Below, one piece after another: positions 1-64,000 of a stretch of 64,000 nucleotides of DNA. Position 1 is the stretch's first letter. Each line of letters opens with the position of its first letter. The stretch lies in sequence record MZ574431.2; one strand, given 5' to 3'. A program made the translations under genes and the position numbers. The notes below the pieces were generated by a model. It saw only the letters and a program-made list of their open reading frames with translations. It searched no databases and was not told the DNA's origin.

Positions 1-29
1 GCCCGATCACCGATGACGAGGTCTAGTCT

Positions 30-353
30 GTGAACGAGGACGTTGCCGAGCAGCGCCTGAGCGAGTGGGGCGCTTACGATGCGCGGCGAGGGCGTAGCCC
101 CTCGCAGGATCATCCCGCGTATCGCGAGGCTTATGAGCGCGCCGCGCATCAAGCCTTCGCCAATCTCGACCCGTGCCCTTTCTGCCGTAAGCCGCTGCAC
201 ATCATCGGCACGGAAAGCCAGGACCTCACGGTCATTCAGTGCATGACCAAGACCTGTCCCGGTGACGTTCGGATCGCCCTGACTGACCCTGACAAGCACA
301 AGCGCTGGGTGCTTCTGGCCCACGGCTGGAACAACCAGGACACGGTGGCATGA
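30..353 (+). CDS. hypothetical protein with CxxC (PCPFC) Zn-ribbon, Lar-like
   Basis: ORF track; PCPFC...C..C pattern; ATGA coupling to next gene. Confidence 0.5.
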   Translation: MNEDVAEQRLSEWGAYDARRGRSPSQDHPAYREAYERAAHQAFANLDPCPFCRKPLHIIGTESQDLTVIQCMTKTCPGDVRIALTDPDKHKRWVLLAHGWNNQDTVA

Positions 354-649
354 TCGACGAGACCGACATCGTCTACCGCCTGCGCAAGCGGGCCGAAATC
401 CGCCGCCAGATACCGGGACGCAAGTCGGTCCAGGAGGGCAAGCCCGATCGCATGGCCGACCTCCTCGACGAGGCGGCCGACGAGATCATGCGCTTCCGGC
501 GTCTGGACTTTGAGGAACGGTGTCGCCAGTGGCTCGCCAATGGGGGCGCAGAAGAGTTGGCCAAGGCGCTGGCCCGCGCCAAGCAGACGAGCGACGAGTT
601 CGCCCGTTCGACCGCTGTGAGGCCCGAGACGCTGCACGAACGCTACTAG
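350..649 (+). CDS. hypothetical phage protein
   Basis: ORF track, GC3-rich codons, overlap with upstream stop. Confidence 0.7.
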   Translation: MIDETDIVYRLRKRAEIRRQIPGRKSVQEGKPDRMADLLDEAADEIMRFRRLDFEERCRQWLANGGAEELAKALARAKQTSDEFARSTAVRPETLHERY

Positions 650-661
650 GGGAGGCACGAC

Positions 662-991
662 ATGAGCACTGAGGACCTGGGTGGCCCGGCCGTCTACATC
701 GACCAGATGGACCCCAACAATCGCTGGTACGATCCCAAGCTGGCGAAGGACGTCTCGGCTGTGGACCTGGGGCGATGGCCTGTCGACCTGACGCAGTGGC
801 GGGAATGGAACCGCAACAGCGCCTTTGAGCCGGGGCGCTATGGCTATCAGCGCAAGGCGGCCGACGAGCGCAGCGAGACGGGGCGGCGCCGCGTCGATGA
901 AACGCTGTTCAACAAGGCCTGCTACTATGCCGCCATGGCCACCTATATCGTGGCGATCACCGCCGTCCTGATGCTGGTGTTCCGCGCGTAA
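662..991 (+). CDS. hypothetical protein with C-terminal TM helix
   Basis: GGAGG RBS; hydrophobic C-terminus. Confidence 0.65.
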   Translation: MSTEDLGGPAVYIDQMDPNNRWYDPKLAKDVSAVDLGRWPVDLTQWREWNRNSAFEPGRYGYQRKAADERSETGRRRVDETLFNKACYYAAMATYIVAITAVLMLVFRA

Positions 992-1028
992 GAAAGCTGT
1001 TGACAGGCCATGTAGGCTCCTCTATCAC
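990..1028 (+). promoter_or_regulatory. sigma70-type promoter with AAGAAAGCTG upstream element
   Basis: AAGAAAGCTGTTGACA (-35 at 1000) N17 TATCAC; same upstream element as the 42-64 kb promoters but no GCAT-N9-ATGC. Confidence 0.65.
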
Positions 1029-1060
1029 CGTGACAACGCAAGCGACACGAGGAGCCCGAG

Positions 1061-1756
1061 GTGAAGCAAGGACCGCAGGAACGAGACTATCACGAGGCGA
1101 TCGTCGAACTGAGCGACGTCAGTATCGTGGAAGGTCTGGAGACCCTGCTGGAGCGGCTGCGCGCCAAAGGCCAGTTCGAGGTCGCCGCCTGGGTCAACGC
1201 CGCTGCTTGGCGCATGCGCTGCCTGCGCACCACCGACCCCACGCCCGAGGACGACGACGACCAGCCTGATCTGGCGGCCCTGGAGCACATCAAGGGTCGC
1301 GGCGGCCTGCTGGATGACAGCGAGCCCCTGCCGATCCTGGACAGCTATGTCCACACCCGTCGCAAGACGATGCCCGACACCTTGCGCCCCTGGTACATCG
1401 TCATGGTCTACACGACCGACGGCCGCGTGATCGGCCCGATCGAGGCCAAGGATGTCGACTGGGCCGATAATGTCGGAGGCTACCGCCTGGGCTGGGCGCG
1501 CAAGGCCATCCAGTTCGACGCGGCCGATCAGGCCCACATCGCCGCCGCCGCCATTGGCCGTGTCGAGGTCGACGTCGACTACTATCTCGACCAGATGATC
1601 GACGCGCCGCTCTGGCTGTGGAAGGCCCACGCCCTCGACTACGGCATGGACCCCTGGCAGTTCTTCATGGACCTGCCGGTCGAGCCCGAGGACGTCAAGG
1701 AGCGCGGGCTGCGCATCTTCGTCCAAATCAAGAACATGCCGCACAAGGACAAGTAG
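1061..1756 (+). CDS. hypothetical protein
   Basis: GGAG RBS, GTG start, 231 aa. Confidence 0.7.
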   Translation: MKQGPQERDYHEAIVELSDVSIVEGLETLLERLRAKGQFEVAAWVNAAAWRMRCLRTTDPTPEDDDDQPDLAALEHIKGRGGLLDDSEPLPILDSYVHTRRKTMPDTLRPWYIVMVYTTDGRVIGPIEAKDVDWADNVGGYRLGWARKAIQFDAADQAHIAAAAIGRVEVDVDYYLDQMIDAPLWLWKAHALDYGMDPWQFFMDLPVEPEDVKERGLRIFVQIKNMPHKDK

Positions 1757-1757
1757 G

Positions 1758-2174
1758 ATGCAAGACACGCTCTCTGGTCTCGTCGGCGCCATCCTGGCCC
1801 TCACCCTCGCCGCCGGCGTCTGGTGGATGACCCGCCGCGCCACCGCCAAGGAAGAGGCCAAGTTCGCGCTGGACATCGACAGTGACGGACAGGTCAACGT
1901 CTATTCCCTGGCCATCTTCATCGGCAACGTGCGGGCCAAGTTCCTGGTCGATCCGATCCAGCCGGCCAATAGCTGGATCGTCACCGGCTATGAGCCGGAG
2001 TACAAGCGCCGCCTGACGGCTGTCGCCTCGACGCTGCGCGTGTCGGTCCCGACCGTGAACGCGTACATCCGCAGCGAGGACGGCGACCTGATGGCCGCCA
2101 CCTTGCTCCTGGTCGAAAGCCTCAAGGCCCAGGAAGAGATCGACCAGCAGATGGCGGAGACGGTTCATGCCTGA
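1758..2174 (+). CDS. hypothetical protein with N-terminal TM anchor
   Basis: LVGAILALTLAAGVWWM followed by basic residues. Confidence 0.7.
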   Translation: MQDTLSGLVGAILALTLAAGVWWMTRRATAKEEAKFALDIDSDGQVNVYSLAIFIGNVRAKFLVDPIQPANSWIVTGYEPEYKRRLTAVASTLRVSVPTVNAYIRSEDGDLMAATLLLVESLKAQEEIDQQMAETVHA

Positions 2175-2589
2175 GCAGATCGCCCTCTGGGCGCCTTGGG
2201 ATCGTCCCCGCTTCCACAAGAAGGACCTGGACGCGGCCGTCTATGTCGGCGCTGGCGGTGATGCCTGGAAGGGCCATCGCTTCGCCAAGGAGCCCAAGCT
2301 TGCTACGTGCAAGCCCTACGGCGGTGACTGCCTGGGCGATGGCTGCCGCGCCTGGATGCCGCTGCCCTCGCCGGCCAAGTGCCAGGAGGGCACCTGTGGC
2401 CTCTCGCGCCGGGAGCAGCCCATCCACCTGCGCGAGGCCAAGCGCCGCGTGTCCCAGAACATTCACGTCGGCAACGAAGCCGCCAGCCTGGGTTGGGCGC
2501 GCTCGGCGCAGATCGCCTATCAGCGGGCCTGGGCCTATGCCCTGCTCGTGGAGACCATGATCGAGGAACAGGAGAAGCAGGCCGCATGA
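2167..2589 (+). CDS. hypothetical Cys-rich protein
   Basis: ORF track, coupled overlaps. Confidence 0.6.
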   Translation: MPEQIALWAPWDRPRFHKKDLDAAVYVGAGGDAWKGHRFAKEPKLATCKPYGGDCLGDGCRAWMPLPSPAKCQEGTCGLSRREQPIHLREAKRRVSQNIHVGNEAASLGWARSAQIAYQRAWAYALLVETMIEEQEKQAA

Positions 2590-2792
2590 CGCCCGAACAG
2601 CAGATCGCCGAGGCCGGCAAGCGCTACCTCTACTTCAAGAACTGGAAGACCCAGGAGATCGCGCCCCACCCCATCGACGTCACCCATCGCTCCGATCGCG
2701 AGATCGAGCAGATCAAGGGCGGCATGGGCATCAACATCGGCATGGACTGGTTCATCGGTGACACCTTCTACGACCGCGAGGGCAGGTCGTGA
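2586..2792 (+). CDS. hypothetical protein
   Basis: start reassigned to the ATGA overlap (MTPEQQ...). Confidence 0.6.
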   Translation: MTPEQQIAEAGKRYLYFKNWKTQEIAPHPIDVTHRSDREIEQIKGGMGINIGMDWFIGDTFYDREGRS

Positions 2793-3103
2793 CGCGGCTG
2801 ACGCAGGCGCAGCGCCGCATCGTCTCCCAGGCCCTGGATCATCCGCTGAACCTCGCTGAGCCCCACCATTCGTGGAATGGGCTACGCCGCGCCAATTGGC
2901 ATACGACGATGAGCCGGCTCGTCGCCGAGGACGTGTTCAGGCCCTACGCCCACGGCGGCTACGAACTGACCGAAAAGGGCAAGGCTTTCGGTCGTCCGCC
3001 GATCATCCCGGTGGATCAGGCGCAGGTCGAGCGCACGGGTAAGGCCATTCAAAAATCCTTGGCCGAACCCTTCGTCATCCCGAGAAAGTCCTATCTGCGG
3101 TGA
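2789..3103 (+). CDS. hypothetical protein (possible wHTH)
   Basis: GTGA overlap; ...GYELTEKG C-terminal wing-like motif. Confidence 0.55.
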   Translation: MTRLTQAQRRIVSQALDHPLNLAEPHHSWNGLRRANWHTTMSRLVAEDVFRPYAHGGYELTEKGKAFGRPPIIPVDQAQVERTGKAIQKSLAEPFVIPRKSYLR

Positions 3104-3285
3104 CCACCGACCAACGCCGTCTTCTCAAATACCGGCGCAAGAAAGCGGTTGCCTTTCGCTCTGGCAACGCTAAGCTGAGCAAATACCTGACCCTCTACTG
3201 GCGCTACCACTGGAAGGTCTACGGTCCACCCATTCACCTCTGGGGCACGCCCGTGGCGGCGCCGCAGAAAGGAGCCAAGCGATGA
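3100..3285 (+). CDS. small basic hypothetical protein
   Basis: GTGA/ATGA coupling on both sides. Confidence 0.5.
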   Translation: MTTDQRRLLKYRRKKAVAFRSGNAKLSKYLTLYWRYHWKVYGPPIHLWGTPVAAPQKGAKR

Positions 3286-3536
3286 CACCGGCGATGGCCG
3301 CCCTGCTTAAGCGCCTGATCGAGGCTGATCGCGCGTACCATAGCCGGATCAAGTCCGGCGAGATGGCGACCTGGGCTGAGCGCGGCGTCGAGGTCGGCTG
3401 GATCAACGGCGTCAACCCGCGCACCGCCCAAGCCTTGGCTGACCTCGACCTGTGTGAACTGGTCGTGGTCAACGTCCAGGGCCACTGCCACGCCTTCCTG
3501 GGCAAGCACTGCCCTTATGACGAGTATCAAGTCTGA
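3282..3536 (+). CDS. hypothetical protein
   Basis: coupled ORF. Confidence 0.6.
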   Translation: MTPAMAALLKRLIEADRAYHSRIKSGEMATWAERGVEVGWINGVNPRTAQALADLDLCELVVVNVQGHCHAFLGKHCPYDEYQV

Positions 3537-3826
3537 TGCAGGAAACACCCCGCCAGAAGCACGTCCGCGAGACCCAGGAACTGGTCGCCCAGGTCATGGC
3601 TCTGCGCCAGCTATGCGAGGACCCGCAGGTCAGCATCGTGGACCTGCGCGACGACATCAAGTTCCTCTGCCACAAGGTCACCTTCGCCCTACTGAAGGCG
3701 CCACTGCCGGCCTTCACCCTGGAGGACAGCGGCGACATCTTCGGCATCCTCAACAAGATGCTCGACGACGAAAACAACGTCGCGCTCAATCGCTCGCCGA
3801 TCGTGCGCATGGCGCGCGGCTCCTGA
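3536..3826 (+). CDS. hypothetical protein
   Basis: TGATG coupling. Confidence 0.6.
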   Translation: MQETPRQKHVRETQELVAQVMALRQLCEDPQVSIVDLRDDIKFLCHKVTFALLKAPLPAFTLEDSGDIFGILNKMLDDENNVALNRSPIVRMARGS

Positions 3827-4218
3827 TGGCCGGCCCGCATCTCTATCGGCTGGCGATCGCCACGGCCCTGCACGAGAAGTTCGGCGAGGCTCCCGAGGAG
3901 GTCATGGACCTCATCATGGAGACGATCACGCCGATGCTGGCCAAGGACGACGAGGCCATCGCCGGCATGATCGAGCAGGCGAAGGAGTTGGCGCGAGGGC
4001 GCGAGCACCTGCATAGCTACGAGGCCAGGGCCTTCAAGGTCCTGCTCGATCTCTATCACGACAAGCCGGGTAGTCGGGAGGCGGTCGAAGCGTTCCTGGA
4101 ATACGAATACCCGGCCGACTGGCGCAAGGTCGCCCACACCCGCAACTGGAAGCAGCCCGAGTGCCTGACCGAAGGGGTCCTCGGTCGCTGGCGCCGACAC
4201 TGGCCCGTAGAGCCGTAA
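3826..4218 (+). CDS. hypothetical protein
   Basis: start reassigned to TGATG overlap (MAGPHL...). Confidence 0.65.
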   Translation: MAGPHLYRLAIATALHEKFGEAPEEVMDLIMETITPMLAKDDEAIAGMIEQAKELARGREHLHSYEARAFKVLLDLYHDKPGSREAVEAFLEYEYPADWRKVAHTRNWKQPECLTEGVLGRWRRHWPVEP

Positions 4219-4226
4219 GGATTTTC

Positions 4227-4511
4227 ATGAACGTCTTCAAGACCGGCAGCGCCTATGAGCGCAACACCCGCTACGCCCTGACGATCCTGTCGATCGTCGT
4301 CTTTGGCATCATCGTCGCCATGATGATGGCGACCTCGCGTCCTCGGATGCCGGCCGGGCCTGAGACCCCGCGCCTGCGCTCCTCCAGTGTCGACGGCGAT
4401 GGGCGCAAGCAACTGATCCAGGACCCGCGTTCGGGCTGTGTCTGGCTCTCGACCAGCGAGAACGTCTACAAGCTGCGCGGCGGCGTCGAGTGCGAGATTC
4501 GTCGCCCATGA
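4227..4511 (+). CDS. membrane-anchored hypothetical protein
   Basis: start MNVFK; TM segment ALTILSIVVFGIIVAMMMA. Confidence 0.6.
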   Translation: MNVFKTGSAYERNTRYALTILSIVVFGIIVAMMMATSRPRMPAGPETPRLRSSSVDGDGRKQLIQDPRSGCVWLSTSENVYKLRGGVECEIRRP

Positions 4512-5311
4512 GCAAGGTCCCTGTCTCCTGGCTGCTGCAAACGCACGCCTTCAACGCCCATGACATGGGTCGCATGCTGGTCCACGCCGCCCATCGTGGC
4601 TGGCAGGTCCATACCCTCCAGGTGCTCCCCTTCGTTCATCAGCCGATCGGCGAGGTTCCGCGCATCGACGGGCCGGTGGCGATCTATGGCCTGGGCGCGG
4701 CCAAGGCCTCGCGCTTCTATGGCTGGGGACCCGGCGTCTGGGACGACTATGACGCCTTCAGCTACAAGACCTTCCTCAAGGTGATCCCGGACCTGCTGCT
4801 CAACTATGACGCCCTGGTCGTGAAGCTCTCGGAGGTCGCCGACGTCGTCCACAATCTCGATGAGCCGTTCTTCCTCAAGCCGGCCGGCGAGAACAAGGAG
4901 TTCCCCGCCGGCCTGACGACCAGGGACAAGTTCAAGACCTGGATGGAGAAGCTCGCCGAGATCGACTATCTGATCGAGGACGGCGCCCGGAACGACATCG
5001 ACGTCATCGTCGCCATGCCTAAGGACATCGTCAAGGAATGGCGCGTGACCGTGGTCGACGGCCAGATCGTTTCCTCGACCCTCTACGTGCCCAAGGCGCA
5101 GCGGGACCTGCCCGAGGCGGTCGAGGACGTGGTGCGCGAGGCCATCGCGCGCTATGAGCCCGCGCCGGTCTATGTCATCGACGTGGCTCGCACGATCGAG
5201 GGCGATCACCTGATCGTCGAGTACAATAGCTGGAACTCCGCCGGCTTCTATGACGGTGACATCGAGGCCATGATGGACGCCATCACCGCCTATATCGAAA
5301 GGACTGCCTGA
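4508..5311 (+). CDS. ATP-grasp fold enzyme (DUF4343/R2K-like)
   Basis: FFLKP...K; EWR..VVDG; YVIDV...IVEYNSWNSAGFY motifs. Confidence 0.75.
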   Translation: MSKVPVSWLLQTHAFNAHDMGRMLVHAAHRGWQVHTLQVLPFVHQPIGEVPRIDGPVAIYGLGAAKASRFYGWGPGVWDDYDAFSYKTFLKVIPDLLLNYDALVVKLSEVADVVHNLDEPFFLKPAGENKEFPAGLTTRDKFKTWMEKLAEIDYLIEDGARNDIDVIVAMPKDIVKEWRVTVVDGQIVSSTLYVPKAQRDLPEAVEDVVREAIARYEPAPVYVIDVARTIEGDHLIVEYNSWNSAGFYDGDIEAMMDAITAYIERTA

Positions 5312-5928
5312 TGGCGCGCTACGCCTCGCGGCCCTGGCAGAAGGGCGACCCCGTGCCCGAGGCCGGCGACGTCGTTCTCATCTCGGGCGTCCATGGCGAC
5401 ATCACCAGCGACCAGGATCGCGGCTACCGCGAGCGCAAGGTGCTGACCGTCACCGATGACCAGGAGTTCATCGTCCTGCAAACTCCCGGCTGCTGGCCTA
5501 CCGTCGAGCGCCTGGAGAACTGCTGGTTCGCCGATCGGCGCTGGCCGGCGGTTGAGCGCCTGTGCGATCTTTTCGACGCGGCGCCCTGCGGATCGCCAGC
5601 GCTGGACGTCGAGGTCTGGGGCCTGTGCTGCGCCAAGCCGATGTCGCCAGCGCCGCACAAGGCCGGCGTCAAACCGCCCGCCTTCACCACCGACATCAAT
5701 GCCGCCTTCTGGCTCCTCTGCTACCTCTTCCCCGGCCATGACGCCGGCAGCGTCCGTAGCGAGATCACCCGCGAGGCGCTGGATGAGGCCGAGAACGCCT
5801 TCTACACCTCCAAGGAGGACGTCGAGCCATTCGCTGAGCCCTTCACCCGGCGCTTCGCCATGGAGATCGCCCACGCCTGCGTGCGCAGCCTGATCGAGCG
5901 CGCCGACTACCTGCGAGACCGCCCGTGA
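5311..5928 (+). CDS. hypothetical protein
   Basis: TGATG coupling, 205 aa. Confidence 0.65.
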   Translation: MARYASRPWQKGDPVPEAGDVVLISGVHGDITSDQDRGYRERKVLTVTDDQEFIVLQTPGCWPTVERLENCWFADRRWPAVERLCDLFDAAPCGSPALDVEVWGLCCAKPMSPAPHKAGVKPPAFTTDINAAFWLLCYLFPGHDAGSVRSEITREALDEAENAFYTSKEDVEPFAEPFTRRFAMEIAHACVRSLIERADYLRDRP

Positions 5929-6380
5929 CCGACCAAGAGCTTCTGGACCTGATCTTCGACCTGGAGAACGAGCTTGGTAACGATGGACGCCTCAACGCCC
6001 TCTTCACCGTCATGCTGTCGGGCTTTGGCCACCGCGCCACGTGGTGCGCGGACATCCGCGTCTCTTCGACCAATCCGGGCAAGATCGTCTCGACCTACCA
6101 TAACGAGGGCCGCAAGACGACCTACGGCACCTCCTGGCCGCCGGAATGGACCCGCCGCCCCGACTACACCATGGAGGCGTTCAAGGCCCTCTATCCGGGC
6201 GCGGTGATGACCGTCACCTTCGACCCGAGCGGTCACGATCCTGACTTCCCCTTGGGGGTCTACAGCGCCACGGCCCATGTCGGCGAGACCTACACCTCCT
6301 TGGCCAAGACCATGGGCAAGGCCATCTGCGCCGTGCTGGCCGAGACGTTGCGGGGGCACGGTCCGTGGACGAAGTCGTGA
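5925..6380 (+). CDS. hypothetical protein
   Basis: GTGA coupling. Confidence 0.65.
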   Translation: MTDQELLDLIFDLENELGNDGRLNALFTVMLSGFGHRATWCADIRVSSTNPGKIVSTYHNEGRKTTYGTSWPPEWTRRPDYTMEAFKALYPGAVMTVTFDPSGHDPDFPLGVYSATAHVGETYTSLAKTMGKAICAVLAETLRGHGPWTKS

Positions 6381-6757
6381 CCCAAGGCCCCTGGCGCTGC
6401 TTCCACTGCGACTTCCTGGCCACGACCACCCAGGAGGCAATCGACCACTTCGGCTACGACGAGTCTGAAAAGCCCGCCTGCCTCCAGGTGTTGACCGAAA
6501 CCGAGAAGGCCATCGTCGAGGACCGGCGGATGTGGCGCGGGCGCGCCTTGGAGCTTGAGGATCATCTGGAGCAGGCCCACCACGAACTGGCGATGGCCCG
6601 CTATGACATCCACCACCACTTCAAGGTCCACACCCTGTCGGAGGCTGGCCACGTCTACGACAACCTCAAGGGCGAGGTCCTGGCGCTCAAGGAGCGCGTC
6701 AACTGGGTCCCCAAATGGGTCCGCCGTATCTTCACGCCCAAGGGGTACTATCCGTGA
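6377..6757 (+). CDS. hypothetical protein with C2H2-like motif and coiled coil
   Basis: WRCFHC...HFG; GTGA overlap start. Confidence 0.6.
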   Translation: MTQGPWRCFHCDFLATTTQEAIDHFGYDESEKPACLQVLTETEKAIVEDRRMWRGRALELEDHLEQAHHELAMARYDIHHHFKVHTLSEAGHVYDNLKGEVLALKERVNWVPKWVRRIFTPKGYYP

Positions 6758-7428
6758 CCGAACTCGTCTTCGACAACCAGCACCCCACCGACGAGTTCTT
6801 CTTCGCTACCGCTGTCGATGAAGGGATCGGCAAGTGGCAGGTCAGCGACGACATGTTCTACGGCTACGAGGTTGGCTTCCAGCGTCTGCCCGAGGACAAG
6901 GAGAAGGCCGAGGCCGACTACGCGGCCTACTATGAGGCGCACGTCAAGGGCAACGACAAGCGCCCCAAGGCGGTGACCGCCCACTGGTTCGAGCTTGCCT
7001 CCTGGGTGCGCAGCCAGTCGTTCCTGCGCGCCAATGCCGACTTCACCTTCGAGTTGATCGACTTCCTGCGCAGCCTCGACCTGGAAGGCGACTGCGCCGA
7101 GACCCTCTCCACACGCATGAAGGCGCAAAAGCCGTCGATCTGGCCCGGCGCGCCGGAGGGCTGGGCGCAGTTCACCCAGGAGTTCAAGTACACCGCGCCC
7201 GGTAAGCGCCACCTGTCGGTGATCCTCAACGATGGCCTGATCCGGGTCTACTATACCGAGCCCTTCAAACATCAGCGCCAGATCATGCGCCTCCAGACCG
7301 AGTCCGACGCCTTCCGCACTCACTTCCATCCGCGCATGAACGTCAGGCTCGCGGCCTGCCGATTCATCGTCAAGATGATCATCCCGGCCATGGACAACGG
7401 TCACGTCTTCAGCAAACCCAAGCTCTAG
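6754..7428 (+). CDS. hypothetical protein
   Basis: start reassigned to GTGA overlap. Confidence 0.65.
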   Translation: MTELVFDNQHPTDEFFFATAVDEGIGKWQVSDDMFYGYEVGFQRLPEDKEKAEADYAAYYEAHVKGNDKRPKAVTAHWFELASWVRSQSFLRANADFTFELIDFLRSLDLEGDCAETLSTRMKAQKPSIWPGAPEGWAQFTQEFKYTAPGKRHLSVILNDGLIRVYYTEPFKHQRQIMRLQTESDAFRTHFHPRMNVRLAACRFIVKMIIPAMDNGHVFSKPKL

Positions 7429-7432
7429 CTTC

Positions 7433-7480
7433 ATGACGCGGTTGACGGCGCCGTGTCATCCTGCGATGAATGGCGTCAAC
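7433..7480 (+). promoter_or_regulatory. putative promoter with inverted repeats over the -35
   Basis: TTGACG at 7442; ATGACGCGG/CCGTGTCAT and GTTGAC/GTCAAC dyads. Confidence 0.4.
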
Positions 7481-7496
7481 TTCCACGAGGGACCCT

Positions 7497-8240
7497 ATGA
7501 GCGACACGTTCAAGAAGTATGACGGCGTCGTCGATCGCCTGAGCAAGAAGATCGGCTACTCCCAGTCCCGTGTGCCAGGGTTCATCATCGGCCTGTCGGG
7601 CACCGACTCGATCGTGGCGTTCGACGCCCTCTATAGCGCCATGCAGAACCACTGGCGCGAGGAACGCATGCTGGGCATCCACTATGTGGATCGCGTCGAC
7701 AAGTCCAACGGCAGCTTCGACACCATCGCCATTCCCTGGATGCGCGAGAAGTACCCCAAGGCCACGTTCCTGGTCGCCGAACCGCTTGGCGGCAACCATG
7801 ACCAGCAGCGCTGGGCTGACCTTCACTCCCGCGCCCTGCACACCTTCCATGCTGACGGCGGTCGTTCGCCGCTGCCGCCCGAGGAGACCTACTGGATCGC
7901 CGGCGCCATGAACGCCACCGAGGCGGCCCTGGGCAAGTACACCATCCTGGCCAACGCCGTCTCGATCCAGCCGATCCGCTCGCTGTGGAAGGCCGAGGTC
8001 CTGGAGATCAGCGAAAAGCTGGGCGTGCCAGCCAAGATCATCGCCAACTCCCGTATCCCCGACTGCCTCTGCGGCCGGGACGATCTGGCCGCCGAGAACA
8101 TCGAGTTGATCGACGACATCCTGCGCGCCCGGTACGATCCGACCCAGCACGACGTGGTCCTGCTCAAGAAGCTGCTGGAGTACGTGCGCATCAACCAGGA
8201 AGACAACGGCTTCCGCACCCGCATCCCGTACCGAGTCTGA
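7497..8240 (+). CDS. divergent NAD+ synthetase (NadE)-like N-type ATP pyrophosphatase
   Basis: IIGLSGTDS PP-loop-like; N.TE..LGKYT; QPIRSLWK.EV..I...LGVP..II. Confidence 0.65.
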   Translation: MSDTFKKYDGVVDRLSKKIGYSQSRVPGFIIGLSGTDSIVAFDALYSAMQNHWREERMLGIHYVDRVDKSNGSFDTIAIPWMREKYPKATFLVAEPLGGNHDQQRWADLHSRALHTFHADGGRSPLPPEETYWIAGAMNATEAALGKYTILANAVSIQPIRSLWKAEVLEISEKLGVPAKIIANSRIPDCLCGRDDLAAENIELIDDILRARYDPTQHDVVLLKKLLEYVRINQEDNGFRTRIPYRV

Positions 8241-8241
8241 C

Positions 8242-8574
8242 ATGAACGCCTTCGACTTCGAGGCCGCCGGCCTTTCCTACGAAGCCAAGTCCGCCAACAA
8301 GGTCTGGCAGGCGCCAGCCTTCGTTGGCGGAAAGACCTCCATGCGTCCGACGACCATCCAACTCAGCGGCAACAAGCTCGCCGCCCTGGACCGGCTGGTT
8401 GCCTGGGTGAAGGCCGACCAAGAGCGCTCGCGCAAGCAGTTCGCCGCCCGGCGCCAGCGTGCTTACGAAACCAGGGGCCATCGCGACATCGGCGATCGCG
8501 GTCCGCTACGCCGCGTGGCGCGCCTGAGCCGGCAGGCTCATCAACTGCGCCGCAGGTTCCTGACCGGTGCCTGA
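8242..8574 (+). CDS. hypothetical protein
   Basis: ORF track; C-terminal part uncertain. Confidence 0.45.
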   Translation: MNAFDFEAAGLSYEAKSANKVWQAPAFVGGKTSMRPTTIQLSGNKLAALDRLVAWVKADQERSRKQFAARRQRAYETRGHRDIGDRGPLRRVARLSRQAHQLRRRFLTGA

Positions 8575-8830
8575 CCATCGCTTCATCGTCCTGACGCCGC
8601 TTGTTAAAAAGGTCCGCGAGAAGTCAGACCTCAAGTCCGTGCGCAAGGCTGACTGGTTCCGCGTCTTCGAAGGCATCGAGCGCCTCAAGGACGCCGAGAC
8701 CATCGATTACGAGGCCGCCGGGCTTGCGATCAAGGCCCTGCTCTTGCACCTGCCGGTGTCGGACGTGGGCGGCAAACAACTCCGCGCCGACGCCTATCGT
8801 CGTCTCGTCTACCTGGAGAGTGTGCTTTGA
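8567..8830 (+). CDS. hypothetical protein
   Basis: ORF track, coupled. Confidence 0.5.
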   Translation: MPDHRFIVLTPLVKKVREKSDLKSVRKADWFRVFEGIERLKDAETIDYEAAGLAIKALLLHLPVSDVGGKQLRADAYRRLVYLESVL

Positions 8831-9258
8831 GCATCACCGCCATCATCAACAAGACCGCCATCCGCTCGGCGATCACCAGCATCGAGATCGTCGCCAAGCG
8901 CGCCACCAACGTCGACGACATCGTCGACAAGATCATGGCCGAGATCAGGGTCGCCGAGGAGGCCGCCGCCACCGCTGCTGACTTTGGCCTGCCCGTCCAG
9001 GTCATGGCGGCGTTCGCCGACGCCGGCCTGCCGATCACCGAGGTCGAGAAAAACACGACCTACGAGGGCCGCTGGGAGGTCAACGTCCGCGCCGGCAAGA
9101 GCGAGCCGCTGGTCTATCTGGCCCGGTCGGTCGACGGCCGCTGGTTCATCAACGAGCACGGCAGCATTGGCGCCACGGCGCTGCACTATCTGATCGAGCG
9201 ACTCAATGCCGTGTCGCCCGACATCGAACTTCCATCCAATCGGAGTAAGCGATTTTGA
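8827..9258 (+). CDS. hypothetical protein (paralog of 9255-9659)
   Basis: shared P..V..AF...G.P...VE motif. Confidence 0.6.
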   Translation: MSITAIINKTAIRSAITSIEIVAKRATNVDDIVDKIMAEIRVAEEAAATAADFGLPVQVMAAFADAGLPITEVEKNTTYEGRWEVNVRAGKSEPLVYLARSVDGRWFINEHGSIGATALHYLIERLNAVSPDIELPSNRSKRF

Positions 9259-9659
9259 GCGCCACCGATCATCTGGAACTCATGAAGGTCTCGACCCTTC
9301 TGGAGGAGTTCCGTCACTCCAAACCGCCAGTTTCGGCGAGAAGCTGCGCCGCCCAGGTCATCAAGCTCGTGCTTGAGGCTGAGCAAAAGGCCAAGCGCTG
9401 CGAGGAGTGGCGCATCCCGCCCAAGGTCTTGAAGGCCTTCGACGAGTTGGGCTGGCCCGTCTCCGACGTCGAGGTTCCTGAAGGTCATCCCTATCTGCGC
9501 CGGGTCGAGATCGACGACGGCGCCGGCAATCCCGTCGTGACGCTGGCGACCGACCCGATGCAGTTCGTCTGGATCGTCGTCCACGTCACCAAGATGTCGA
9601 CCCACCAGATCGGGCACATCATGAAAGCGTTCGAGAAGCTCTCCAGGGGCCAGGAATGA
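9255..9659 (+). CDS. hypothetical protein (paralog of 8827-9258)
   Basis: as above; TTGA overlap. Confidence 0.6.
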   Translation: MSATDHLELMKVSTLLEEFRHSKPPVSARSCAAQVIKLVLEAEQKAKRCEEWRIPPKVLKAFDELGWPVSDVEVPEGHPYLRRVEIDDGAGNPVVTLATDPMQFVWIVVHVTKMSTHQIGHIMKAFEKLSRGQE

Positions 9660-9988
9660 ACCGGACCATCAAGAACATCCTCCAGGCCAGCGCCATGATC
9701 GCTGCGATCCTGGTCCCCTTCGTCGGGGGAGCCTACGCCCTGGGCGCCCAGGCCCACAAGGCCCCGCGCTTGGAGGCCGGTGGCTTCCGCTGGCGGGGGC
9801 AGGCCTCGCCGCCTGTGCTGACCAAGGTGCTGACCATGCCGCGCAACAACTGCACGCTCTACCGCGTCGACACCGAGGGCACGCGCCTCTACCTCGTCAC
9901 CTCCGAGGACATCAGCGGCGAGCCCTATGGCGACCTGCAATGCCAAATCACCTCGGTGGCCAAGCCCGCACCCGAAGAGGATGACTGA
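9656..9988 (+). CDS. secreted/membrane-anchored hypothetical protein
   Basis: N-terminal hydrophobic signal. Confidence 0.65.
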   Translation: MNRTIKNILQASAMIAAILVPFVGGAYALGAQAHKAPRLEAGGFRWRGQASPPVLTKVLTMPRNNCTLYRVDTEGTRLYLVTSEDISGEPYGDLQCQITSVAKPAPEEDD

Positions 9989-9991
9989 TCC

Positions 9992-10360
9992 ATGACCCGC
10001 GAAGAGATCAATGGGCTGCTGGCCCTGTCGGGCATCAAGCCGGTCCTGGGCGCCGGCGGCGAGGGCGTCTGGGAAATTCCCGACGGCTATATGCGTGACC
10101 GCTCCGTTCCCTGGTGGCTGGTGCGCACCGACTGGGGCATGCTCAAGATCGGCTGGCGCAAGCGGGTCATCAACATCGACTGGGAAGACACGCCCATTCG
10201 TGAGAAGATCATCGACGAGGTCAACATCACCAGCGAGGAGACCTACGTCCACGCCTGGAGCACGGCCGAGGCGGTGCGCTATCTGACCGAGTGGCGCAAG
10301 GTGGCGCAGACCTATGCCGCGCGCATGGAAGCCTATAGGATTGAGCAGGCCTACGGCTGA
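9992..10360 (+). CDS. hypothetical phage protein
   Basis: PWWLV.T..G..KIGWRKRVINIDW conserved-looking motif. Confidence 0.7.
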   Translation: MTREEINGLLALSGIKPVLGAGGEGVWEIPDGYMRDRSVPWWLVRTDWGMLKIGWRKRVINIDWEDTPIREKIIDEVNITSEETYVHAWSTAEAVRYLTEWRKVAQTYAARMEAYRIEQAYG

Positions 10361-10369
10361 CGGCGTACA

Positions 10370-10410
10370 ATAAAACGGTTGACAGGCTCCGCTGCCCCGA
10401 CTTAGATGGA
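10370..10410 (+). promoter_or_regulatory. putative sigma70 promoter
   Basis: TAAAACGGTTGACA (-35 at 10379) in intergenic gap. Confidence 0.5.
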
Positions 10411-10440
10411 GCCAACATCCATTCGAGCGGAGATCATGGC

Positions 10441-10836
10441 TTGTCACTGAACCCCTACTACCCGTTCGTCGTCATCGGCAACGACGTGGCCGCCTACGGC
10501 GACGCGGTCCTGAACCCGTCGGAGACGATCCTGATCATCCAACTGAAGGGCTCCTTGGAGGAGCTTGAGGATGAACTGGAGGAGGTCGGCAAGCGCTACC
10601 GCGCCGAGATGGAGAGCAAGATCGCCGACCTGAAGGCCGACATCGCCGACCTCCAGCAGCAGCGCGTCAAAGCCTTCCTAGCCGACCCCGACGGCGTCGT
10701 TCGGCCTCTGCGCGAGTTCCTGGCCGACCGCAAGCAGGTGCTGGCCGAGACCGTCGATCCCAACGCCCGTGAGCACCTCACGATCGTGATCACCGAGATC
10801 GAGGCCGCCTTCGCCGAGTTGGGCGTGGCGGCATGA
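10441..10836 (+). CDS. coiled-coil hypothetical protein
   Basis: ORF track; heptad-rich; start uncertain. Confidence 0.55.
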   Translation: MSLNPYYPFVVIGNDVAAYGDAVLNPSETILIIQLKGSLEELEDELEEVGKRYRAEMESKIADLKADIADLQQQRVKAFLADPDGVVRPLREFLADRKQVLAETVDPNAREHLTIVITEIEAAFAELGVAA

Positions 10837-11219
10837 TCGACCCGCGCGAAGTCAAGGCTCTCTACTTTGACGTCGTCGCGACCGATGGCGATTTCATCGA
10901 GGGTATCACGGGCGCCTTCTGCCTGAACCTGGAGGCCCTGGCGCGGCATCGCGAAGCGGTGCGCGACTGGGTCGATCAGATCGCCGACGAGTTCCAGCGC
11001 GGCAAGGGCGAGGGCATGTCGTTCCTGCGCCTGTGCATCGACGCCGACGGCGTCCAGTGGACCGGCGAGCAGCAGGTCTGCGAACTGCTCTACGTGCTGG
11101 CCGCCGGTCTCAACATGGCGCGCTTCTGCATGCCGCGAGACATCTGGCCGCACATGCCCGGCGGCGTGCCCTACGTCGTCTTCGACCGCGAGGGCAGCCT
11201 GACGCCGATCGCGACCTGA
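10833..11219 (+). CDS. hypothetical phage protein
   Basis: ATGA coupling; ...W..MPGG.PY motif. Confidence 0.7.
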   Translation: MIDPREVKALYFDVVATDGDFIEGITGAFCLNLEALARHREAVRDWVDQIADEFQRGKGEGMSFLRLCIDADGVQWTGEQQVCELLYVLAAGLNMARFCMPRDIWPHMPGGVPYVVFDREGSLTPIAT

Positions 11220-11220
11220 G

Positions 11221-11265
11221 TTACGCATAGGCGTAAGTTCGGCCCGAAAATACGCCTATCCGTAA
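11221..11265. repeat. 15-bp-arm inverted repeat
   Basis: TTACGCATAGGCGTA / TACGCCTATCCGTAA, 1 mismatch; inner TTCGG/CCGAA. Confidence 0.8.
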
Positions 11266-11267
11266 AC

Positions 11268-11309
11268 GCAAGAAAGCTGTTGACATCCTCCAGGCTGTGC
11301 GGCTAGATC
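11268..11309 (+). promoter_or_regulatory. housekeeping-sigma promoter
   Basis: GCAAGAAAGCTG-TTGACA-N16-GCTAGATC, matching the Caulobacter TTGACG/GCTANAWC consensus. Confidence 0.8.
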
Positions 11310-11334
11310 GGCTCAACGTTCACTGGAGGCGGCC

Positions 11335-11592
11335 TTGAAGTTCCTGCGCAAGCTCTTTGGTCTCTGCGACCACGTCTGGGAGAAGATGCAAGACCCCAAG
11401 GTCGAGCGCCGGTTGGTGCGCGGTGACTACGAGGATCGCTTCGACACCGCCGACAAGGAAGACATGGTCCACGTGCGGACCTACCACTTCCAGGCCTGCC
11501 TGCGCTGTGGCGTGATCGCCACCTACCACATCGAACACGAGAGGTTCCGGGCCGCCACCTACAAAGGCGACCTGTCCTCGATCAGCCTGTAG
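11335..11592 (+). CDS. hypothetical protein with Zn-ribbon-like C/H motifs
   Basis: GGAGG RBS, TTG start; LFGLC.H.W and C.RCG. Confidence 0.6.
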   Translation: MKFLRKLFGLCDHVWEKMQDPKVERRLVRGDYEDRFDTADKEDMVHVRTYHFQACLRCGVIATYHIEHERFRAATYKGDLSSISL

Positions 11593-11600
11593 GAGAGCCC

Positions 11601-12275
11601 GTGCGCTTTGTTGCCCCTGCCCTGGCCCGCAAGGTCCTGGAGGAGTCCCGCTTCTTCACCGAGGACGCGCCCTTCACCGGCCGGCTCTATGACGGCGACC
11701 CGCGCCTGACGCTGATCGTCGGCGAGAACGCGGCGGGCAAGAGCCTGTTCTTCCGGGTGATGAACGCGCACGCCAAGCTCGATCACGGCATCACCGGCAT
11801 CACCATCTCGATCCGCGAGCGCACCGACAGCAGCGTGCCGTTCCGCCGCATGTTCATGTTCGGCGACGAGGCCGAACAGTCGACCGGCGCCACGTCCTTC
11901 AAGACCATCCTGTCGGGCTTCAACACCGCCAATGGCGACCAGCAGGGCAAGACCATGCTGATGATCGACGAGCCCGAGATGGGCCTGTCCGATGGCTACG
12001 CCCGCGCGCTGGGCGAGTACCTGGGGCAGCAGGCCCACAAGCTCGAAGACAACTGCCACGGCCTTGTGGTGGTGACCCACAACCGTCCCCTGGCCGCCGG
12101 CTTGCAGGTGGGCCTGGGCGCGGCGCCGACCTTCGTGTGCCTGGGCTCCGATCCCGTCGATCTGGCCTCCTGGCAGACGCGCCAGGAGGTTCGTACGGTT
12201 GACGACCTCTTTGCGTTGAAAGACCTTGCCCTGGAGCGCTGGCGCAAGACCAACACCCTGATGAAGGAGAAGTGA
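11601..12275 (+). CDS. stand-alone ABC/AAA-type ATPase
   Basis: Walker A GENAAGKS, Walker B MIDEPE, H-loop VVTH. Confidence 0.8.
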   Translation: MRFVAPALARKVLEESRFFTEDAPFTGRLYDGDPRLTLIVGENAAGKSLFFRVMNAHAKLDHGITGITISIRERTDSSVPFRRMFMFGDEAEQSTGATSFKTILSGFNTANGDQQGKTMLMIDEPEMGLSDGYARALGEYLGQQAHKLEDNCHGLVVVTHNRPLAAGLQVGLGAAPTFVCLGSDPVDLASWQTRQEVRTVDDLFALKDLALERWRKTNTLMKEK

Positions 12276-12547
12276 TGGACGACTTCATGTCCCGTCGCCT
12301 GGACCAGATGGAGCCGATCGGCGCGCGCATGGGCGTGCGACTGGGTCTGCACTTCATGGTCTACGTCTCGCTCGTCACCCTGGCCGGCCAGACCTATACC
12401 CGCATCGAACGCGAGGACGACAGCGATCGCCTGCACCTGCTGGGCGAGATCGGCAATGTCGATGCGGCCACCGCCTGGGCCAAGCAGAAAGCCGGTCCCG
12501 AGGACCAGAAGCTGATGTGGGAAGCCTACCTGATGGAACTGGCCTGA
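12272..12547 (+). CDS. hypothetical protein
   Basis: coupled ORF. Confidence 0.55.
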   Translation: MMDDFMSRRLDQMEPIGARMGVRLGLHFMVYVSLVTLAGQTYTRIEREDDSDRLHLLGEIGNVDAATAWAKQKAGPEDQKLMWEAYLMELA

Positions 12548-12804
12548 TGTCGAGCGCCTACCAGACGGAGATGGGAGACATCCACCGCGCCGAGATCGAG
12601 GGCGACCTGAAGGTCCTTCTCACCCCGCACATGCAGGTCTCCGACGCGCTTCGCCGCGAGATCGCCAAGGTCGCCAACGCCGTCGACTATGCCGACTGCT
12701 GGCCCGGCGCGCCGCTGAACGTCGAGGAGATCATCCACGCCTACGCCATCGTCGAAGCCGTGCGCGCCAACGGGTTCGTGGCCCCGCCGGAGCTTGACGT
12801 CTGA
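12547..12804 (+). CDS. hypothetical protein (paralog family with 13373, 16288)
   Basis: EEIIHAYAIVEAVRANG motif. Confidence 0.6.
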   Translation: MSSAYQTEMGDIHRAEIEGDLKVLLTPHMQVSDALRREIAKVANAVDYADCWPGAPLNVEEIIHAYAIVEAVRANGFVAPPELDV

Positions 12805-12823
12805 TGGGAATTCTCCTGGCGGC

Positions 12824-12853
12824 TTGACGCCCTTCATGGCGCCGTGCTACGCC
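12824..12853 (+). promoter_or_regulatory. housekeeping-sigma promoter
   Basis: TTGACG-N16-GCTACGCC. Confidence 0.65.
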
Positions 12854-12860
12854 TGACGAC

Positions 12861-13376
12861 ATGAAGGAGCTTCACCATCAGGACCTATGGGTCGTCCAGG
12901 CGCCGGGCAAGGCGCGTCTCGTCCACGGGACCGAGCAGGACGCCGAGGCGCGCACGAGCGACGTGGCAAGCTGGACTAATGGTCCGGCGGAATACTGGCC
13001 GCTGACCGACGCCTACCGCATCCTTCACCAGGACGCCATCTCGGCGCTGGAGCGCCGGCGCATGGTCAACCTGATTACCATCCTGGGGCAGGTGGCCAAG
13101 GGCTCGACCCTGCTCGTCACCGGCAAGGCCGGCGATGCTCGCCCCGAACTGGTCTCCAAGGATGACGTCGACGCCTCCAGCGCCATGATCCTGGCCGGCG
13201 CGGCGATCCATCGTCTGAAGAAGGCCGCCGAGGCTGGCGAGCCGGTGATGCTGGGCCTGGGCGATGTCGAGAAGATCATCGAAGGCTGGGCCGTGGCGAT
13301 CGCCCGCTCCAGCCGCCTGGGCTATCTGGAACAAATGCTGAGCGGCGTGGTGCCGTGGGAGGGCGTTGAGCCATGA
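12861..13376 (+). CDS. hypothetical protein
   Basis: ORF track. Confidence 0.6.
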   Translation: MKELHHQDLWVVQAPGKARLVHGTEQDAEARTSDVASWTNGPAEYWPLTDAYRILHQDAISALERRRMVNLITILGQVAKGSTLLVTGKAGDARPELVSKDDVDASSAMILAGAAIHRLKKAAEAGEPVMLGLGDVEKIIEGWAVAIARSSRLGYLEQMLSGVVPWEGVEP

Positions 13377-13633
13377 GCGAAGAGTACGACACCGACGATC
13401 ACCGCAAGGACATGTTGGACTTCATCGCCCCGGTCGAGGCCGAGTTCGATGACGACTTCGACAATCCCACGTTCAAGCGCTCGCTCAACGAGGCCGGCTA
13501 CACCATGAGCGAACTGAACCTCTGGCACGACCTGGAAGGCGGCCTGACGTCGGAGGCCATCATCCAGGCCTGGGCGCTGATCGAGACCCTGCGGCGCAAC
13601 GGTGGCAAGTTCCCGCCCAAACTGAGGATGTGA
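13373..13633 (+). CDS. hypothetical protein (paralog family)
   Basis: EAIIQAWALIETLRRNG motif. Confidence 0.65.
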   Translation: MSEEYDTDDHRKDMLDFIAPVEAEFDDDFDNPTFKRSLNEAGYTMSELNLWHDLEGGLTSEAIIQAWALIETLRRNGGKFPPKLRM

Positions 13634-14022
13634 GCATGGACCAGCAAGACATCGCCACCTCCAACCATCCCTGGTTCCTGGCCGCGCTCGTCAAGTACGC
13701 CAAGCTCGGTCCACAGGCGTGGATCGTCTGCGAGCGCACCAACGACCAAGACCATCTGCCGGGTCTGCTGAAGGGAACCTGGACGGTCGACGGTCACGTC
13801 AACTACGCCTCGTTCGACGAGAGCCACGTCTATGGCCACTTCGCCACCGAGGCCGAAGCGCACAAGGCCCTGGAATACGCCCACGTCAACTGGAGCACCA
13901 ACATCACCGCCGTGCTGCAAGCCGAGGCCGTCTTGAAGCAGGCCGTCAAGAACTGCCAGCAAGGCGCCATCGACATGGCCCGCGCACTCGCCCAGGTGCT
14001 GGATGAGGGTCGCGCCTCGTGA
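13630..14022 (+). CDS. hypothetical protein
   Basis: coupled ORF. Confidence 0.65.
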   Translation: MSMDQQDIATSNHPWFLAALVKYAKLGPQAWIVCERTNDQDHLPGLLKGTWTVDGHVNYASFDESHVYGHFATEAEAHKALEYAHVNWSTNITAVLQAEAVLKQAVKNCQQGAIDMARALAQVLDEGRAS

Positions 14023-14450
14023 TCCAGGCTTGGCCGCAGGGCTATAGCTTCGAGCGCGACGAACTCCTGGCCCTGGTCAAGACCCTGGACCAGTACGATG
14101 CGGCCACGCGCTCCAACTTCCTGGGTCTCGTCGCCGAGGAGGCCAGGGGCGGGTCCGTCGCGCTCCTCTCCAAGGTCTGGCCGCCGCAGCACCGGCAGTT
14201 CTGGCTGAGCATGACCGGCGTTCAAGAGCGCCTGTTCATCCGCTGCTTCGAGCACATTCGCTATGGCGAGGCGCCGCTGAAGATCACCGACGAAGGCGTC
14301 AAGCTGCTGCACCTCTTCGCCGAATTCTATCCTGACGAGATCGCCGATCACATTGGCCCTCACGCCGCCAAATGGACCCACCTGCGGCCTCCGCCCAAGG
14401 AGAAGCCCGCCAAGAAGCCCAAGAAAGACGCCTCATGTTCGGCTGGTTGA
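14019..14450 (+). CDS. hypothetical protein
   Basis: GTGA coupling. Confidence 0.6.
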   Translation: MIQAWPQGYSFERDELLALVKTLDQYDAATRSNFLGLVAEEARGGSVALLSKVWPPQHRQFWLSMTGVQERLFIRCFEHIRYGEAPLKITDEGVKLLHLFAEFYPDEIADHIGPHAAKWTHLRPPPKEKPAKKPKKDASCSAG

Positions 14451-14875
14451 AGACCCTGTTTGGCAAGGCCGACAAGGTGATGAGCACCGAGATCGTCAAC
14501 CTCGCTGAACTGGCCGCCGCCAAGCGCTTTGGCGAGCACCGCATCATGCAGACCGACAAGGACGTCTTCCAGGTCCAGATTTGCGACCGAGAAGGCGATT
14601 GGCGGCCCGTGGGCTGGCGCGTTTCGCGCACCTATTACGAGTATGAGTATCGCGGCGATTTCTACAAGAAGACTCGGGAAGAAGCGATCGCCTTTGGCAA
14701 GGCGGTCGAGGAAAAGGTCAGAGGAGATGTCTTGCAGGAAGTTCTACGCCTGCGAGAGCATAACAATATACTCTACCCGACTGAGTATGGCGTCCAGCCT
14801 ATCCATGCCAGGGTCTCCGATGATGGTCTGCTGATCCAGGCCGTGCGCGAGATTAATCAGAAGCTGCGCCGCTGA
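14435..14875 (+). CDS. hypothetical protein
   Basis: start MFGWLK; 3' part has atypical low-GC codons. Confidence 0.6.
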   Translation: MFGWLKTLFGKADKVMSTEIVNLAELAAAKRFGEHRIMQTDKDVFQVQICDREGDWRPVGWRVSRTYYEYEYRGDFYKKTREEAIAFGKAVEEKVRGDVLQEVLRLREHNNILYPTEYGVQPIHARVSDDGLLIQAVREINQKLRR

Positions 14876-15189
14876 TGCGCCGGCGCGCTCACGAAGTCCT
14901 GGCCATGCTGATCGCCGCGCCGCCGGACGAGAACGACATCCTCTGTGATCGCGGCACGTGCTACGCCGGCAACGTGCGGATCGCGCGCGCCACGGTCGAT
15001 GAGCTTCTCTGCCATCTAGCGATCACCCGCGACGGCGAGGAGATCGGCGACCGGTACGTGGTCAACAGCACCGGGCGCGCCATCCACCGCCGGCCGGCCC
15101 TGGCGCCTGAGATCATGAAGGTGATGGGCCAGCAACTGCCCTTCCGCATCGACGCAGACGACCAGATCAAAATCCTGGAGGACCTGTGA
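14875..15189 (+). CDS. hypothetical protein
   Basis: TGATG coupling. Confidence 0.6.
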   Translation: MRRRAHEVLAMLIAAPPDENDILCDRGTCYAGNVRIARATVDELLCHLAITRDGEEIGDRYVVNSTGRAIHRRPALAPEIMKVMGQQLPFRIDADDQIKILEDL

Positions 15190-15638
15190 CCCTCGACGAC
15201 GCTGTCCAGCGCCTGCCGACCTTGATGCTCCTGGCCTCCGGGGGCGGGCGCTGGACGCGCCTGCGTGACACCTCGATCGACGTGCCGCTGCTCAATGCCT
15301 TGTTGGCCAACGACATCGTCATCCTGGAGCACTACAAGAAGCCGCAGATCGTCCGGGGTAAGCAGCGCTTTTTCTACATGCTGGGGCTCACCCAGGCTGG
15401 AGACCGGCTGGCCGCCGCGATCAGCGACGCGTTTCGCCACGGCAATCTGGCCTGGGCGGCGGAAGGGCACGATGGTGTGGGGCGTCACGCCATGCGCCAG
15501 GAATGGGGTCTGCCGTCGACGAGCTATGTCAGCGGCCTCTATCATCGCCGCAAGGTGCTCACGCCCAGCCCTTGCAAACGACGAGACGAAATGAAGGCCG
15601 CCGCCCTGAAAGGTCTGGCCGCCTGGAGAGCTTCCTGA
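15186..15638 (+). CDS. hypothetical protein
   Basis: GTGA coupling. Confidence 0.55.
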   Translation: MTLDDAVQRLPTLMLLASGGGRWTRLRDTSIDVPLLNALLANDIVILEHYKKPQIVRGKQRFFYMLGLTQAGDRLAAAISDAFRHGNLAWAAEGHDGVGRHAMRQEWGLPSTSYVSGLYHRRKVLTPSPCKRRDEMKAAALKGLAAWRAS

Positions 15639-16291
15639 TGCGCACCGGCGTCTTCGATCGCACCTACAACAAGGACAAGAGCTACTGGGTGGTGCGCGGG
15701 TTCTCCGAGCGCTCGCAGACCTACGTCTATCCTCATCACGGCTGGTCGTGGACCAGTTGGGTGGAGGACATCCGCGAGACCTACGAGACGCTGGACCGGG
15801 CCAAGGGCGCGATCGCCAGCGGCTACATCAAGGACATGATCAAGACCCAGAAGGTGGTCGACATCGTGTTCATCCATGTCGAGCGCACGCGCAAGATCAT
15901 CGAGCACGAGGTGATCACCGCTTATGGCGCGGATGGGAAGCCCTCGACCCTGGCCGAGCCCGAGATCGTCACCGAGAACTGGGACCTCCAGATCGACAAC
16001 TATCTGGGCGTGAGCCTTGCGGATGATACCCGCAACCCGCCGGCCCTCTATTGTCGGGCCACGTCGATCCGCAATGGCAAGGCCTATCTTCGGGTCATCA
16101 ATGGCGCTTGGACTCTCGTCGTGCGCCTGGGCGCCGACGGCGTCCTGACCGTCGATGAAGAGACGCAAGGCGGCGAGGTGGGCACCCCCGTGGTCGTTCA
16201 CTTTGTCGGCGTTCCCGATCCCCATGTCAGCGCCAGCGACTACGATCATCAGATCGAATTCTACCGCGAAAAACAGGGCATTTCGGCATGA
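15638..16291 (+). CDS. hypothetical protein
   Basis: start reassigned to TGATG overlap. Confidence 0.65.
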   Translation: MRTGVFDRTYNKDKSYWVVRGFSERSQTYVYPHHGWSWTSWVEDIRETYETLDRAKGAIASGYIKDMIKTQKVVDIVFIHVERTRKIIEHEVITAYGADGKPSTLAEPEIVTENWDLQIDNYLGVSLADDTRNPPALYCRATSIRNGKAYLRVINGAWTLVVRLGADGVLTVDEETQGGEVGTPVVVHFVGVPDPHVSASDYDHQIEFYREKQGISA

Positions 16292-16599
16292 GCATCGAAG
16301 ACCTCGAAGAAGACCTCGCCAAGCGCTTCGATGGCGGTGGCTATGCGGTGCGCAAGTACGCTCGCGAGCAGTTTGGGCGCATGACCCTGGACATGCCAGC
16401 CCTGCCTGATCTTCCCGACACCGACGAGGTTGATACCGCCATTGCCTTCGCCAACCACTTTGGCTGGTTCGAGACCAAGCTGGACGTCGACGCCGTGATC
16501 GCCGCCTGGAGCTTGGTTGAGACCTTCCGCCAAGCTCCGGCCGGCGCAATGGACGCCCTGCTGGCCCGCATCAACGATCACATGGAGAGTCTGAAATGA
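16288..16599 (+). CDS. hypothetical protein (paralog family)
   Basis: DAVIAAWSLVETFR motif. Confidence 0.6.
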   Translation: MSIEDLEEDLAKRFDGGGYAVRKYAREQFGRMTLDMPALPDLPDTDEVDTAIAFANHFGWFETKLDVDAVIAAWSLVETFRQAPAGAMDALLARINDHMESLK

Positions 16600-17255
16600 C
16601 CCCGACCCGCCGCCACCTCCTCGCCGCGATCGCTGCCACCCCGCTCCTGGGTTCGACCGCCCTGGCCGCGCCGGCCTTCAGCAACATTCGGCCCTCGACG
16701 ATCGAGGCCCTGCTGATCGATCGCGTCTCATCCGGCGACCTGACCTTCGTCGCCCGTAACCCGACCATGCTGGCCCTGGCGCGCGCCATGGCTGACGGCA
16801 TGTACCTGACCCGCCAGAGCGTCACCACGCCGGGCGCGCCGCCGGTCTTCGACGTCACCAAGCTGGGCGTGCGCCACGGTCACTACCTCCTGGCCGAGCG
16901 CCTCTATGACGGCGCCGGCGGCAAGCGCGCGGTCCAACTGATGCGCGACTGTTACGCGCTGGCCAAAGCGCGTCAGAGCCTTCCCGTCGCCGAGCAGGTG
17001 ACGCTCGTGCCGCAGGCGCAGCGTAATCTCATCCAGCAGGTCCGCGACGGCGGTCGAACGATCCTGACCCTGGACCACGCCCGCGAGAACGACTGGCGAA
17101 TGGCCCTCCTGCGCGCGGGCAAGCTTCGTCCCTACGGCTACCTGATGACCACCAACTACTTCATCGTCGAGGCCACACCGGCCTTCCTGACGGAGAAGGG
17201 CAAGGCCCAGGCCAAGCGCATGGCCGAACTGCGAGCCGAACTGGGTCTGGCATGA
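16596..17255 (+). CDS. Tat-signal protein, paralog 1
   Basis: MTPTRRHLL + hydrophobic stretch + ALA cleavage site; W....L..G.LRP..Y. Confidence 0.7.
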   Translation: MTPTRRHLLAAIAATPLLGSTALAAPAFSNIRPSTIEALLIDRVSSGDLTFVARNPTMLALARAMADGMYLTRQSVTTPGAPPVFDVTKLGVRHGHYLLAERLYDGAGGKRAVQLMRDCYALAKARQSLPVAEQVTLVPQAQRNLIQQVRDGGRTILTLDHARENDWRMALLRAGKLRPYGYLMTTNYFIVEATPAFLTEKGKAQAKRMAELRAELGLA

Positions 17256-17563
17256 GCCACGCCACCCACACCCTGGGCGCGCGGTACTACTACACCGTCG
17301 AGGCGACGGCGCGGCGCAAGAGCCCGACGGGCGGGGCCGACACCACGTGGCCGATCTTCCTGGCCGGCAGCCGCCATGTGCTGCACGGCTGGGCGCAGTC
17401 GCCGGGGCACCTGACCAGTTCGTTCCCCTTCCAGTTCCAGCGGCTGGAGGAGGCCAAGGCCGCCGCCTATGCGCCGGTCACCGGCTTCACCGTCGAGAAC
17501 GTGGTCATCTCCCTGACCATCATCGAAACCAAGTCCACCACCAAGATCGTCGAGCACGTCTGA
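17252..17563 (+). CDS. hypothetical protein
   Basis: ATGA coupling. Confidence 0.6.
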   Translation: MSHATHTLGARYYYTVEATARRKSPTGGADTTWPIFLAGSRHVLHGWAQSPGHLTSSFPFQFQRLEEAKAAAYAPVTGFTVENVVISLTIIETKSTTKIVEHV

Positions 17564-17564
17564 T

Positions 17565-17903
17565 ATGACGACCCTTAATCCCCGCAAGACCGTCTCCGAG
17601 ACGAGCGAACACTATATCACCGTCAGGGCGCTCGCCCTCTTCGACAAGCCACGCGGCGAAGTCGGCTCCGCGCCGGTCGAGTACAAGGGCCGCGATGGAC
17701 GCATGGCCGGCTGGCGGCTGGACGAGCAGCCTTTCCTCGCCTTACGTGGTGAGCTTGAACCCTATCGCTTCAAGACCCTGGAGGAGGCCCAGCAGGTCGT
17801 CGCCCAAATGCAGGTCTCGGGCTTCAAGGTCATCGATGTCGTCTATCGTGAGCATCGGGTAACGACCGTCCGCTCCGTCGAGATCACCGAGCACCACGAA
17901 TGA
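17565..17903 (+). CDS. hypothetical protein
   Basis: ORF track; shares F..LEEA motif with upstream gene. Confidence 0.6.
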   Translation: MTTLNPRKTVSETSEHYITVRALALFDKPRGEVGSAPVEYKGRDGRMAGWRLDEQPFLALRGELEPYRFKTLEEAQQVVAQMQVSGFKVIDVVYREHRVTTVRSVEITEHHE

Positions 17904-18205
17904 ACCTCACTCCCTACAAGGTCGTGATCCGCCGCTACCAGCACGAGGGCTTGAACGGCGACCGCTCCACCCGCAAGGTTCCCTACTTCAACTACGAGGT
18001 GGTGGCGATCCGCGAGGACGGCATGGAGATGACCGGCAAGAAGCTCGACGGCTATGACGGCTTCCACTGCGCGCCGGCCTCCGACCGCCTCAAGGAGGCC
18101 GAGGACTTCGCCCTGGACCTGTCCGACTTCCTCCAGGCCGAATTGCTGCCAATGGAAACCTACCAGCCCTTCGTCACCACCTCCTGGAAAAAGGTCGAGT
18201 CATGA
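17900..18205 (+). CDS. hypothetical protein
   Basis: ATGA coupling. Confidence 0.65.
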   Translation: MNLTPYKVVIRRYQHEGLNGDRSTRKVPYFNYEVVAIREDGMEMTGKKLDGYDGFHCAPASDRLKEAEDFALDLSDFLQAELLPMETYQPFVTTSWKKVES

Positions 18206-18897
18206 TCTCCCGCCGTACTCTTCTGCGCGCCGCCGGCGCCACCGCCGCGATCATCGCCCTGCCCGCCCACGCCGCCCTGCCGACCCTGGACGAGCGCATC
18301 GACGCGATCCTGGCCAAGCACATCCACAACGGCGACCTGGAGATCAGCGGCAAGGCCATCGATGGCGAGGTGATCGCCGCCATGGTCGAGGATTGGCTGA
18401 TCGACCGGACCATCCTCTTCCACCGCGTCTGGGTGACGAGCGAGGGTAAGACGATCGCCGATCAGGTCTACAAGATCAACAGGCGCGGTATTGAGCGCGG
18501 GCAGATCGCCCTGGCCCATCGCCTGAGTCCACACGCCGGCATGCTGATGCGCACCGCGTTCGAACTGAACCAGAGCCCGCTTCGTCGGCAGGACTATCCC
18601 GAGGTGGCCCAGCGCGCCCGCAAGCGCGTCTTCACCGACCCGCCGATCGGCGGCGCCCTTCCCGTCGTCGTCCTGACGCCTGAGCAGGCCGAGGCCGGCG
18701 ACTGGCGCATGCACGCGCTGCGCAACGCCTATCTGCGCCCGGTGCGCTATGGCAAGACCCTGCTGGCCCTGGAGCGCACGCCGCTGGGCGTGGAATGGTT
18801 CGAGAGCCACGAAGCCTTCCTGAACCAAGTTCAGTCGGTCACCGCCCGCGTCTCCCATCAACACCCCAACCTTAGCTATGGCATCGGCAAGGCATGA
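18202..18897 (+). CDS. Tat-signal protein, paralog 2
   Basis: MISRRTLL + AHA cleavage site; WRMHAL...LRPVRY..LERTP. Confidence 0.7.
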   Translation: MISRRTLLRAAGATAAIIALPAHAALPTLDERIDAILAKHIHNGDLEISGKAIDGEVIAAMVEDWLIDRTILFHRVWVTSEGKTIADQVYKINRRGIERGQIALAHRLSPHAGMLMRTAFELNQSPLRRQDYPEVAQRARKRVFTDPPIGGALPVVVLTPEQAEAGDWRMHALRNAYLRPVRYGKTLLALERTPLGVEWFESHEAFLNQVQSVTARVSHQHPNLSYGIGKA

Positions 18898-19184
18898 GCG
18901 AGCGCGAACTGGTCATCGTCGACAAGGAGCGCGAGGTCGTCGAGCTTCTGGAAGGCGGCTATCTCTGGACGGTGCTGTCCTGGCGCGTCGATGACTATGC
19001 GCCGACCCTGATCGAGAAGTTCCAGAGCGCGGACTGGGCGATCGTCTGCGCCGAGCAGCGGGTCGCCGAAGGCTACCACCGGGTCGAGGCCTATCACGCC
19101 ATCGCCTTCTCGTTCTGGACCGACGCGGTCGAACAGGAGCGGCTCTATCTGATGGAAGAACAGCGCCAAGAGGTATCTGGCTGA
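18894..19184 (+). CDS. hypothetical protein
   Basis: ATGA coupling. Confidence 0.6.
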   Translation: MSERELVIVDKEREVVELLEGGYLWTVLSWRVDDYAPTLIEKFQSADWAIVCAEQRVAEGYHRVEAYHAIAFSFWTDAVEQERLYLMEEQRQEVSG

Positions 19185-19546
19185 TGCGACCCCTGCGCCG
19201 CAACGACATCGTCCATGTCCCCAGCCTGCACGACGGCGTGCCGGGCGAGCGCTGCTTCTTCGGCCGCGTCTGGCGCCGGGTCTCGCCGACCGAAGTGGAG
19301 GTCATCTGCACCGGCCGCTACGTCCAGGTCTTCAAGGACGAATGGCTGGAGCGATCCGACTACAAGGGCACCTGGGTCACCTATGGCGCGGTGCGCGAGA
19401 AGCACCCCTTCTGGCTGCCCATGTCCTCCCTGCGCAAGCTCAAGCAGCGCGCGGCCTATTACGACGACCGCGTCTGGCGCAAGAAGAAGGACCGCCGGCG
19501 CGAGCGCTTTCACGCCTACATCCGCGCCGAGGAGGCGCAAGCCTGA
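19184..19546 (+). CDS. hypothetical protein (SH3/KOW-like N-half, basic tail)
   Basis: TGATG coupling; LRRNDIV.V...G....V.V pattern. Confidence 0.55.
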   Translation: MRPLRRNDIVHVPSLHDGVPGERCFFGRVWRRVSPTEVEVICTGRYVQVFKDEWLERSDYKGTWVTYGAVREKHPFWLPMSSLRKLKQRAAYYDDRVWRKKKDRRRERFHAYIRAEEAQA

Positions 19547-19734
19547 TGGGACTCTTCGCCCTGCCCTATGATGTCAAGACGCGCCAGGAAGCCATCGACT
19601 GCCTGAAGGCCAACATCGCCATCTGGGACGACTACGCCGCCAAAGGCCAGGACCTGGACTATCTCCTGGGCTTCATGCAGGTCTCTCTCAACAAGGCCAA
19701 GGAGCTACCCTTCGTCGTGGAGCCCGCGTCGTGA
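19546..19734 (+). CDS. hypothetical protein
   Basis: TGATG coupling (MGLFALP). Confidence 0.6.
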   Translation: MGLFALPYDVKTRQEAIDCLKANIAIWDDYAAKGQDLDYLLGFMQVSLNKAKELPFVVEPAS

Positions 19735-19747
19735 GGGCGCCGCCCCG

Positions 19748-19924
19748 GTGGGCTATGTCGTCACGGTCCACAAGTGCCAGGGCGGGACCTACGAAGACGT
19801 CGTCACCATCATGCCCGACGGCAAGACCCCGGTCGAACTCAGGATGGGTGAAGGCCTCATCTTGCGTGGCTGCGACTGGCTCCATCTCCACAACCCGCGA
19901 GACCTCCCATGCCCCTCGTCCTGA
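19748..19924 (+). CDS. 58-aa ORF carrying an SF1 helicase motif-V-like sequence
   Basis: not in ORF track; GAGGG RBS, GTG start; YVVTVHKCQGGTYEDV. Confidence 0.5.
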   Translation: MGYVVTVHKCQGGTYEDVVTIMPDGKTPVELRMGEGLILRGCDWLHLHNPRDLPCPSS

Positions 19925-20319
19925 CCGATGAAGAACTGCGCCGCGCCTCCTCGTGGTTTGGCGCCTGCCAGGACCTGGGCATCAGCTTCGAGAGCCCCGA
20001 CGCCGAATTGGTGATCAAGCTCTACGAGCACCTGGGCATCCACGTGCCGTTCTCGGTCCGCGCCATGGTTCGCCCGCCCGAGCCGTTCGTCGTCTATTTC
20101 GAGGACTGCGACGCGTCCGTCGAGGAGGTCTACAGCCAGACCGACACCTTGGACTTGATCATCGCCCTGGGTGAGATCGCCCGCTTCAATCGTGTCGTGT
20201 CCCTGGGTCCCTACGCCTACCGGCTGGAGTGCGACATCGTCGCCCTGGAGGAGGTCCTGAACCATCACCCCGACTGGTCGCTGACGACGCCCGACGCCTA
20301 CAAGGCCATGACCGGATGA
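19909..20319 (+). CDS. hypothetical protein
   Basis: ORF track. Confidence 0.6.
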   Translation: MPLVLTDEELRRASSWFGACQDLGISFESPDAELVIKLYEHLGIHVPFSVRAMVRPPEPFVVYFEDCDASVEEVYSQTDTLDLIIALGEIARFNRVVSLGPYAYRLECDIVALEEVLNHHPDWSLTTPDAYKAMTG

Positions 20320-20717
20320 GCACGGTCGACTGGTCCTTTGAGGACGGCCGGCGCGAGCAGGCTCAGCGCCGCGAGAAGTGGTTCCAGAACGTCCTGATCA
20401 ACGCCAGCTACAACGACCTCGTGGGCATCACCGATGCGCGCGAAGGCTTGCGAGGCCTCTGGCGCGATGGGCGGCTCTACTGGTGGAACCCGTGGCTGGC
20501 CACCCATGCCCAGGCCGGCCGCTGGCTTGGCAACGAGGGACGCCTTCTCGACGATGAGGTGGAGATGCACGTCGATGAAGACGGCATGCTGCACCTGTCG
20601 GCCTGGACCTGGGAGACCTTGCACAAGGCCGAGGCCCATCCTTCCTTGGCCGAGCCACAGACGCGCCGGTTTGTCAGGCCCGCGCCACCGCCAGAATGGG
20701 AGGTTGACGCGGCCTAG
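20316..20717 (+). CDS. hypothetical protein
   Basis: ATGA overlap start (MSTVDW). Confidence 0.6.
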   Translation: MSTVDWSFEDGRREQAQRREKWFQNVLINASYNDLVGITDAREGLRGLWRDGRLYWWNPWLATHAQAGRWLGNEGRLLDDEVEMHVDEDGMLHLSAWTWETLHKAEAHPSLAEPQTRRFVRPAPPPEWEVDAA

Positions 20718-20733
20718 GTCATCGTGCGAGAAA
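20704..20733 (+). promoter_or_regulatory. putative promoter
   Basis: TTGACG-N16-GCGAGAAA. Confidence 0.45.
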
Positions 20734-20742
20734 CCCGTTGCC

Positions 20743-21822
20743 ATGACCCTACCCGTCGACACCAAAGCCAAGCTCCTCTCCCGCGACCAGTTTCGCGAGG
20801 CCGTGTTCGCGCGCGACGGTCATGCTTGCGTTTTCTGCAAGCGCCGAGCCGAGGACACGCCCGAGGGCAAGCTGGATGCGCATCACATTCTCGAACGACG
20901 CCTCTTCCAGGCGCCCCACGAGAAGGGCGGCTACTTCCTGGGCAATGGCGCGACGGTCTGCGAGGACCATCACCGCCAGTGCGAGTCGACCCAAATTTCG
21001 GTCGACGAGGTCTATGCCGCCTGCGGCATCACCCGCCGGGTTCTGCCCGATCATCTCTATTCGGACCTCGACTACGACAAGTGGGGCAACATCGTCACGC
21101 CCAGCGGAGAGCGCCTGAAGGGCGAACTCTATGGCGACGAGAGCGTCCAGAAGATTATGGCCCAGTGCGCGCCGCCCCCGGTCTTCAAGCCCTACGTCAA
21201 ATATCCGCGCACCAATCACCTGCCCTGGTCGCCGGGGCTCAACGATGACGACCGGGTCTTGAAGGACCTCTCGGCCTTCATCGGCGAGCGCGTGATCGTC
21301 ACCACCAAGATGGATGGCGAGCAGACCAACATGTACCGCGACCACTACCATGCCCGGTCGGTGGAGAGCGCTCACCACGAGAGCCAGGGCTGGGCCAAGA
21401 ACTTCTGGTCGCAGATTTGCGGCGACATCCCCGAGGGCTGGCGCGTCTGCGGCGAGAACCTCTACGCTAAGCACTCGATCGCCTATGACGCCCTGCCTAC
21501 CTACTTCATGGGCTTTGGCGTCTGGAACGATCTCAACCAGTGCCTGTCCTGGGACGACACGCTCGAATGGTTCGAGCTTCTGGGCGTCACGCCGGTGCCG
21601 GTGATCTATGACGGCGTCTTCGACGAGGCCGCCATCAAGGCCCTCTATGACGCCAAGACCTGGGACACCTGCGAGGGCTATGTGCTGCGCGTGGCGCGTT
21701 CGTTCTCCTACGGCGAGTTCCGCGCCTGCGTCGGTAAGTTCGTCCGCGCCGGCCACGTCCAGACAACCAAGCACTGGAAACACGGCCAGCGGGTCGAGAA
21801 GAACGGGCTAGTCAGCGCATGA
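20743..21822 (+). CDS. HNH endonuclease domain fused to an Rnl2-like RNA ligase
   Basis: N: RD...CVFC...DAHHI...N..TVC..HH; C: KYPRT.HLPWS, TKMDGE, GEN, EGYVLR, KFVR. Confidence 0.8.
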   Translation: MTLPVDTKAKLLSRDQFREAVFARDGHACVFCKRRAEDTPEGKLDAHHILERRLFQAPHEKGGYFLGNGATVCEDHHRQCESTQISVDEVYAACGITRRVLPDHLYSDLDYDKWGNIVTPSGERLKGELYGDESVQKIMAQCAPPPVFKPYVKYPRTNHLPWSPGLNDDDRVLKDLSAFIGERVIVTTKMDGEQTNMYRDHYHARSVESAHHESQGWAKNFWSQICGDIPEGWRVCGENLYAKHSIAYDALPTYFMGFGVWNDLNQCLSWDDTLEWFELLGVTPVPVIYDGVFDEAAIKALYDAKTWDTCEGYVLRVARSFSYGEFRACVGKFVRAGHVQTTKHWKHGQRVEKNGLVSA

Positions 21823-22577
21823 GCAAGGGACCGCCCAGGCGCTTCGACCACGACGAGATGATCGATCTCTGGCGGGCCGGCCACAATTCCATCGCCCTGG
21901 CCGCTCGCTATGGCGTCACGCCTAGCGCGATCAGTCGCGCCATCAGCCATGCCCGCAGCAAGGACCCGACCATCCCGCGCCGCAAGCGCGTCGACCGCGA
22001 GGCCGTGGTCACTGCCTATCAGGCCGGCGCCAGCGAAGTGGCCATCGCCAAGGACCTGGGCCATTCTCTGGCCGTGGTCTACCGCGCCCTGGCCCAGGCC
22101 GGCGTGCCGCTGCGTCCGCGCCCCGGCTCGGTTGATGTCCAGGCCGCCGCCGACCTACGCAAGCAAGGCCTGACGATCGACCAGATCGCCGAGGCCTTGA
22201 GCGCCTCGCGTCATGGCGTGCGCCGCGCTCTGACCCGCGCGGGCCTCTCCGCACGCCCCTCCCACACCCACGCCGGACCTGCGCCTCGCTTCGATCACGT
22301 CGAAGCCCATCGGCTCTATGCGGCCGGCGGGGAGAGCTTCTCGTCCCTGGCCCGCAGGTTTGGCGTCTCGCGCCAAGCCATGCAGGACATGCTGGTGCGC
22401 AACTATGGCGTCACGGCCAAGCGGCGCACCTATCGTCCCGTGGTCGACAAAGTCCGCAAGATCGATCCGTTCGAAGCCCGCGCGCTCTATGCCACCGGCG
22501 ACTGGACCTATCGCGCCTTGGCCGCCAAGTACGGCGCCACCTGCCGGGCAGTGGAGCGCGCGATCAAGGGCGTTTGA
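21819..22577 (+). CDS. tandem five-HTH DNA-binding protein
   Basis: five ~36-aa repeats of D....Y..G.S...LA..YGV....V.RA. Confidence 0.8.
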   Translation: MSKGPPRRFDHDEMIDLWRAGHNSIALAARYGVTPSAISRAISHARSKDPTIPRRKRVDREAVVTAYQAGASEVAIAKDLGHSLAVVYRALAQAGVPLRPRPGSVDVQAAADLRKQGLTIDQIAEALSASRHGVRRALTRAGLSARPSHTHAGPAPRFDHVEAHRLYAAGGESFSSLARRFGVSRQAMQDMLVRNYGVTAKRRTYRPVVDKVRKIDPFEARALYATGDWTYRALAAKYGATCRAVERAIKGV

Positions 22578-22581
22578 TCCT

Positions 22582-22623
22582 GCAAGAAAGCTGTTGACAG
22601 CCCTGTTGCCGGCGTGCTTTATG
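22582..22623 (+). promoter_or_regulatory. promoter with AAGAAAGCTG element
   Basis: GCAAGAAAGCTGTTGACA-N16-GCTTTATG. Confidence 0.7.
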
Positions 22624-22657
22624 GCTCCAACGCAACAACGCAGAAGGAGCCGCCGTC

Positions 22658-22834
22658 TTGAAAACCGCTGACCTGGGCCAGGGCTGGTACGCCAACGCCA
22701 ACGACGACGGCAGCTTCACGGTGCGCAACCCCGACAAGGGCCAGCGCATCAACCTGACGGCCGACGAGGCCAAGCGCTTTGTCGAACTCTACCGCGAGGC
22801 CGAGGCGCAAGTCGCACAAGGCGTCCAGTCGTGA
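22658..22834 (+). CDS. small hypothetical protein
   Basis: not in track; AAGGAG RBS, TTG start, GTGA coupling to next gene. Confidence 0.55.
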   Translation: MKTADLGQGWYANANDDGSFTVRNPDKGQRINLTADEAKRFVELYREAEAQVAQGVQS

Positions 22835-23268
22835 AGATCGGCGCCAACGATCAGTTCGTGCTCGAAGCCGTCCACGGCGGCTGGTCGGTGCTGTTCCGCG
22901 CCGAGGTCGGCAACCAGAGCAACAGCCTGGAGATCGCCCGCTTCCTGGTGGCCTACTACCCCGACGAGGTCATCACCCTGGGCTCGGCTCAGGCCTTCGT
23001 CGAGAAGATGAACGCCACGCTGCAAGCCGAGCGCCGGCATAACCAGGGCCTGATGGCGCCCGAGTGGGATATGCGCGGCAGCTACGCGGCCGGCGATCGG
23101 GTGACCTTCGAGGGCGAGGTCTACGAGTACGTCTCGCGCACGCCCCGCGACTTCAGCGACGACGACAAGGTCGCCATGACCCCGAAGTATTCGGGCCTGT
23201 GGCAGGACGTCAAGAACGAGCGCGCGCTGGCCTATGCCCGCAGCCTCGTGGCGGACAACGCCCTCTGA
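22831..23268 (+). CDS. hypothetical protein with CBM5/12-like module
   Basis: W....Y..GDRVTFEGEVY...P...W pattern. Confidence 0.55.
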   Translation: MKIGANDQFVLEAVHGGWSVLFRAEVGNQSNSLEIARFLVAYYPDEVITLGSAQAFVEKMNATLQAERRHNQGLMAPEWDMRGSYAAGDRVTFEGEVYEYVSRTPRDFSDDDKVAMTPKYSGLWQDVKNERALAYARSLVADNAL

Positions 23269-23525
23269 TGCCCAAGGCCTACAACCTCACGGGCGGCCTG
23301 AAGCTGGTGGTCGAGATGCGTGGTCAGTACACGATCACGCGCGCCGGCAAGACCCTGGGCAGCGGCTCGTTCTGGCGCGGCAAGAACGCGGCCGGCGACA
23401 TCGCCACCTACTGCCGGGTCTGGGACCACAACAACGTCGATCTGGGCATCAACGCTGTCTACTTCAGCGACTTCAAGCGCGAGGTCGACTGGTACTGGAC
23501 CCACGGCGAAGGCAAGGACCTCTAG
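23268..23525 (+). CDS. hypothetical protein
   Basis: TGATG coupling. Confidence 0.6.
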   Translation: MPKAYNLTGGLKLVVEMRGQYTITRAGKTLGSGSFWRGKNAAGDIATYCRVWDHNNVDLGINAVYFSDFKREVDWYWTHGEGKDL

Positions 23526-23527
23526 CC

Positions 23528-23755
23528 ATGGGAACCTACGGCCTCAACGAACTCATGCGCCGGCGCCGCGAGCAACTGACGGCCGAAGCCCTGGAGCGTA
23601 AGGACGATCCCTATTTCCAGGCCCTGGAGCGCGAGCGCATCGCCGACGAGATCGCCATGGGCCTGCGCAACGCCGACGGTGAATGGCTGTGGGCCGACAC
23701 CCCTGCTTCCGACGAGGCGGAAGACGAAATCCTTCAGGACGAGGACGAAGAATGA
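23528..23755 (+). CDS. small acidic-tailed hypothetical protein
   Basis: start MGTYGL. Confidence 0.6.
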   Translation: MGTYGLNELMRRRREQLTAEALERKDDPYFQALERERIADEIAMGLRNADGEWLWADTPASDEAEDEILQDEDEE

Positions 23756-24069
23756 TCCGCGAGAACCCCCGCTTCGAGAAGACCTTCACCGTCGGCGACA
23801 TGATCGACCTGCTCCAGGCCCACGATCGCAAGCTGCCGCTGGGCATCTTCAGTCCGTCCATGGGCGTGATGTTCCCGCCCCAGGTCAAGGCCGAGACGAT
23901 CAACACGATCGGCTTCAAGTCCGAGGACGCGCGCGGCCGGATCGGCTTCAACCTGCATGATCCCTCCGAACTGAAGAACCCCATGCTCTGCGCCAAGACC
24001 GTCCGCAAGCTCAACGGCCCGCCCGTCAAGATCGTGCTGATCCACGCGCCCAAGGAATATGTGGGCTGA
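23752..24069 (+). CDS. hypothetical protein
   Basis: ATGA overlap start. Confidence 0.6.
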   Translation: MIRENPRFEKTFTVGDMIDLLQAHDRKLPLGIFSPSMGVMFPPQVKAETINTIGFKSEDARGRIGFNLHDPSELKNPMLCAKTVRKLNGPPVKIVLIHAPKEYVG

Positions 24070-24075
24070 TCTTGC

Positions 24076-25122
24076 ATGGGCGACTGGAAGCAACAGCTTG
24101 TGGCCCAGGCCAAGGGCATGCCCTTGGACATCGAGCCGCTGGTGGCTTCGCCACCCAGACCGCCCGCGCCGCAACCCTTGCGCCGGCGCCGCCCGATCCT
24201 GACCGACGCCGAGCGCCAGATGCTTGGGATCGGCGTGGGTCCGACCCCAAAACAACCCGGCGGCAAGCGTAAGTTCAAGACGCCCCGCACCCGTCCATTC
24301 AAAGGTCCGCGCGCCTGCGTGCTGTTGGTCAGGGAGGCCAAGGTCCTGAATAAGAAACCGCGCATGGCCCGCCTGCGAGGCCGGAAGGTTCCGATGCTGG
24401 CGACCCGCACGCCGTTCAACTACGACAAGGCCATGGACCTGCGCGAAGCGGGAATCTCGGTGCAGAACATCGCCACGGCGCTGGATGTGTCGCCGCTGGC
24501 GATCCGGGCCTTCGTCAACACCTACGCCAGCCACGTCAAGGCCACGCGAGGGTCCAACCTCTCCGAAGAGGTTCAAGACCAGATCGTCAAGACCTATGCG
24601 CAAGGCGGCGTCACCCAGGCCCAGGTGGCCAAGCAGTTTGGCGTCAGCGGTCCGACAGTCTGCAACATTATCCGGCGGCGTGCGCCAGGGCTAGGCAAGT
24701 CCATGCGGCGCTATGCCTTCCACCCCAACCGCAGACTGGACATCGAAGAGGCGGCGGCTGCCTACGAGGCGGGTCAGACCTTGCGCGAGATCGCCAAGGC
24801 CCAAGGGGTGTCACAGAACGCCGTCTACCTGAACCTGAAGACCTATGCGCCACAGGTGATGGAGGCCAAGCGTCTGGAGCGCCTCGCCGCTAAGGCTGCC
24901 AAGGAAGCCCAGCGGCTCACCAAGCTGAAGGCCAAGGAACCGACCCTCGGTTATAGCTTCAACGCGACCCTGGCGATCCGCACCCTGCGCGCCGGCGGCT
25001 CGCGCCAAAACGTGCTCGACTACTTCAAGATCAGTCGAAGCACGCTGGCTCGGATGCTGAGCAAGGAAGCGCCCGATCTCCTGCGCCCCAGAGCGGGACG
25101 CCCCCACAAGGAGACGACGTGA
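24076..25122 (+). CDS. tandem four-HTH DNA-binding protein with basic N-terminus
   Basis: four HTH repeats, e.g. YAQGGVTQAQVAKQFGVSGPTVCNII. Confidence 0.75.
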   Translation: MGDWKQQLVAQAKGMPLDIEPLVASPPRPPAPQPLRRRRPILTDAERQMLGIGVGPTPKQPGGKRKFKTPRTRPFKGPRACVLLVREAKVLNKKPRMARLRGRKVPMLATRTPFNYDKAMDLREAGISVQNIATALDVSPLAIRAFVNTYASHVKATRGSNLSEEVQDQIVKTYAQGGVTQAQVAKQFGVSGPTVCNIIRRRAPGLGKSMRRYAFHPNRRLDIEEAAAAYEAGQTLREIAKAQGVSQNAVYLNLKTYAPQVMEAKRLERLAAKAAKEAQRLTKLKAKEPTLGYSFNATLAIRTLRAGGSRQNVLDYFKISRSTLARMLSKEAPDLLRPRAGRPHKETT

Positions 25123-25158
25123 CGCCCTGAAAAGGTGACGCCGTGAGGATGTGACGAC
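25119..25158 (+). repeat. three GTGACG direct repeats, 16-bp period
   Basis: GTGACG at 25119, 25135, 25151. Confidence 0.6.
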
Positions 25159-25267
25159 CTGACAGGCGCCGGCCGATTGAAAGTGAGGCCGCGTCTGATT
25201 GAAGACTTGAAATCGCGAGCGGGTCGCCGAAGGCGGCGCGTGATGCGGCCATGAACAAGGAACCTGG

Positions 25268-25843
25268 ATGACCCAAACTGCTGAAGCTCTCGCCCGCGCC
25301 AATTATGACCGCCTTGCGGCCATGGACATGTTCAAGTCCAATCCGATGCCGGCCTGGGACGCCATGCCTGATAGCCAGCGCGCGGCCTGGGTGCAGCAGG
25401 CGGCCGAACAGATCGAGCGCGAGCGCCCCAGGGTCCTGTCCCCGCTCGATCGCGACATCATCGACCTACTTCAGGAAGAAAGCGCCGAGGTCCTGGAGGA
25501 ACTGGCGCCGCACATGGCCGCCGCCATCGCCCGGATCGTCAAGCTGGCCAACAAGGCCAAGCGCTTTGGCAACGTCAAGAACCCGTTCGCGGGCGAGGAC
25601 ACCAAGCCCAACTACGAAAAGCTCGAAGACGAGATCGGCGACTTCGGCGCCCTGGTGGCGATCCTCGGCGCGCGCGGCGTGCTCTCCAAGGAGCGCATCA
25701 ACCAGCGCATCGAGTGGAAGGTGGGCATGCTCACCACCCATGGCTCGATCGACTGGTCCAAGGATGATCAGCCGACCGCCGCCCCGAAGACCCCGCCACC
25801 GTCCAGGCCCGCTACGAGGACAAGGCCGCCTACCAGGAGATGA
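25268..25843 (+). CDS. MazG-like all-alpha NTP pyrophosphohydrolase domain protein
   Basis: LLQEESAEV...K..RFG...LEDEIGD. Confidence 0.6.
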   Translation: MTQTAEALARANYDRLAAMDMFKSNPMPAWDAMPDSQRAAWVQQAAEQIERERPRVLSPLDRDIIDLLQEESAEVLEELAPHMAAAIARIVKLANKAKRFGNVKNPFAGEDTKPNYEKLEDEIGDFGALVAILGARGVLSKERINQRIEWKVGMLTTHGSIDWSKDDQPTAAPKTPPPSRPATRTRPPTRR

Positions 25844-26100
25844 TCCTGCGCAAGGCCCTGACCGGCCAGTCCGCGCCGCACGAGGGCGTCTGGGTCGAAG
25901 CCCTGCGTCGGCTCAACGACTTCCTGGCCGAGGATACCCCGCCGCTGTCGACGGCCCTGGACCTGATCGGCCTGCGCAACAACTTCCTGGCGAACCGCGA
26001 CTACAGCGAGATCGACCTGTTCGAGCAGGCCGTCGTCATGCTGCTGGCCAAGCTGAAGGACACCCATCCGGGCAACATCCTCGATCCGGCCGGCGCGTAA
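25840..26100 (+). CDS. hypothetical protein
   Basis: ATGA coupling. Confidence 0.6.
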   Translation: MILRKALTGQSAPHEGVWVEALRRLNDFLAEDTPPLSTALDLIGLRNNFLANRDYSEIDLFEQAVVMLLAKLKDTHPGNILDPAGA

Positions 26101-26138
26101 GAAAACTGTTGACAACTTCTTGGGGCGGACGTAGAAGG
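26097..26138 (+). promoter_or_regulatory. promoter with AAGAAAACTG element
   Basis: GTAAGAAAACTGTTGACA (-35 at 26109). Confidence 0.65.
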
Positions 26139-26164
26139 GACGCAACAGCAGCCCAGGAGACCTC

Positions 26165-26584
26165 ATGACCTACGCCCTGCCCGACCTCGCGAAGATCACC
26201 TTCCACGACAAGAAGGTCGAGCGGTTCGCCGAGTTCCTGATCGGCTGCATCAACATCGGCTCCGCCAGCATCCAGGGCTTCAAGACGGCTCTGGACAGCG
26301 ACCCGTTCGCCGCCTGCGAGGACATCGCCAAGCTGAAGTTGGCCGCCGCCCGCCTACGCACCGCCAAGTGCTATCTGGAGCATGTCCTGGACCTCGCCGC
26401 AAACGGCCCGGACAAGACCTGGGCCTACATCGGCGCGATGATCCGCAAGGACCTGGACACCCGCGTCGTCTACGCCGCCAGTCGCCCGCCGCGCTCGTCC
26501 AACCCCGAGTCCGATGACATGGCGGCGGTGGAACTGCGCGCCCTGGCTGAACTGCTCAAGCGCTTCCAGGACGGTGAGTTCTGA
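26165..26584 (+). CDS. hypothetical protein
   Basis: AGGAG RBS. Confidence 0.7.
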   Translation: MTYALPDLAKITFHDKKVERFAEFLIGCINIGSASIQGFKTALDSDPFAACEDIAKLKLAAARLRTAKCYLEHVLDLAANGPDKTWAYIGAMIRKDLDTRVVYAASRPPRSSNPESDDMAAVELRALAELLKRFQDGEF

Positions 26585-26955
26585 TGAACCTCGACCCGCG
26601 CATCGGCATGCTCCAGACCGAACGGGGTCTGGCCTTCTACGCCTATCCCCACGGCTATGACGCGCCGGCCGTGCGCGGCAGCCGCGAGAAGGTCGAGTTC
26701 GCCCTGGGCCTTCGCCATCGACGCTTCGCGCGGATGGCCGACGTCCCACTCGGCCCGTACCTGAGCGTCTATGACGTCGAGATCACCGTGCGCAGCTACA
26801 GCCACGGCTATCACCGCTACACGCGCGGCCCCTATCACTACGAGGGCATCCGTGCCCCGTCCAAATCCGCCGCCAACGACGAGGCCCGCCGACTGCATGG
26901 TCACAAGGGCCATGGCCTACCGTCGGCCAAAGCCACCCTGCGCCTGGACGCCTGA
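26584..26955 (+). CDS. hypothetical protein
   Basis: TGATG coupling. Confidence 0.6.
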   Translation: MNLDPRIGMLQTERGLAFYAYPHGYDAPAVRGSREKVEFALGLRHRRFARMADVPLGPYLSVYDVEITVRSYSHGYHRYTRGPYHYEGIRAPSKSAANDEARRLHGHKGHGLPSAKATLRLDA

Positions 26956-26958
26956 TCC

Positions 26959-27339
26959 ATGAAGAAGACCCACAAGATCACGGCCGACGAGGCCGCCATC
27001 ATCCGCAAGGCCGCCACCAAGCTGGTCGGCAACGCCCGCGTGCGCCTCGAACTCAACCTCCACGCCAACGACGCCGACCAGGAGGGCTACAACACCCTGG
27101 CCCTGGGCGAGGAGCACAGCACCGTTGACACCTGCGACTGGGGCCAGTTCCGCAACCGCGTCTTCCCACTGGTCGACGGCGCCGCGCGCCTGGACATCTC
27201 GATCTACACCGTGCGCTCCAAGGACGGCGACTTCGAAGTCCTCAACTACATCTACCCGATCTGGGAAGGCGGCAAGCTCGTGCGCATCGAGGGCCTGTCG
27301 CGCATCGGGGCTGGCTACGCGCCGATCTGGGGCCTCTAG
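26959..27339 (+). CDS. hypothetical protein
   Basis: ORF track. Confidence 0.65.
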   Translation: MKKTHKITADEAAIIRKAATKLVGNARVRLELNLHANDADQEGYNTLALGEEHSTVDTCDWGQFRNRVFPLVDGAARLDISIYTVRSKDGDFEVLNYIYPIWEGGKLVRIEGLSRIGAGYAPIWGL

Positions 27340-27341
27340 CC

Positions 27342-27596
27342 TTGGCGACCAAGCCTAGGCCCGTCGGCGTCCGAGGCCACACCGAGATCATCGAGGCGGG
27401 TGGCACGCGCGTGCGCTTCTTCTGCCCGCACGGCCATACCCAGATCGAGGACCTGGGACGCAAGTCCCTGCCGATTTCCAAGCGCCTGTCACCGGGCGCT
27501 GTGAAGCTACTTGCGCGCGTCTGGGGCAAAGGGCATGCTGGTGTGACCTTCACCTGTAAGGCCTGCACCAAGGAAAACCATGCCCTCTCGTCGTGA
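27342..27596 (+). CDS. hypothetical Zn-binding protein
   Basis: CPHGH ... CKAC. Confidence 0.55.
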   Translation: MATKPRPVGVRGHTEIIEAGGTRVRFFCPHGHTQIEDLGRKSLPISKRLSPGAVKLLARVWGKGHAGVTFTCKACTKENHALSS

Positions 27597-28233
27597 CCTG
27601 ATCACCGGCGCCCTGGCGCTAGCCGCCGCCTCGGCCCTGCCGGCGCTCTCCCTGGCCTCCACGCCCATCGAGCACCGCGCCGAGAAGGTCCTGGCCAAGG
27701 CCGCCCATGCCGGCGGCGTCCTGCCGTTCGATGAGCCAATGGACGCCGACGTGCGTCTGTGGCTCCAGCAACAGGACCTGATGCGCGAGCGCTATCGCGG
27801 CTCCGATGGTCGCCAGGACCTGGGACTGACCCCAGCGGGGCTGGTGGTCGGGCAGCTATCCCTGGCGCGTGCCCTGCACCCGGAGGCTGGTGAACTCCTG
27901 GCCCGGCTGCTGGCCGTCGCGCCCAACCCCTACAGCATCTCGATCCTGCGCGGCGATGACGTCTATCATCGCAACGATATGCTGGCGCCGCCGGCGGCCG
28001 ACGGCACCTTGCCCCACCACTTCATCCACGCCCAGACCGATCCCGCCAACTGGGCGATCAGCAGCCTGATGCTGGGCCACCTGCGCCCGGTCGGCTACGT
28101 GGCCAATCTGCGTGATCGAGAGGCCAGCGGTCACCTGCTGCTGGAGCGCACGCCGCTGATGCTCCAGCACTGGACCCACAACCCCGACCTGGGCAAGCCT
28201 TACCGCTACCAGCCCGTGATCATCTGGGACTAG
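27580..28233 (+). CDS. Tat-signal protein, paralog 3
   Basis: MPSRRDLI + SLA cleavage site; W.ISSL.LGHLRPVGY...LERTP. Confidence 0.7.
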   Translation: MPSRRDLITGALALAAASALPALSLASTPIEHRAEKVLAKAAHAGGVLPFDEPMDADVRLWLQQQDLMRERYRGSDGRQDLGLTPAGLVVGQLSLARALHPEAGELLARLLAVAPNPYSISILRGDDVYHRNDMLAPPAADGTLPHHFIHAQTDPANWAISSLMLGHLRPVGYVANLRDREASGHLLLERTPLMLQHWTHNPDLGKPYRYQPVIIWD

Positions 28234-28237
28234 GCCG

Positions 28238-28426
28238 ATGCAATCGCCCTTCGAGCCCATGCACTGGACCATCTCGCCGAAGGCCCTGGAAGCCGACCAC
28301 GCCGAATTCGCCGCCCTGCCGCCAGCCATCCGCGCCCGCTTCGACCGGTTTCAGCGCGCCATGGGCTGGCCCACCAGCGCCGAGATCGAGGCGTCCCTGG
28401 CCGATCCGCCTCCCCTTTCTCTTTAA
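28238..28426 (+). CDS. small hypothetical protein
   Basis: ORF track. Confidence 0.45.
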   Translation: MQSPFEPMHWTISPKALEADHAEFAALPPAIRARFDRFQRAMGWPTSAEIEASLADPPPLSL

Positions 28427-28438
28427 TTCCACCCGCCG

Positions 28439-28470
28439 AAGGCGCATCCTTGTGGTGCGCCTTTTTCTTT
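28439..28470 (+). terminator. Rho-independent terminator ending the early/middle block
   Basis: AAGGCGCA/TGCGCCTT stem + T-tract. Confidence 0.8.
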
Positions 28471-28487
28471 CACCATGTCATTTCCGC

Positions 28488-28516
28488 TTGCACATTCCTT
28501 AAAATTCATCATAAAT
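28488..28516 (+). promoter_or_regulatory. AT-rich promoter of a different class
   Basis: TTGCAC-N17-ATAAAT. Confidence 0.5.
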
Positions 28517-28523
28517 CTCACCC

Positions 28524-28868
28524 ATGAAGAATTTGCTCACCCCTGAGGCCGTGGCTGACCTGGATTGGATGTATCCCACCCAGCAAGACCGCAAAGCTTT
28601 GATTTCATTCATCAATGAGTCTTTCGAAGGGACAAGCTTCGCCGACCGCATGGCGCGCGACAGTCACATCGCCGCCTTGGCGCCGAACCGCAAGACCCGC
28701 GAACACCTGCGCGCCCTCCTGCTGCGCTCCCGCCTTGGCGCGGGCCTGGGACTGAAGAAGACGCCCACGCGGACGGCCATCCTCTGGCTCTTGAACCATC
28801 ACGCGCCCCTGGCCGCAAGCCTGCACCCAGAAGCGATCGCGCTGGCGCGGGTTTCGCCCCCTCAGTAG
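28524..28868 (+). CDS. hypothetical protein
   Basis: ORF directly after promoter. Confidence 0.55.
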   Translation: MKNLLTPEAVADLDWMYPTQQDRKALISFINESFEGTSFADRMARDSHIAALAPNRKTREHLRALLLRSRLGAGLGLKKTPTRTAILWLLNHHAPLAASLHPEAIALARVSPPQ

Positions 28869-28948
28869 CGGAGTGTGCCGCGCGAAGCGCTCGCGTTATG
28901 GTTTTTCAAAGTTGCCTGACGGTTGTCGTATCAACAGGTTTTTCTCGC

Positions 28949-29260
28949 ATGACGAGTCCCAGGTCCCGCCGTTCAGGCACGCCCCCGCGAGGCGATCTCT
29001 CACGCCCTAAGTCCTCCAGCCATCGCTATGTGATCGACCAGCGCTGGTACTCCACCGAGGAGGTCCATGGCCTCATCGTCCAGACCCTGCCCAAGCTGAA
29101 ACCCAACGCCCGCACCTGCGACCAGTTGGTCCTGCATCTGGGCTCGGCCGATCTCTCCCAGGGCACGCTCAGCCGCATGCTCAAAACCCTGGCCAAGAAG
29201 GGCGTGCTCGATCAAGTCGCCCACGGCCGCTACACCCTGCCCGCCAAGGACCCCCGATGA
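28949..29260 (+). CDS. small winged-helix DNA-binding protein
   Basis: LSQGTLSRMLKTLAKKGVL.QVAHGRY. Confidence 0.65.
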   Translation: MTSPRSRRSGTPPRGDLSRPKSSSHRYVIDQRWYSTEEVHGLIVQTLPKLKPNARTCDQLVLHLGSADLSQGTLSRMLKTLAKKGVLDQVAHGRYTLPAKDPR

Positions 29261-30453
29261 CCGAGCCCAAGAAGAGAGGCCGCCGCGCCGGCGAGAGCAA
29301 CAAGACCCGCTACATCAACGGCGTGGCCTTCGAGACCCGCGAGTTCGTCAACAAGCTGATCGAGACCATCAACGCCCTGCGCGATCTGCCTGTCCCCACC
29401 GTCCAGGGCATCGTCGACCTGTGGGCCGATCCCTACTGGACCAGCACCGAGGGCGACCTTGATCTGCGCCGCTGCCTGCATCGCATGCACCAGCAGGGCA
29501 ACCTGATCCGCGAGACGCGCGGCGTCTACCGGGTGTCGGACGTCCTGCACCTGCGCGCCTCCCATGATCTGCAACTGATCGCCGAGCGCACCTTGCGCGA
29601 CCTGGGGGGGTTCGCCTCGGCCAAGACCCTGCGTAGGGCCATGGGCTATTCGGCCGAGGAAGCCGTCAACGCCAACCTCTGGCACGCCCTGCGCCTGGAA
29701 GGCTCGCGCATCCGCCGCGACTTCCGCGAGCGCTACCTTTACAACCTCCCCGCCGAGGACCTGCGCAACCTCGTCCTGGCCGGCAAGTGGGCGCTGCCCT
29801 ACTATCGCGGGGTCTATCTGGGCATGGCCAGCGCCGAACCGGGCGAGCGTCCCTGGCGCGCGCTCGTTGATCTGCACATCACCGCCGTCGGGTCGGCCTT
29901 CCAGACCGCGCGGCTGATCTGCGGCCTGGAGATCGAGGACCTGATCGCCCTCAAGCCGAACCGCGTCGACGGCGAGAGCCCCCACGTCTATCCCGATCTG
30001 GTCAAGGCCATCGACGCGGCGCGCTACGCCAATCCAGCCCGGCGATCGGTCAGCGAGTATCGCCGCGAGATCAAGAACAAGGTCGTCGTCGGACAGCGCG
30101 AGAACCGCAATGGCCGCCTCGTCGACGAGGTCGCCGAAATCCCGATCGAGGATCACGAGGAAAAAGCCGTCTTCGCCGACGACCTGCGCCGCGCCTTCCT
30201 GCGCTCTATCGAGAGCCCCGGCGCCGATCCTGATCCGCGCTATCTCGACGACAGCGACTATCGCTTCCTGCCGGCCGAGTTCTTCACCGCCGCCGCCGCG
30301 ATCTTCAAATGCGATCCCGTCGACCTGTCCTGGGGACGGGTGGGGCCGCGCGCCGACCTCGGCTGGCATACACGACGCGACAGCCGCAACCACGCTCAGC
30401 CCGAGTTCGAGGATGAAGACCTCACCGAAGAGGGCGATCGCCAGGAGACCTGA
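29257..30453 (+). CDS. 398-aa protein with N-terminal wHTH-like segments
   Basis: L.RMHQQG.LIR..RGVY wing motif; adjacent to repeat block. Confidence 0.6.
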   Translation: MTEPKKRGRRAGESNKTRYINGVAFETREFVNKLIETINALRDLPVPTVQGIVDLWADPYWTSTEGDLDLRRCLHRMHQQGNLIRETRGVYRVSDVLHLRASHDLQLIAERTLRDLGGFASAKTLRRAMGYSAEEAVNANLWHALRLEGSRIRRDFRERYLYNLPAEDLRNLVLAGKWALPYYRGVYLGMASAEPGERPWRALVDLHITAVGSAFQTARLICGLEIEDLIALKPNRVDGESPHVYPDLVKAIDAARYANPARRSVSEYRREIKNKVVVGQRENRNGRLVDEVAEIPIEDHEEKAVFADDLRRAFLRSIESPGADPDPRYLDDSDYRFLPAEFFTAAAAIFKCDPVDLSWGRVGPRADLGWHTRRDSRNHAQPEFEDEDLTEEGDRQET

Positions 30454-30593
30454 AACCCTTGGCGTGCTTGGCCCGAAGGGCCTTTTAGGGGCTGCCCGGT
30501 CATGAAAAATAGACAGGTAAGACTCTTGGTGTACTGAAAGACAACAAAAAGACTAGACCTGAACAGGGGGTGGGCGGTGCAGACACGGCCTGC

Positions 30594-30792
30594 CCCTATA
30601 AGCTTATACACATACATGGTGTATTAAACGACAAGGGAACGACATACTCAGGAGCGGCGGAAAAGGTCCCTTCCCTATAAGCTTATACACATACATGGTG
30701 TATTAAACGACATATAAAAGGTATGAGCCACAGGCTCTCACAGACATGCCGCCCTTATAAGCTACACCACATACATGGTGTATTAAATGACA
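30594..30792. repeat. three 40-bp direct repeats at an exact 79-bp period with unique 39-bp spacers
   Basis: CCCTATAAGCTTATACACATACATGGTGTATTAAACGACA at 30594 and 30673 (identical), degenerate copy at 30752. Confidence 0.9.
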
Positions 30793-30849
30793 TGTTAAAG
30801 GCATCACTCCCCCACTCCACACAGGAGACAGGGCGAAGCTTTCTCACAA

Positions 30850-30960
30850 CCACACTCCCTATCATTCTTTTTATTTATTATTAAATACACCAATTTATCC
30901 CTCTTATAGAATAGGAAAAGAAGGAATCTTCTACTTTGGTGTAAAAAGAGTAGAGACAAC
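30850..30960. other. AT-rich tract (possible unwinding element)
   Basis: TTCTTTTTATTTATTATTAAAT... in a GC-rich genome. Confidence 0.55.
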
Positions 30961-31029
30961 CTTTGAGAGAGTGATCCCCAGCCTGCATGGTCCAGACGAA
31001 GAGACGATGAGAGGACGGCGAAGGGAGGG

Positions 31030-31108
31030 CGACACGATTTGCGACACCTCCCGGTAGGACGACACCGAGGGGACGATCCTGACCAGCCGACGTCACGACA
31101 CCCGACAC
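31030..31108 (+). repeat. five CGACAC hexamers
   Basis: at 31030, 31042, 31060, 31096, 31103. Confidence 0.65.
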
Positions 31109-31395
31109 CGCGATGATGAGTGCGCGACCGGCGAACGGAGGGCGCAGCCCGAGTGAGGTGGGAGGCGTAGCTGACCTGGACTCCTGGTGATCGAACCGTC
31201 CTGGCTCCAGCCGCTCGATGCCGAGGTCTTCGAGGATTCTGGGGAAACTGATCCCGACCGGCGACGAGGGCGAAGCCCGAGGCGGTGGGATGGGGCGTCG
31301 ATCATGACCCATGTCGTGTTTGTTGACATGTGTCACGTGACGTGGCATGAAGGATTCAAGATGGTTAACGGACACCATCTTCAGGACCTCCCGAA

Positions 31396-32124
31396 ATGTT
31401 CACGCCCATCCGCGCCGCCAGCCTCGACGACCCCCGCCCCCAACTGGGCGATGGGGCTGTTCTGACCGCCGCCGTCAAGCTGGTGCTGCCCAGCTTCGTC
31501 GAGTGGACCAAGGCGCGCGGTCTGGACCTGACCGACGAGCAGATCACCTTCGCGGTGGAACTCGCGCTCAAGCAGTCCAAGACCGCCGGCGCGGATTGGG
31601 CCTGGACTTCGGCCAAGGTCCTGGAGACCGCCTTTGGCCTGCCCGGCGATGGCAAGCTGATCGCCCGCCTCGAAGCGGTGATCGCCAACCAGAAGCTGGC
31701 CTGGGAGCGCGAGACGCGCGCCTGGGTCCTGCGCACCGGCTATCGCATCCCGGCCGACGAGCAGGAGAAGGTCGAGGCCCTGGTCGAGGGCGTGCCCGTC
31801 GTTGGCAAGATCGTCGGCGTCTCGCGCGGCCTGGGCGTGGCCTATCTCCAGACCGAGGACGGGACCCAGACCTTCCGCATCGACGGCGAGGACATCATCG
31901 CCAACCACACCCAGGGCCGCTTTGCCCCCGAGACCCCGATCCTGGGCTCGCGCTATGAGGATGCGCCGGCCCTGGCGCTGGCCGCCGAGGCGCAGCGTCG
32001 CAAGAAGCCGGCCGGCAAGTTCGCCCAGCCGGCGAGCGATGCACGCACCCGCCAGCAACAGATCGCCGACGCCTACAAGGCCGGCACGTTCGGCGCGGAC
32101 GCCGATGGTCCTGGAGTCGCCTGA
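31396..32124 (+). CDS. hypothetical protein
   Basis: 242 aa; TTGACA at 31323 upstream. Confidence 0.7.
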   Translation: MFTPIRAASLDDPRPQLGDGAVLTAAVKLVLPSFVEWTKARGLDLTDEQITFAVELALKQSKTAGADWAWTSAKVLETAFGLPGDGKLIARLEAVIANQKLAWERETRAWVLRTGYRIPADEQEKVEALVEGVPVVGKIVGVSRGLGVAYLQTEDGTQTFRIDGEDIIANHTQGRFAPETPILGSRYEDAPALALAAEAQRRKKPAGKFAQPASDARTRQQQIADAYKAGTFGADADGPGVA

Positions 32125-32234
32125 TGTTGACCAGCATCCCCATTTTCGTCGGCGGCCTCGTGCTGGTGATCGTCCTGCTCACCGCCCTGATCCGTGTCGC
32201 CGACGACCGTTACGACCGGAGCAGCTTCAAGTGA
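32124..32234 (+). CDS. 36-aa single-TM microprotein
   Basis: MLTSIPIFVGGLVLVIVLLTALIRVADDRYD...; TGATG coupling; not in track. Confidence 0.6.
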   Translation: MLTSIPIFVGGLVLVIVLLTALIRVADDRYDRSSFK

Positions 32235-32374
32235 GCCTCTTTCTGACCATCCTCGCCATCCTGACGCTCATCGTCGTGTTGGTGATCGCCGCCTTCTACT
32301 TCGGCGTCTTCGTCCTGCTCTACGCCCTGGCTGGCATGTTCGAGACCAACGGCTCCAAGTGGGGCAAGGCATGA
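32231..32374 (+). CDS. 47-aa membrane microprotein
   Basis: GTGA overlap; almost wholly hydrophobic. Confidence 0.6.
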   Translation: MSLFLTILAILTLIVVLVIAAFYFGVFVLLYALAGMFETNGSKWGKA

Positions 32375-32514
32375 CCCTGCTGCTCACCGCCATCATGGTC
32401 CTGGGACCCTATCTGGTCATGTTCGGCATGCTGGGCGTGGCCGCCCTCGCCGTCTGGATGTGGTCGGGCCTGATCGCCAAGGCCCTCGCCGGCCAGACCA
32501 AGGACGACCAATGA
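32371..32514 (+). CDS. 47-aa membrane microprotein
   Basis: ATGA overlap. Confidence 0.6.
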   Translation: MTLLLTAIMVLGPYLVMFGMLGVAALAVWMWSGLIAKALAGQTKDDQ

Positions 32515-32792
32515 CCTTCGCCCTCACCCTCCTGGGCTGGCTGCTCAAGTCGATCCTGGTCCTGCTGATCACGGTCGCTGCCGGCACGATCCTGGTCGTG
32601 GTCCTCTATTTCGGCCTGATCCTGCTGGGCGTGATGACGGGCGTCGTCCTCATCGCCGCCGAGATGCGCAAGGAGGCCGCGCGCGTCGACCACAAGGTCA
32701 GCGTCTCGACGGCCGGCGACCTGCGCCTGGAAGAAGCGGTCATCCCGCTCAGCCGCACCCGGTCGGTCAAGATCGAGCGCGCCACGGCCTGA
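32511..32792 (+). CDS. 93-aa membrane protein
   Basis: ATGA overlap; two TM segments. Confidence 0.65.
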   Translation: MTFALTLLGWLLKSILVLLITVAAGTILVVVLYFGLILLGVMTGVVLIAAEMRKEAARVDHKVSVSTAGDLRLEEAVIPLSRTRSVKIERATA

Positions 32793-32794
32793 CC

Positions 32795-32878
32795 TTGAAC
32801 GACCTCCTCACCCTGGGGCTGGTGGCGATCCTCGCCTTCGCCCTGTTCTTCAACTCCGACCCGGACAACACACGATGA
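32795..32878 (+). CDS. 27-aa single-TM microprotein
   Basis: TTG start; LLTLGLVAILAFALFF; ATGA coupling. Confidence 0.45.
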   Translation: MNDLLTLGLVAILAFALFFNSDPDNTR

Positions 32879-33027
32879 GCATGCTGCTGCAAGTGACCCT
32901 GGTGCTGGTCGGCGTCGCCCTGGTGGCGGGCCTTGCCTGGGCCATGGAGCACGTCGAGGACGCCATCCACCAGACGATCGACTATTCGGACCGCTTCACC
33001 GAGAAGACCGCCGAGGCCCCCGAATGA
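32875..33027 (+). CDS. 50-aa single-TM microprotein
   Basis: ATGA on both ends. Confidence 0.6.
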   Translation: MSMLLQVTLVLVGVALVAGLAWAMEHVEDAIHQTIDYSDRFTEKTAEAPE

Positions 33028-33110
33028 TCGAGATTGTCTTTGCCGCCGCCGTCGCCCTGGTCCTGGTCATCGCCATCTTCCGGGTGGTCGACCACTACGA
33101 CGGCCAATAG
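33024..33110 (+). CDS. 28-aa single-TM microprotein
   Basis: MIEIVFAAAVALVLVIAIFRVVDHYDGQ; resembles 32124 ORF. Confidence 0.6.
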   Translation: MIEIVFAAAVALVLVIAIFRVVDHYDGQ

Positions 33111-33112
33111 CC

Positions 33113-33286
33113 ATGGCGCTGCTCGTCCTGCTGCTGACCCTCGCCGCCTTCGTCTTCGGCGCCAGCGTCTCGGAGAAAATCTACGACGTGGGCGAGGCCG
33201 ATGACGGCGATCTCTGGCGCGCGGGCGTCATGACCCTGATCTTCGCCGCCGCCCTGATCGCCATCGCCTTTCGCGAGCACCTCTGA
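33113..33286 (+). CDS. 57-aa two-TM microprotein
   Basis: two hydrophobic runs with an acidic loop. Confidence 0.6.
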   Translation: MALLVLLLTLAAFVFGASVSEKIYDVGEADDGDLWRAGVMTLIFAAALIAIAFREHL

Positions 33287-33357
33287 TGTCCCTGCTGCTG
33301 ATCGGCGCCTTCATCGTCTGGCTGGCCTACGCCACCGCCCGAAATCTACGCGTGTAG
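33286..33357 (+). CDS. 23-aa single-TM microprotein
   Basis: TGATG coupling; MSLLLIGAFIVWLAYATAR. Confidence 0.5.
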   Translation: MSLLLIGAFIVWLAYATARNLRV

Positions 33358-33358
33358 C

Positions 33359-33445
33359 ATGATCTGGACCATCCTCGGCTGGGCCTTTGGCGTGGGCTTC
33401 GTCGTGCTGCTGTTTGCCTCCTCCAATTCGAAGACCTGCTCATGA
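33359..33445 (+). CDS. 28-aa single-TM microprotein
   Basis: MIWTILGWAFGVGFVVLLFA; ATGA coupling. Confidence 0.55.
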   Translation: MIWTILGWAFGVGFVVLLFASSNSKTCS

Positions 33446-33606
33446 CCTTCATCGCCTTCGCCCTGGCCGTCAGCTTCGGCGCCGCCTGCGCCGACTTCAA
33501 GCGCTATGCCGACGACGACAATGGCGGCGGCGCTCTGTACGCGGCCGGGGTTGGCGTCATCCAACTGATCGCCATCGGGATGCTGTTCCAAAAGGTCGCG
33601 GGATGA
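33442..33606 (+). CDS. 54-aa two-TM microprotein
   Basis: ATGA on both ends. Confidence 0.55.
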   Translation: MTFIAFALAVSFGAACADFKRYADDDNGGGALYAAGVGVIQLIAIGMLFQKVAG

Positions 33607-33773
33607 TCGCCGCCGCTGGCGCGGTAGGGGCGCTCGCCGCCCAGCGCATCCGTGAGCGCGGCGACCCGCCGCTCGCGCCGATGACCCGCGCCGAGATGAT
33701 GATCCTGCTGACCGAGGCGGGCGTGATGGTCCTGGCCGTGGCGATCGTCATCGCCGTCTGCTTGGCGGCCTGA
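33603..33773 (+). CDS. 56-aa membrane microprotein
   Basis: ATGA start; C-terminal TM. Confidence 0.55.
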   Translation: MIAAAGAVGALAAQRIRERGDPPLAPMTRAEMMILLTEAGVMVLAVAIVIAVCLAA

Positions 33774-33775
33774 CC

Positions 33776-34294
33776 ATGCGAATTCTCGGGGTCGACCCCG
33801 GCACCAAGGGCGCGCTGGCCATCCTCGACACCGTCAAGTGGACGGTGGCCATCATCGACATGCCCCTGGAGATCGGCACCAAGGGCAAGGAGAAGGTCTC
33901 GGCCCAGGGCGTGCTCGAAGTCGTCCGCGCCGCCGCCCCCGACGCGGCCTTCCTCGAAGAGGTCCATGCCAGCCCGCAAATGGGCGTGACCTCGGCCTTC
34001 TCGTTCGGCGACGGCTATGGCTGCACCCGCACGGCGATCCTGGCCTATGGCTGCGCGCTGTGGCCGATCCGCCCCCAGGTCTGGAAGCCGGCCATGAAGG
34101 CGCCCAAGGACAAAAAGCAGGCCACCACCCGCGCCAGCCAACTGGTCCCCGCCGCCCACAGCATCCTCTTTGGTCCGCGCGGCGGCGCCTATGACGGACG
34201 GGCCGAGGCCCTGTTGCTCAGCCTCTATGGCTGTTTCCACCTCAAGGACGTGCCCAAGAAGGCCCTCACCCTCGTGCCGTTCCCGACCCTCTAA
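33776..34294 (+). CDS. ruvC: RuvC-like Holliday junction resolvase
   Basis: MRILGVDPG, FLEEV, SAFSFG, DGRAEALL. Confidence 0.85.
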   Translation: MRILGVDPGTKGALAILDTVKWTVAIIDMPLEIGTKGKEKVSAQGVLEVVRAAAPDAAFLEEVHASPQMGVTSAFSFGDGYGCTRTAILAYGCALWPIRPQVWKPAMKAPKDKKQATTRASQLVPAAHSILFGPRGGAYDGRAEALLLSLYGCFHLKDVPKKALTLVPFPTL

Positions 34295-34316
34295 GCTTAC
34301 CCGAGTAGCACCCAGT

Positions 34317-34871
34317 ATGACCGGCTATACCGTCCAGCCCTACCAGTACCGGCCCAAGAAGGCCCGCCTGCGCGACAACACCGCCCTGGCTCTGCTGGAC
34401 CTGCGTCCGCGCCGGCCCGCCCCCACCGTCGCCGCCTACCAACCGCGCAAGAAGCGCGCCCGCCTGACCGGGCCATACCTACCGCTCGATGCGCTGAAGG
34501 CGGGCCATACCCGGCCATACCAGCCCACCAGCCGTCCCCAACCGGCCACCCGCGCGGGCGTCCACCCCGTCTACGACGAGTGCTTCGCCACCGCCGATCA
34601 CGTCTATGAGGAGCCGCGCGGCCCCGAGATCGTGCCGATCGGCATCCTTGACGAGCGCGGGGTCATGCTCTGCCGCGTGACCATGCCGATCAAGCAGCAG
34701 ATGGGCATCAACACCGGCGGGAACGCCTGGACCGGCGATTTCGACGAGGAGGTCGAGGCGCTCGTCCCGGCCGACATGCTGCGCATCTCCACTGGCGGCG
34801 GCGGGGTCAGCGAGATCGACGCCTCGGAGTTCGACGAGGATTTCGACGATGAGGACGAGGACCTCTTCTAG
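34317..34871 (+). CDS. hypothetical protein, basic repeats N-terminal and acidic tail
   Basis: Y(Q)P(R)KK.RL repeated; D/E-rich C-terminus. Confidence 0.6.
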   Translation: MTGYTVQPYQYRPKKARLRDNTALALLDLRPRRPAPTVAAYQPRKKRARLTGPYLPLDALKAGHTRPYQPTSRPQPATRAGVHPVYDECFATADHVYEEPRGPEIVPIGILDERGVMLCRVTMPIKQQMGINTGGNAWTGDFDEEVEALVPADMLRISTGGGGVSEIDASEFDEDFDDEDEDLF

Positions 34872-34874
34872 GCC

Positions 34875-35087
34875 ATGAACATCGACTTCACCCCCATCTT
34901 CGTCATGGCCTTCATCGGCCTTGTCGCCTGCGGCGCGGGCGCCGGCGCGCTCCTGGCCCTGCTGATCGCCTTGCCGGCCATGCTCTGGAGCCACAGTTTC
35001 GTCGCCGCCGGCGACTACGCCCTGATCGGCGCGGGCGCCGGCGTGGCCCTCACCAGCCTGTGGGTCTATCGGGGGATGCGCCCATGA
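34875..35087 (+). CDS. small membrane protein
   Basis: two TM segments. Confidence 0.6.
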   Translation: MNIDFTPIFVMAFIGLVACGAGAGALLALLIALPAMLWSHSFVAAGDYALIGAGAGVALTSLWVYRGMRP

Positions 35088-35410
35088 CCCGCGCCATCGA
35101 AGCCGAAATCGTCAAGCTCCTGGCCGAGATCAAGGACGCCGAGGCCCGTCAGTCGGCCCAGACCGATTTCTGGGCGGAAAAGCAGCGCGCCTATCTCGAC
35201 GCCTGCGAGACCACCGGCGATCCCAAGGTCTTGTCGGCCGCCCAGATCGCCGCCCAGGTGGCCTATGACCTGACCCTCGACGCGGTCGCCTTCAAGGGGG
35301 CCATGATCGTCAAGCTCAAGGACCTCAAGGCCCAGCGCCAGGACGCCATCGCCAAGAAGACCGCCGCCCGCAAGGGCCGGCAGGGCGATGATGGACGCGA
35401 GGCTGCCTGA
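35084..35410 (+). CDS. coiled-coil hypothetical protein
   Basis: ATGA/TGATG coupling. Confidence 0.6.
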   Translation: MTRAIEAEIVKLLAEIKDAEARQSAQTDFWAEKQRAYLDACETTGDPKVLSAAQIAAQVAYDLTLDAVAFKGAMIVKLKDLKAQRQDAIAKKTAARKGRQGDDGREAA

Positions 35411-36122
35411 TGCCGGTTCTCGCCAACGCCCGCCAGGAGCTTTACGCCAAGCACCGCGCCAACGGTTTTGTCGCCAAGAAGGCCGCCCAGGCCGCCGGCT
35501 ACGCCACCGGCTCGGCCATCTATCAGGGGCTGGAGGAAGACCCCGAGATCATCGCCCGCATCCAGGAACTGATGGATGAGCGCGCCGAGGCCAAGGCCGC
35601 GCGCATGGCCGCCGCCCAGGCCAAGGCCCTGGCCGAAGGTCACACCGTCGGCACCATCACCGGCGTCTCCCATGCCTGGGTCATCGAGCAGTTGAAGATG
35701 AACGCCGAGGACGCCCGCGAGGCCGGCGACTTCAAGGAAAGCAACGCCTCCTTGAAGCTGATCGGCGAGGCCATGGGCATGTGGAGCGGCGCGGGCAATG
35801 ACGGCGGGCCGGGCGGCAGCTTCAATCCGCAAGGCGGCAATGACGCCATGCAACTGATCGACCTGGACGCCATCGGCCAGCTTGTCCAGGTCACCGACCA
35901 GTTCCACGCCAAGCTCGAAGGCCCACCGAAGTCAGCGTCGACGAGCGCGACACCGCCATGATGCTGATCGCCGGCCAAGGGACCAAGAACCTTGCGCCCC
36001 AGCGCGAGATGTCCACCGGCAGCGAGACCGACGCCGCCCTCCAGATGCTCGACGCTCTGGACGAGGACCTGATCGAACTGGCCCGCGAGGTTCCCCCGCC
36101 GGCCCCTGAAATTCTCGACTAA
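35410..36122 (+). CDS. terS: terminase small subunit, with apparent -1 frameshift at ~35922
   Basis: N-terminal QE.YA.....G.....AA..AGY HTH, upstream of TerL; frame 0 stops at 35961, while the -1 frame continues with normal codons to 36122. Confidence 0.7.
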
Positions 36123-36139
36123 GGACAAGACCTAAGACC

Positions 36140-36295
36140 ATGACTCAAGCCGCTCCCCGCACCACCTTCAAGGCCTTTTTGCTGAATGGCACCGCCATCC
36201 ACAACCAGACCGCCCTGATGCACGAGGTGCGCATCCCCAGCGCCTATGGCCCGATGCGCGCGTGGCAACTGATCGCCGATCGGTACGACCAGTGA
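36140..36295 (+). CDS. small hypothetical protein
   Basis: 51 aa, AAGGA upstream; not in track. Confidence 0.4.
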   Translation: MTQAAPRTTFKAFLLNGTAIHNQTALMHEVRIPSAYGPMRAWQLIADRYDQ

Positions 36296-36513
36296 GGCCC
36301 TCGACGCTCGCCCTGGGGCTGGCCGCCGTGGTGGCGGCCCTGGCCCTGCGCCTGACCGCCCCGGTCAGCGCCCGCACCAAGCTCATGTCGCTGGCCACCA
36401 GACCCCCGTGGGTCGGCCGCAAGCTTCCCTGAAAACCTCAAGAGCCCGCCCGATCAACGAGGCGGGCCTTGCCATATCGATGACGAGCCGCCCACCAACC
36501 TGGACGACTCAAA

Positions 36514-39339
36514 GTGACCTCCGCTTCTGCTCTTGGCCTGGATTTCTCCAAGCCGCCGATTTCTCCCTATCCGCACGAGGAGCGCTCCAAGCGCCGTGAG
36601 GGTGTGCGCCGCATGCGCAAGCTCTCCGAGGACGTGCGCTATTTCGTCGATCGCGGCCTGGAGCCGGACCCGACCATCGCCCAGGTCGCCAACGCCATCA
36701 CCGGCGTGGCCGATCCGCGCATGCAGGTCAATCTGCTCGATCAGATCGCCGACAAAATCCAGCACGAGCACCTGGAGAAGCTCTCGGCCCTGGCCAAGAA
36801 CGATTTCTCGGCCTTCTGCGAGGTGATCAGCCCCGAGGAGCCGCCCGAGAGCCCCTGGCACATCTGGCTGACCAACTTCCTGCAAGAGGTCGAGATGAGC
36901 CCCGACCTCAACAAGGTCGTGCTCAACGTGCCGCCCGGCCACGCCAAGCCCCTGGCCGACACCACCCCGGTGCTGATGGGCGACGGCGCCTACAAGCTCT
37001 TGCGCGACATCAAGGTCGGCGATCAGGTCTGGACCCACGCCCAGCGCGCGCGCCCGGTGACGGCGATCCACGACCAGGGCAAGCTCGCCACCGTCTGGGT
37101 CGAGACCACCGCCGGCCGCCGCGTCCAGGCCGCGCTCGACCACCCGTTCCTGGTCAAGCTCGGCGAGCGCGAGGATGGCAGCCCCATCGCCGAGTGGATC
37201 AACGCCGGCGACCTGCGTCCGGGCATGGACCTCGTCGTGGCCGCCCACACCCCGCCCCGCCTTGTCCATCACCGCTATGACGGCGACCACACCGACTACG
37301 ACGCCTTCCTGCACCGCGCCCGCATGCTCGGCTACATGGCCATCGGCGGGGCGCTGCACTGGCAGAAGTCCAAGACCCAGGTCACCCCGTCGCCGGACTT
37401 CCGCCTGTCGACCCACAAGCGGCCCTTGATGAAGGCCATCCTGGCCCTGGTCAAGAAGGACCTTGGCCACCACATGAGCGTCTGCAAGGTCTCCTCGCAG
37501 AACACCTTCGTCGCGCGCCTGGGCGTCAAGGCCTTTCGCGATCTCAACGCCGGCGACTGGTTCACCTACGAGCCCGAAAAGCGCCGCGCCCCGCCGGCCA
37601 TCTTCACCGCCTCCAAGGAAGAGATCGCCGCCTTCGTCGGCGCGGCCTTCACCCTGCGCGGCGAGGTCATCCGCCGCCTGAAGGGCAAGAACCTGCGCCT
37701 CTACCATCGCTCGCAAGACCTGCTGAGCGACATCCAGAAGCTGTGCGCCTCGCTAGGGGCGTTTTCCAGCCTCGACAGGGGCGATCCCGACTTTGGCGGC
37801 CGACCCTGCTTGAACCTCGATTTCGGGGCTGTGGAGGCCCTCCAGGCGGCTGGAGTGACCTTCGATGCGGAGACCGACGCCGACCTCGCCGCTCAGCCGC
37901 CCAAGGTCCTAGGGGCTGCCTTCGATCCGGGCCTGGACGCGGTGGTCTCGGTCATGCCCGGCAAGAAGGCTGCGTGCCTGTGCCTGACGGTCGAGGAGGA
38001 CCACAGCTTCACCGCCGAGACCCTGGTGGTCAAGAACTCCACCTACGCCTCGCGCCTGTTCGTGGCGTGGCGCCTGGGGCGCGATCCCAACCAGCGCATC
38101 ATCGGCGGCGGCCACAGCCAGAACTTCGTCGAAAACGAGTTCTCCTCGAAAATCCGCGACATCGTCGAGAGCCCCGAATACCAGAAGGTGTTCCCGGCCG
38201 TGGTCATCGACCACAAGACCAACGCCAAGCAGCAATGGAAGCTGGCCGGCTACAAGGGCCAGTATGTCGCGCGGGGCGTGGGCCAGGGCATCCACGGTTT
38301 CCGCGCCACCTTCATCTGCGTCGATGACCCCTACTCCAAGATCGAGGACGCCAACAGCCCCGTTCACCGCCGCAAGGTCGAGCAGTGGTTCGACGCCGAC
38401 ATCGGCTCTCGCGCCCTGCCCGGCTGCAAGACTTTCCTGATCATGACCCGCTTCCATGGTGAAGACCTCACCAATCACCTGGAAGAGATGAACAAGGTCT
38501 TGCCGGCGGATGCACAGTGGAAGATCGTCACTGTACCTGCGATTTGTTTTGACGAAGACACCGATTTGCTAGGCCGCAAGGTCGGTGAACTTTTGTGGGA
38601 TTACTATCCCTTGAGCTACTTCGTTGATAAGAAAGTACAATTTGGATTTCTGGGTTTCGCCCTCACCTACCAACAAGTCTCTTCGGCGGCCAATCCCGAC
38701 AATATCGCCAGCAAGTTCAATTTCTACGATTATTTGCCTCACGAGTCGCCTGAGGCCCTGGCCCGCGCCCCCAAGGATCAGTTCGGAAGGCCCCAGCCGG
38801 ACCTGTCGGATTTTTACCGGCGCACGATCGTCTCGGTCGACACCGCCGCCAAGACCACCGAACGGGCCGACTACACCGTGGTCCAGGTCTGGCGCGAGGA
38901 TTTCAAGGGCAACCACTATCTGGTCCACCAGGACCGCCGGAAGGTGGAATTCAACGACCTGATCGCCATGATCGAGGGGCCGGCGCTGAAGTACCGGGCC
39001 GATCAAATCCTCGTCGAGGACAAGGGCTCAGGCACCCAGTACCTGCAAAATCGCGGCGCCACCGACAGCCAGAAGCGTCAGGCCCCCGCCCCGCTGGTGG
39101 CGGTCAATCCAGGCGTGGCCGGCAAGGAGTTCCGCTTCGACGGCGTCACCCCGATGATCACCGCCGGCGAGGTCTGGCTGCCCAAGAACGCGCCCTGGAT
39201 CGAGCAGCTTCTGGTCGAGGTGGGCCAGTTCCCCGACAGCGCCCACGATGACCAAGTCGACGCCCTGTCGCAGTACCTCAACCACGCCAAGAAGAACCGC
39301 ACCCGCTACGGCAGCCGCAAGATCACCAAGCATACCTGA
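36514..39339 (+). CDS. terL: terminase large subunit containing an intein
   Basis: Walker A VPPGHAK|S split by intein; Walker B ICVDDPY; nuclease SVDTA...DY...HDDQVDA. Confidence 0.93.
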   Translation: MTSASALGLDFSKPPISPYPHEERSKRREGVRRMRKLSEDVRYFVDRGLEPDPTIAQVANAITGVADPRMQVNLLDQIADKIQHEHLEKLSALAKNDFSAFCEVISPEEPPESPWHIWLTNFLQEVEMSPDLNKVVLNVPPGHAKPLADTTPVLMGDGAYKLLRDIKVGDQVWTHAQRARPVTAIHDQGKLATVWVETTAGRRVQAALDHPFLVKLGEREDGSPIAEWINAGDLRPGMDLVVAAHTPPRLVHHRYDGDHTDYDAFLHRARMLGYMAIGGALHWQKSKTQVTPSPDFRLSTHKRPLMKAILALVKKDLGHHMSVCKVSSQNTFVARLGVKAFRDLNAGDWFTYEPEKRRAPPAIFTASKEEIAAFVGAAFTLRGEVIRRLKGKNLRLYHRSQDLLSDIQKLCASLGAFSSLDRGDPDFGGRPCLNLDFGAVEALQAAGVTFDAETDADLAAQPPKVLGAAFDPGLDAVVSVMPGKKAACLCLTVEEDHSFTAETLVVKNSTYASRLFVAWRLGRDPNQRIIGGGHSQNFVENEFSSKIRDIVESPEYQKVFPAVVIDHKTNAKQQWKLAGYKGQYVARGVGQGIHGFRATFICVDDPYSKIEDANSPVHRRKVEQWFDADIGSRALPGCKTFLIMTRFHGEDLTNHLEEMNKVLPADAQWKIVTVPAICFDEDTDLLGRKVGELLWDYYPLSYFVDKKVQFGFLGFALTYQQVSSAANPDNIASKFNFYDYLPHESPEALARAPKDQFGRPQPDLSDFYRRTIVSVDTAAKTTERADYTVVQVWREDFKGNHYLVHQDRRKVEFNDLIAMIEGPALKYRADQILVEDKGSGTQYLQNRGATDSQKRQAPAPLVAVNPGVAGKEFRFDGVTPMITAGEVWLPKNAPWIEQLLVEVGQFPDSAHDDQVDALSQYLNHAKKNRTRYGSRKITKHT
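36949..38037 (+). mobile_element. 363-aa intein, class-3-like, with degenerate LAGLIDADG domain
   Basis: starts Pro (PLADTTPV), block B DHPF, block F CLCLTV (Cys at F4), ends VKN|S. Confidence 0.85.
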
Positions 39340-39779
39340 TGAGCACCCTGGCCTACAAAGACGGCGTCCTGGCCGCAGACACTCGCGTCACCGACGGAGG
39401 TGTCATTGTCGGCTCGGTGTCCAAAATCCGCCGTGTCGGACCGGTCCTGATCGCTGGCTGCGGGGACCTGCTGGACTTGGAACGTTTCCACGTCTGGGTG
39501 AAGGCGGGCCTGGAGGATGGCTTTGCAGTGGAAGACAGTGAGTGCTGGTTGATCGCACCGGGTCACCCGTTTCTGGTCTTCGAGGCCACGGGCTTTCTGA
39601 GCCTGGAGGCGCCGTTTCATGCGGCGGGCTCGGGCGGCAAGTTCGCGCGCGGCGCCCTGTCGATGGGCGCAGATGCGGTTGAGGCGATCCGATGCGCTCA
39701 GCAGCACGACACCCTAAGCGGTGGCCCCATCGACGTCCTCTACCTCGACGGCCGCCCCAGTCAACGGCTGGCCAGCTGA
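39339..39779 (+). CDS. Ntn-hydrolase / proteasome-beta-like protein
   Basis: MSTLAY..GVLAADTR; A.GSG..FA.GA; D..SGG. Confidence 0.7.
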   Translation: MSTLAYKDGVLAADTRVTDGGVIVGSVSKIRRVGPVLIAGCGDLLDLERFHVWVKAGLEDGFAVEDSECWLIAPGHPFLVFEATGFLSLEAPFHAAGSGGKFARGALSMGADAVEAIRCAQQHDTLSGGPIDVLYLDGRPSQRLAS

Positions 39780-39799
39780 CTTTGCGGCCTGTGGGCTGC

Positions 39800-39844
39800 G
39801 TTAACCATGTTTGTTTACCCTCTTCGCCGCGTTAACCTTAACAA
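39800..39844. promoter_or_regulatory. TTAA boxes (first CtrA-like elements in the window)
   Basis: GTTAACCATGTTTGTTTAC (reverse complement also at 41577, 45180) and TTAACCTTAA. Confidence 0.5.
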
Positions 39845-39851
39845 AATCCCA

Positions 39852-39891
39852 GGTAGTACCCGGTATGGCCGGTACTACCGGCGGTATTACC
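39852..39891. repeat. three GGTANTACC palindromes
   Basis: at 39852, 39871, 39883. Confidence 0.75.
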
Positions 39892-39898
39892 GGAGAAA

Positions 39899-40435
39899 AT
39901 GCCCGTGTTTCGCTATCTGAGCGCCCTTTTCGACCACATCGTCCACTACAAGCTCGCCCCCGCCCACCTGAAGGTGGAGAACCAGTACGCCCTGGAGCGC
40001 CTCAAGGCCGTCGACCGCGAAATCGCCGCTGGCCGCTATGAGGGCGCCGACCTCTATGGCTCGCGCTCCTGGACCTTCTGGCGCCTGAGCCCCACCGAGC
40101 GGCTCAAGCGCGCCAACAAGGCCATCGAAGGCCGCTATGGCCGCTTCCACGCCGGCGTCAATCTGGCCGCCCCGATCACCCCGGCCCGTCCTGGCGCGCG
40201 CGATCGCCGCGTCCTAGGGCACAACGCCGCCTATGACGCTGATCTGGTCCTGGGCTTTCACGATGCGCGCGAGGCCGTCGATGTCGCCCCTGCTCGCATC
40301 GAGCGCTATCCGCGCTACAGCGAACTGCCCGCGACCCTGCCGGCCCACCTCGACAAGGACAGCTTCCTGGACTCCCACCCGGCCGACACCGGCGGGGACC
40401 CCTTCGCCACGGCCTCAGGGACCCTGGCCAAATAG
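39899..40435 (+). CDS. hypothetical protein
   Basis: GGAG RBS; ORF track. Confidence 0.6.
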   Translation: MPVFRYLSALFDHIVHYKLAPAHLKVENQYALERLKAVDREIAAGRYEGADLYGSRSWTFWRLSPTERLKRANKAIEGRYGRFHAGVNLAAPITPARPGARDRRVLGHNAAYDADLVLGFHDAREAVDVAPARIERYPRYSELPATLPAHLDKDSFLDSHPADTGGDPFATASGTLAK

Positions 40436-40472
40436 CGTCAGGGACCCTGGCCCAAACCGGTCAGGGACCCTG
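40415..40472 (+). repeat. three TCAGGGACCCTG repeats, 23-bp period
   Basis: at 40415, 40438, 40461; core CAGGG-A-CCCTG is a dyad. Confidence 0.8.
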
Positions 40473-40496
40473 CGACTTTTCGTTTCCAAGGCCGCC

Positions 40497-40634
40497 ATGA
40501 ATTTGCTTCCCATCCTTGCCTTCTGCGCCACCCTGATCGTCCTGACCCTGGTCTGCGCCTCCTTGCGCCTGTTCCGCGCCCAGGGCGATCTGCACACGCT
40601 CGCCCACGATCTGGCCGGCCTACCCCGGTCATAG
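40497..40634 (+). CDS. 45-aa membrane microprotein
   Basis: MNLLPILAFCATLIVLTLVCASL. Confidence 0.45.
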   Translation: MNLLPILAFCATLIVLTLVCASLRLFRAQGDLHTLAHDLAGLPRS

Positions 40635-41243
40635 TTCAGGGCAATCATGACAGGGTTTGATTTCATTGAGGAATTTCGGCCGCTGTCATCTTTCAGAGTG
40701 TTTCACGCATGCCCCGCGCCCTCGAAATCCACCCATTTTGGGCGAAATCGCTCGATCTCCTGATCTGGACCATCGCCTGGATCATGCTGGCCAAGGACGA
40801 GGTGCTCGGACCACCCACCAAGAGGCCGTGGTTGTCAAGACCCGCCTGAAATCGTGTCATAGATGGGCGGATTCGTGACAGAGTGGGCGAAAATAAACCC
40901 AAAAAGCCTACCAAGGCCCTGAAATCACAGCGAGAATCCTATTCTCCGCCGTTTCTGCGGCGATTGGGCCGCCTATTCGCCGCATGTCGCCCCCGATGGC
41001 GCCGTACCGCAGCGCTTGACACGCCATTCGCCGCCGATTAGACGAAAGGCTCGGGACCGGCGAGGGGATGTCCACCCTCTCGCGCAGGACCTGCCCTGGA
41101 GCTAGGCTTAAGCCGCCTTCTAGCCTCGCGCTCCAGGGGACCTCGTCGAGCGGCAGGCCCCCATGCAGAGCCGCTCGACCCTGACGCCCGCCCTGGCCGC
41201 CCCCCGCGCGCCTCGGCGGGCGTCTTGCATTTGGGACCTTAAC

Positions 41244-41471
41244 TTGACGTCGGATCATTTCCCCCAGGCGCCGGGCCGGCCGATGTCGACGATCCTCGAC
41301 ATTGACAGGTGTCACCGATCGTCGACTTGACGTCGGATCATTTCGCCCAGACTTGACGCAAGCGCATTTTGCCGGGCGACTTGACGCGAGCGCATTTTTC
41401 AAATTTGACGCGAACGCATTTCGAATTTGACGCGCAAGCATTTCGTTTCCAAACTTGACTTGACGTCATTT
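41244..41471 (+). repeat. six TTGACG-N6-CATTT units plus a truncated one
   Basis: at 41244, 41327, 41353, 41381, 41405, 41427; TTGACGTCATTT at 41460. Confidence 0.85.
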
Positions 41472-41504
41472 CATTTCTTGACCTGACCGCGTTCCGATTC
41501 CCCT

Positions 41505-41780
41505 GGTTAACGAAGAAGGTTAACGGCCGGTTAACCATTGGGCCGTTAGGGTTAATTTTTAGGGTTAACACCCATGGTAAACAAACATGGTTAACGCGCC
41601 TTAAGGTTAACCGTTAGGGTTAATGCGCGTTAAGGTTAACGCCCTTAGGGTAAAGGGGCCGTTAGGGTTAACGCCCAGGCCCGCAGCGTTAAGGTTAACC
41701 CCGCCAGGGCGCGCGTTAGGGTTAATCCCGAGGCCCTGAGGCGTTAAGGTTAACGAAAAGGGCCAAAAATTAGGGTTAAG
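41505..41780. repeat. dense cluster of TTARGGTTAA decamers / CtrA-like boxes
   Basis: 10 exact decamers (41546-41770) plus TTAA-N7-TTAA at 41520. Confidence 0.85.
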
Positions 41781-41786
41781 ACGCGG

Positions 41787-41883
41787 AAAATCGCCCAAAA
41801 TCGTGGATTTTGGGGTCAAAATGGCCATTTTTAGCGGTTTTTCGGCCGATTTTGGGCCTTCTAGCCCGTTTTTGGGTTAATTT
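41787..41883. other. phased A/T tracts (intrinsically curved DNA)
   Basis: A4-5/T4-5 tracts centred ~41788, 41798, 41809, 41819, 41830, 41840, 41851, 41871. Confidence 0.65.
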
Positions 41884-42105
41884 CGGCGAGTCGCCCGGTT
41901 TTGGGTGTGCCCTGAGCGGCGGCGCGCGACCTGTCGTGATCCCAGGTCGCGCGCGGGTCAATGCAGGAGCCAGAGCAGGAACGCCAGCGTCAGCAGTGAC
42001 CATCCGTTCAAAAGCTTCAGGCGCTCGCCTCCTTGGTTGCCGTGGCCGCTCGCCACGTTCAGACCCTAGCGCATAAGAAAAGTGTTGCCAAGCCCAACAA
42101 TGCAG

Positions 42106-42133
42106 TTGACAGCATAATTCTGCTATGCGACAA
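42106..42133 (+). promoter_or_regulatory. cassette promoter P1
   Basis: TTGACA GCAT-N9-ATGC GACAA. Confidence 0.8.
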
Positions 42134-42161
42134 AGGCTCATCGAAACGAGGAGCCGCCCAC

Positions 42162-42302
42162 ATGTGGGAAGTCAAGACCTTCAAGACCCGCCTCGCCAAG
42201 GAGGCCTGGATCGCCCGCAATGAGGCGCGTTACCAGATCGTCGAGATCGTGGTCGCCAACGCCTACGGCGTCGAATTCAAGCCCCTGCGACGCATCGGCT
42301 AG
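42162..42302 (+). CDS. 46-aa hypothetical protein
   Basis: GAGGAG RBS after P1. Confidence 0.7.
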   Translation: MWEVKTFKTRLAKEAWIARNEARYQIVEIVVANAYGVEFKPLRRIG

Positions 42303-42321
42303 ACACGAAAGGAAAGCCCCC

Positions 42322-42513
42322 ATGATTCCGCCCGAGGTCCTCAACCCGCGCGACTACTGGACCCCCATCGCCACGCGTCAGAAAGCCGAGGCCCTCGCCG
42401 AACGCTACGCGGTGGACGACTACGAGGCGCCCGGAACCTACACCGTCGAAGAAAAGGGCGCGGCCTTCGCCATCGCCTATTACGAAGACGGCGAATTCAT
42501 CGCCTACGTCTAG
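42322..42513 (+). CDS. 63-aa hypothetical protein
   Basis: AAGGA RBS. Confidence 0.7.
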   Translation: MIPPEVLNPRDYWTPIATRQKAEALAERYAVDDYEAPGTYTVEEKGAAFAIAYYEDGEFIAYV

Positions 42514-42518
42514 GCCAG

Positions 42519-42552
42519 ACCCGGCGCCCCCTCCCCAGGGCGCCGGGTTTTT
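42519..42552 (+). terminator. Rho-independent terminator
   Basis: ACCCGGCGCCC/GGGCGCCGGGT + T5. Confidence 0.85.
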
Positions 42553-42567
42553 CCTGGCGCCCAGCCG

Positions 42568-42640
42568 TTAAGGTTAACCCGGCGTTAAGGTTAACGCCCC
42601 ATTAGGGTTAACGCCGCGTTAGGGTTAATCGGCCATTAAC
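42568..42640. promoter_or_regulatory. chain of four TTAA-N7-TTAR boxes, 17-bp period
   Basis: TTAA at 42574, 42591, 42608, 42625, each followed after 7 nt by TTAA/TTAG. Confidence 0.75.
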
Positions 42641-42658
42641 CCTCCAGGCGAAAATAGT

Positions 42659-42698
42659 GCAAGAAAGCGGTTGACTGCATATCAGGCCTATGCGACAA
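42659..42698 (+). promoter_or_regulatory. cassette promoter P2
   Basis: GCAAGAAAGCGG TTGACT GCAT-N9-ATGC GACAA. Confidence 0.85.
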
Positions 42699-42726
42699 GA
42701 GGGCGTCCCCAACGAGGAGGCCTCTC

Positions 42727-43362
42727 ATGGCTCTGCCGGAACACCTTTTCATCGCCGATCACGGCGACCTCTACGATACCAGCGTCGAAGGCTGGAGCGC
42801 CAAGGCGCCCCTGCGCCGCGCCTATCGCGTCGCCCTGCCCAAAATCGAGAGCATGGGCCACGTCAAGGCCGCGCTGCGCTATGGCGACACGACTGACCTG
42901 GGCGGCTATCCGCTCTACTTCGTCACGCGCGATGGCGCGGCGCTGTCGTTCGAGAGCGCCCGCAAGATGCTCTATCAGATCGCGCTCGACTTCCAAGCCG
43001 ACGCCTCGACCGGCTGGCGCATCGCCGCCGTCCAGATCAACTATGAGGACGGCGACTTGCGTTGCGATCATAGTGGCGAGCGCATCCCCTGCGCCTACAA
43101 TGACCCCGAAGTCATGGCCTGGGCGAGCGGCTCCAACGTGTCGGGCTTCATGCCGGACAACGAGCCTTCCCATCATGCGACCTGGGAAGAGGCCCGCGAC
43201 GCGCTCAAGCAAGACATCGAATTCGCGCGCGAGGCCTGCGAGGAGGGGAGCGAGGAGGACGGCCAATTCGCCCACGTCCTCGACGTCCTGGCCACGCTCC
43301 AAGAGGGCGCGGAATTCAACTACGGCGCCAACGGTTACCGTTGGTGGGTCGAAAAGCTCTAG
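42727..43362 (+). CDS. hypothetical phage protein
   Basis: GAGGAGG RBS; GGYPLYFVT.DG motif. Confidence 0.75.
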   Translation: MALPEHLFIADHGDLYDTSVEGWSAKAPLRRAYRVALPKIESMGHVKAALRYGDTTDLGGYPLYFVTRDGAALSFESARKMLYQIALDFQADASTGWRIAAVQINYEDGDLRCDHSGERIPCAYNDPEVMAWASGSNVSGFMPDNEPSHHATWEEARDALKQDIEFAREACEEGSEEDGQFAHVLDVLATLQEGAEFNYGANGYRWWVEKL

Positions 43363-43376
43363 CGAAAGGAACGCCC

Positions 43377-43523
43377 ATGTTCATCCTGATTGTCGGCAAT
43401 CCCGTCGATGGCTACGCCTATTATGGTCCCTTCCATGACCATGACGATGCGACCAACTATGCCGAGAACACCGGCACGGAAGGAAACCCTTGGTGGGTCG
43501 CGCCGCTTGAAGAGGCCGAGTAA
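43377..43523 (+). CDS. 48-aa hypothetical protein
   Basis: AAGGA RBS; GNPVDGY..YGPF. Confidence 0.7.
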   Translation: MFILIVGNPVDGYAYYGPFHDHDDATNYAENTGTEGNPWWVAPLEEAE

Positions 43524-43560
43524 CCCCGCGATCTAAACCCCCTTTAAGAGGAGACCGCCC

Positions 43561-43863
43561 ATGGGCGCCGACTGTTTTGTGACCACCGCCAAGGGCAAGA
43601 ACGCCAAGGAAGCGTTTCGCGACGCCGTGGACGAAGCCCAGTATAAATATGGCCATGGTGGCTATACCGGAACCATCGCCGAAAAGCACGAATTCGCCAT
43701 GGACAAGGGTTTCAAGCCCGACCCCGCGAGCGAAAAGACGGTGATCGAGCAAGCCCAAGACTACGCCTGGACCAAGGTCGAGGACGAAGACAAATATGGG
43801 CCTGCCGTGTGCCTGGACCTGGGCGAAGGTCAATTCCTGTTCTACGGCGTCGCCAAATGCTAG
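43561..43863 (+). CDS. hypothetical phage protein
   Basis: GAGGAG RBS; YGHGGYTGTIAEK. Confidence 0.75.
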   Translation: MGADCFVTTAKGKNAKEAFRDAVDEAQYKYGHGGYTGTIAEKHEFAMDKGFKPDPASEKTVIEQAQDYAWTKVEDEDKYGPAVCLDLGEGQFLFYGVAKC

Positions 43864-43866
43864 GCG

Positions 43867-43893
43867 AGTCCAGGCCTTCGCGGCCTGGGCTTT
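43867..43893 (+). terminator. terminator
   Basis: AGTCCAGGCC/GGCCTGGGCT stem. Confidence 0.7.
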
Positions 43894-43907
43894 GCCCTCC
43901 CGCCGGC

Positions 43908-43936
43908 GTTAACCTTAACGCGGCATTAGGGTTAAC
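43908..43936. promoter_or_regulatory. 29-bp TTAA four-box palindrome
   Basis: GTTAACCTTAA-CGCGGCA-TTAGGGTTAAC. Confidence 0.75.
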
Positions 43937-43975
43937 GCCGGCCGCCCAGGCTGTTAACCACCTTGCGAAAATAGT

Positions 43976-44015
43976 GCAAGAAAGCTGTTGACTGCATCAA
44001 AGCCCCATGCGACAA
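43976..44015 (+). promoter_or_regulatory. cassette promoter P3
   Basis: GCAAGAAAGCTG TTGACT GCAT-N9-ATGC GACAA. Confidence 0.85.
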
Positions 44016-44041
44016 GAGGTCATCGAAACGGGAGACACCCC

Positions 44042-44593
44042 ATGACCGACAAGACCACCGACCTGCTCTATCCGCAAACCCTGCTGGCCCAGAACCTGCC
44101 GGGTCGCCCCGGCATGCTGCCGGCCTGGATCGTGCTGCGCGACATGGGGCCGAAATCCCATCACCGCTACGTCACCCATATGCGGCTCGAATATCCGGCC
44201 ATTGACGAGGCCGGCCCGAAATACGGCTTTGACCATGGCCATTATTTCGCCGACCTGCGCGAGGCGATCGAAGACTATAGCCAGCGCTGCGCCGATAAGG
44301 TCATGAGCGCCATGCGCCAAGCCTACGACGTACCGCGCGCGCCGGACAAGCCGCGCACCGTGACCCTGCCGCTGGGCGTGGTCCAGGCCGCCTATGGCCT
44401 GATCGACGGCAACACCTTCGACCTCAACGCCGCCACCGAGGACAAGGACTTGGTGAACGCCACCGAGGAGGCGCTTCGCGAGGCCCTGGGCTCCGATCGC
44501 TTTTTCCGCGATGTCGAAGCCGCCTCCAAGGCGCTCGCCGACGCCTACCGCGCCGCCAATCAACCGCCGGCCGAGGAGACCGCCCATGGCTGA
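44042..44593 (+). CDS. hypothetical protein
   Basis: AACGGGAGACACCCCATG leader. Confidence 0.7.
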   Translation: MTDKTTDLLYPQTLLAQNLPGRPGMLPAWIVLRDMGPKSHHRYVTHMRLEYPAIDEAGPKYGFDHGHYFADLREAIEDYSQRCADKVMSAMRQAYDVPRAPDKPRTVTLPLGVVQAAYGLIDGNTFDLNAATEDKDLVNATEEALREALGSDRFFRDVEAASKALADAYRAANQPPAEETAHG

Positions 44594-45101
44594 TTATGAG
44601 GCCTATGTGGTCTTGGACAAGCGCCGTCGCCATGTGGCGACGGTGACGTTCAAATTCACCGAAAGCCAAGTGACGGCCACCGTCGTCACGCCGTGGTCGG
44701 CGCCGGAGTCCCTGGCGCGCATCGCCAAGGTCAAGGGCTGGGTGATCGATCAAAACCGGCTCATCGATCCTGCGACCGGCAAGGCCGTGGCCTATGTCTC
44801 CAAGGTCCAGGAGCAGACCGGCAAGGCCGGCGGCTACGGCTACGACAAGCGCGCCGCCTCGCTCGCCGGCCTCTATGTCGATGGCCACGAGATGGGCGAC
44901 CATTCGTCCAGCCTCGGCGCCCCGAAAAAGCCCAAAGGCGCCGACCTCTACCCGGCCGACTTCACCCCGCCCAAGGGCTACCGGCTGGCCAACTACCAGA
45001 GCGCCACCGAGACCAAGGAAGCCGGCTATATGTCGTGTTTCCGCGAGCAAGGGCTGAACTACCTGACCGCCCTGGGCTACGACGTTATCCAGGCGCTCTA
45101 A
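44586..45101 (+). CDS. hypothetical protein
   Basis: GAGGAG RBS; AGGYGYDK motif. Confidence 0.7.
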   Translation: MADYEAYVVLDKRRRHVATVTFKFTESQVTATVVTPWSAPESLARIAKVKGWVIDQNRLIDPATGKAVAYVSKVQEQTGKAGGYGYDKRAASLAGLYVDGHEMGDHSSSLGAPKKPKGADLYPADFTPPKGYRLANYQSATETKEAGYMSCFREQGLNYLTALGYDVIQAL

Positions 45102-45106
45102 GGCGA

Positions 45107-45130
45107 AGGCCCGCCACACCGGCGGGCTTT
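45107..45130 (+). terminator. terminator
   Basis: GCCCGCC/GGCGGGC + TTT. Confidence 0.75.
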
Positions 45131-45145
45131 CTGCTGGCCCTAGGC

Positions 45146-45174
45146 GTTAACCTTAACCGGGCGTTAGGGTTAAC
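45146..45174. promoter_or_regulatory. 29-bp TTAA four-box palindrome
   Basis: GTTAACCTTAA-CCGGGCG-TTAGGGTTAAC. Confidence 0.75.
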
Positions 45175-45228
45175 GGGGCGTAAACAAACATGGTTAACGC
45201 GGCCCATGGTCAGCCCAGGCGAAAAGGT

Positions 45229-45268
45229 GCAAGAAAGCTGTTGACAGCATTTCGACCCCATGCGACAA
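45229..45268 (+). promoter_or_regulatory. cassette promoter P4
   Basis: TTGACA at 45241; GCAT-N9-ATGC. Confidence 0.85.
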
Positions 45269-45316
45269 GGGGGCTCCAAACAACGCCAACGCCCCAAGCG
45301 GGCAGGGAGACACCCC

Positions 45317-45898
45317 ATGGCCCTGGTCACCGAATCCTTCGCCGTCGACATCGACTGCACCCGCGCCCTGACCCCTGCCGAGCGGCGCGGTCTGGCCGCC
45401 GCCATCGCCCATCTGCTGGCCATCAACATCGATAAGGTCGAGCCCGAGCCGGGCGGCTACCTGACCGCCAATATCGGCCGCGTTCGCCCGGCCGGCATGA
45501 CCGGCGAGGCCGGCCGCGAGGCGCGGATCAGGACCGAGGCCCTGACCAGCCTCGACCATGACGCCCCGGTCGCCCTGACCCTGGAGTGTGGCGGCAGCGT
45601 CGATGTCATCGCCCGCTTCTACACCATGGCCGACGCCGAAACCTACCTCAACGAAAACCCGGAAATCGACCCGGTGTCGCTGAACCTGGGCTGCTACGGC
45701 ATCGACGCCCCCTATGGCGTGGCCAGCGATGCCGACGCTGATAAGCTGCTCTACGACCTGGGCTATCGCCTGCACGCCACGGCCGGCGGCTCCTGGACCT
45801 TCACCGACCCGAAGGGCTATCTCTGGGACGGCGGCGCCAAGCGTGAGGCCGTGGTCATGATCGCCCTGGCGCAAGCCGCCCAAATCGAGGAGGCGTAA
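45317..45898 (+). CDS. hypothetical protein
   Basis: GGGAGACACCCCATG leader. Confidence 0.7.
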   Translation: MALVTESFAVDIDCTRALTPAERRGLAAAIAHLLAINIDKVEPEPGGYLTANIGRVRPAGMTGEAGREARIRTEALTSLDHDAPVALTLECGGSVDVIARFYTMADAETYLNENPEIDPVSLNLGCYGIDAPYGVASDADADKLLYDLGYRLHATAGGSWTFTDPKGYLWDGGAKREAVVMIALAQAAQIEEA

Positions 45899-45903
45899 AC
45901 GCC

Positions 45904-46329
45904 ATGACCCGCTATTCGATCATGGTCGAGGTCCAGACCCTCGCCGACAGCGAAACCCAGGCCCGCAAGGACGTTGAATTCGCCATCATTGAGGGCCGGT
46001 TCCCCGAGCACATGAATTGGATGGTTCGCCAGAGCGCCCCTTGCGCCGGCGAGACCGTCCAGGCCGATGACACCCCCACCCGCTGGGCGACCTTTGTCGG
46101 TCAAGCCTGGGTCCAGGGCCACAGCATGGAGGTGGACGACGCGCGCGTGCGCTACGGGATCACCGACGCCGAATTCAACGCCAATGGCGGCGATGAGCCC
46201 GCCGACTTCGACGCCCTGGCCCAAGCCGCCCGCGCCCCGCAATGGGTCAAGGACTGGTCAGGCCCGTTCGACGTCTATATTTCCGACATCGAGGACGGGG
46301 AAGACCCCGAGGAAGTGCGCCAGCTATGA
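45904..46329 (+). CDS. acidic hypothetical protein
   Basis: GGAGG RBS; WVKDWSGPFDVY. Confidence 0.7.
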   Translation: MTRYSIMVEVQTLADSETQARKDVEFAIIEGRFPEHMNWMVRQSAPCAGETVQADDTPTRWATFVGQAWVQGHSMEVDDARVRYGITDAEFNANGGDEPADFDALAQAARAPQWVKDWSGPFDVYISDIEDGEDPEEVRQL

Positions 46330-46877
46330 AACGCCGCCACAGCCTTTATTTGCTGGTGATCAACACCGGCCCCCTGGTGATCCTCCAGGCGCCGGCCGAT
46401 TTCCTGCGCTGGGACATCCACCGCGCCGCCATCCTGCGCATGATGCGCCGTGACCATGGCGTCAAGGCCAAGGACGTTCACGCCATCGAAGGCCTCGCCG
46501 GCTCGCCCTACGGCGCCGACGATGACCGCGAGGCCCTGGGCAAGCTCAAGGAAACCTTCGCGGGCCTGCGCCACGGCTTCGCCGCCTTCCACCTCTACAC
46601 CTGGGACGGCAAGGACTATCAGCCCTTGCGCGAGCCCCTGACGCGCCCGCAAGGCCTTGTTCGCCTCCTAGGCCCCTATCCGCCGCCGAGCGGCGTCTAT
46701 GGGCCGCACGCGCGCAAGACCGCCTCCCACGTCTATCAGGTCTTCAACGCCGATGGCGTCAAGCTGGTGGGCGGCTCGTTCGGCCCCGATCCTGACGCGG
46801 CCCTGGCCTATGCCCGCGCCCAAGCCGCCGCCAAGGGCTACCCTGACCCGGCGGTCGAGATCGTCACCCCGAATTAA
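46326..46877 (+). CDS. hypothetical protein
   Basis: ATGA overlap start. Confidence 0.65.
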   Translation: MKRRHSLYLLVINTGPLVILQAPADFLRWDIHRAAILRMMRRDHGVKAKDVHAIEGLAGSPYGADDDREALGKLKETFAGLRHGFAAFHLYTWDGKDYQPLREPLTRPQGLVRLLGPYPPPSGVYGPHARKTASHVYQVFNADGVKLVGGSFGPDPDAALAYARAQAAAKGYPDPAVEIVTPN

Positions 46878-46879
46878 AT

Positions 46880-46919
46880 GCAAGAAAACTGTTGACAGCC
46901 TTTCGGGGCCATGCGAGAA
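46880..46919 (+). promoter_or_regulatory. cassette promoter P5 (dyad variant GCCT-N9-ATGC)
   Basis: TTGACA at 46892; no TTAA palindrome upstream. Confidence 0.8.
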
Positions 46920-46962
46920 CAAGGCTCAAGACGAGACAAGAGACAGCCAAGAGGAGGACATC

Positions 46963-46971
46963 ATGAAGTAG
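46963..46971 (+). other. two-codon minigene ATG-AAG-TAG
   Basis: GAGGAGG Shine-Dalgarno at 46951-46957, directly after P5. Confidence 0.55.
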
Positions 46972-46992
46972 CGACAATCTGGAGCACACCTC

Positions 46993-47451
46993 ATGAATGT
47001 ATTCGTCCGCGACGATCTTTTTCAAACCGATCTCGACGAGTGTGGTGACCCGCTTCTGGGTCGCGTCTTCTACGTCGTTGTCGAGGATCAGAACGGCGCC
47101 CGCATCGCCCACGATCGTTGTTTCTACGATCACCGGCGCGTCACCGATGAGGATGGCTTCGCCTTCTGGCAAGCCCTCTCTTACGAAGACGTCGCCGCCG
47201 AGGAAGCCAAGGCGAAAGCCCTGGCCGCCAAGATCGAGAGCCATCTGGCGCGGGGCGGCGCCCTGGACCCCGAGCACTGGCGAGACATCGACCCGTGCTA
47301 TGGCTCCAAGGCCTATGCCGATCTCGACCGGTTCGGCTACTTCCTGGCCAAGGAACGGGCCGCCGACCGCGATCGAGGCGAGAACGTCCCTGACAGCCCT
47401 TGGGACGGCATCGCCGCCATGGTCGATGGCCCCAACTGGTTCGACCGCTGA
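46993..47451 (+). CDS. hypothetical protein
   Basis: GGAG RBS. Confidence 0.7.
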   Translation: MNVFVRDDLFQTDLDECGDPLLGRVFYVVVEDQNGARIAHDRCFYDHRRVTDEDGFAFWQALSYEDVAAEEAKAKALAAKIESHLARGGALDPEHWRDIDPCYGSKAYADLDRFGYFLAKERAADRDRGENVPDSPWDGIAAMVDGPNWFDR

Positions 47452-47456
47452 TCTTA

Positions 47457-47483
47457 AGGCCTCGCCACCCGGCGGGGCCTTTT
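47457..47483 (+). terminator. terminator
   Basis: AGGCCTCGCC/GGCGGGGCCT + TTT. Confidence 0.75.
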
Positions 47484-47498
47484 GACCACCGCCTGGGC

Positions 47499-47527
47499 GT
47501 TAACCTTAACCGCCCGTTAGGGTTAAC
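47499..47527. promoter_or_regulatory. 29-bp TTAA four-box palindrome
   Basis: GTTAACCTTAA-CCGCCCG-TTAGGGTTAAC. Confidence 0.75.
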
Positions 47528-47556
47528 CCCGTCGCGCCCGGCGTTAACCCTGTGGC

Positions 47557-47596
47557 GCAAGAAAGCTGTTGACAGCATATCAGCCCCATGCGACAA
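47557..47596 (+). promoter_or_regulatory. cassette promoter P6
   Basis: TTGACA at 47569; GCAT-N9-ATGC. Confidence 0.85.
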
Positions 47597-47624
47597 GAGC
47601 CCATCACAACGAAGGAGGTCGCCC

Positions 47625-48302
47625 ATGGGCGCCGGCATTTCAAAGACCGCACTGAACGCCCGCGTTCGGCGCCGCCTGCAAAACTTCGCCCACGCCAACG
47701 GTGGGACCTACGCCAAATATCAGGCCCAAGGCGTCAAGGACGGCCTGCCCTGGACCAAGGGCGTCAACGTACTTCGCGCCTCCAATGGCGAGACCTTTGG
47801 CCTTGACTGCATCGTCATCGGTCAGGGCGAGGCCGCCCGCCCCTACGGCTTTTCCGACCTCGATAGCGCGATCCTGGCCTATCGCCTGGACGAGGCCGAA
47901 ACCGGCGCGGCGATCTTCGCGGGCCAGCGCGGCGATTACAAGCGCTTGATCGGCCGGCGTAGCCCGTTCATCCAGACCTGGGGCTTTGACTATTGCCTCG
48001 CCCTGGAGTTGGACGACGGCGGGTTTACGCTCTTTCGCCCGAACGGGACCATGCTTCCCTTCCGGGGCGAGGCCGCCGACAGTTGGGCGCGTGAGCTTTG
48101 GGTTCTGTTGCCCAAGGTCTACCGCCGCCACGACGAGCGCAAGCCGCTCTATCGCAGCGAGGCGATCGCCCAAGCCCAGGCCCTGGACCTGTGGGCCAGC
48201 CAGTTCGCCGACGAGGATTGGACCACCGCCGGGGATGACTGGCGCGGCAAGCCCGACCACTACAAAGGCCCCCGCAACCTGCCCCACGGCGACCCGCTCT
48301 AG
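47625..48302 (+). CDS. hypothetical protein
   Basis: AAGGAGG RBS; start reassigned. Confidence 0.7.
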   Translation: MGAGISKTALNARVRRRLQNFAHANGGTYAKYQAQGVKDGLPWTKGVNVLRASNGETFGLDCIVIGQGEAARPYGFSDLDSAILAYRLDEAETGAAIFAGQRGDYKRLIGRRSPFIQTWGFDYCLALELDDGGFTLFRPNGTMLPFRGEAADSWARELWVLLPKVYRRHDERKPLYRSEAIAQAQALDLWASQFADEDWTTAGDDWRGKPDHYKGPRNLPHGDPL

Positions 48303-48351
48303 CCAGAGGATCACCCAGGCCCCGCGCCTGGGTTCGATCCTTGCCGCGTCC

Positions 48352-48380
48352 GTTAACCCTAACACGGCGTTAAGGTTGAC
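48352..48380. promoter_or_regulatory. 29-bp TTAA four-box palindrome (degenerate)
   Basis: GTTAACCCTAA-CACGGCG-TTAAGGTTGAC. Confidence 0.7.
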
Positions 48381-48390
48381 AAAAATAAAT

Positions 48391-48430
48391 GCAAGAAAGC
48401 TGTTGACAGCATCGAAGCCACATGCGACAA
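48391..48430 (+). promoter_or_regulatory. cassette promoter P7
   Basis: TTGACA at 48403; GCAT-N9-ATGC. Confidence 0.85.
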
Positions 48431-48456
48431 GAGGTCATCGAAACGGGAGACACCCC

Positions 48457-48957
48457 ATGAACGACCAATATCCGCCCCTGACCGATGGCCAGCAAGCGGC
48501 CCTGGTCGCCTTCGCCGACCAGCATGGCGGCCTGGGCGAGGCCTGGAAGGAAGCCCTCGGCGACGCCTGGAGGACGTGCAGCGAGCCCGAGGCCCTCAAG
48601 GCCGACCTGCGAACCATCCGCAACACCTATGGCCCCTCCTGGCTCTATGATGAATATGCCTGGGGCTGGCGCCCGACCCTGCCGGAGTGGGAGCGCGCCG
48701 GGCGCTGGACCGACACCCCGCCGCAGCCGACGCCGGGCAAGGCCCGCTGGAGCGCGTCGTTCGACCCGCCGGCCATCGGCGAGCGCGTCCGGGTGACCAC
48801 CAACGGCCTGGGCTGGGCGAGGGTCACCGGCTACTTCGTCGAAGGCGACTGGCTGGGCGTGATCGTCAAGCTTGAAGCCCCGGCCGACTGGTATGTCAAG
48901 CAGAACGGCGGCAACGTCCCCGGCCACAGCTTCGGAACCGAAATCGCCCTGGATTAA
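48457..48957 (+). CDS. two-domain hypothetical protein
   Basis: leader identical to P3 cassette; L..IRN..GPSWL N-domain, SH3-like C-domain. Confidence 0.7.
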   Translation: MNDQYPPLTDGQQAALVAFADQHGGLGEAWKEALGDAWRTCSEPEALKADLRTIRNTYGPSWLYDEYAWGWRPTLPEWERAGRWTDTPPQPTPGKARWSASFDPPAIGERVRVTTNGLGWARVTGYFVEGDWLGVIVKLEAPADWYVKQNGGNVPGHSFGTEIALD

Positions 48958-49101
48958 CCATCTGGGACTAGCCTGGGCGGCCCTGGCTGGGAAACCAGCC
49001 GGGGCGCAAGGCCGCCGGCCGGCGTTAAGGTTAACCTCTCTCGCCCGGCAGTTAAGGTTAAACCCGCCGCCCAGGCCGTTAACCAAGGCGCCCAAGAAAG
49101 T

Positions 49102-49142
49102 GCAAGAAAGCTGTTGACAAGCATCTAGGCCACATGCGACAA
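49102..49142 (+). promoter_or_regulatory. cassette promoter P8, preceded by TTAAGGTTAA at 49025 and 49052
   Basis: TTGACA at 49114; GCAT-N9-ATGC. Confidence 0.85.
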
Positions 49143-49169
49143 GAGGGCATCACAACGGGAGACACCCCC

Positions 49170-50023
49170 ATGACCACCGCCCCGCGCCTGTTCGCCGATC
49201 TCGACGACCTCGCCAAGACCACCTATGTCGTCCGCATCGTCGACAACGGCGGCGAGAGCGCCGACCGTTACACGATCGTCACCGCCGACGGCGACTATTA
49301 CGCCTACAGCGCCAACCCCGGCCATCCCCAAGGCGTGGGCCTGTCGGGCGAAGGCATCGACCCCAAGTGCTGGCCACCTGGGTTGAGCGCGGCGAGGCCG
49401 TGGACCTCACCCTAGGCGAGCTTCCCGAGGCCGCCGCAAGGTGCCTGCTGGGCTCGCTGAACCAGTCTTTCGAGGACTTCCTGAAAGCCGTCGAGGACGG
49501 CGCCCGCGACGCCGTGGCCCCGACTCGCGAAAAGGCCTCGATCCATGACGGCTCTTACGACTCGTTCGGCAAGGGCCTCTATCGGGTCGGTGAGGCCCTG
49601 GCCATCCGCCGCGACGGCGACGACGCGGGCGACGATCTAGGCCCCTACATGACCGCCGTCGAGGCGGTCAAGAACACCCTCCCCGATGAATACGCCTTCG
49701 CCGGCGAGGAATATCTGTCGCCCCGCGACATGACCTTGACCGAGCCGGTCGCCAAGCCGCTGGCCCTGGTCCACGCCCTGGAGGCCATTCGTGACTATGA
49801 ATATCAGCGCGACAACCCCGGCTCGTTCTTCGACGGCCTCAACGAGGACGACACTGACGCGGGCCTGGGGACCGATCGCCGTATCGCCTACCTCAACGCC
49901 GTGACCAGTGATGCGCGCATCGTGTCGCGGATCGGCGAGGCCGACGCCCTGGCCCTGGCCCATGAGTGCCTCGCCGAACTGTGGACCCTCGCCCAAGAGC
50001 GTTGGGAAGAGGCCAAGGCCTAA
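49170..50023 (+). CDS. hypothetical protein with apparent -1 frameshift at ~49364
   Basis: DNGG.S.DRYT...NP.HPQGVG N-domain; adding one C to GACCCCAAG joins the two ORFs. Confidence 0.6.
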
Positions 50024-50034
50024 GACTCCTGCAT

Positions 50035-50065
50035 CGCCCCGGCCTCATCGCCGGGGCGTCTTTTT
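50035..50065 (+). terminator. terminator
   Basis: CGCCCCGG/CCGGGGCG + T5. Confidence 0.8.
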
Positions 50066-50079
50066 GACCACCGCCTGGG

Positions 50080-50108
50080 GTTAACCCTAACGCGACGTTA
50101 AGGTTAAC
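50080..50108. promoter_or_regulatory. 29-bp TTAA four-box palindrome
   Basis: GTTAACCCTAA-CGCGACG-TTAAGGTTAAC. Confidence 0.75.
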
Positions 50109-50140
50109 CCCGGCGGCCCAGGCCTTAACCATCTTTTCCC

Positions 50141-50180
50141 GCAAGAAAGCTGTTGACGGCATGGCATGGACATGCGATGT
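50141..50180 (+). promoter_or_regulatory. cassette promoter P9
   Basis: TTGACG at 50153; GCAT-N9-ATGC. Confidence 0.8.
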
Positions 50181-50211
50181 CACAGAAACACCGAACGGGA
50201 GACACCCCCTC

Positions 50212-51177
50212 ATGACCACCTATCGGACGACCACCCGCCCCGACCGCCTGACGCAGATGGCGTTTTTCTCGTTCGACGCCCTGCGCTCGGACTCGCCCTT
50301 CGCCGTCAAGCCCGCCTGTGGCAAGGCGCCGCGCGAGCGCGCCCTGGAGGACTTCGACCCGGCCGTGATGTTCACCATCAAGCCGCGCGATCGCGGCGAC
50401 GGCTACACCGCCCATGCCAATTTCGGCGGCTCTGAGGTGTCGTGGATCAGCATCGCCGGCTATGGCCTCACCGAGGAGGCCGCCCGCGCTGATCTCCTCG
50501 CCCGGTTCATCGCCGATCGCAACGGCGAGGGCAAATATGGCCCTCATGAGCCGCTGCATGGCTATGCCTGGACCAGCCAACTGGCGCCGTACTGGGATTT
50601 GCTGGAGCGTGAGGCGGCCATTCGCCAGCCCTTCGCCCGCACTCTCTATCTGGGCAAGCTCAAGTCGGGCCGCCCCAATCCCAAGGGCTTTGACGTGTTC
50701 GTCGATGTCACATGGACCGGCGAGCGCCTGACGCTGTCGGGCGTCATTGGCCCCAAGGCTAACGGCAATTCCTGGGGCGGCTGTGGCCAGATCATCGACA
50801 GTCTGGAGCGCAAGGCCTTCCTCGAATTCGCCCCGTCCTGGCATTATGACAGCGCCCTGACGGGCCTTGTGCAGGCCTGGACGCGCTGGCATTTGAACGA
50901 CCTTCGCGCCGGCTCGCCGGCTCAGGAAAAGCACCTGCGCCACTATCAGGCCAAGCTCAACATTGAGCAGGCCATGACCGCCGGCGCCCATCATCTGGAC
51001 GCCACCCGCGCCGAACTGGCGCGCGTGGGCCTGGAGCCTGACCCCTACCACCGCCACGGCGTCGGCTCCAAGGCCTACAGCTACGGCAGCGGCTGGCTGA
51101 AAGAGGAGGTTCCAACCCACGTTCTGGACTTCCTGCGCAACCTACCCGCCCCCATCAAACAAAGCCCCTGGAGGTAA
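50212..51177 (+). CDS. hypothetical protein
   Basis: GGGAGACACCCC leader; W.RWHLNDLRAG; YGSGWL.EEVP. Confidence 0.75.
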   Translation: MTTYRTTTRPDRLTQMAFFSFDALRSDSPFAVKPACGKAPRERALEDFDPAVMFTIKPRDRGDGYTAHANFGGSEVSWISIAGYGLTEEAARADLLARFIADRNGEGKYGPHEPLHGYAWTSQLAPYWDLLEREAAIRQPFARTLYLGKLKSGRPNPKGFDVFVDVTWTGERLTLSGVIGPKANGNSWGGCGQIIDSLERKAFLEFAPSWHYDSALTGLVQAWTRWHLNDLRAGSPAQEKHLRHYQAKLNIEQAMTAGAHHLDATRAELARVGLEPDPYHRHGVGSKAYSYGSGWLKEEVPTHVLDFLRNLPAPIKQSPWR

Positions 51178-51181
51178 TCGC

Positions 51182-51570
51182 ATGGCCCTAAACACCGCCG
51201 GCCTCGTCGCCCGTCTGCGCGAGGTTCTCGCCGCCGCCCGTCCCTGACCGAATGGGCCAAGGGGCGCGGTCTACAGCATCAAAACGTGTCCGCCGTGGCG
51301 CGTGGCGACACCGTGCCGCAAACCTCGATCGCCACGGCCCTGGGCTTGCGCCGGGTGACCATCCAAGCCTATCTGGCGCCCAGTGAAGCCCTGCCCCTGC
51401 TTCCGCCGGGCTGGGAAGAGGTGCAGCCCGGATCGGCGACCCCGGTCGGCTGGACCCCTCGCGACAAGGCCGCCCAACCCATCCCGCAAAGCGGTTCGGC
51501 CGATCGCGCCGCCCGCGCCATCCGCCTGGAGCGGCTGCGAAACGAAAAAGAAATGCGAGAAAGCCGTTGA
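51182..51570 (+). CDS. XRE/Cro-like HTH protein with apparent -1 frameshift at ~51238
   Basis: GGAGG RBS and ATG at 51182; -1 frame gives PSLTEWAKGRGLQHQNVSAVARGDTVPQTSIATALGL. Confidence 0.6.
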
Positions 51571-51594
51571 CAGCATAACAAGGCCATGCGACAA
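51555..51594 (+). promoter_or_regulatory. cassette promoter P10
   Basis: TTGACA at 51567; GCAT-N9-ATGC. Confidence 0.8.
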
Positions 51595-51620
51595 AGCCTC
51601 ATCAACTGAGGAGCGCCGCC

Positions 51621-51839
51621 ATGGCCTATGCTCAAGCCTTCGTCGTCAACGCCTACATCAACGCTCATGTCGAGGAAATCGCCTATAGCGCCATGATGGA
51701 AGACCGCGCCGCCGAGGAACTCGACGGCCTGGACTTTGGCGACCGCTGTTACTACGGCGACCGCGCTTATACGGAACAAAGGATGCTGGAGCGCTACGCC
51801 CTGGCCGCCGCTGATCTTCACCCCATCCTCTACGCCTGA
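51621..51839 (+). CDS. small acidic hypothetical protein
   Basis: GAGGAG RBS. Confidence 0.7.
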   Translation: MAYAQAFVVNAYINAHVEEIAYSAMMEDRAAEELDGLDFGDRCYYGDRAYTEQRMLERYALAAADLHPILYA

Positions 51840-51853
51840 AAGGAGGGCGTTCC

Positions 51854-52246
51854 ATGGCTAAGAAAAAGCTTCCGACGCCAAACCCGTATCGCCGCTACAG
51901 CGTCGAGGGCCTGGACGCGGCGACGAAGGCCGCCCGCCGTCCTTCGCGCGCCTGCATCCGCCATCACGTGGAAGAGGCCGCCAAGCGCCGCGCCGACGCC
52001 CTGGCCGCCCTGGCCAGCAAGACCCGCGTTTCGCGCGCCTCGACGATGAGCCTCCAGATGTGGCAAGAGGCCGCCACCGTCTCGCTCCACATCCTGGCGC
52101 GCAAGGCCCTGGAATACCATCGCATGAGAGCGTTCGCCGTCTCCAGCGGCGGCGGCTCCTACGCCCCGAGCGGCTGGCCTCTCGACCGCCACGCCCGCGA
52201 CCAATGGGCCGCCCTCAACCCTCAAGCTTTCAGCGAGGCCGCATGA
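51854..52246 (+). CDS. basic hypothetical protein
   Basis: AAGGAGG RBS. Confidence 0.65.
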   Translation: MAKKKLPTPNPYRRYSVEGLDAATKAARRPSRACIRHHVEEAAKRRADALAALASKTRVSRASTMSLQMWQEAATVSLHILARKALEYHRMRAFAVSSGGGSYAPSGWPLDRHARDQWAALNPQAFSEAA

Positions 52247-52455
52247 CCCTGACCTATCGCACCGACTACACGCCCGACGACGGCAAGACCATCGAGGTCA
52301 GCGACCCGATGACGCGTGAGCAGGCCATGCGGCAAGCCGCCTACCTGTCGCGCACCTACGGGACCGCCTACGCCATCGCCAGCGACGGCAAACGCGACAC
52401 CGGCCAAAGGGTCTATCAAGACGGCCGGTTCGCCTACCAAGACGACAAGTTCTAA
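52243..52455 (+). CDS. hypothetical protein
   Basis: ATGA overlap. Confidence 0.65.
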   Translation: MTLTYRTDYTPDDGKTIEVSDPMTREQAMRQAAYLSRTYGTAYAIASDGKRDTGQRVYQDGRFAYQDDKF

Positions 52456-52458
52456 GGA

Positions 52459-52484
52459 AGGGCCTGGAGCGATCCGGGCCTTTT
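52459..52484 (+). terminator. terminator (identical to 55200)
   Basis: AGGGCCTGGAGCGATCCGGGCCTTTT. Confidence 0.8.
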
Positions 52485-52498
52485 CATCGCCGGCCGGC

Positions 52499-52527
52499 GT
52501 TAACCCTAACGCGGCGTTAAGGTTAAC
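52499..52527. promoter_or_regulatory. 29-bp TTAA four-box palindrome
   Basis: GTTAACCCTAA-CGCGGCG-TTAAGGTTAAC. Confidence 0.75.
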
Positions 52528-52558
52528 CCTGGGACGCGGGGCGTAAACCAAGGAAAAT

Positions 52559-52599
52559 GCAAGAAAGCTGTTGACACGCATCGAAGGACCATGCGACAA
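52559..52599 (+). promoter_or_regulatory. cassette promoter P11
   Basis: TTGACA at 52571; GCAT-N9-ATGC. Confidence 0.85.
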
Positions 52600-52625
52600 A
52601 GGCTCACCAACAACGGAGAGCCCCG

Positions 52626-53183
52626 ATGCTCGACCACCCGCTGATCGTCACCGCCCTGGCCAATCTTCGCGAAGGCCCCGGCATGACCAATTCCGCCGAT
52701 CGTCAGACCAAGGTCACGAGTCATCAACTGACCACGGCGATCATGCTCAAGGCCGCCGACCAGATCGCCCAAGCCCTGGGCGACCTCACCCCGCCGCCCT
52801 GCCTGGGCTATTTCCTCGCCAACGAGTTTGATCGCCTGGGAGACACCTGGGGCGACTTCATGACCGCCTTCGACGAAGGTCAGGCCCTTGCGGATGCTGA
52901 CGAGGTGCTGGCGTGGTATCGCCGCACCGTCCGCGACGATCCCGAGGGCTACGCCGAGCGCATGGACGGCGCCTTGCCCAACGCCGCCACCCGAGCCCAG
53001 ATCGAATCCGACTACGCCGCCGCCAAGGCCGGCGGCCGGTTCATCGTGGTTCACGGCAAGACCGGCTCGCAGTACGGCGACCGCCTGTCGCAACGCTTCG
53101 CCACCTACGAGGCGGCCGAAGAAGCCTGCGCCCCCTACCGCAAGCCCGGAACCTGGGCTTATGTCGATGAGGCCGCCTCGTGA
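52626..53183 (+). CDS. hypothetical protein
   Basis: GGAG RBS. Confidence 0.7.
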
Positions 53184-53581
53184 CCAAGTTCGAGCGCCTG
53201 GACGGCTTCACGCAAGCCTTCATTTCGTCGATGGTGACGGGCAAGCCCTACGGCTTCGCCGACCTGTCGCCCGACGCCCTGGCCCGCATCATCGCCGATT
53301 GCGAGGCCTTCCAATGCGGGCGCCTGGACAAGCCCGCCCGCATGGTCTTTGGCCGCACGCCGCCGGCCACCACCGCCGTCATGGCCGTGGTCCGGGGCTC
53401 CCTGTGCTGGCACGCCGGCCGGCACTTCTGGTTGTCGCGCCAAGGCCTGCCCGACGGCTTCGACCAGAGCGAGGCCTTCGCCGGGACCTGGGCGCCGCTG
53501 CTGCACAAGCTGGCCCTGACCTTCCCGCCCCTCACCGTTCACCAAGACGCCCAAGGCGTCGTCACCGTCTCGGAGGCCTGA
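53180..53581 (+). CDS. hypothetical protein (divergent paralog of 61161)
   Basis: FTQAFI...I.DC..FQ...AG.HFWLSR.G. Confidence 0.65.
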
Positions 53582-53583
53582 CC

Positions 53584-54219
53584 GTGGACCGCATCGAATC
53601 CGCCACCCGCGCCGTGGACACCTTCGTAGGCGCCACGTGCGCCCCCGCCTCCATGTTCGGGCATCTGCGAGACGACGACGCCCGCGACGGCGCGCTCTGC
53701 GAACTGCTGCGCAATCTGCGCCACTTCGCCGACACCTACGGCCTGGACTTCGCCGCCCTGGACGCCCGCGCCGGCCGGCTCTACGAGGGCGACACCGCCC
53801 AACTCGGGACCCTCGTTCTCGACGAGTCGGCCTGGAGCGCCTACGGCGACACCCTGGACACGCGCCGCGCGGCGATCGCCGCCGCCCTGCTGGCCAAGGA
53901 CCACGCCGAACCGTCCGCCAGCCGCGAGGAGGCCGAAACCGAGGCCATGACCGATCACGCCGCCGTCGTCGGAACCGTGATCCGGGTAAACGACATCACC
54001 GGCTATTACGGCGAGACCGGGCAAGAGGACTTGCGCCCCCATGACGGCGCCCCGCCCTTCGCCGTCGTCGTCATGCCCTCGCCGCGCGATGATGTCATCT
54101 ACTGGAATGACGAGCATCTGGACGCGCGATGGAACGTCGAGCCCGCGCCGGGCGAAACCCGCCTCTATGGCCTGCGCTCGCTCTGGGTCTTTGGCCGCTC
54201 TTTCGTCGTGGAGGGCTGA
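53584..54219 (+). CDS. hypothetical protein
   Basis: GGAGG RBS, GTG start. Confidence 0.65.
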   Translation: MDRIESATRAVDTFVGATCAPASMFGHLRDDDARDGALCELLRNLRHFADTYGLDFAALDARAGRLYEGDTAQLGTLVLDESAWSAYGDTLDTRRAAIAAALLAKDHAEPSASREEAETEAMTDHAAVVGTVIRVNDITGYYGETGQEDLRPHDGAPPFAVVVMPSPRDDVIYWNDEHLDARWNVEPAPGETRLYGLRSLWVFGRSFVVEG

Positions 54220-54221
54220 TC

Positions 54222-54365
54222 ATGACCAGCCTGCAACGCGCCGGCTACGAGGCCCAGCGCGCTGGCGTCAAGTGGTGGCACAACCCGCACCCGTCGGGCT
54301 CCCCCGCCGCCTATCAATGGGACGAGGGCCACACCTTCGCCCGCCGTTCGATCACCCCCGTCTAG
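54222..54365 (+). CDS. 47-aa hypothetical protein (Rmf/CrpP-like pattern)
   Basis: G..A...G.....NPH.......QW..G. Confidence 0.55.
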   Translation: MTSLQRAGYEAQRAGVKWWHNPHPSGSPAAYQWDEGHTFARRSITPV

Positions 54366-54377
54366 GAAAGGCCACCC

Positions 54378-54674
54378 ATGACCGAAGAACCGATTCGCCT
54401 GCGCTCCGAGCCCGCCAACATGACCACCGTCGCCGTGGGCGGGGTGCTGCTGTACTTCTCATATCTGACCCTGGTGGGCTTCCGCTGCCCGCGCCTGGGA
54501 ACCGTCGTCAATCCCGAGGGCCGGGCCAAGTCCAAGACCACCGCCGCCCACATGACCCACTTTGGCCTCAACGCGCTGGGAACGGGTCAATGCAGCACTG
54601 AAGAAGACTTTCAGACCCTGGCCATGGGTGCGGTCATGGGTTCGAGCGGCCCTGATCACCTGTTGCTCAACTAA
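54378..54674 (+). CDS. hypothetical protein
   Basis: AGGA RBS; LYFSY.TLVGF. Confidence 0.7.
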   Translation: MTEEPIRLRSEPANMTTVAVGGVLLYFSYLTLVGFRCPRLGTVVNPEGRAKSKTTAAHMTHFGLNALGTGQCSTEEDFQTLAMGAVMGSSGPDHLLLN

Positions 54675-54789
54675 AGACCTCTCCAAGGTCTTGGGCTGTC
54701 ATCTTCCCGTTAGACTATGACAGCCCAGCCCCCGCGAACACTTCCCAACACTCGAAAACACAACCCTGTGTAGAAAGCGATTCCAAGTA

Positions 54790-54852
54790 ATGCGTTTGAT
54801 CGAAGGCGGCGGCTTCCTGGCTTTGTGCTTCCTGCTGTGGCTGCTGCACTGA
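54790..54852 (+). CDS. 20-aa hydrophobic peptide candidate
   Basis: MRLIEGGGFLALCFLLWLLH; no clear RBS; hairpins upstream. Confidence 0.3.
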   Translation: MRLIEGGGFLALCFLLWLLH

Positions 54853-54859
54853 GAAAACT

Positions 54860-54899
54860 GCAAGAAGGCTGTTGACAGCATCGAGAGCCCATGCGACAA
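54860..54899 (+). promoter_or_regulatory. cassette promoter P12
   Basis: TTGACA at 54872; GCAT-N9-ATGC. Confidence 0.85.
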
Positions 54900-54927
54900 A
54901 GGCCCATCGCAACCGGAGACCGCCGCG

Positions 54928-55194
54928 ATGGCCACCGACTACGACGATTACGGGCAAGACGCCTACGACAATTACGAAGGCTCTGTCATTGACGAGGCTT
55001 TCGAGCGCAACGCCGAAGACGCCTATGAGGACGACCTGGGCGCCGAAGACCCCGACCTCGAATTCCCCGACGAGGAGGACGACGAGGCCGACCTTCGCCG
55101 GGCCGAAGGGCTCATGCCCTGGGCCACCCCCGAGGGCGTGGAGCCGGGGCAGTTCCCCCGCCGCGCCTACGACGACGACGAAATCCCGTTCTAG
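54928..55194 (+). CDS. highly acidic protein ending in an SSB-like tail DDDEIPF
   Basis: 32/88 residues D/E; own promoter and terminator. Confidence 0.75.
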   Translation: MATDYDDYGQDAYDNYEGSVIDEAFERNAEDAYEDDLGAEDPDLEFPDEEDDEADLRRAEGLMPWATPEGVEPGQFPRRAYDDDEIPF

Positions 55195-55199
55195 CGGGG

Positions 55200-55226
55200 A
55201 GGGCCTGGAGCGATCCGGGCCTTTTT
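55200..55226 (+). terminator. terminator
   Basis: same sequence as 52459. Confidence 0.8.
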
Positions 55227-55239
55227 CGCGCCGGCCAGC

Positions 55240-55268
55240 GTTAACCTTAACGCGCGCTTAAGGTTAAC
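55240..55268. promoter_or_regulatory. 29-bp TTAA four-box palindrome
   Basis: GTTAACCTTAA-CGCGCGC-TTAAGGTTAAC. Confidence 0.8.
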
Positions 55269-55327
55269 CCCGCCCGGACCGTTTTTCGTTTTGGCTGTCG
55301 GGCGGGATTTCGTTTTGTCTGTCGAGT

Positions 55328-55368
55328 GCAAGAAAGCTGTTGACACGCATCGCAGCCCCATGCGACAA
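55328..55368 (+). promoter_or_regulatory. cassette promoter P13
   Basis: TTGACA at 55340; GCAT-N9-ATGC. Confidence 0.85.
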
Positions 55369-55396
55369 AGGCTCATCACCAACGGAGGCCTTTTTC

Positions 55397-55696
55397 ATGG
55401 CCAGCTACGAGATCACCATTTCGGTTGACGTGTCGGTCGAGGACATCGAACTCCTTTACGCCGCCGCCCTGGCCCGCGCCAAGCAAGAGGGTCAACCCGA
55501 CGACAACGCCGTCGCCCTGCTGACCAATAGCGACCCGCTGGGCCGCCCTGACGTGCCGTCCTGCCTCATGATGCTGTTCGATCCGGGCGTGAGCCCTGAC
55601 GGCACCTCGATCAACAACACCGCCGCCAAGCGCGCGGAGTACGACGAGGACGAGGACATGGACGCCTACGAGGAATCCCTGGAGGACGACAAGTGA
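55397..55696 (+). CDS. acidic hypothetical protein
   Basis: GGAGG RBS; D/E-rich tail. Confidence 0.7.
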   Translation: MASYEITISVDVSVEDIELLYAAALARAKQEGQPDDNAVALLTNSDPLGRPDVPSCLMMLFDPGVSPDGTSINNTAAKRAEYDEDEDMDAYEESLEDDK

Positions 55697-56148
55697 GCTA
55701 TTCCGGCCCCATCACCATCAGCCAAGGTCTGCGCTGGCGCCTCGATAGCTACGGCAACGGCGCGGCCTATGCCTTCTACGACCTTTCGGCCGGCGCCAGC
55801 GTCTGGCTTGAGGGCGACGACGCCAGCGCCTTCCGCGAGGCCCTCGATACGGTCGAGACCCTGCGTCCGCAAGACGAGCCTGACGAAATCCTGGGTCATC
55901 TCTGGGACGAGCACGACTATGGCGCCGCCGCCACGGTGCAGGTTGTCGTCGTGCGCCGGGTGATCCGTGAAGACACCGTCATCGCCTTGCGCCCTGGCGA
56001 GACCGAAGCGCAAGCCAAGGAACGGGCGATTTTCAATCAATCCTCCCTCAAGTGGGATACCTACGACTGCGAATATAGCGCCGACCCCGTCACCACCGAG
56101 CCGGCCGCCGAATACGACTATCTGCGCCAACTGCCCGGCGCCATCTAA
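55693..56148 (+). CDS. hypothetical protein
   Basis: GTGA overlap; SYGNG.AY...F/WL.GDDA..FR. Confidence 0.7.
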   Translation: MSYSGPITISQGLRWRLDSYGNGAAYAFYDLSAGASVWLEGDDASAFREALDTVETLRPQDEPDEILGHLWDEHDYGAAATVQVVVVRRVIREDTVIALRPGETEAQAKERAIFNQSSLKWDTYDCEYSADPVTTEPAAEYDYLRQLPGAI

Positions 56149-56154
56149 GGCCCT

Positions 56155-56184
56155 GGCCCGCCCTGACCCGGCGGGCCTTTCTTT
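56155..56184 (+). terminator. terminator
   Basis: GGCCCGCC/GGCGGGCC + TTTCTTT. Confidence 0.8.
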
Positions 56185-56195
56185 CGCCGATCGCC

Positions 56196-56224
56196 GTTAA
56201 CCCTAACCGCCCGTTAGGGTTAAC
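56196..56224. promoter_or_regulatory. 29-bp TTAA four-box palindrome
   Basis: GTTAACCCTAA-CCGCCCG-TTAGGGTTAAC. Confidence 0.8.
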
Positions 56225-56236
56225 GCCAAAGAAACT

Positions 56237-56277
56237 ACAAGAAAGCTGTTGACACGCATAGCGGCCCTATGCGAGAA
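56237..56277 (+). promoter_or_regulatory. cassette promoter P14
   Basis: TTGACA at 56249; GCAT-N9-ATGC. Confidence 0.85.
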
Positions 56278-56313
56278 CGTCCCTGCCGCATTGGCGGCCT
56301 GGAGACCTATGCC

Positions 56314-56892
56314 ATGACCCGCGATTTCGTTCCGCACGTCATCACCGCCCGCACCATCGACGGCGCCTGCTATTTCATCGGCGGCCAGACCTATGGCGAT
56401 CACCTGGGCCACGCCCGCGTCATGACCAAGGACGACGCCGAACGCCGCGTCGGCGCCCTCCAGCGCCTGGAGCGCGCCAGCGCCGAGACCCGCCGCGCCA
56501 ACGACCCCCATGAGGACGACTTTTCGGGCGTCTATGGGCTCGCCGTCGTGGCCACGACCTGGGAAGCCCTGGACAAGGCCGCCGAGGCGGTCAAGACCTG
56601 GGAAGAGGCCGACCTTGCCGCCGAGGAGGCTCACGACGCCCTTTATGACGACTATGACCCGAACGAGGGCATGAGCGCCGAGGAGATCGCCGCCGAAAGC
56701 GCGTGGTGGCGCGAGCAGATGGCCAAGGACCAGCCTTTCGCCCCTGGCCAGTCGGTGACCATCACCGATGAGCTTCACCCCGACCACGGCGCCAGCGCCC
56801 GCGTCGTCGAAGCCGAGCAATCGGGCTATCTGGTGCTTGCCCTGGGCGAGCGCCTGACCTGGGGCTTGGCCAAGGGCGTGGCCGCCGCCTAA
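56314..56892 (+). CDS. hypothetical protein
   Basis: GGAG RBS. Confidence 0.7.
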   Translation: MTRDFVPHVITARTIDGACYFIGGQTYGDHLGHARVMTKDDAERRVGALQRLERASAETRRANDPHEDDFSGVYGLAVVATTWEALDKAAEAVKTWEEADLAAEEAHDALYDDYDPNEGMSAEEIAAESAWWREQMAKDQPFAPGQSVTITDELHPDHGASARVVEAEQSGYLVLALGERLTWGLAKGVAAA

Positions 56893-56896
56893 AGAA

Positions 56897-56924
56897 AAAG
56901 GCCCTGGCGAGCGCCGGGGCCTTT
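56897..56924 (+). terminator. terminator (A-run upstream, possibly bidirectional)
   Basis: AAAGGCCCTGGC/GCCGGGGCCTTT. Confidence 0.75.
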
Positions 56925-56939
56925 CGATCGTAAGCTGTG

Positions 56940-56968
56940 ATTAACCCTAACGCCGCCTTAAGGTTAAT
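56940..56968. promoter_or_regulatory. 29-bp TTAA four-box palindrome
   Basis: ATTAACCCTAA-CGCCGCC-TTAAGGTTAAT. Confidence 0.75.
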
Positions 56969-57200
56969 CCTTGGCCGAGCGCCGATGCGGGTTCGAGCGA
57001 AGCCATGTGTCGGCTTCGGTGCGGGTCGAGAACGGCGCCCCGCCAATGCCCGTGGTTCCGTCATCCCATTGGATCGTCCAGCCGACCTGAATGACTTCCC
57101 AGTCCTGGGAGACGCCGAACGGGATCGTAGCATGGATAGGGATACGGTTATGGGGCGGGCGCTTGAGTTGGCGCACCCGCGCCGGGATCACTTGCGGCAT
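56964..57200 (-). CDS. 78-aa hypothetical protein, the only convincing minus-strand gene
   Basis: minus-strand AGGAAA RBS and TTGACA(57270-57265)-N16-TACTTT; QVGWTIQWDDGTTGIG. Confidence 0.6.
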   Translation of the reverse strand: MPQVIPARVRQLKRPPHNRIPIHATIPFGVSQDWEVIQVGWTIQWDDGTTGIGGAPFSTRTEADTWLRSNPHRRSAKD

Positions 57201-57306
57201 TGGGATTTCCTGTAGGTCAAGCGGAGGCTTGGGCCATCGAGGAAAGTACCACGCCGCCGGCCCATGTCAAGAACGGCGCCACGGGTCAAGAATCGCGACT
57301 CAAGGC

Positions 57307-57347
57307 GCAAGAAAACTGTTGACACGCATCGCGCCGCCATGCGACAA
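57307..57347 (+). promoter_or_regulatory. cassette promoter P15
   Basis: TTGACA at 57319; GCAT-N9-ATGC. Confidence 0.85.
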
Positions 57348-57374
57348 AGGCTCAGCACAACAGGGACACCCGCC

Positions 57375-57818
57375 ATGAACCTCGAAGACTGGTTTTACCC
57401 TTCCTCCGACATCTCCAACTCTGACCAGACCATCGACTCCCGCGACGTCATCAAGCGGGTCGATGAACTGCAAGCCGCTTTCGATGACGCCGAGATCGAT
57501 CCTGATCAGGTGCTCGCCGACGACGAGCTAGACCTGGGCAAGGACGCCGAGGAAATCCGCGACGCCGCCCAAGAGCTTAAGGCGCTCAAGGACTTCGCCG
57601 AGGAGGGCGAGAACTACGCCGCCGACTGGACGAGCGGCGAAACCCTGATCCGAGAAAGCTATTTCGTCGAGTATGCCGAGCAGCTTTGCAAGGACATCGG
57701 CGACCTGCCCGACAACATCCCCGGCTATCTGGCCATTGACTGGGAAAAGACCGCCAACAACATCAAGGCCGATTACTCCGAAATCGAGTTTGACGGCGTC
57801 ACCTATCTGGTCCGCTAA
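57375..57818 (+). CDS. acidic ArdA-like antirestriction (DNA-mimic) protein
   Basis: EYAEQL..DIG.LP.....Y..IDWEK.A.......Y resembles ArdA C-terminal domain; D/E-rich. Confidence 0.55.
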   Translation: MNLEDWFYPSSDISNSDQTIDSRDVIKRVDELQAAFDDAEIDPDQVLADDELDLGKDAEEIRDAAQELKALKDFAEEGENYAADWTSGETLIRESYFVEYAEQLCKDIGDLPDNIPGYLAIDWEKTANNIKADYSEIEFDGVTYLVR

Positions 57819-57825
57819 GGCGAGC

Positions 57826-57853
57826 GGCCGGCGTCCCCTGGGCGCCGGCCTTT
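57826..57853 (+). terminator. terminator
   Basis: GGCCGGCG/CGCCGGCC + TTT. Confidence 0.75.
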
Positions 57854-57868
57854 CCCTGGCCACGATCG

Positions 57869-57907
57869 GTTAACCTTAACGCCTGGGGCCAGACGGTTAA
57901 GGTTAAC
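57869..57907. promoter_or_regulatory. TTAA four-box palindrome with 17-bp instead of 7-bp centre
   Basis: GTTAACCTTAA-N17-TTAAGGTTAAC. Confidence 0.7.
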
Positions 57908-57928
57908 GCAAGGCCCTGGCGAGGGAAC

Positions 57929-58015
57929 GTCAAGGCCGCGAGCTAGGATTACTCGCGAATGGCTTAGCCGGCGTCCAGCCGGCGGCGCCTTCGACCACCG
58001 CGAGGCGGCCTTGAC
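57929..58015 (-). ncRNA. candidate structured non-coding RNA
   Basis: 11-bp closing stem GTCAAGGCCGC/GCGGCCTTGAC with internal hairpins; minus-strand TTGACA(58050-58045)-N15-GCGAGACT upstream. Confidence 0.35.
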
Positions 58016-58064
58016 CCTGACAGTCTCGCCCAAGCGCCGCGCCATGTCAACCGATTTCTTATGT

Positions 58065-58104
58065 GCAAGAAACCTGTTGACAGCATGTCCGCCCCATGCG
58101 AGAA
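58065..58104 (+). promoter_or_regulatory. cassette promoter P16
   Basis: TTGACA at 58077; GCAT-N9-ATGC. Confidence 0.85.
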
Positions 58105-58132
58105 AGCCTCATCATTCACTGGGAACGACCCC

Positions 58133-58792
58133 ATGCCCCGCACCGTCACCAAACAGGTCTACAAGTTCACCGAACTGAGCGACAAGGCCAAAGCCAAGGC
58201 CGTCGAGTGGTATCGCGAGCTTGAGATGCAAGAAACCGGCTGGTGGGATTACGTCTATGAAGAGGCCGACCGCATCGCCGACGCCTTCGGGATCACGCTC
58301 AATCGCAGCGAAGCCGGCAAGCCCATGTCCGGCCCCGACATCCTGTTCAGCGGCTTCTACAGCCAAGGCGACGGCGCCTGTTTCCAAGGCCGCTACGCCA
58401 GCCCCCAAATCCCGGCCGTGGAGGGCTTCGCCGCCCTCGGGATCGAAGACGACAACCTCAAGGCCCTCGCCGTGCGCCTGGACGCTCTGAGCGCCAAGAC
58501 CGGCGGACGCCTGACGACCGTGGTTCGCCACAGCGGTTACTATTATCACGAGTATTGCACCGCCTTCGAAACCGAACTGACCGACCCTGAAGACGGTTCG
58601 GACTTCGACCCCTACGCCTATGACGTGGAGGATGAAAAGGAACTGGTCGACATCCTGCGCCGGTTCATGAAGTGGATTTATCGTCAGCTTGAAGAGGCCG
58701 ATGAGGCCCGCCTGTCTGACGAGACGATCACCGAAGCCCTCGCCGACTCCGACTACGAGTTTGAGGCCAGCGGGGCGCCGACCAGAGACTAG
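58133..58792 (+). CDS. conserved protein of a family seen on ICEs/plasmids
   Basis: VYKF.ELSD.AK.KA..WYR; FSGF.SQGDGACF; YRQLE......SDE; recalled database label 'antitoxin of TA stability system' is unvalidated. Confidence 0.65.
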   Translation: MPRTVTKQVYKFTELSDKAKAKAVEWYRELEMQETGWWDYVYEEADRIADAFGITLNRSEAGKPMSGPDILFSGFYSQGDGACFQGRYASPQIPAVEGFAALGIEDDNLKALAVRLDALSAKTGGRLTTVVRHSGYYYHEYCTAFETELTDPEDGSDFDPYAYDVEDEKELVDILRRFMKWIYRQLEEADEARLSDETITEALADSDYEFEASGAPTRD

Positions 58793-58855
58793 GCCAAGAC
58801 GGCGCCCGGCCCTCCCGCCGGGCGCCGATCGTGGTTAACGCCGTGTCGGGTTTTT

Positions 58856-58883
58856 GTAACCTTAACCCTCTGTTAAGGTTAAT
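58856..58883. promoter_or_regulatory. TTAA four-box palindrome (degenerate)
   Basis: GTAACCTTAA-CCCTCTG-TTAAGGTTAAT. Confidence 0.7.
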
Positions 58884-58915
58884 GAAAAAGGCCCTTTCCG
58901 TTAACCACGAATAAT

Positions 58916-58956
58916 GCGAGAAAGCTGTTGACACGCATCGCAGCCCCATGCGACAA
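58916..58956 (+). promoter_or_regulatory. cassette promoter P17
   Basis: TTGACA at 58928; core identical to P13. Confidence 0.85.
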
Positions 58957-58982
58957 AGGGCCATCGCAACGGGAGACACCCC

Positions 58983-59270
58983 ATGACGAAACAAGCCCCA
59001 AAGCGCCGCAAGCGCTACCCGCCCAAGAGCGACGCGGCCAAGGCCCGCGCCGCCGCCAAGAGCAAGGCGTTTTTCGCCCGCCACGCCCTCAAGGCCACCG
59101 AGGCGGCTATCGCCGCCATGGCGGCGGGCGATCAAAAGGCCGTCCAACGCCACGCCAAGGACGCCCGGCGCCTCAATCGCTGGATGTGCCACAAGCGCGA
59201 CATCGCCGCCGCCTTCAAGGCCGTGTTCGACATCCGCGCCGCCGCTCAAGCCCTGCGAACCGCCGCATGA
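58983..59270 (+). CDS. Lys/Ala/Arg-rich basic protein
   Basis: GGGAGACACCCC leader. Confidence 0.7.
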   Translation: MTKQAPKRRKRYPPKSDAAKARAAAKSKAFFARHALKATEAAIAAMAAGDQKAVQRHAKDARRLNRWMCHKRDIAAAFKAVFDIRAAAQALRTAA

Positions 59271-59482
59271 TCCGCCGCCCCGCCCTCATGACCTGCATCG
59301 CCGGCGCCGCCCTCATCCTGTCGGGCGTGGCCGTTTCGGCCGCCAGCGCCCCGGAAAAGCGGGTTCTCGTCGGTCAATACTGCGACGGCGACCCCGTGCG
59401 CCTCTATGGCCTGGAGGACGGCGAGGAAGCCGCCCAAGCCTGCGCCATCGTCGAGGTCCACGCCCTGCCGAAAGGACTCTGA
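59267..59482 (+). CDS. small secreted protein
   Basis: ATGA overlap; signal-peptide-like N-terminus. Confidence 0.6.
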   Translation: MIRRPALMTCIAGAALILSGVAVSAASAPEKRVLVGQYCDGDPVRLYGLEDGEEAAQACAIVEVHALPKGL

Positions 59483-59484
59483 CC

Positions 59485-59943
59485 ATGCCCGGACATCCCG
59501 CCTTCGATCTTGATGAGCGCGAAGCCGCCGCCGTCATTGCCGGCCTGCGCCTGCTGCAACGCATCGGCGTGCCGGTCGAGCTAGAAGACGTCGCCACCAA
59601 CGGCGGCGCCTTCGACGTGCTCGATGACACCGCCATCGACGCGCTCTGCGAGCGCATCAATCTGGACCTGACCACCACGCCGCCGCCCGTGCTGATCGAG
59701 AGCCGCGAGGAGCCGGTTCGCGTCGAGGACCTCAAGGGCGGCATGATGTGCGACCTTGAGGGCGACATGTTCGCCGACAACGCCGGCCGTTACCCCGAAT
59801 TCGAGTTCGCCTATGCCGTCGTTGTCGAGGTGCAGGTCAACCCGAAGGGCGAGCCGCCTGGAACCGTGATCGTCGAGTTCGACAAGATCACCGTGGCCTT
59901 TCCCATCGGCCACACCCTGCCGACCATCAAGGACCCGCAATAA
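59485..59943 (+). CDS. two-domain hypothetical protein
   Basis: RE.A.V.AGLRLLQ...D.LCERIN N-domain. Confidence 0.7.
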   Translation: MPGHPAFDLDEREAAAVIAGLRLLQRIGVPVELEDVATNGGAFDVLDDTAIDALCERINLDLTTTPPPVLIESREEPVRVEDLKGGMMCDLEGDMFADNAGRYPEFEFAYAVVVEVQVNPKGEPPGTVIVEFDKITVAFPIGHTLPTIKDPQ

Positions 59944-59946
59944 AAC

Positions 59947-59986
59947 GCAAGAAAGCTGTTGACAGCATAATCAGCCTATGCGAGAA
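59947..59986 (+). promoter_or_regulatory. cassette promoter P18
   Basis: TTGACA at 59959; GCAT-N9-ATGC. Confidence 0.85.
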
Positions 59987-60024
59987 AGGATCGTCAAAGG
60001 CGATCCCGCCTCGTGGAGACACCC

Positions 60025-60369
60025 ATGAAACTGGTCAAGTCCAACATCATCGACAACCACCGCATGACGGCGCTGCGCAACTGCATCACCGTCGCCATCG
60101 AGCGCTTTCAAGAGCACGTCGATGAGATGAAGCCGGCCGCCGAGCAATACGAGGCCGCCGACGACGCGGGCAAGAAGGCCCTGGAAGCGGCCACGCCCAT
60201 GGTTCACCCTCGCGTCTATCGCCAGCTTTCCGACCAGTTCGAGGGCCAGATCGAAGAAGCCCGCAAGCTGCTGGACTGGCTGGACGGCGACGCCTACCAA
60301 GACGCCTCGGGCGAGTTCCCCGAAGGCACCGATTTCGTCGTCGTCGCCGGCCTCGTCCGCGACTACTGA
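60025..60369 (+). CDS. hypothetical protein
   Basis: GGAGACACCCATG leader. Confidence 0.7.
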   Translation: MKLVKSNIIDNHRMTALRNCITVAIERFQEHVDEMKPAAEQYEAADDAGKKALEAATPMVHPRVYRQLSDQFEGQIEEARKLLDWLDGDAYQDASGEFPEGTDFVVVAGLVRDY

Positions 60370-60376
60370 CCAAGCC

Positions 60377-60403
60377 AAGGCCCGCCTCACCGGCGGGCCT
60401 TTT
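60377..60403 (+). terminator. terminator
   Basis: AAGGCCCGCC/GGCGGGCCTT + TT. Confidence 0.8.
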
Positions 60404-60417
60404 CCTCGCCAGCCCAC

Positions 60418-60446
60418 GTTAACCTTAACGCCGCGTTAGGGTTAAC
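60418..60446. promoter_or_regulatory. 29-bp TTAA four-box palindrome
   Basis: GTTAACCTTAA-CGCCGCG-TTAGGGTTAAC. Confidence 0.75.
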
Positions 60447-60477
60447 GGCGGGCCGGTTTTCGTTAACCAAAGAAAAT

Positions 60478-60518
60478 GCAAGAAACCTGTTGACTGACAT
60501 CTTGGTTCTATGCGACAA
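60478..60518 (+). promoter_or_regulatory. cassette promoter P19 (dyad variant ACAT-N9-ATGC)
   Basis: TTGACT at 60490. Confidence 0.8.
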
Positions 60519-60545
60519 AGGCCCATCACCAACGGGAACGCTCCC

Positions 60546-60944
60546 ATGACCCAAGACCTGACCACCGAAGAACGCAACGCCAAGCTCGCCGAAATGGCCG
60601 ATCACTGGCGCGAGCAACTCAAGGTCGCCCAGGCTCGCCTTGACATGACCGTGCTGGTCGGCAAGGGCTTTATCTGCGCCCTGGACCGCGATCAATCGAT
60701 GGCGATCCGCGCCGATGGTCCCGACCGCTATCGCCTGTGGCCGGTGTCGGCGCACCTGACCCACCTCCTCCACTTCACCAAGCTTGACGCCATGCGGGTC
60801 GCCGCCCATTGGAACGCGCGCCTCCCCGACGACAAGCAAGACCTGCGAGTGAGCGCCATCCACTACCGCGACGCGCTCAAAACCTTCGTGGAAGTGGCCA
60901 AGTCGCAAATCGCCTGGATCGAAGGCGGCTGCAAGGCGGCCTGA
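60546..60944 (+). CDS. hypothetical protein
   Basis: GGGAA RBS. Confidence 0.7.
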   Translation: MTQDLTTEERNAKLAEMADHWREQLKVAQARLDMTVLVGKGFICALDRDQSMAIRADGPDRYRLWPVSAHLTHLLHFTKLDAMRVAAHWNARLPDDKQDLRVSAIHYRDALKTFVEVAKSQIAWIEGGCKAA

Positions 60945-60995
60945 TCTTGACGCCCTCCGGCTCCGGCCGGAGGGTTAATTTTTGGCCAGCCTGCA

Positions 60996-61084
60996 TTAAC
61001 CTTAACGCGCAACCGTTCTCAGGTTAACCTTAACGTGAAAACGGTTGCAGGTTAACCTTAACCCCGCCCGCCCAGGCCTTAACC
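60996..61084. promoter_or_regulatory. three direct TTAACCTTAAC copies at 28-bp period
   Basis: at 60996, 61024, 61052; internal GCAACCGTT/AACGGTTGC dyad. Confidence 0.75.
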
Positions 61085-61092
61085 AAACCTCG

Positions 61093-61132
61093 CGAGAAAA
61101 CTGTTGACTCGCATCGAGGCCCCATGCGACAA
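61093..61132 (+). promoter_or_regulatory. cassette promoter P20 (GANTC in -35)
   Basis: TTGACTC GCAT-N9-ATGC. Confidence 0.85.
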
Positions 61133-61160
61133 GGTGACATCGACAACCGGAGGCCCTTCC

Positions 61161-61817
61161 ATGGCCAGCCCTGAAGACATCGCCACCGTCCAAGCCGCCG
61201 CCGTCTCTTTCGACCTGGAAGCGTGGGAAGCGGAAAAAGGCGAGTATGCCGAGGCTCATTGGCGTTATCTGAACTACGCCTTTGAAATCGAGACCTATTC
61301 GCACATGTTCAGCCAAGCCGAACGCGACGCCGCGCGCCGTCTCATCGAAGAATATGAGACCGCCCAGACCGACCATCAAGGCACCTATGTTGACGAGAGC
61401 GCCGCGCTCATCGCCAGCGCCGACGCCTTCACCCGCCAATATATCGCCAGCGCCCTTTGGACCGGCGTCGAGTTGCCCTATGGCGACGACCGCGCCGACA
61501 GCGGCGGCGCCTATGACCTCGAAGAGGATTCGATCATCCCCGCCACGCTGCGCGACATGATCGAAGATTGCGCCACCTTCCAACGCGACAACGCCGACAC
61601 CCTGGCCAAGGCCTATGAGTCGGACGTGTATATTCAAGGCGAGCGCTACAACGCCAGCAACGCGGGGCACGATTTTTGGCTGACCCGCAACGGCCATGGC
61701 GCGGGCTTTTGGGATCGCGGCCTAGAAGAGGTCGGCGAGGCCCTGACCAAGGCCTGCAAGGCGTTCGGGGAATACTATCTCGCCATGAGCGACAACGGCG
61801 AAATCTCCAAGATGTGA
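61161..61817 (+). CDS. conserved phage hypothetical protein
   Basis: GGAGG RBS; AGHDFWLTRNGHGAGFWDRG. Confidence 0.75.
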   Translation: MASPEDIATVQAAAVSFDLEAWEAEKGEYAEAHWRYLNYAFEIETYSHMFSQAERDAARRLIEEYETAQTDHQGTYVDESAALIASADAFTRQYIASALWTGVELPYGDDRADSGGAYDLEEDSIIPATLRDMIEDCATFQRDNADTLAKAYESDVYIQGERYNASNAGHDFWLTRNGHGAGFWDRGLEEVGEALTKACKAFGEYYLAMSDNGEISKM

Positions 61818-61822
61818 CGATC

Positions 61823-61850
61823 AAGGCCCGCGCTTGACGCGGGCCTTTTT
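61823..61850 (+). terminator. terminator
   Basis: AAGGCCCGCG/CGCGGGCCTT + TTT. Confidence 0.85.
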
Positions 61851-61906
61851 CTGCCCCGTCCGGGTTAACCTTAACGCCGGGCGACTTTCCGTTAACCGAA
61901 GAAAAT

Positions 61907-61947
61907 GCAAGAAAGCTGTTGACTCGCATCTTCGTTATATGCGAACT
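61907..61947 (+). promoter_or_regulatory. cassette promoter P21 (GANTC in -35)
   Basis: TTGACTC GCAT-N9-ATGC; GTTAACCTTAAC at 61864. Confidence 0.85.
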
Positions 61948-61977
61948 TGACGACATCGGAAATCAAGGAACGCCGAC

Positions 61978-62352
61978 ATGGCTAAGACCGAAACCGTCGA
62001 CCTCGCCCTGGTCATGCTCGATGAGAGCAAGGCCGCCAAGGGCGCCCCGCGCGCCTTCACGTTCGGCGAAGTCCGCGAGGCCTTCACCGACGCGCACGCC
62101 TTGACGTTGCTTCAAGCGCGCTTGCGCCAGATCAACGAAAACGAGTGCAACGGCTATCGCGACGAAACCGCCGAACGCCTGGACGCGCGCCGCGAGGAGC
62201 GCGCTAAGGCCGCCGTCGCCGAGATCGCCAAGCGCTACGGCCTGACCTTCCATTTCAACGGCGATCCGCGCGGGTCGGCGCTGAAGCTGAAGACGCCTCA
62301 CACCGGCCGTTATAACGGCTTTGGCGGCCGTGAGGATGGTTGGGCCGTCTAG
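61978..62352 (+). CDS. hypothetical protein
   Basis: AAGGA RBS; FNGDPRG..LKL. Confidence 0.75.
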   Translation: MAKTETVDLALVMLDESKAAKGAPRAFTFGEVREAFTDAHALTLLQARLRQINENECNGYRDETAERLDARREERAKAAVAEIAKRYGLTFHFNGDPRGSALKLKTPHTGRYNGFGGREDGWAV

Positions 62353-62420
62353 GCCCAACTTGACGCCGCTTCACCCCCTGTAACGCGTCCCCTTCCACCC
62401 CTAGGCCTTGGAGACACACA

Positions 62421-62630
62421 ATGGCCCGCACTGCCGATCACACCACCGCCGACCGTACCCGCGCCCCTCGCGACCTCGCGCCGTGGGAACTCGACGCCGA
62501 ACGCCGCCGCGCGCGCAAGGCTTCCAAGTCCTGGCGCGCCGAACGCAAGGGCGTGCGCTCGATGGGCGACTATGCCCAGGGCGACGACATGCGCACCCTC
62601 GCCGATGGGGCCGATTTCTACCCGAACTAG
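62421..62630 (+). CDS. small hypothetical protein
   Basis: GGAGACAC leader. Confidence 0.65.
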   Translation: MARTADHTTADRTRAPRDLAPWELDAERRRARKASKSWRAERKGVRSMGDYAQGDDMRTLADGADFYPN

Positions 62631-62656
62631 GGCGCGCCCTGGCCAGCGAAAAAAAG

Positions 62657-62706
62657 TGCCGTCAACGCAAGAAAGGCGTTGACGGCATAATCGCCATATG
62701 CGACAA
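62657..62706 (+). promoter_or_regulatory. cassette promoter P22 with a 12-bp inverted repeat over the -35
   Basis: TGCCGTCAACGC-AAGAAAG-GCGTTGACGGCA; GCAT-N9-ATGC. Confidence 0.85.
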
Positions 62707-62732
62707 AGGCTCATCGGCAACGGAGACACGCC

Positions 62733-62927
62733 ATGACCTTCCACCACAACCTGATGAGCAAGCTGGACGCGGCCCAAATGGCGGGCGAAATGACCTACGC
62801 CCAACACGCCGACATGCGCGCCACGCTGCGGGCCTCCAACATGCGCGGTCAAGTCTTCACCTCGATGGATGAACTGCGCAAGGCCTGCAAGGGCGCCGGT
62901 CGCGACTTCCAAGGCCGGTTCGCCTAA
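62733..62927 (+). CDS. 64-aa protein, paralog of 63618
   Basis: 53/64 identical residues. Confidence 0.75.
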   Translation: MTFHHNLMSKLDAAQMAGEMTYAQHADMRATLRASNMRGQVFTSMDELRKACKGAGRDFQGRFA

Positions 62928-62943
62928 GACCCCCTCCCCTGAG

Positions 62944-62969
62944 AGGCCCGCCCTAGAGGCGGGCTTTTT
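62944..62969 (+). terminator. terminator
   Basis: GCCCGCC/GGCGGGC + T5. Confidence 0.85.
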
Positions 62970-63015
62970 CTTGGCCGTTAGCCTACCGTTAAGGTTAACC
63001 CCCAGGCCCTCTGGG

Positions 63016-63044
63016 GTTAACCCTAACGCCGCGTTAAGGTTAAC
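63016..63044. promoter_or_regulatory. 29-bp TTAA four-box palindrome
   Basis: GTTAACCCTAA-CGCCGCG-TTAAGGTTAAC; extra TTAG-N7-TTAAGGTTAAC at 62978. Confidence 0.75.
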
Positions 63045-63093
63045 CCCGGCGGCCCAGGCCTTAACCATGACAAGGAAAAAAGATCGCTTTCCT

Positions 63094-63133
63094 GCGAGAA
63101 AGCTGTTGACCGCATAAAGGCGATATGCGACAA
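63094..63133 (+). promoter_or_regulatory. cassette promoter P23
   Basis: TTGACC at 63106; GCAT-N9-ATGC. Confidence 0.85.
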
Positions 63134-63157
63134 AGGGTCATCAACGGAGCAAGTCCA

Positions 63158-63328
63158 ATGTCCTTCCGCCTCGCCCTTACCGAAGACGCCCGCTTCACCG
63201 CCGCCCGTGGCGCGGTCCGCACCGTCCGCGAGCAAGCCCGCCCGGCGCCGCACAAGGACATTGACGGCAAGGCCCTGCTGGCGCCCGCCTCGGCGCTGGA
63301 CCGCATCCGCGCCGTTCTCGGGAACTGA
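63158..63328 (+). CDS. small hypothetical protein
   Basis: GGAG RBS. Confidence 0.55.
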   Translation: MSFRLALTEDARFTAARGAVRTVREQARPAPHKDIDGKALLAPASALDRIRAVLGN

Positions 63329-63331
63329 GTC

Positions 63332-63523
63332 ATGAAGGTCATCGCGCACTATGCCAACGGCCTGCAACGGGTCATCCCCTGCGAGACCTCGCAAGAGGCT
63401 GTGGCCGCGATCAAGGCGGCTCTGACCTATGATCGCGCCGCCAAGTTCACGCTTGACAAGCGCCTTGCCTCGGCGATCCCGACCCGCGCCGCCTCCGAAC
63501 GGGTTTGGCTGTTGAGCGCGTGA
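63332..63523 (+). CDS. small hypothetical protein
   Basis: ORF track. Confidence 0.55.
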   Translation: MKVIAHYANGLQRVIPCETSQEAVAAIKAALTYDRAAKFTLDKRLASAIPTRAASERVWLLSA

Positions 63524-63550
63524 GGGCGATCGAAAAAAGATCGCCTCACC

Positions 63551-63591
63551 GCAAAAAACCTGTTGACTCGCATAAGGCCCCTATGCGATAA
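63551..63591 (+). promoter_or_regulatory. cassette promoter P24 (GANTC in -35)
   Basis: TTGACTC GCAT-N9-ATGC GATAA. Confidence 0.85.
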
Positions 63592-63617
63592 AAGGTCATC
63601 GGCAACGGAGACACGCC

Positions 63618-63812
63618 ATGACCTTCCACCACACCATGATGAGCAAGCTGGACGCGGCGATGATGTCGGGCGAACTGACCTACGCGCAACACAGCGACAT
63701 GCGCGCGGCCCTCCGCGCCGCCAACATGAGCGGCCAAGTCTTCACCTCGATGAACGAGCTTCGCGCCGCTTGCAAGGGCGCGGGCCGCGACTTCCAAGGC
63801 CGGTTCGCTTAA
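63618..63812 (+). CDS. 64-aa protein, paralog of 62733
   Basis: same leader TCATCGGCAACGGAGACACGCCATG. Confidence 0.75.
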   Translation: MTFHHTMMSKLDAAMMSGELTYAQHSDMRAALRAANMSGQVFTSMNELRAACKGAGRDFQGRFA

Positions 63813-63833
63813 GAGCCGGCAACCTTACTGACC

Positions 63834-63861
63834 AGAGCCCGCCCTTCGAGGCGGGCTTTTT
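63834..63861 (+). terminator. terminator closing the cassette array
   Basis: AGCCCGCC/GGCGGGCT + T-tract. Confidence 0.85.
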
Positions 63862-64000
63862 CGTGCGCGCCGCTAAGGGAGGCTCCAAGGCCGGCGCCCC
63901 GGCCGGTATGACCATAAGAAGGTTCCAAGAAAGTATGGCCCTACCAAAAGGGTCCAGGGACCCAAGGCCGGGGTTTGTTGCATTTCTGCAACAGGCCCTC

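Follow-up and report, generated by a model that had tools for sequence, protein, structure and literature searches.

The window, as we call the whole 64-kb stretch of DNA analyzed here and to which all positions refer, is the final 64 kb of record MZ574431.2, the genome of the 312-kb Caulobacter jumbo phage J4 (Bertelyvirus, Dolichocephalovirinae), and the 2.5 kb around the repeat array that is our subject are 100% identical to that phage. The array is placed between gp471, a plus-strand gene that ends at 30453, and gp472c, an ORF annotated on the minus strand (30881-31378), after which gp473 starts on the plus strand at 31396. We rejected gp472c as a real gene: its similarity in C1, CcrSC and CcrBL9 needs two to three frame changes, and it was left uncalled by the other annotators of relatives. 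With the annotation corrected in this way, all of 30454-31395 is non-coding and the array is part of a region of ~940 bp. A tRNA search found none. Searches of publications on phiCbK, CcrSC, CcrBL9 and Bertelyvirus yielded no account of the region; arrays of CtrA sites elsewhere in the window have been described already (PMC9437464).

The two genes that precede the array on the plus strand are of particular relevance to it. The small winged-helix protein gp470 (28949-29260) has a weak HTH of the IclR/MarR/AbiEi type at residues 84-118, and its gene overlaps the start of gp471 by 4 nt. The 398-residue gp471 (29257-30453), for which we found 22 homologs, has two N-terminal winged-helix domains (approximately residues 23-98 and 99-173) followed by a C-terminal domain, in a structure model with a pLDDT of 81.6. 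Searches of gp471 against Pfam, PHROGs, NCBIfam, PADLOC, PDB sequences, Foldseek, VIA and the protein atlas yielded nothing beyond winged-helix/AbiEi-like HTH signals, with fold matches that are generic and weak (the C-terminal winged helices of SelB and the winged-helix domains of MarR, IclR, DtxR and MCM), and they detected no specific family such as Rep, Q or sigma. Nor was there a detectable relationship, by sequence or by fold, to initiators of the Rep_3/RepA, lambda O or DnaA types. We consider gp471 the candidate protein for binding the units of the array.

Direct and inverted units downstream of gp471

Just 3′ of the gp471 stop, a short GC hairpin (GGCCC-GAA-GGGCC, then TTTT; plus strand, 30470-30486) can be read directly from the DNA. 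It is weakly terminator-like and its folding energy is not significant (z = -0.25); at the matching place in Colossus there is an annotated terminator with z = -7.3. The three direct copies of the repeat follow at 30592-30645, 30671-30724 and 30751-30804. Copies 1 and 2 share 40 nt without a difference (30594-30633 and 30673-30712) and copy 3 has diverged, being 80% identical over 54 nt, which confirms the two identical 40-bp repeats and degenerate third of the first-pass annotation, as well as the mini-array geometry that it had pointed out, in which ~40-bp repeats alternate with ~39-bp variable segments and the annotation shows no cas gene within 6 kb. Its exact 79-bp period needs amending, as the spacing is 79 and then 80 bp, and so does its description of the 39-bp spacers as unique, because the 3′ parts of the linkers carry a motif of the ACAGG..CTT(C/G)CCC type that is common to the units and to different phages. 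The three repeats are genuine and far above chance: shuffles of the window give 0.00-0.02 expected repeat matches, and the observed direct-repeat score was reached by none of 100 shuffles.

Each unit comprises a 45-55-bp AT-rich core and a GC-richer linker, ~75-80 bp in all, and is oriented and non-palindromic; in the unit alignment an AAAGG-type block ends each core and CCC(C)T begins the next. On the plus strand, unit 1 occupies 30594-30672 (the 40-nt core that is the same in unit 2, plus its GC-richer linker), unit 2 30673-30752, and the diverged unit 3 30753-30832. The array holds further copies beyond these three, namely a weak unit 0, a full inverted unit (unit 4) and a partial unit 5. 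The degenerate unit 0 (plus strand, 30505-30565) has its TGGTGTA core at 30527 as a 3-mismatch match, with a weak profile match at 30527-30596 (E = 0.17). The core motifs are confined to the array within the 64 kb, and a profile that we made from 12 units, taken from four phages, matches only 30593-30832 in addition to the weak unit 0. No 10-11-bp helical phasing of A/T was found in the array.

Downstream of the direct units the composition of the DNA changes drastically. The AT-richest 60-mer of the window, at 30860-30919, has a GC content of 20%, the next lowest being 33%, and within it lies unit 4, an AT-enriched copy on the minus strand at approximately 30862-30898 that was picked up as inverted repeats I1, I2 and I6. 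We regard 30860-30919 as a candidate unwinding element. Unit 4 scores 35 against J4's own unit and 12-21 against the units of other phages, and this is not peculiar to J4: among 12 lineages, the reverse complement of the AT tract matches the unit of its own phage best in eight, the mean score being 28.7 for own units vs. 16.0 for those of others (permutation P < 5e-5), while the same comparison in forward orientation, made as a control, was null. The inverted copy is therefore lineage-specific. Its differences from the direct units enrich it in AT and are not limited to changes compatible with G-U pairing, which favors an element acting at the level of DNA over pairing in RNA. The inverted copy of C1 does not match C1's own units, from which it follows that this copy may be non-essential. 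Beyond unit 4 is the partial forward unit 5 (plus strand, 30899-30960; TGGTGTA at 30937), which runs into a purine box that is conserved and has the form AGAGTAGAGA; unit 5 and the purine box belong to the backbone and are conserved between J4 and C1. The purine-richest 120-nt stretch of the window is found here as well (plus strand, 30908-31032; 67.5% A+G, ~4 SD above the mean), so that the AT-richest 60-mer and the purine-richest 120-mer of the window adjoin each other directly 3′ of the array. Of 14 lineages, 8 have a tract of 65-70% purine 3′ of their AT minimum.

The remainder of the region is GC-rich and contains, on the plus strand, three conserved blocks. Block A (31123-31167) is near-invariant in an alignment of five lineages and includes a GGGC-GNA-GCCC mini-hairpin whose pairing is kept in CcrBL9 via a compensatory change, its energy alone being not significant. 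Block B (31253-31293) repeats the motif of block A in a shorter form. The third, promoter-like block (31303-31369), just 5′ of gp473, consists of TTGACA (31323-31328), the palindrome GTCACGTGAC (31332-31341) and GGTTAAC (31363-31369), and has conserved counterparts in phiCbK, Rogue, Colossus and Brevundimonas phage Bajun. A large conserved RNA fold in this GC-rich part was considered and rejected, the covariation term being unfavorable.

Conservation of the region and its exchange with gp470 and gp471

A gap is present at the equivalent position in J4, C1, CcrSC, CcrBL9, phiCbK, Karma and Magneto, and also in Rogue, CcrBL10, Colossus and Brevundimonas phage Bajun, and thereby across the phiCbK-like subfamily. 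The common order is a gp471-like gene, 0.55-1.0 kb of non-coding DNA, a gp473-like gene, a Holliday junction resolvase and terminase. The interior of the gap also has a common order: a hairpin after the upstream gene and two to three direct units at its start, an inverted copy of the unit in a very AT-rich tract and then a purine-rich box in its middle, and the conserved GC-rich blocks followed by the TTGACA-type promoter with its palindrome at its end. The period of the direct units is 74-80 bp across lineages, and 70-71 bp in C1. Unit sequences are unalignable between distant lineages although the period is strongly conserved. Of the 18 gaps that lie 3′ of a gene of the gp471 family, 16 contain a direct repeat that is significant (mostly at a lag of 71-80 bp) and 13 a significant inverted copy. 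Metagenomic homologs of gp471 with identities down to ~30% precede similar arrays (loci L010, L013, L015, L017, L018, L026, L028 and L029); L014 has neither gap nor array. At the other extreme of divergence, the array is 100% identical in J4, RB23 and BL47, and there are three units in each of five cassettes of the Bertelyvirus type. A scan of viral contigs for further loci returned CcrSC and CcrBL9 only, a metagenome scan with block A found nothing, and a scan with a looser pattern gave 43 chance matches, which were without relatives of gp470, gp471 or gp473.

A comparison of J4 with C1 shows how the region is exchanged. The two genomes are 90% identical 5′ of ~28531 and 96% identical 3′ of 30826, and a short segment at 28845-29002 is 81% identical, whereas they cannot be aligned over 29002-30826, an interval that takes in the greater part of gp470, the whole of gp471 and precisely the three direct units, with its right edge at ~30826 inside unit 3. 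The proteins follow the same division: J4 gp471 is 48-49% identical to its counterparts in CcrSC and CcrBL9 and 29% identical to that of C1, but gp473 shows the opposite trend, with 63-65% identity to CcrSC/CcrBL9 and 96% to C1. The same cassette pattern was found independently in the comparison of Rogue with CcrBL10, and a small gp470 homolog is situated directly 5′ of the gp471-like gene in eight loci. As read from these alignments, the direct units are exchanged as one cassette with gp470 and gp471.

That the units have oriented cores, are unique in the window and occur as direct and inverted copies leads us to propose a DNA array that is recognized by gp471 and probably gp470, and the conservation of the period without that of the sequence, together with the exchange with two winged-helix genes, leads to the same proposal. 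We consider such a gp470/gp471-linked DNA recognition array likely.

Origin, switch or transcript

What would such an array be for? It is probably the start of replication, or else a switch for a block of genes, in this family of Caulobacter phages. The former is the leading reading because the array adjoins the most meltable and the most purine-skewed DNA in the 64 kb, and because phiCbK-like phages have a T7-type DNA polymerase while no initiator or origin is known for them (PMC3556154). The array would be a cis-acting DNA element of phased, oriented sites of ~75-80 bp for gp471, and probably for gp470, in which the tandem winged-helix domains of gp471 bind each direct unit and the inverted unit that faces them. 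The resulting multi-protein complex would strain the 60-bp tract of 20% GC in which the inverted unit lies, until this tract opens, and the likeliest purpose would be to start phage DNA replication, as at origins composed of an initiator, repeats and an unwinding element. Priming may be aided by rightward transcription through the purine-rich tract, via an R-loop, which would suit this phage family given its T7-type DNA polymerase and lack of a known initiator. The units of the metagenomic locus L013 contain DnaA-box-like motifs (6 vs. 1.4 expected), which fits an origin.

We nonetheless assign the array specifically to an origin only with some reserve, since several observations count against it: the size and spacing of the units, the absence of a GC-skew turning point at the locus, the absence of kinship between gp471 and initiators, the absence of phasing and the mismatch of the C1 inverted copy. 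DnaA-box enrichment was absent from the arrays of the Caulobacter phages, and in the arrays as a whole neither universal DnaA boxes, CtrA boxes nor clustering of GANTC was found, save for the DnaA-like motifs of L013. An iteron origin had been one of the roles offered by the first-pass annotation and is the only one of them that fits the evidence, albeit with cores of 45-55 bp and a protein of no known Rep family.

The main rival to an origin is a transcription switch, in which the units are activator-dependent tandem promoters or operators for gp471 and gp470 that turn the rightward operon of gp473, Holliday junction resolvase and small and large terminase on or off. The position of the array between a terminator-like hairpin and a conserved operon fits a switch as well as it fits an origin, the units are asymmetric, oriented, AT-rich and of promoter size, a conserved operator-like palindrome and TTGACA promoter are found downstream, RNA-type libraries contain contigs from the gap, and linkage in a cassette to genes for DNA-binding proteins is what would be expected of a regulator and its sites. 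Lambdoid phages offer examples of the last point, as in their cassettes (Q/qut, the immunity regions, Nu1/cosB) a DNA-binding gene and its cognate sites are likewise swapped as a block; unlike those cassettes, that of J4 has no homology to Q, CI/Cro or Nu1, and the lambdoid modules are without J4's repeat geometry and extremes of AT and purine content. However, a scan of 30300-31500 gave no sigma-70-type promoter, no -35/-10 pair common to all cassettes, as host sigma-70/sigma-73 tandem promoters would have, could be seen by eye in the unit alignment, and the operon is equipped with a strongly conserved TTGACA promoter of its own. A switch also leaves unexplained why an inverted unit in an extreme AT tract points back into the array, and the unit, being found nowhere else in the 64 kb, is not a general promoter. 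On balance we regard a switch as possible but somewhat unlikely.

Rather unlikely, in our view, is a new kind of replication or control element in which “giant iterons” of ~78 bp are wrapped around an oligomer of a hitherto uncharacterized tandem winged-helix family, that of gp471, or else a transcribed array in which gp471 binds RNA. If the giant-iteron reading were true, the exchangeable specificity cassettes would keep co-infecting phiCbK-like phages from cross-activation.

Could the array function as RNA rather than as DNA? An abundant non-coding RNA from ~30496-30845, with repeated units bound by gp471 and acting as a protein sponge, decoy or scaffold, is a further rival. The first-pass annotation had envisaged selection on structure, with variable stems joined by constant linkers. 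In favor of an RNA are contigs from two wastewater RNA-type libraries in all: one of 226 nt from a metatranscriptome (depth ~2), which matches 30496-30593 and 30673-30800 with zero mismatches and with one unit collapsed, and a perfect one over 31053-31224. These contigs come with nothing on the flanking genes, and no run holds at least 5% of the adjacent 10 kb, so the array could be transcribed; but the selection of the runs with this very stretch biases the read evidence, a coverage of ~4% would also fit DNA carry-over, and of the two runs one carries a flag as probable DNA. The best match of the gp471 winged-helix pair, a weak one, is to the SECIS-RNA-binding end of SelB. There is also one strong hairpin, the sole one in the array, at 30567-30596 on the plus strand between units 0 and 1, with 13 pairs of which three are G-T/G-U (z = -3.27 as RNA and -3.47 as DNA); its G-U pairs work on the plus strand only and it is weaker on the minus strand (z = -0.69). 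Large hairpins occur at the matching place in CcrSC and CcrBL9 (z = -3.5 in the latter).

The rest of the folding evidence does not bear out selection on RNA structure. The 12-bp palindrome TATAAGCTTATA, at 30597-30608 and 30676-30687, and the ATACAC-N7-GTGTAT dyad are present as had been reported, but not in every repeat: in copy 3 the palindrome is no longer intact, and C1, CcrSC, CcrBL9 and other lineages have retained neither of the two dyads. Dyad arms of 6 bp turn up in ~15% of shuffled cores, and across 28 cores the dyads are not longer than in shuffles (combined p = 0.13). Similarly, the variable segments do have the short complementary ends from which end-to-end pairing had been deduced, but dinucleotide shuffles fold as well as they do: z is -0.10 and -1.19 for the internal segments of J4, and about 0 or positive for those of C1 and CcrBL9. 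The AGGG...CCCT complementarity arises because the ends of the units are conserved, and the negative mean z over 35 segments is due to the first hairpin 3′ of the upstream gene; we rejected structured spacers on the shuffle tests of these 35 segments from 11 lineages. The whole array does beat shuffles, but to the same extent on either strand (z = -2.94 and -2.90). When the lack of an Rfam match and the divergence of the inverted copy by AT enrichment, and not by pair-preserving changes, are added, an RNA array appears improbable.

Direct and inverted protein sites around an AT-rich center also describe lambda cosB and attP-type sites. The array could by that token be a site for another DNA transaction, either terminase packaging or the accessory site of a tyrosine recombinase for concatemer resolution, with gp470 and gp471 as architectural proteins. 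The terminase genes lie ~5 kb downstream, and the small tyrosine recombinase of phiCbK, which has no arm-binding domain, “could require an accessory protein” (PMC3556154). Packaging is disfavored because its start maps inside the large-terminase gene (PMC3556154), several kb from the array, the recombinase gene is far from the array, and neither enzyme is tied to the array by evidence; we consider this reading very unlikely.

An orphan mini-CRISPR, an anti-CRISPR decoy made of repeat RNA or a type III antitoxin similar to ToxI, roles that the first-pass annotation had put forward in part, share with the array only the alternation of constant and variable stretches of ~40 nt and are hardly credible, as the J4 array showed none of the defining features that we tested: Rfam gave no CRISPR-repeat match at the gathering threshold in the window, or at E values up to 5 in 30400-31450, and no significant match to type III toxin-antitoxin models, the ToxI match, which falls in the AT tract on the minus strand and scores 18 bits (gathering score 50; E = 2.5), being noise; there is no toxN-like gene nearby, the flanking proteins having winged-helix matches only; the spacers matched only the array's own relatives among 50,697 phage records, with no protospacer-like match, and are homologous between units and between phages; their content is the same in J4, RB23 and BL47, and the number of units is fixed at three in the five Bertelyvirus-type cassettes; and an inverted unit is present. 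The array is neither a CRISPR nor a demonstrably folded RNA, and a false lead in that direction is thus removed.

We take the element to be a specificity cassette of DNA-binding protein plus repeats, and, from its sequence and setting, probably an origin. phiCbK and its relatives are standard tools in Caulobacter cell-cycle research, yet phiCbK-like phages have no defined origin, initiator or late-gene switch (PMC3556154). The module described here is a concrete candidate, consisting of two proteins, defined sites and a melting tract, and the natural cassette swaps (J4 vs. C1, Rogue vs. CcrBL10) are ready-made specificity experiments.

Comparison with known origins

Two kinds of well-characterized origin resemble the array, in different respects. 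In the T7 primary origin the tandem promoters phi1.1A and phi1.1B are ~75 bp apart and are followed by an AT-rich tract, and T4 oriF/oriG and ColE1 RNA II are likewise origins composed of a promoter plus an unwinding element. The J4 array is similar in its tandem, oriented units of ~75-80 bp, its extreme AT tract and its purine-skewed non-template strand, and the phage family has a T7-type DNA polymerase (PMC3556154). It differs in that no phage RNA polymerase is known, the units are off the host promoter consensus, transcription from them is hypothetical and one unit is inverted.

The second resemblance is to the iteron replicons, exemplified by pSC101 RepA, F RepE and R6K pi, and by lambda O/ori. 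Their iterons are 17-22 bp in length and recur at ~22 bp, vs. 45-55-bp cores at 74-80 bp in J4; the J4 cassette, unlike theirs, includes a second small winged-helix gene, host DnaA boxes are a feature of one metagenomic lineage only, and the origin role in J4 is a predicted one. The two have in common several direct repeats accompanied by an inverted copy, an adjoining AT-rich unwinding tract, a neighboring gene whose product contains two winged-helix domains, and the exchange of protein and repeats together as a specificity cassette.

The annotated gene gp472c

We conclude that gp472c, a CDS annotated on the minus strand at 30881-31378, can almost certainly be ruled out as a real gene. Three observations speak against it: following its similarity in the related phages C1, CcrSC and CcrBL9 requires two to three changes of reading frame, its C-terminus enters DNA of 25% GC, and no CDS is called for it in the records of CcrSC, CcrBL9 and phiCbK.

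Conserved elements and possible transcription upstream of gp473

A GC-rich element is present in two copies, at 31123-31167 and 31253-31293, with the sequence GACCGGCGA..GGGCG[C/A]AGCCCGAG.., and a GGGC-GNA-GCCC mini-hairpin lies within it. Of the two copies, the one at 31123-31167 hardly varies across five lineages, while the mean identity of its surroundings in the same alignment is only ~53%, and an outer stem is retained in CcrBL9 via a compensatory change. Farther downstream, and upstream of gp473, a block at 31303-31369 made up of TTGACA, the 10-bp palindrome GTCACGTGAC and GGTTAAC is kept in J4, phiCbK, Colossus and a Brevundimonas phage, and has the appearance of a host-type promoter combined with an operator.

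Short contigs from two wastewater RNA-type sequencing runs matched 30496-30800 and 31053-31224, both non-coding, with zero mismatches, and the same two runs yielded nothing on the genes neighboring these stretches. Such contigs may reflect either an abundant transcript or chance carry-over of DNA.

Related loci

In phage BL47, two overlapping CDS are annotated for the gp473 homolog (4897-5876 of the locus) and its protein match is split into two pieces, which suggests a frameshift relative to J4. In a distant metagenomic relative (contig SRR30451309_34278), in which an HTH gene sits between the array and the counterpart of gp471, the tandem winged-helix protein gene, the direct repeats of the array at 4497-4668 contain DnaA-box-like motifs, TGTGGATAA and variants with one mismatch; six matches were found at ≤2 mismatches versus 1.4 expected.

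AT-rich and tandemly repeated stretches elsewhere in the window

The stretch at 38588-38647, within the large-terminase gene, has 35% GC and is among the most AT-rich 60-mers of the window. It lies ~20-80 nt past the position equivalent to codon 652 and, because the left genome end of phiCbK was mapped to that codon of its large-terminase gene (Gill et al.), it is possibly a terminal-repeat boundary or packaging start.

Tandem repeats resembling GACGCCCCCAAAAGGAGACGACGT overlap at 8-, 16- and 24-bp periods at 25097-25163. A separate set of tandem repeats of 16-34 bp, based on GTTAAGGTTAAC, occurs at 41563-41754, 42564-42639, 45143-45185, 49012-49082 and 60996-61062 and yields TTAA-N7-TTAA (CtrA-box) sites, in agreement with previously described clusters of CtrA sites that phiCbK-like phages carry in their terminal repeats (PMC9437464).
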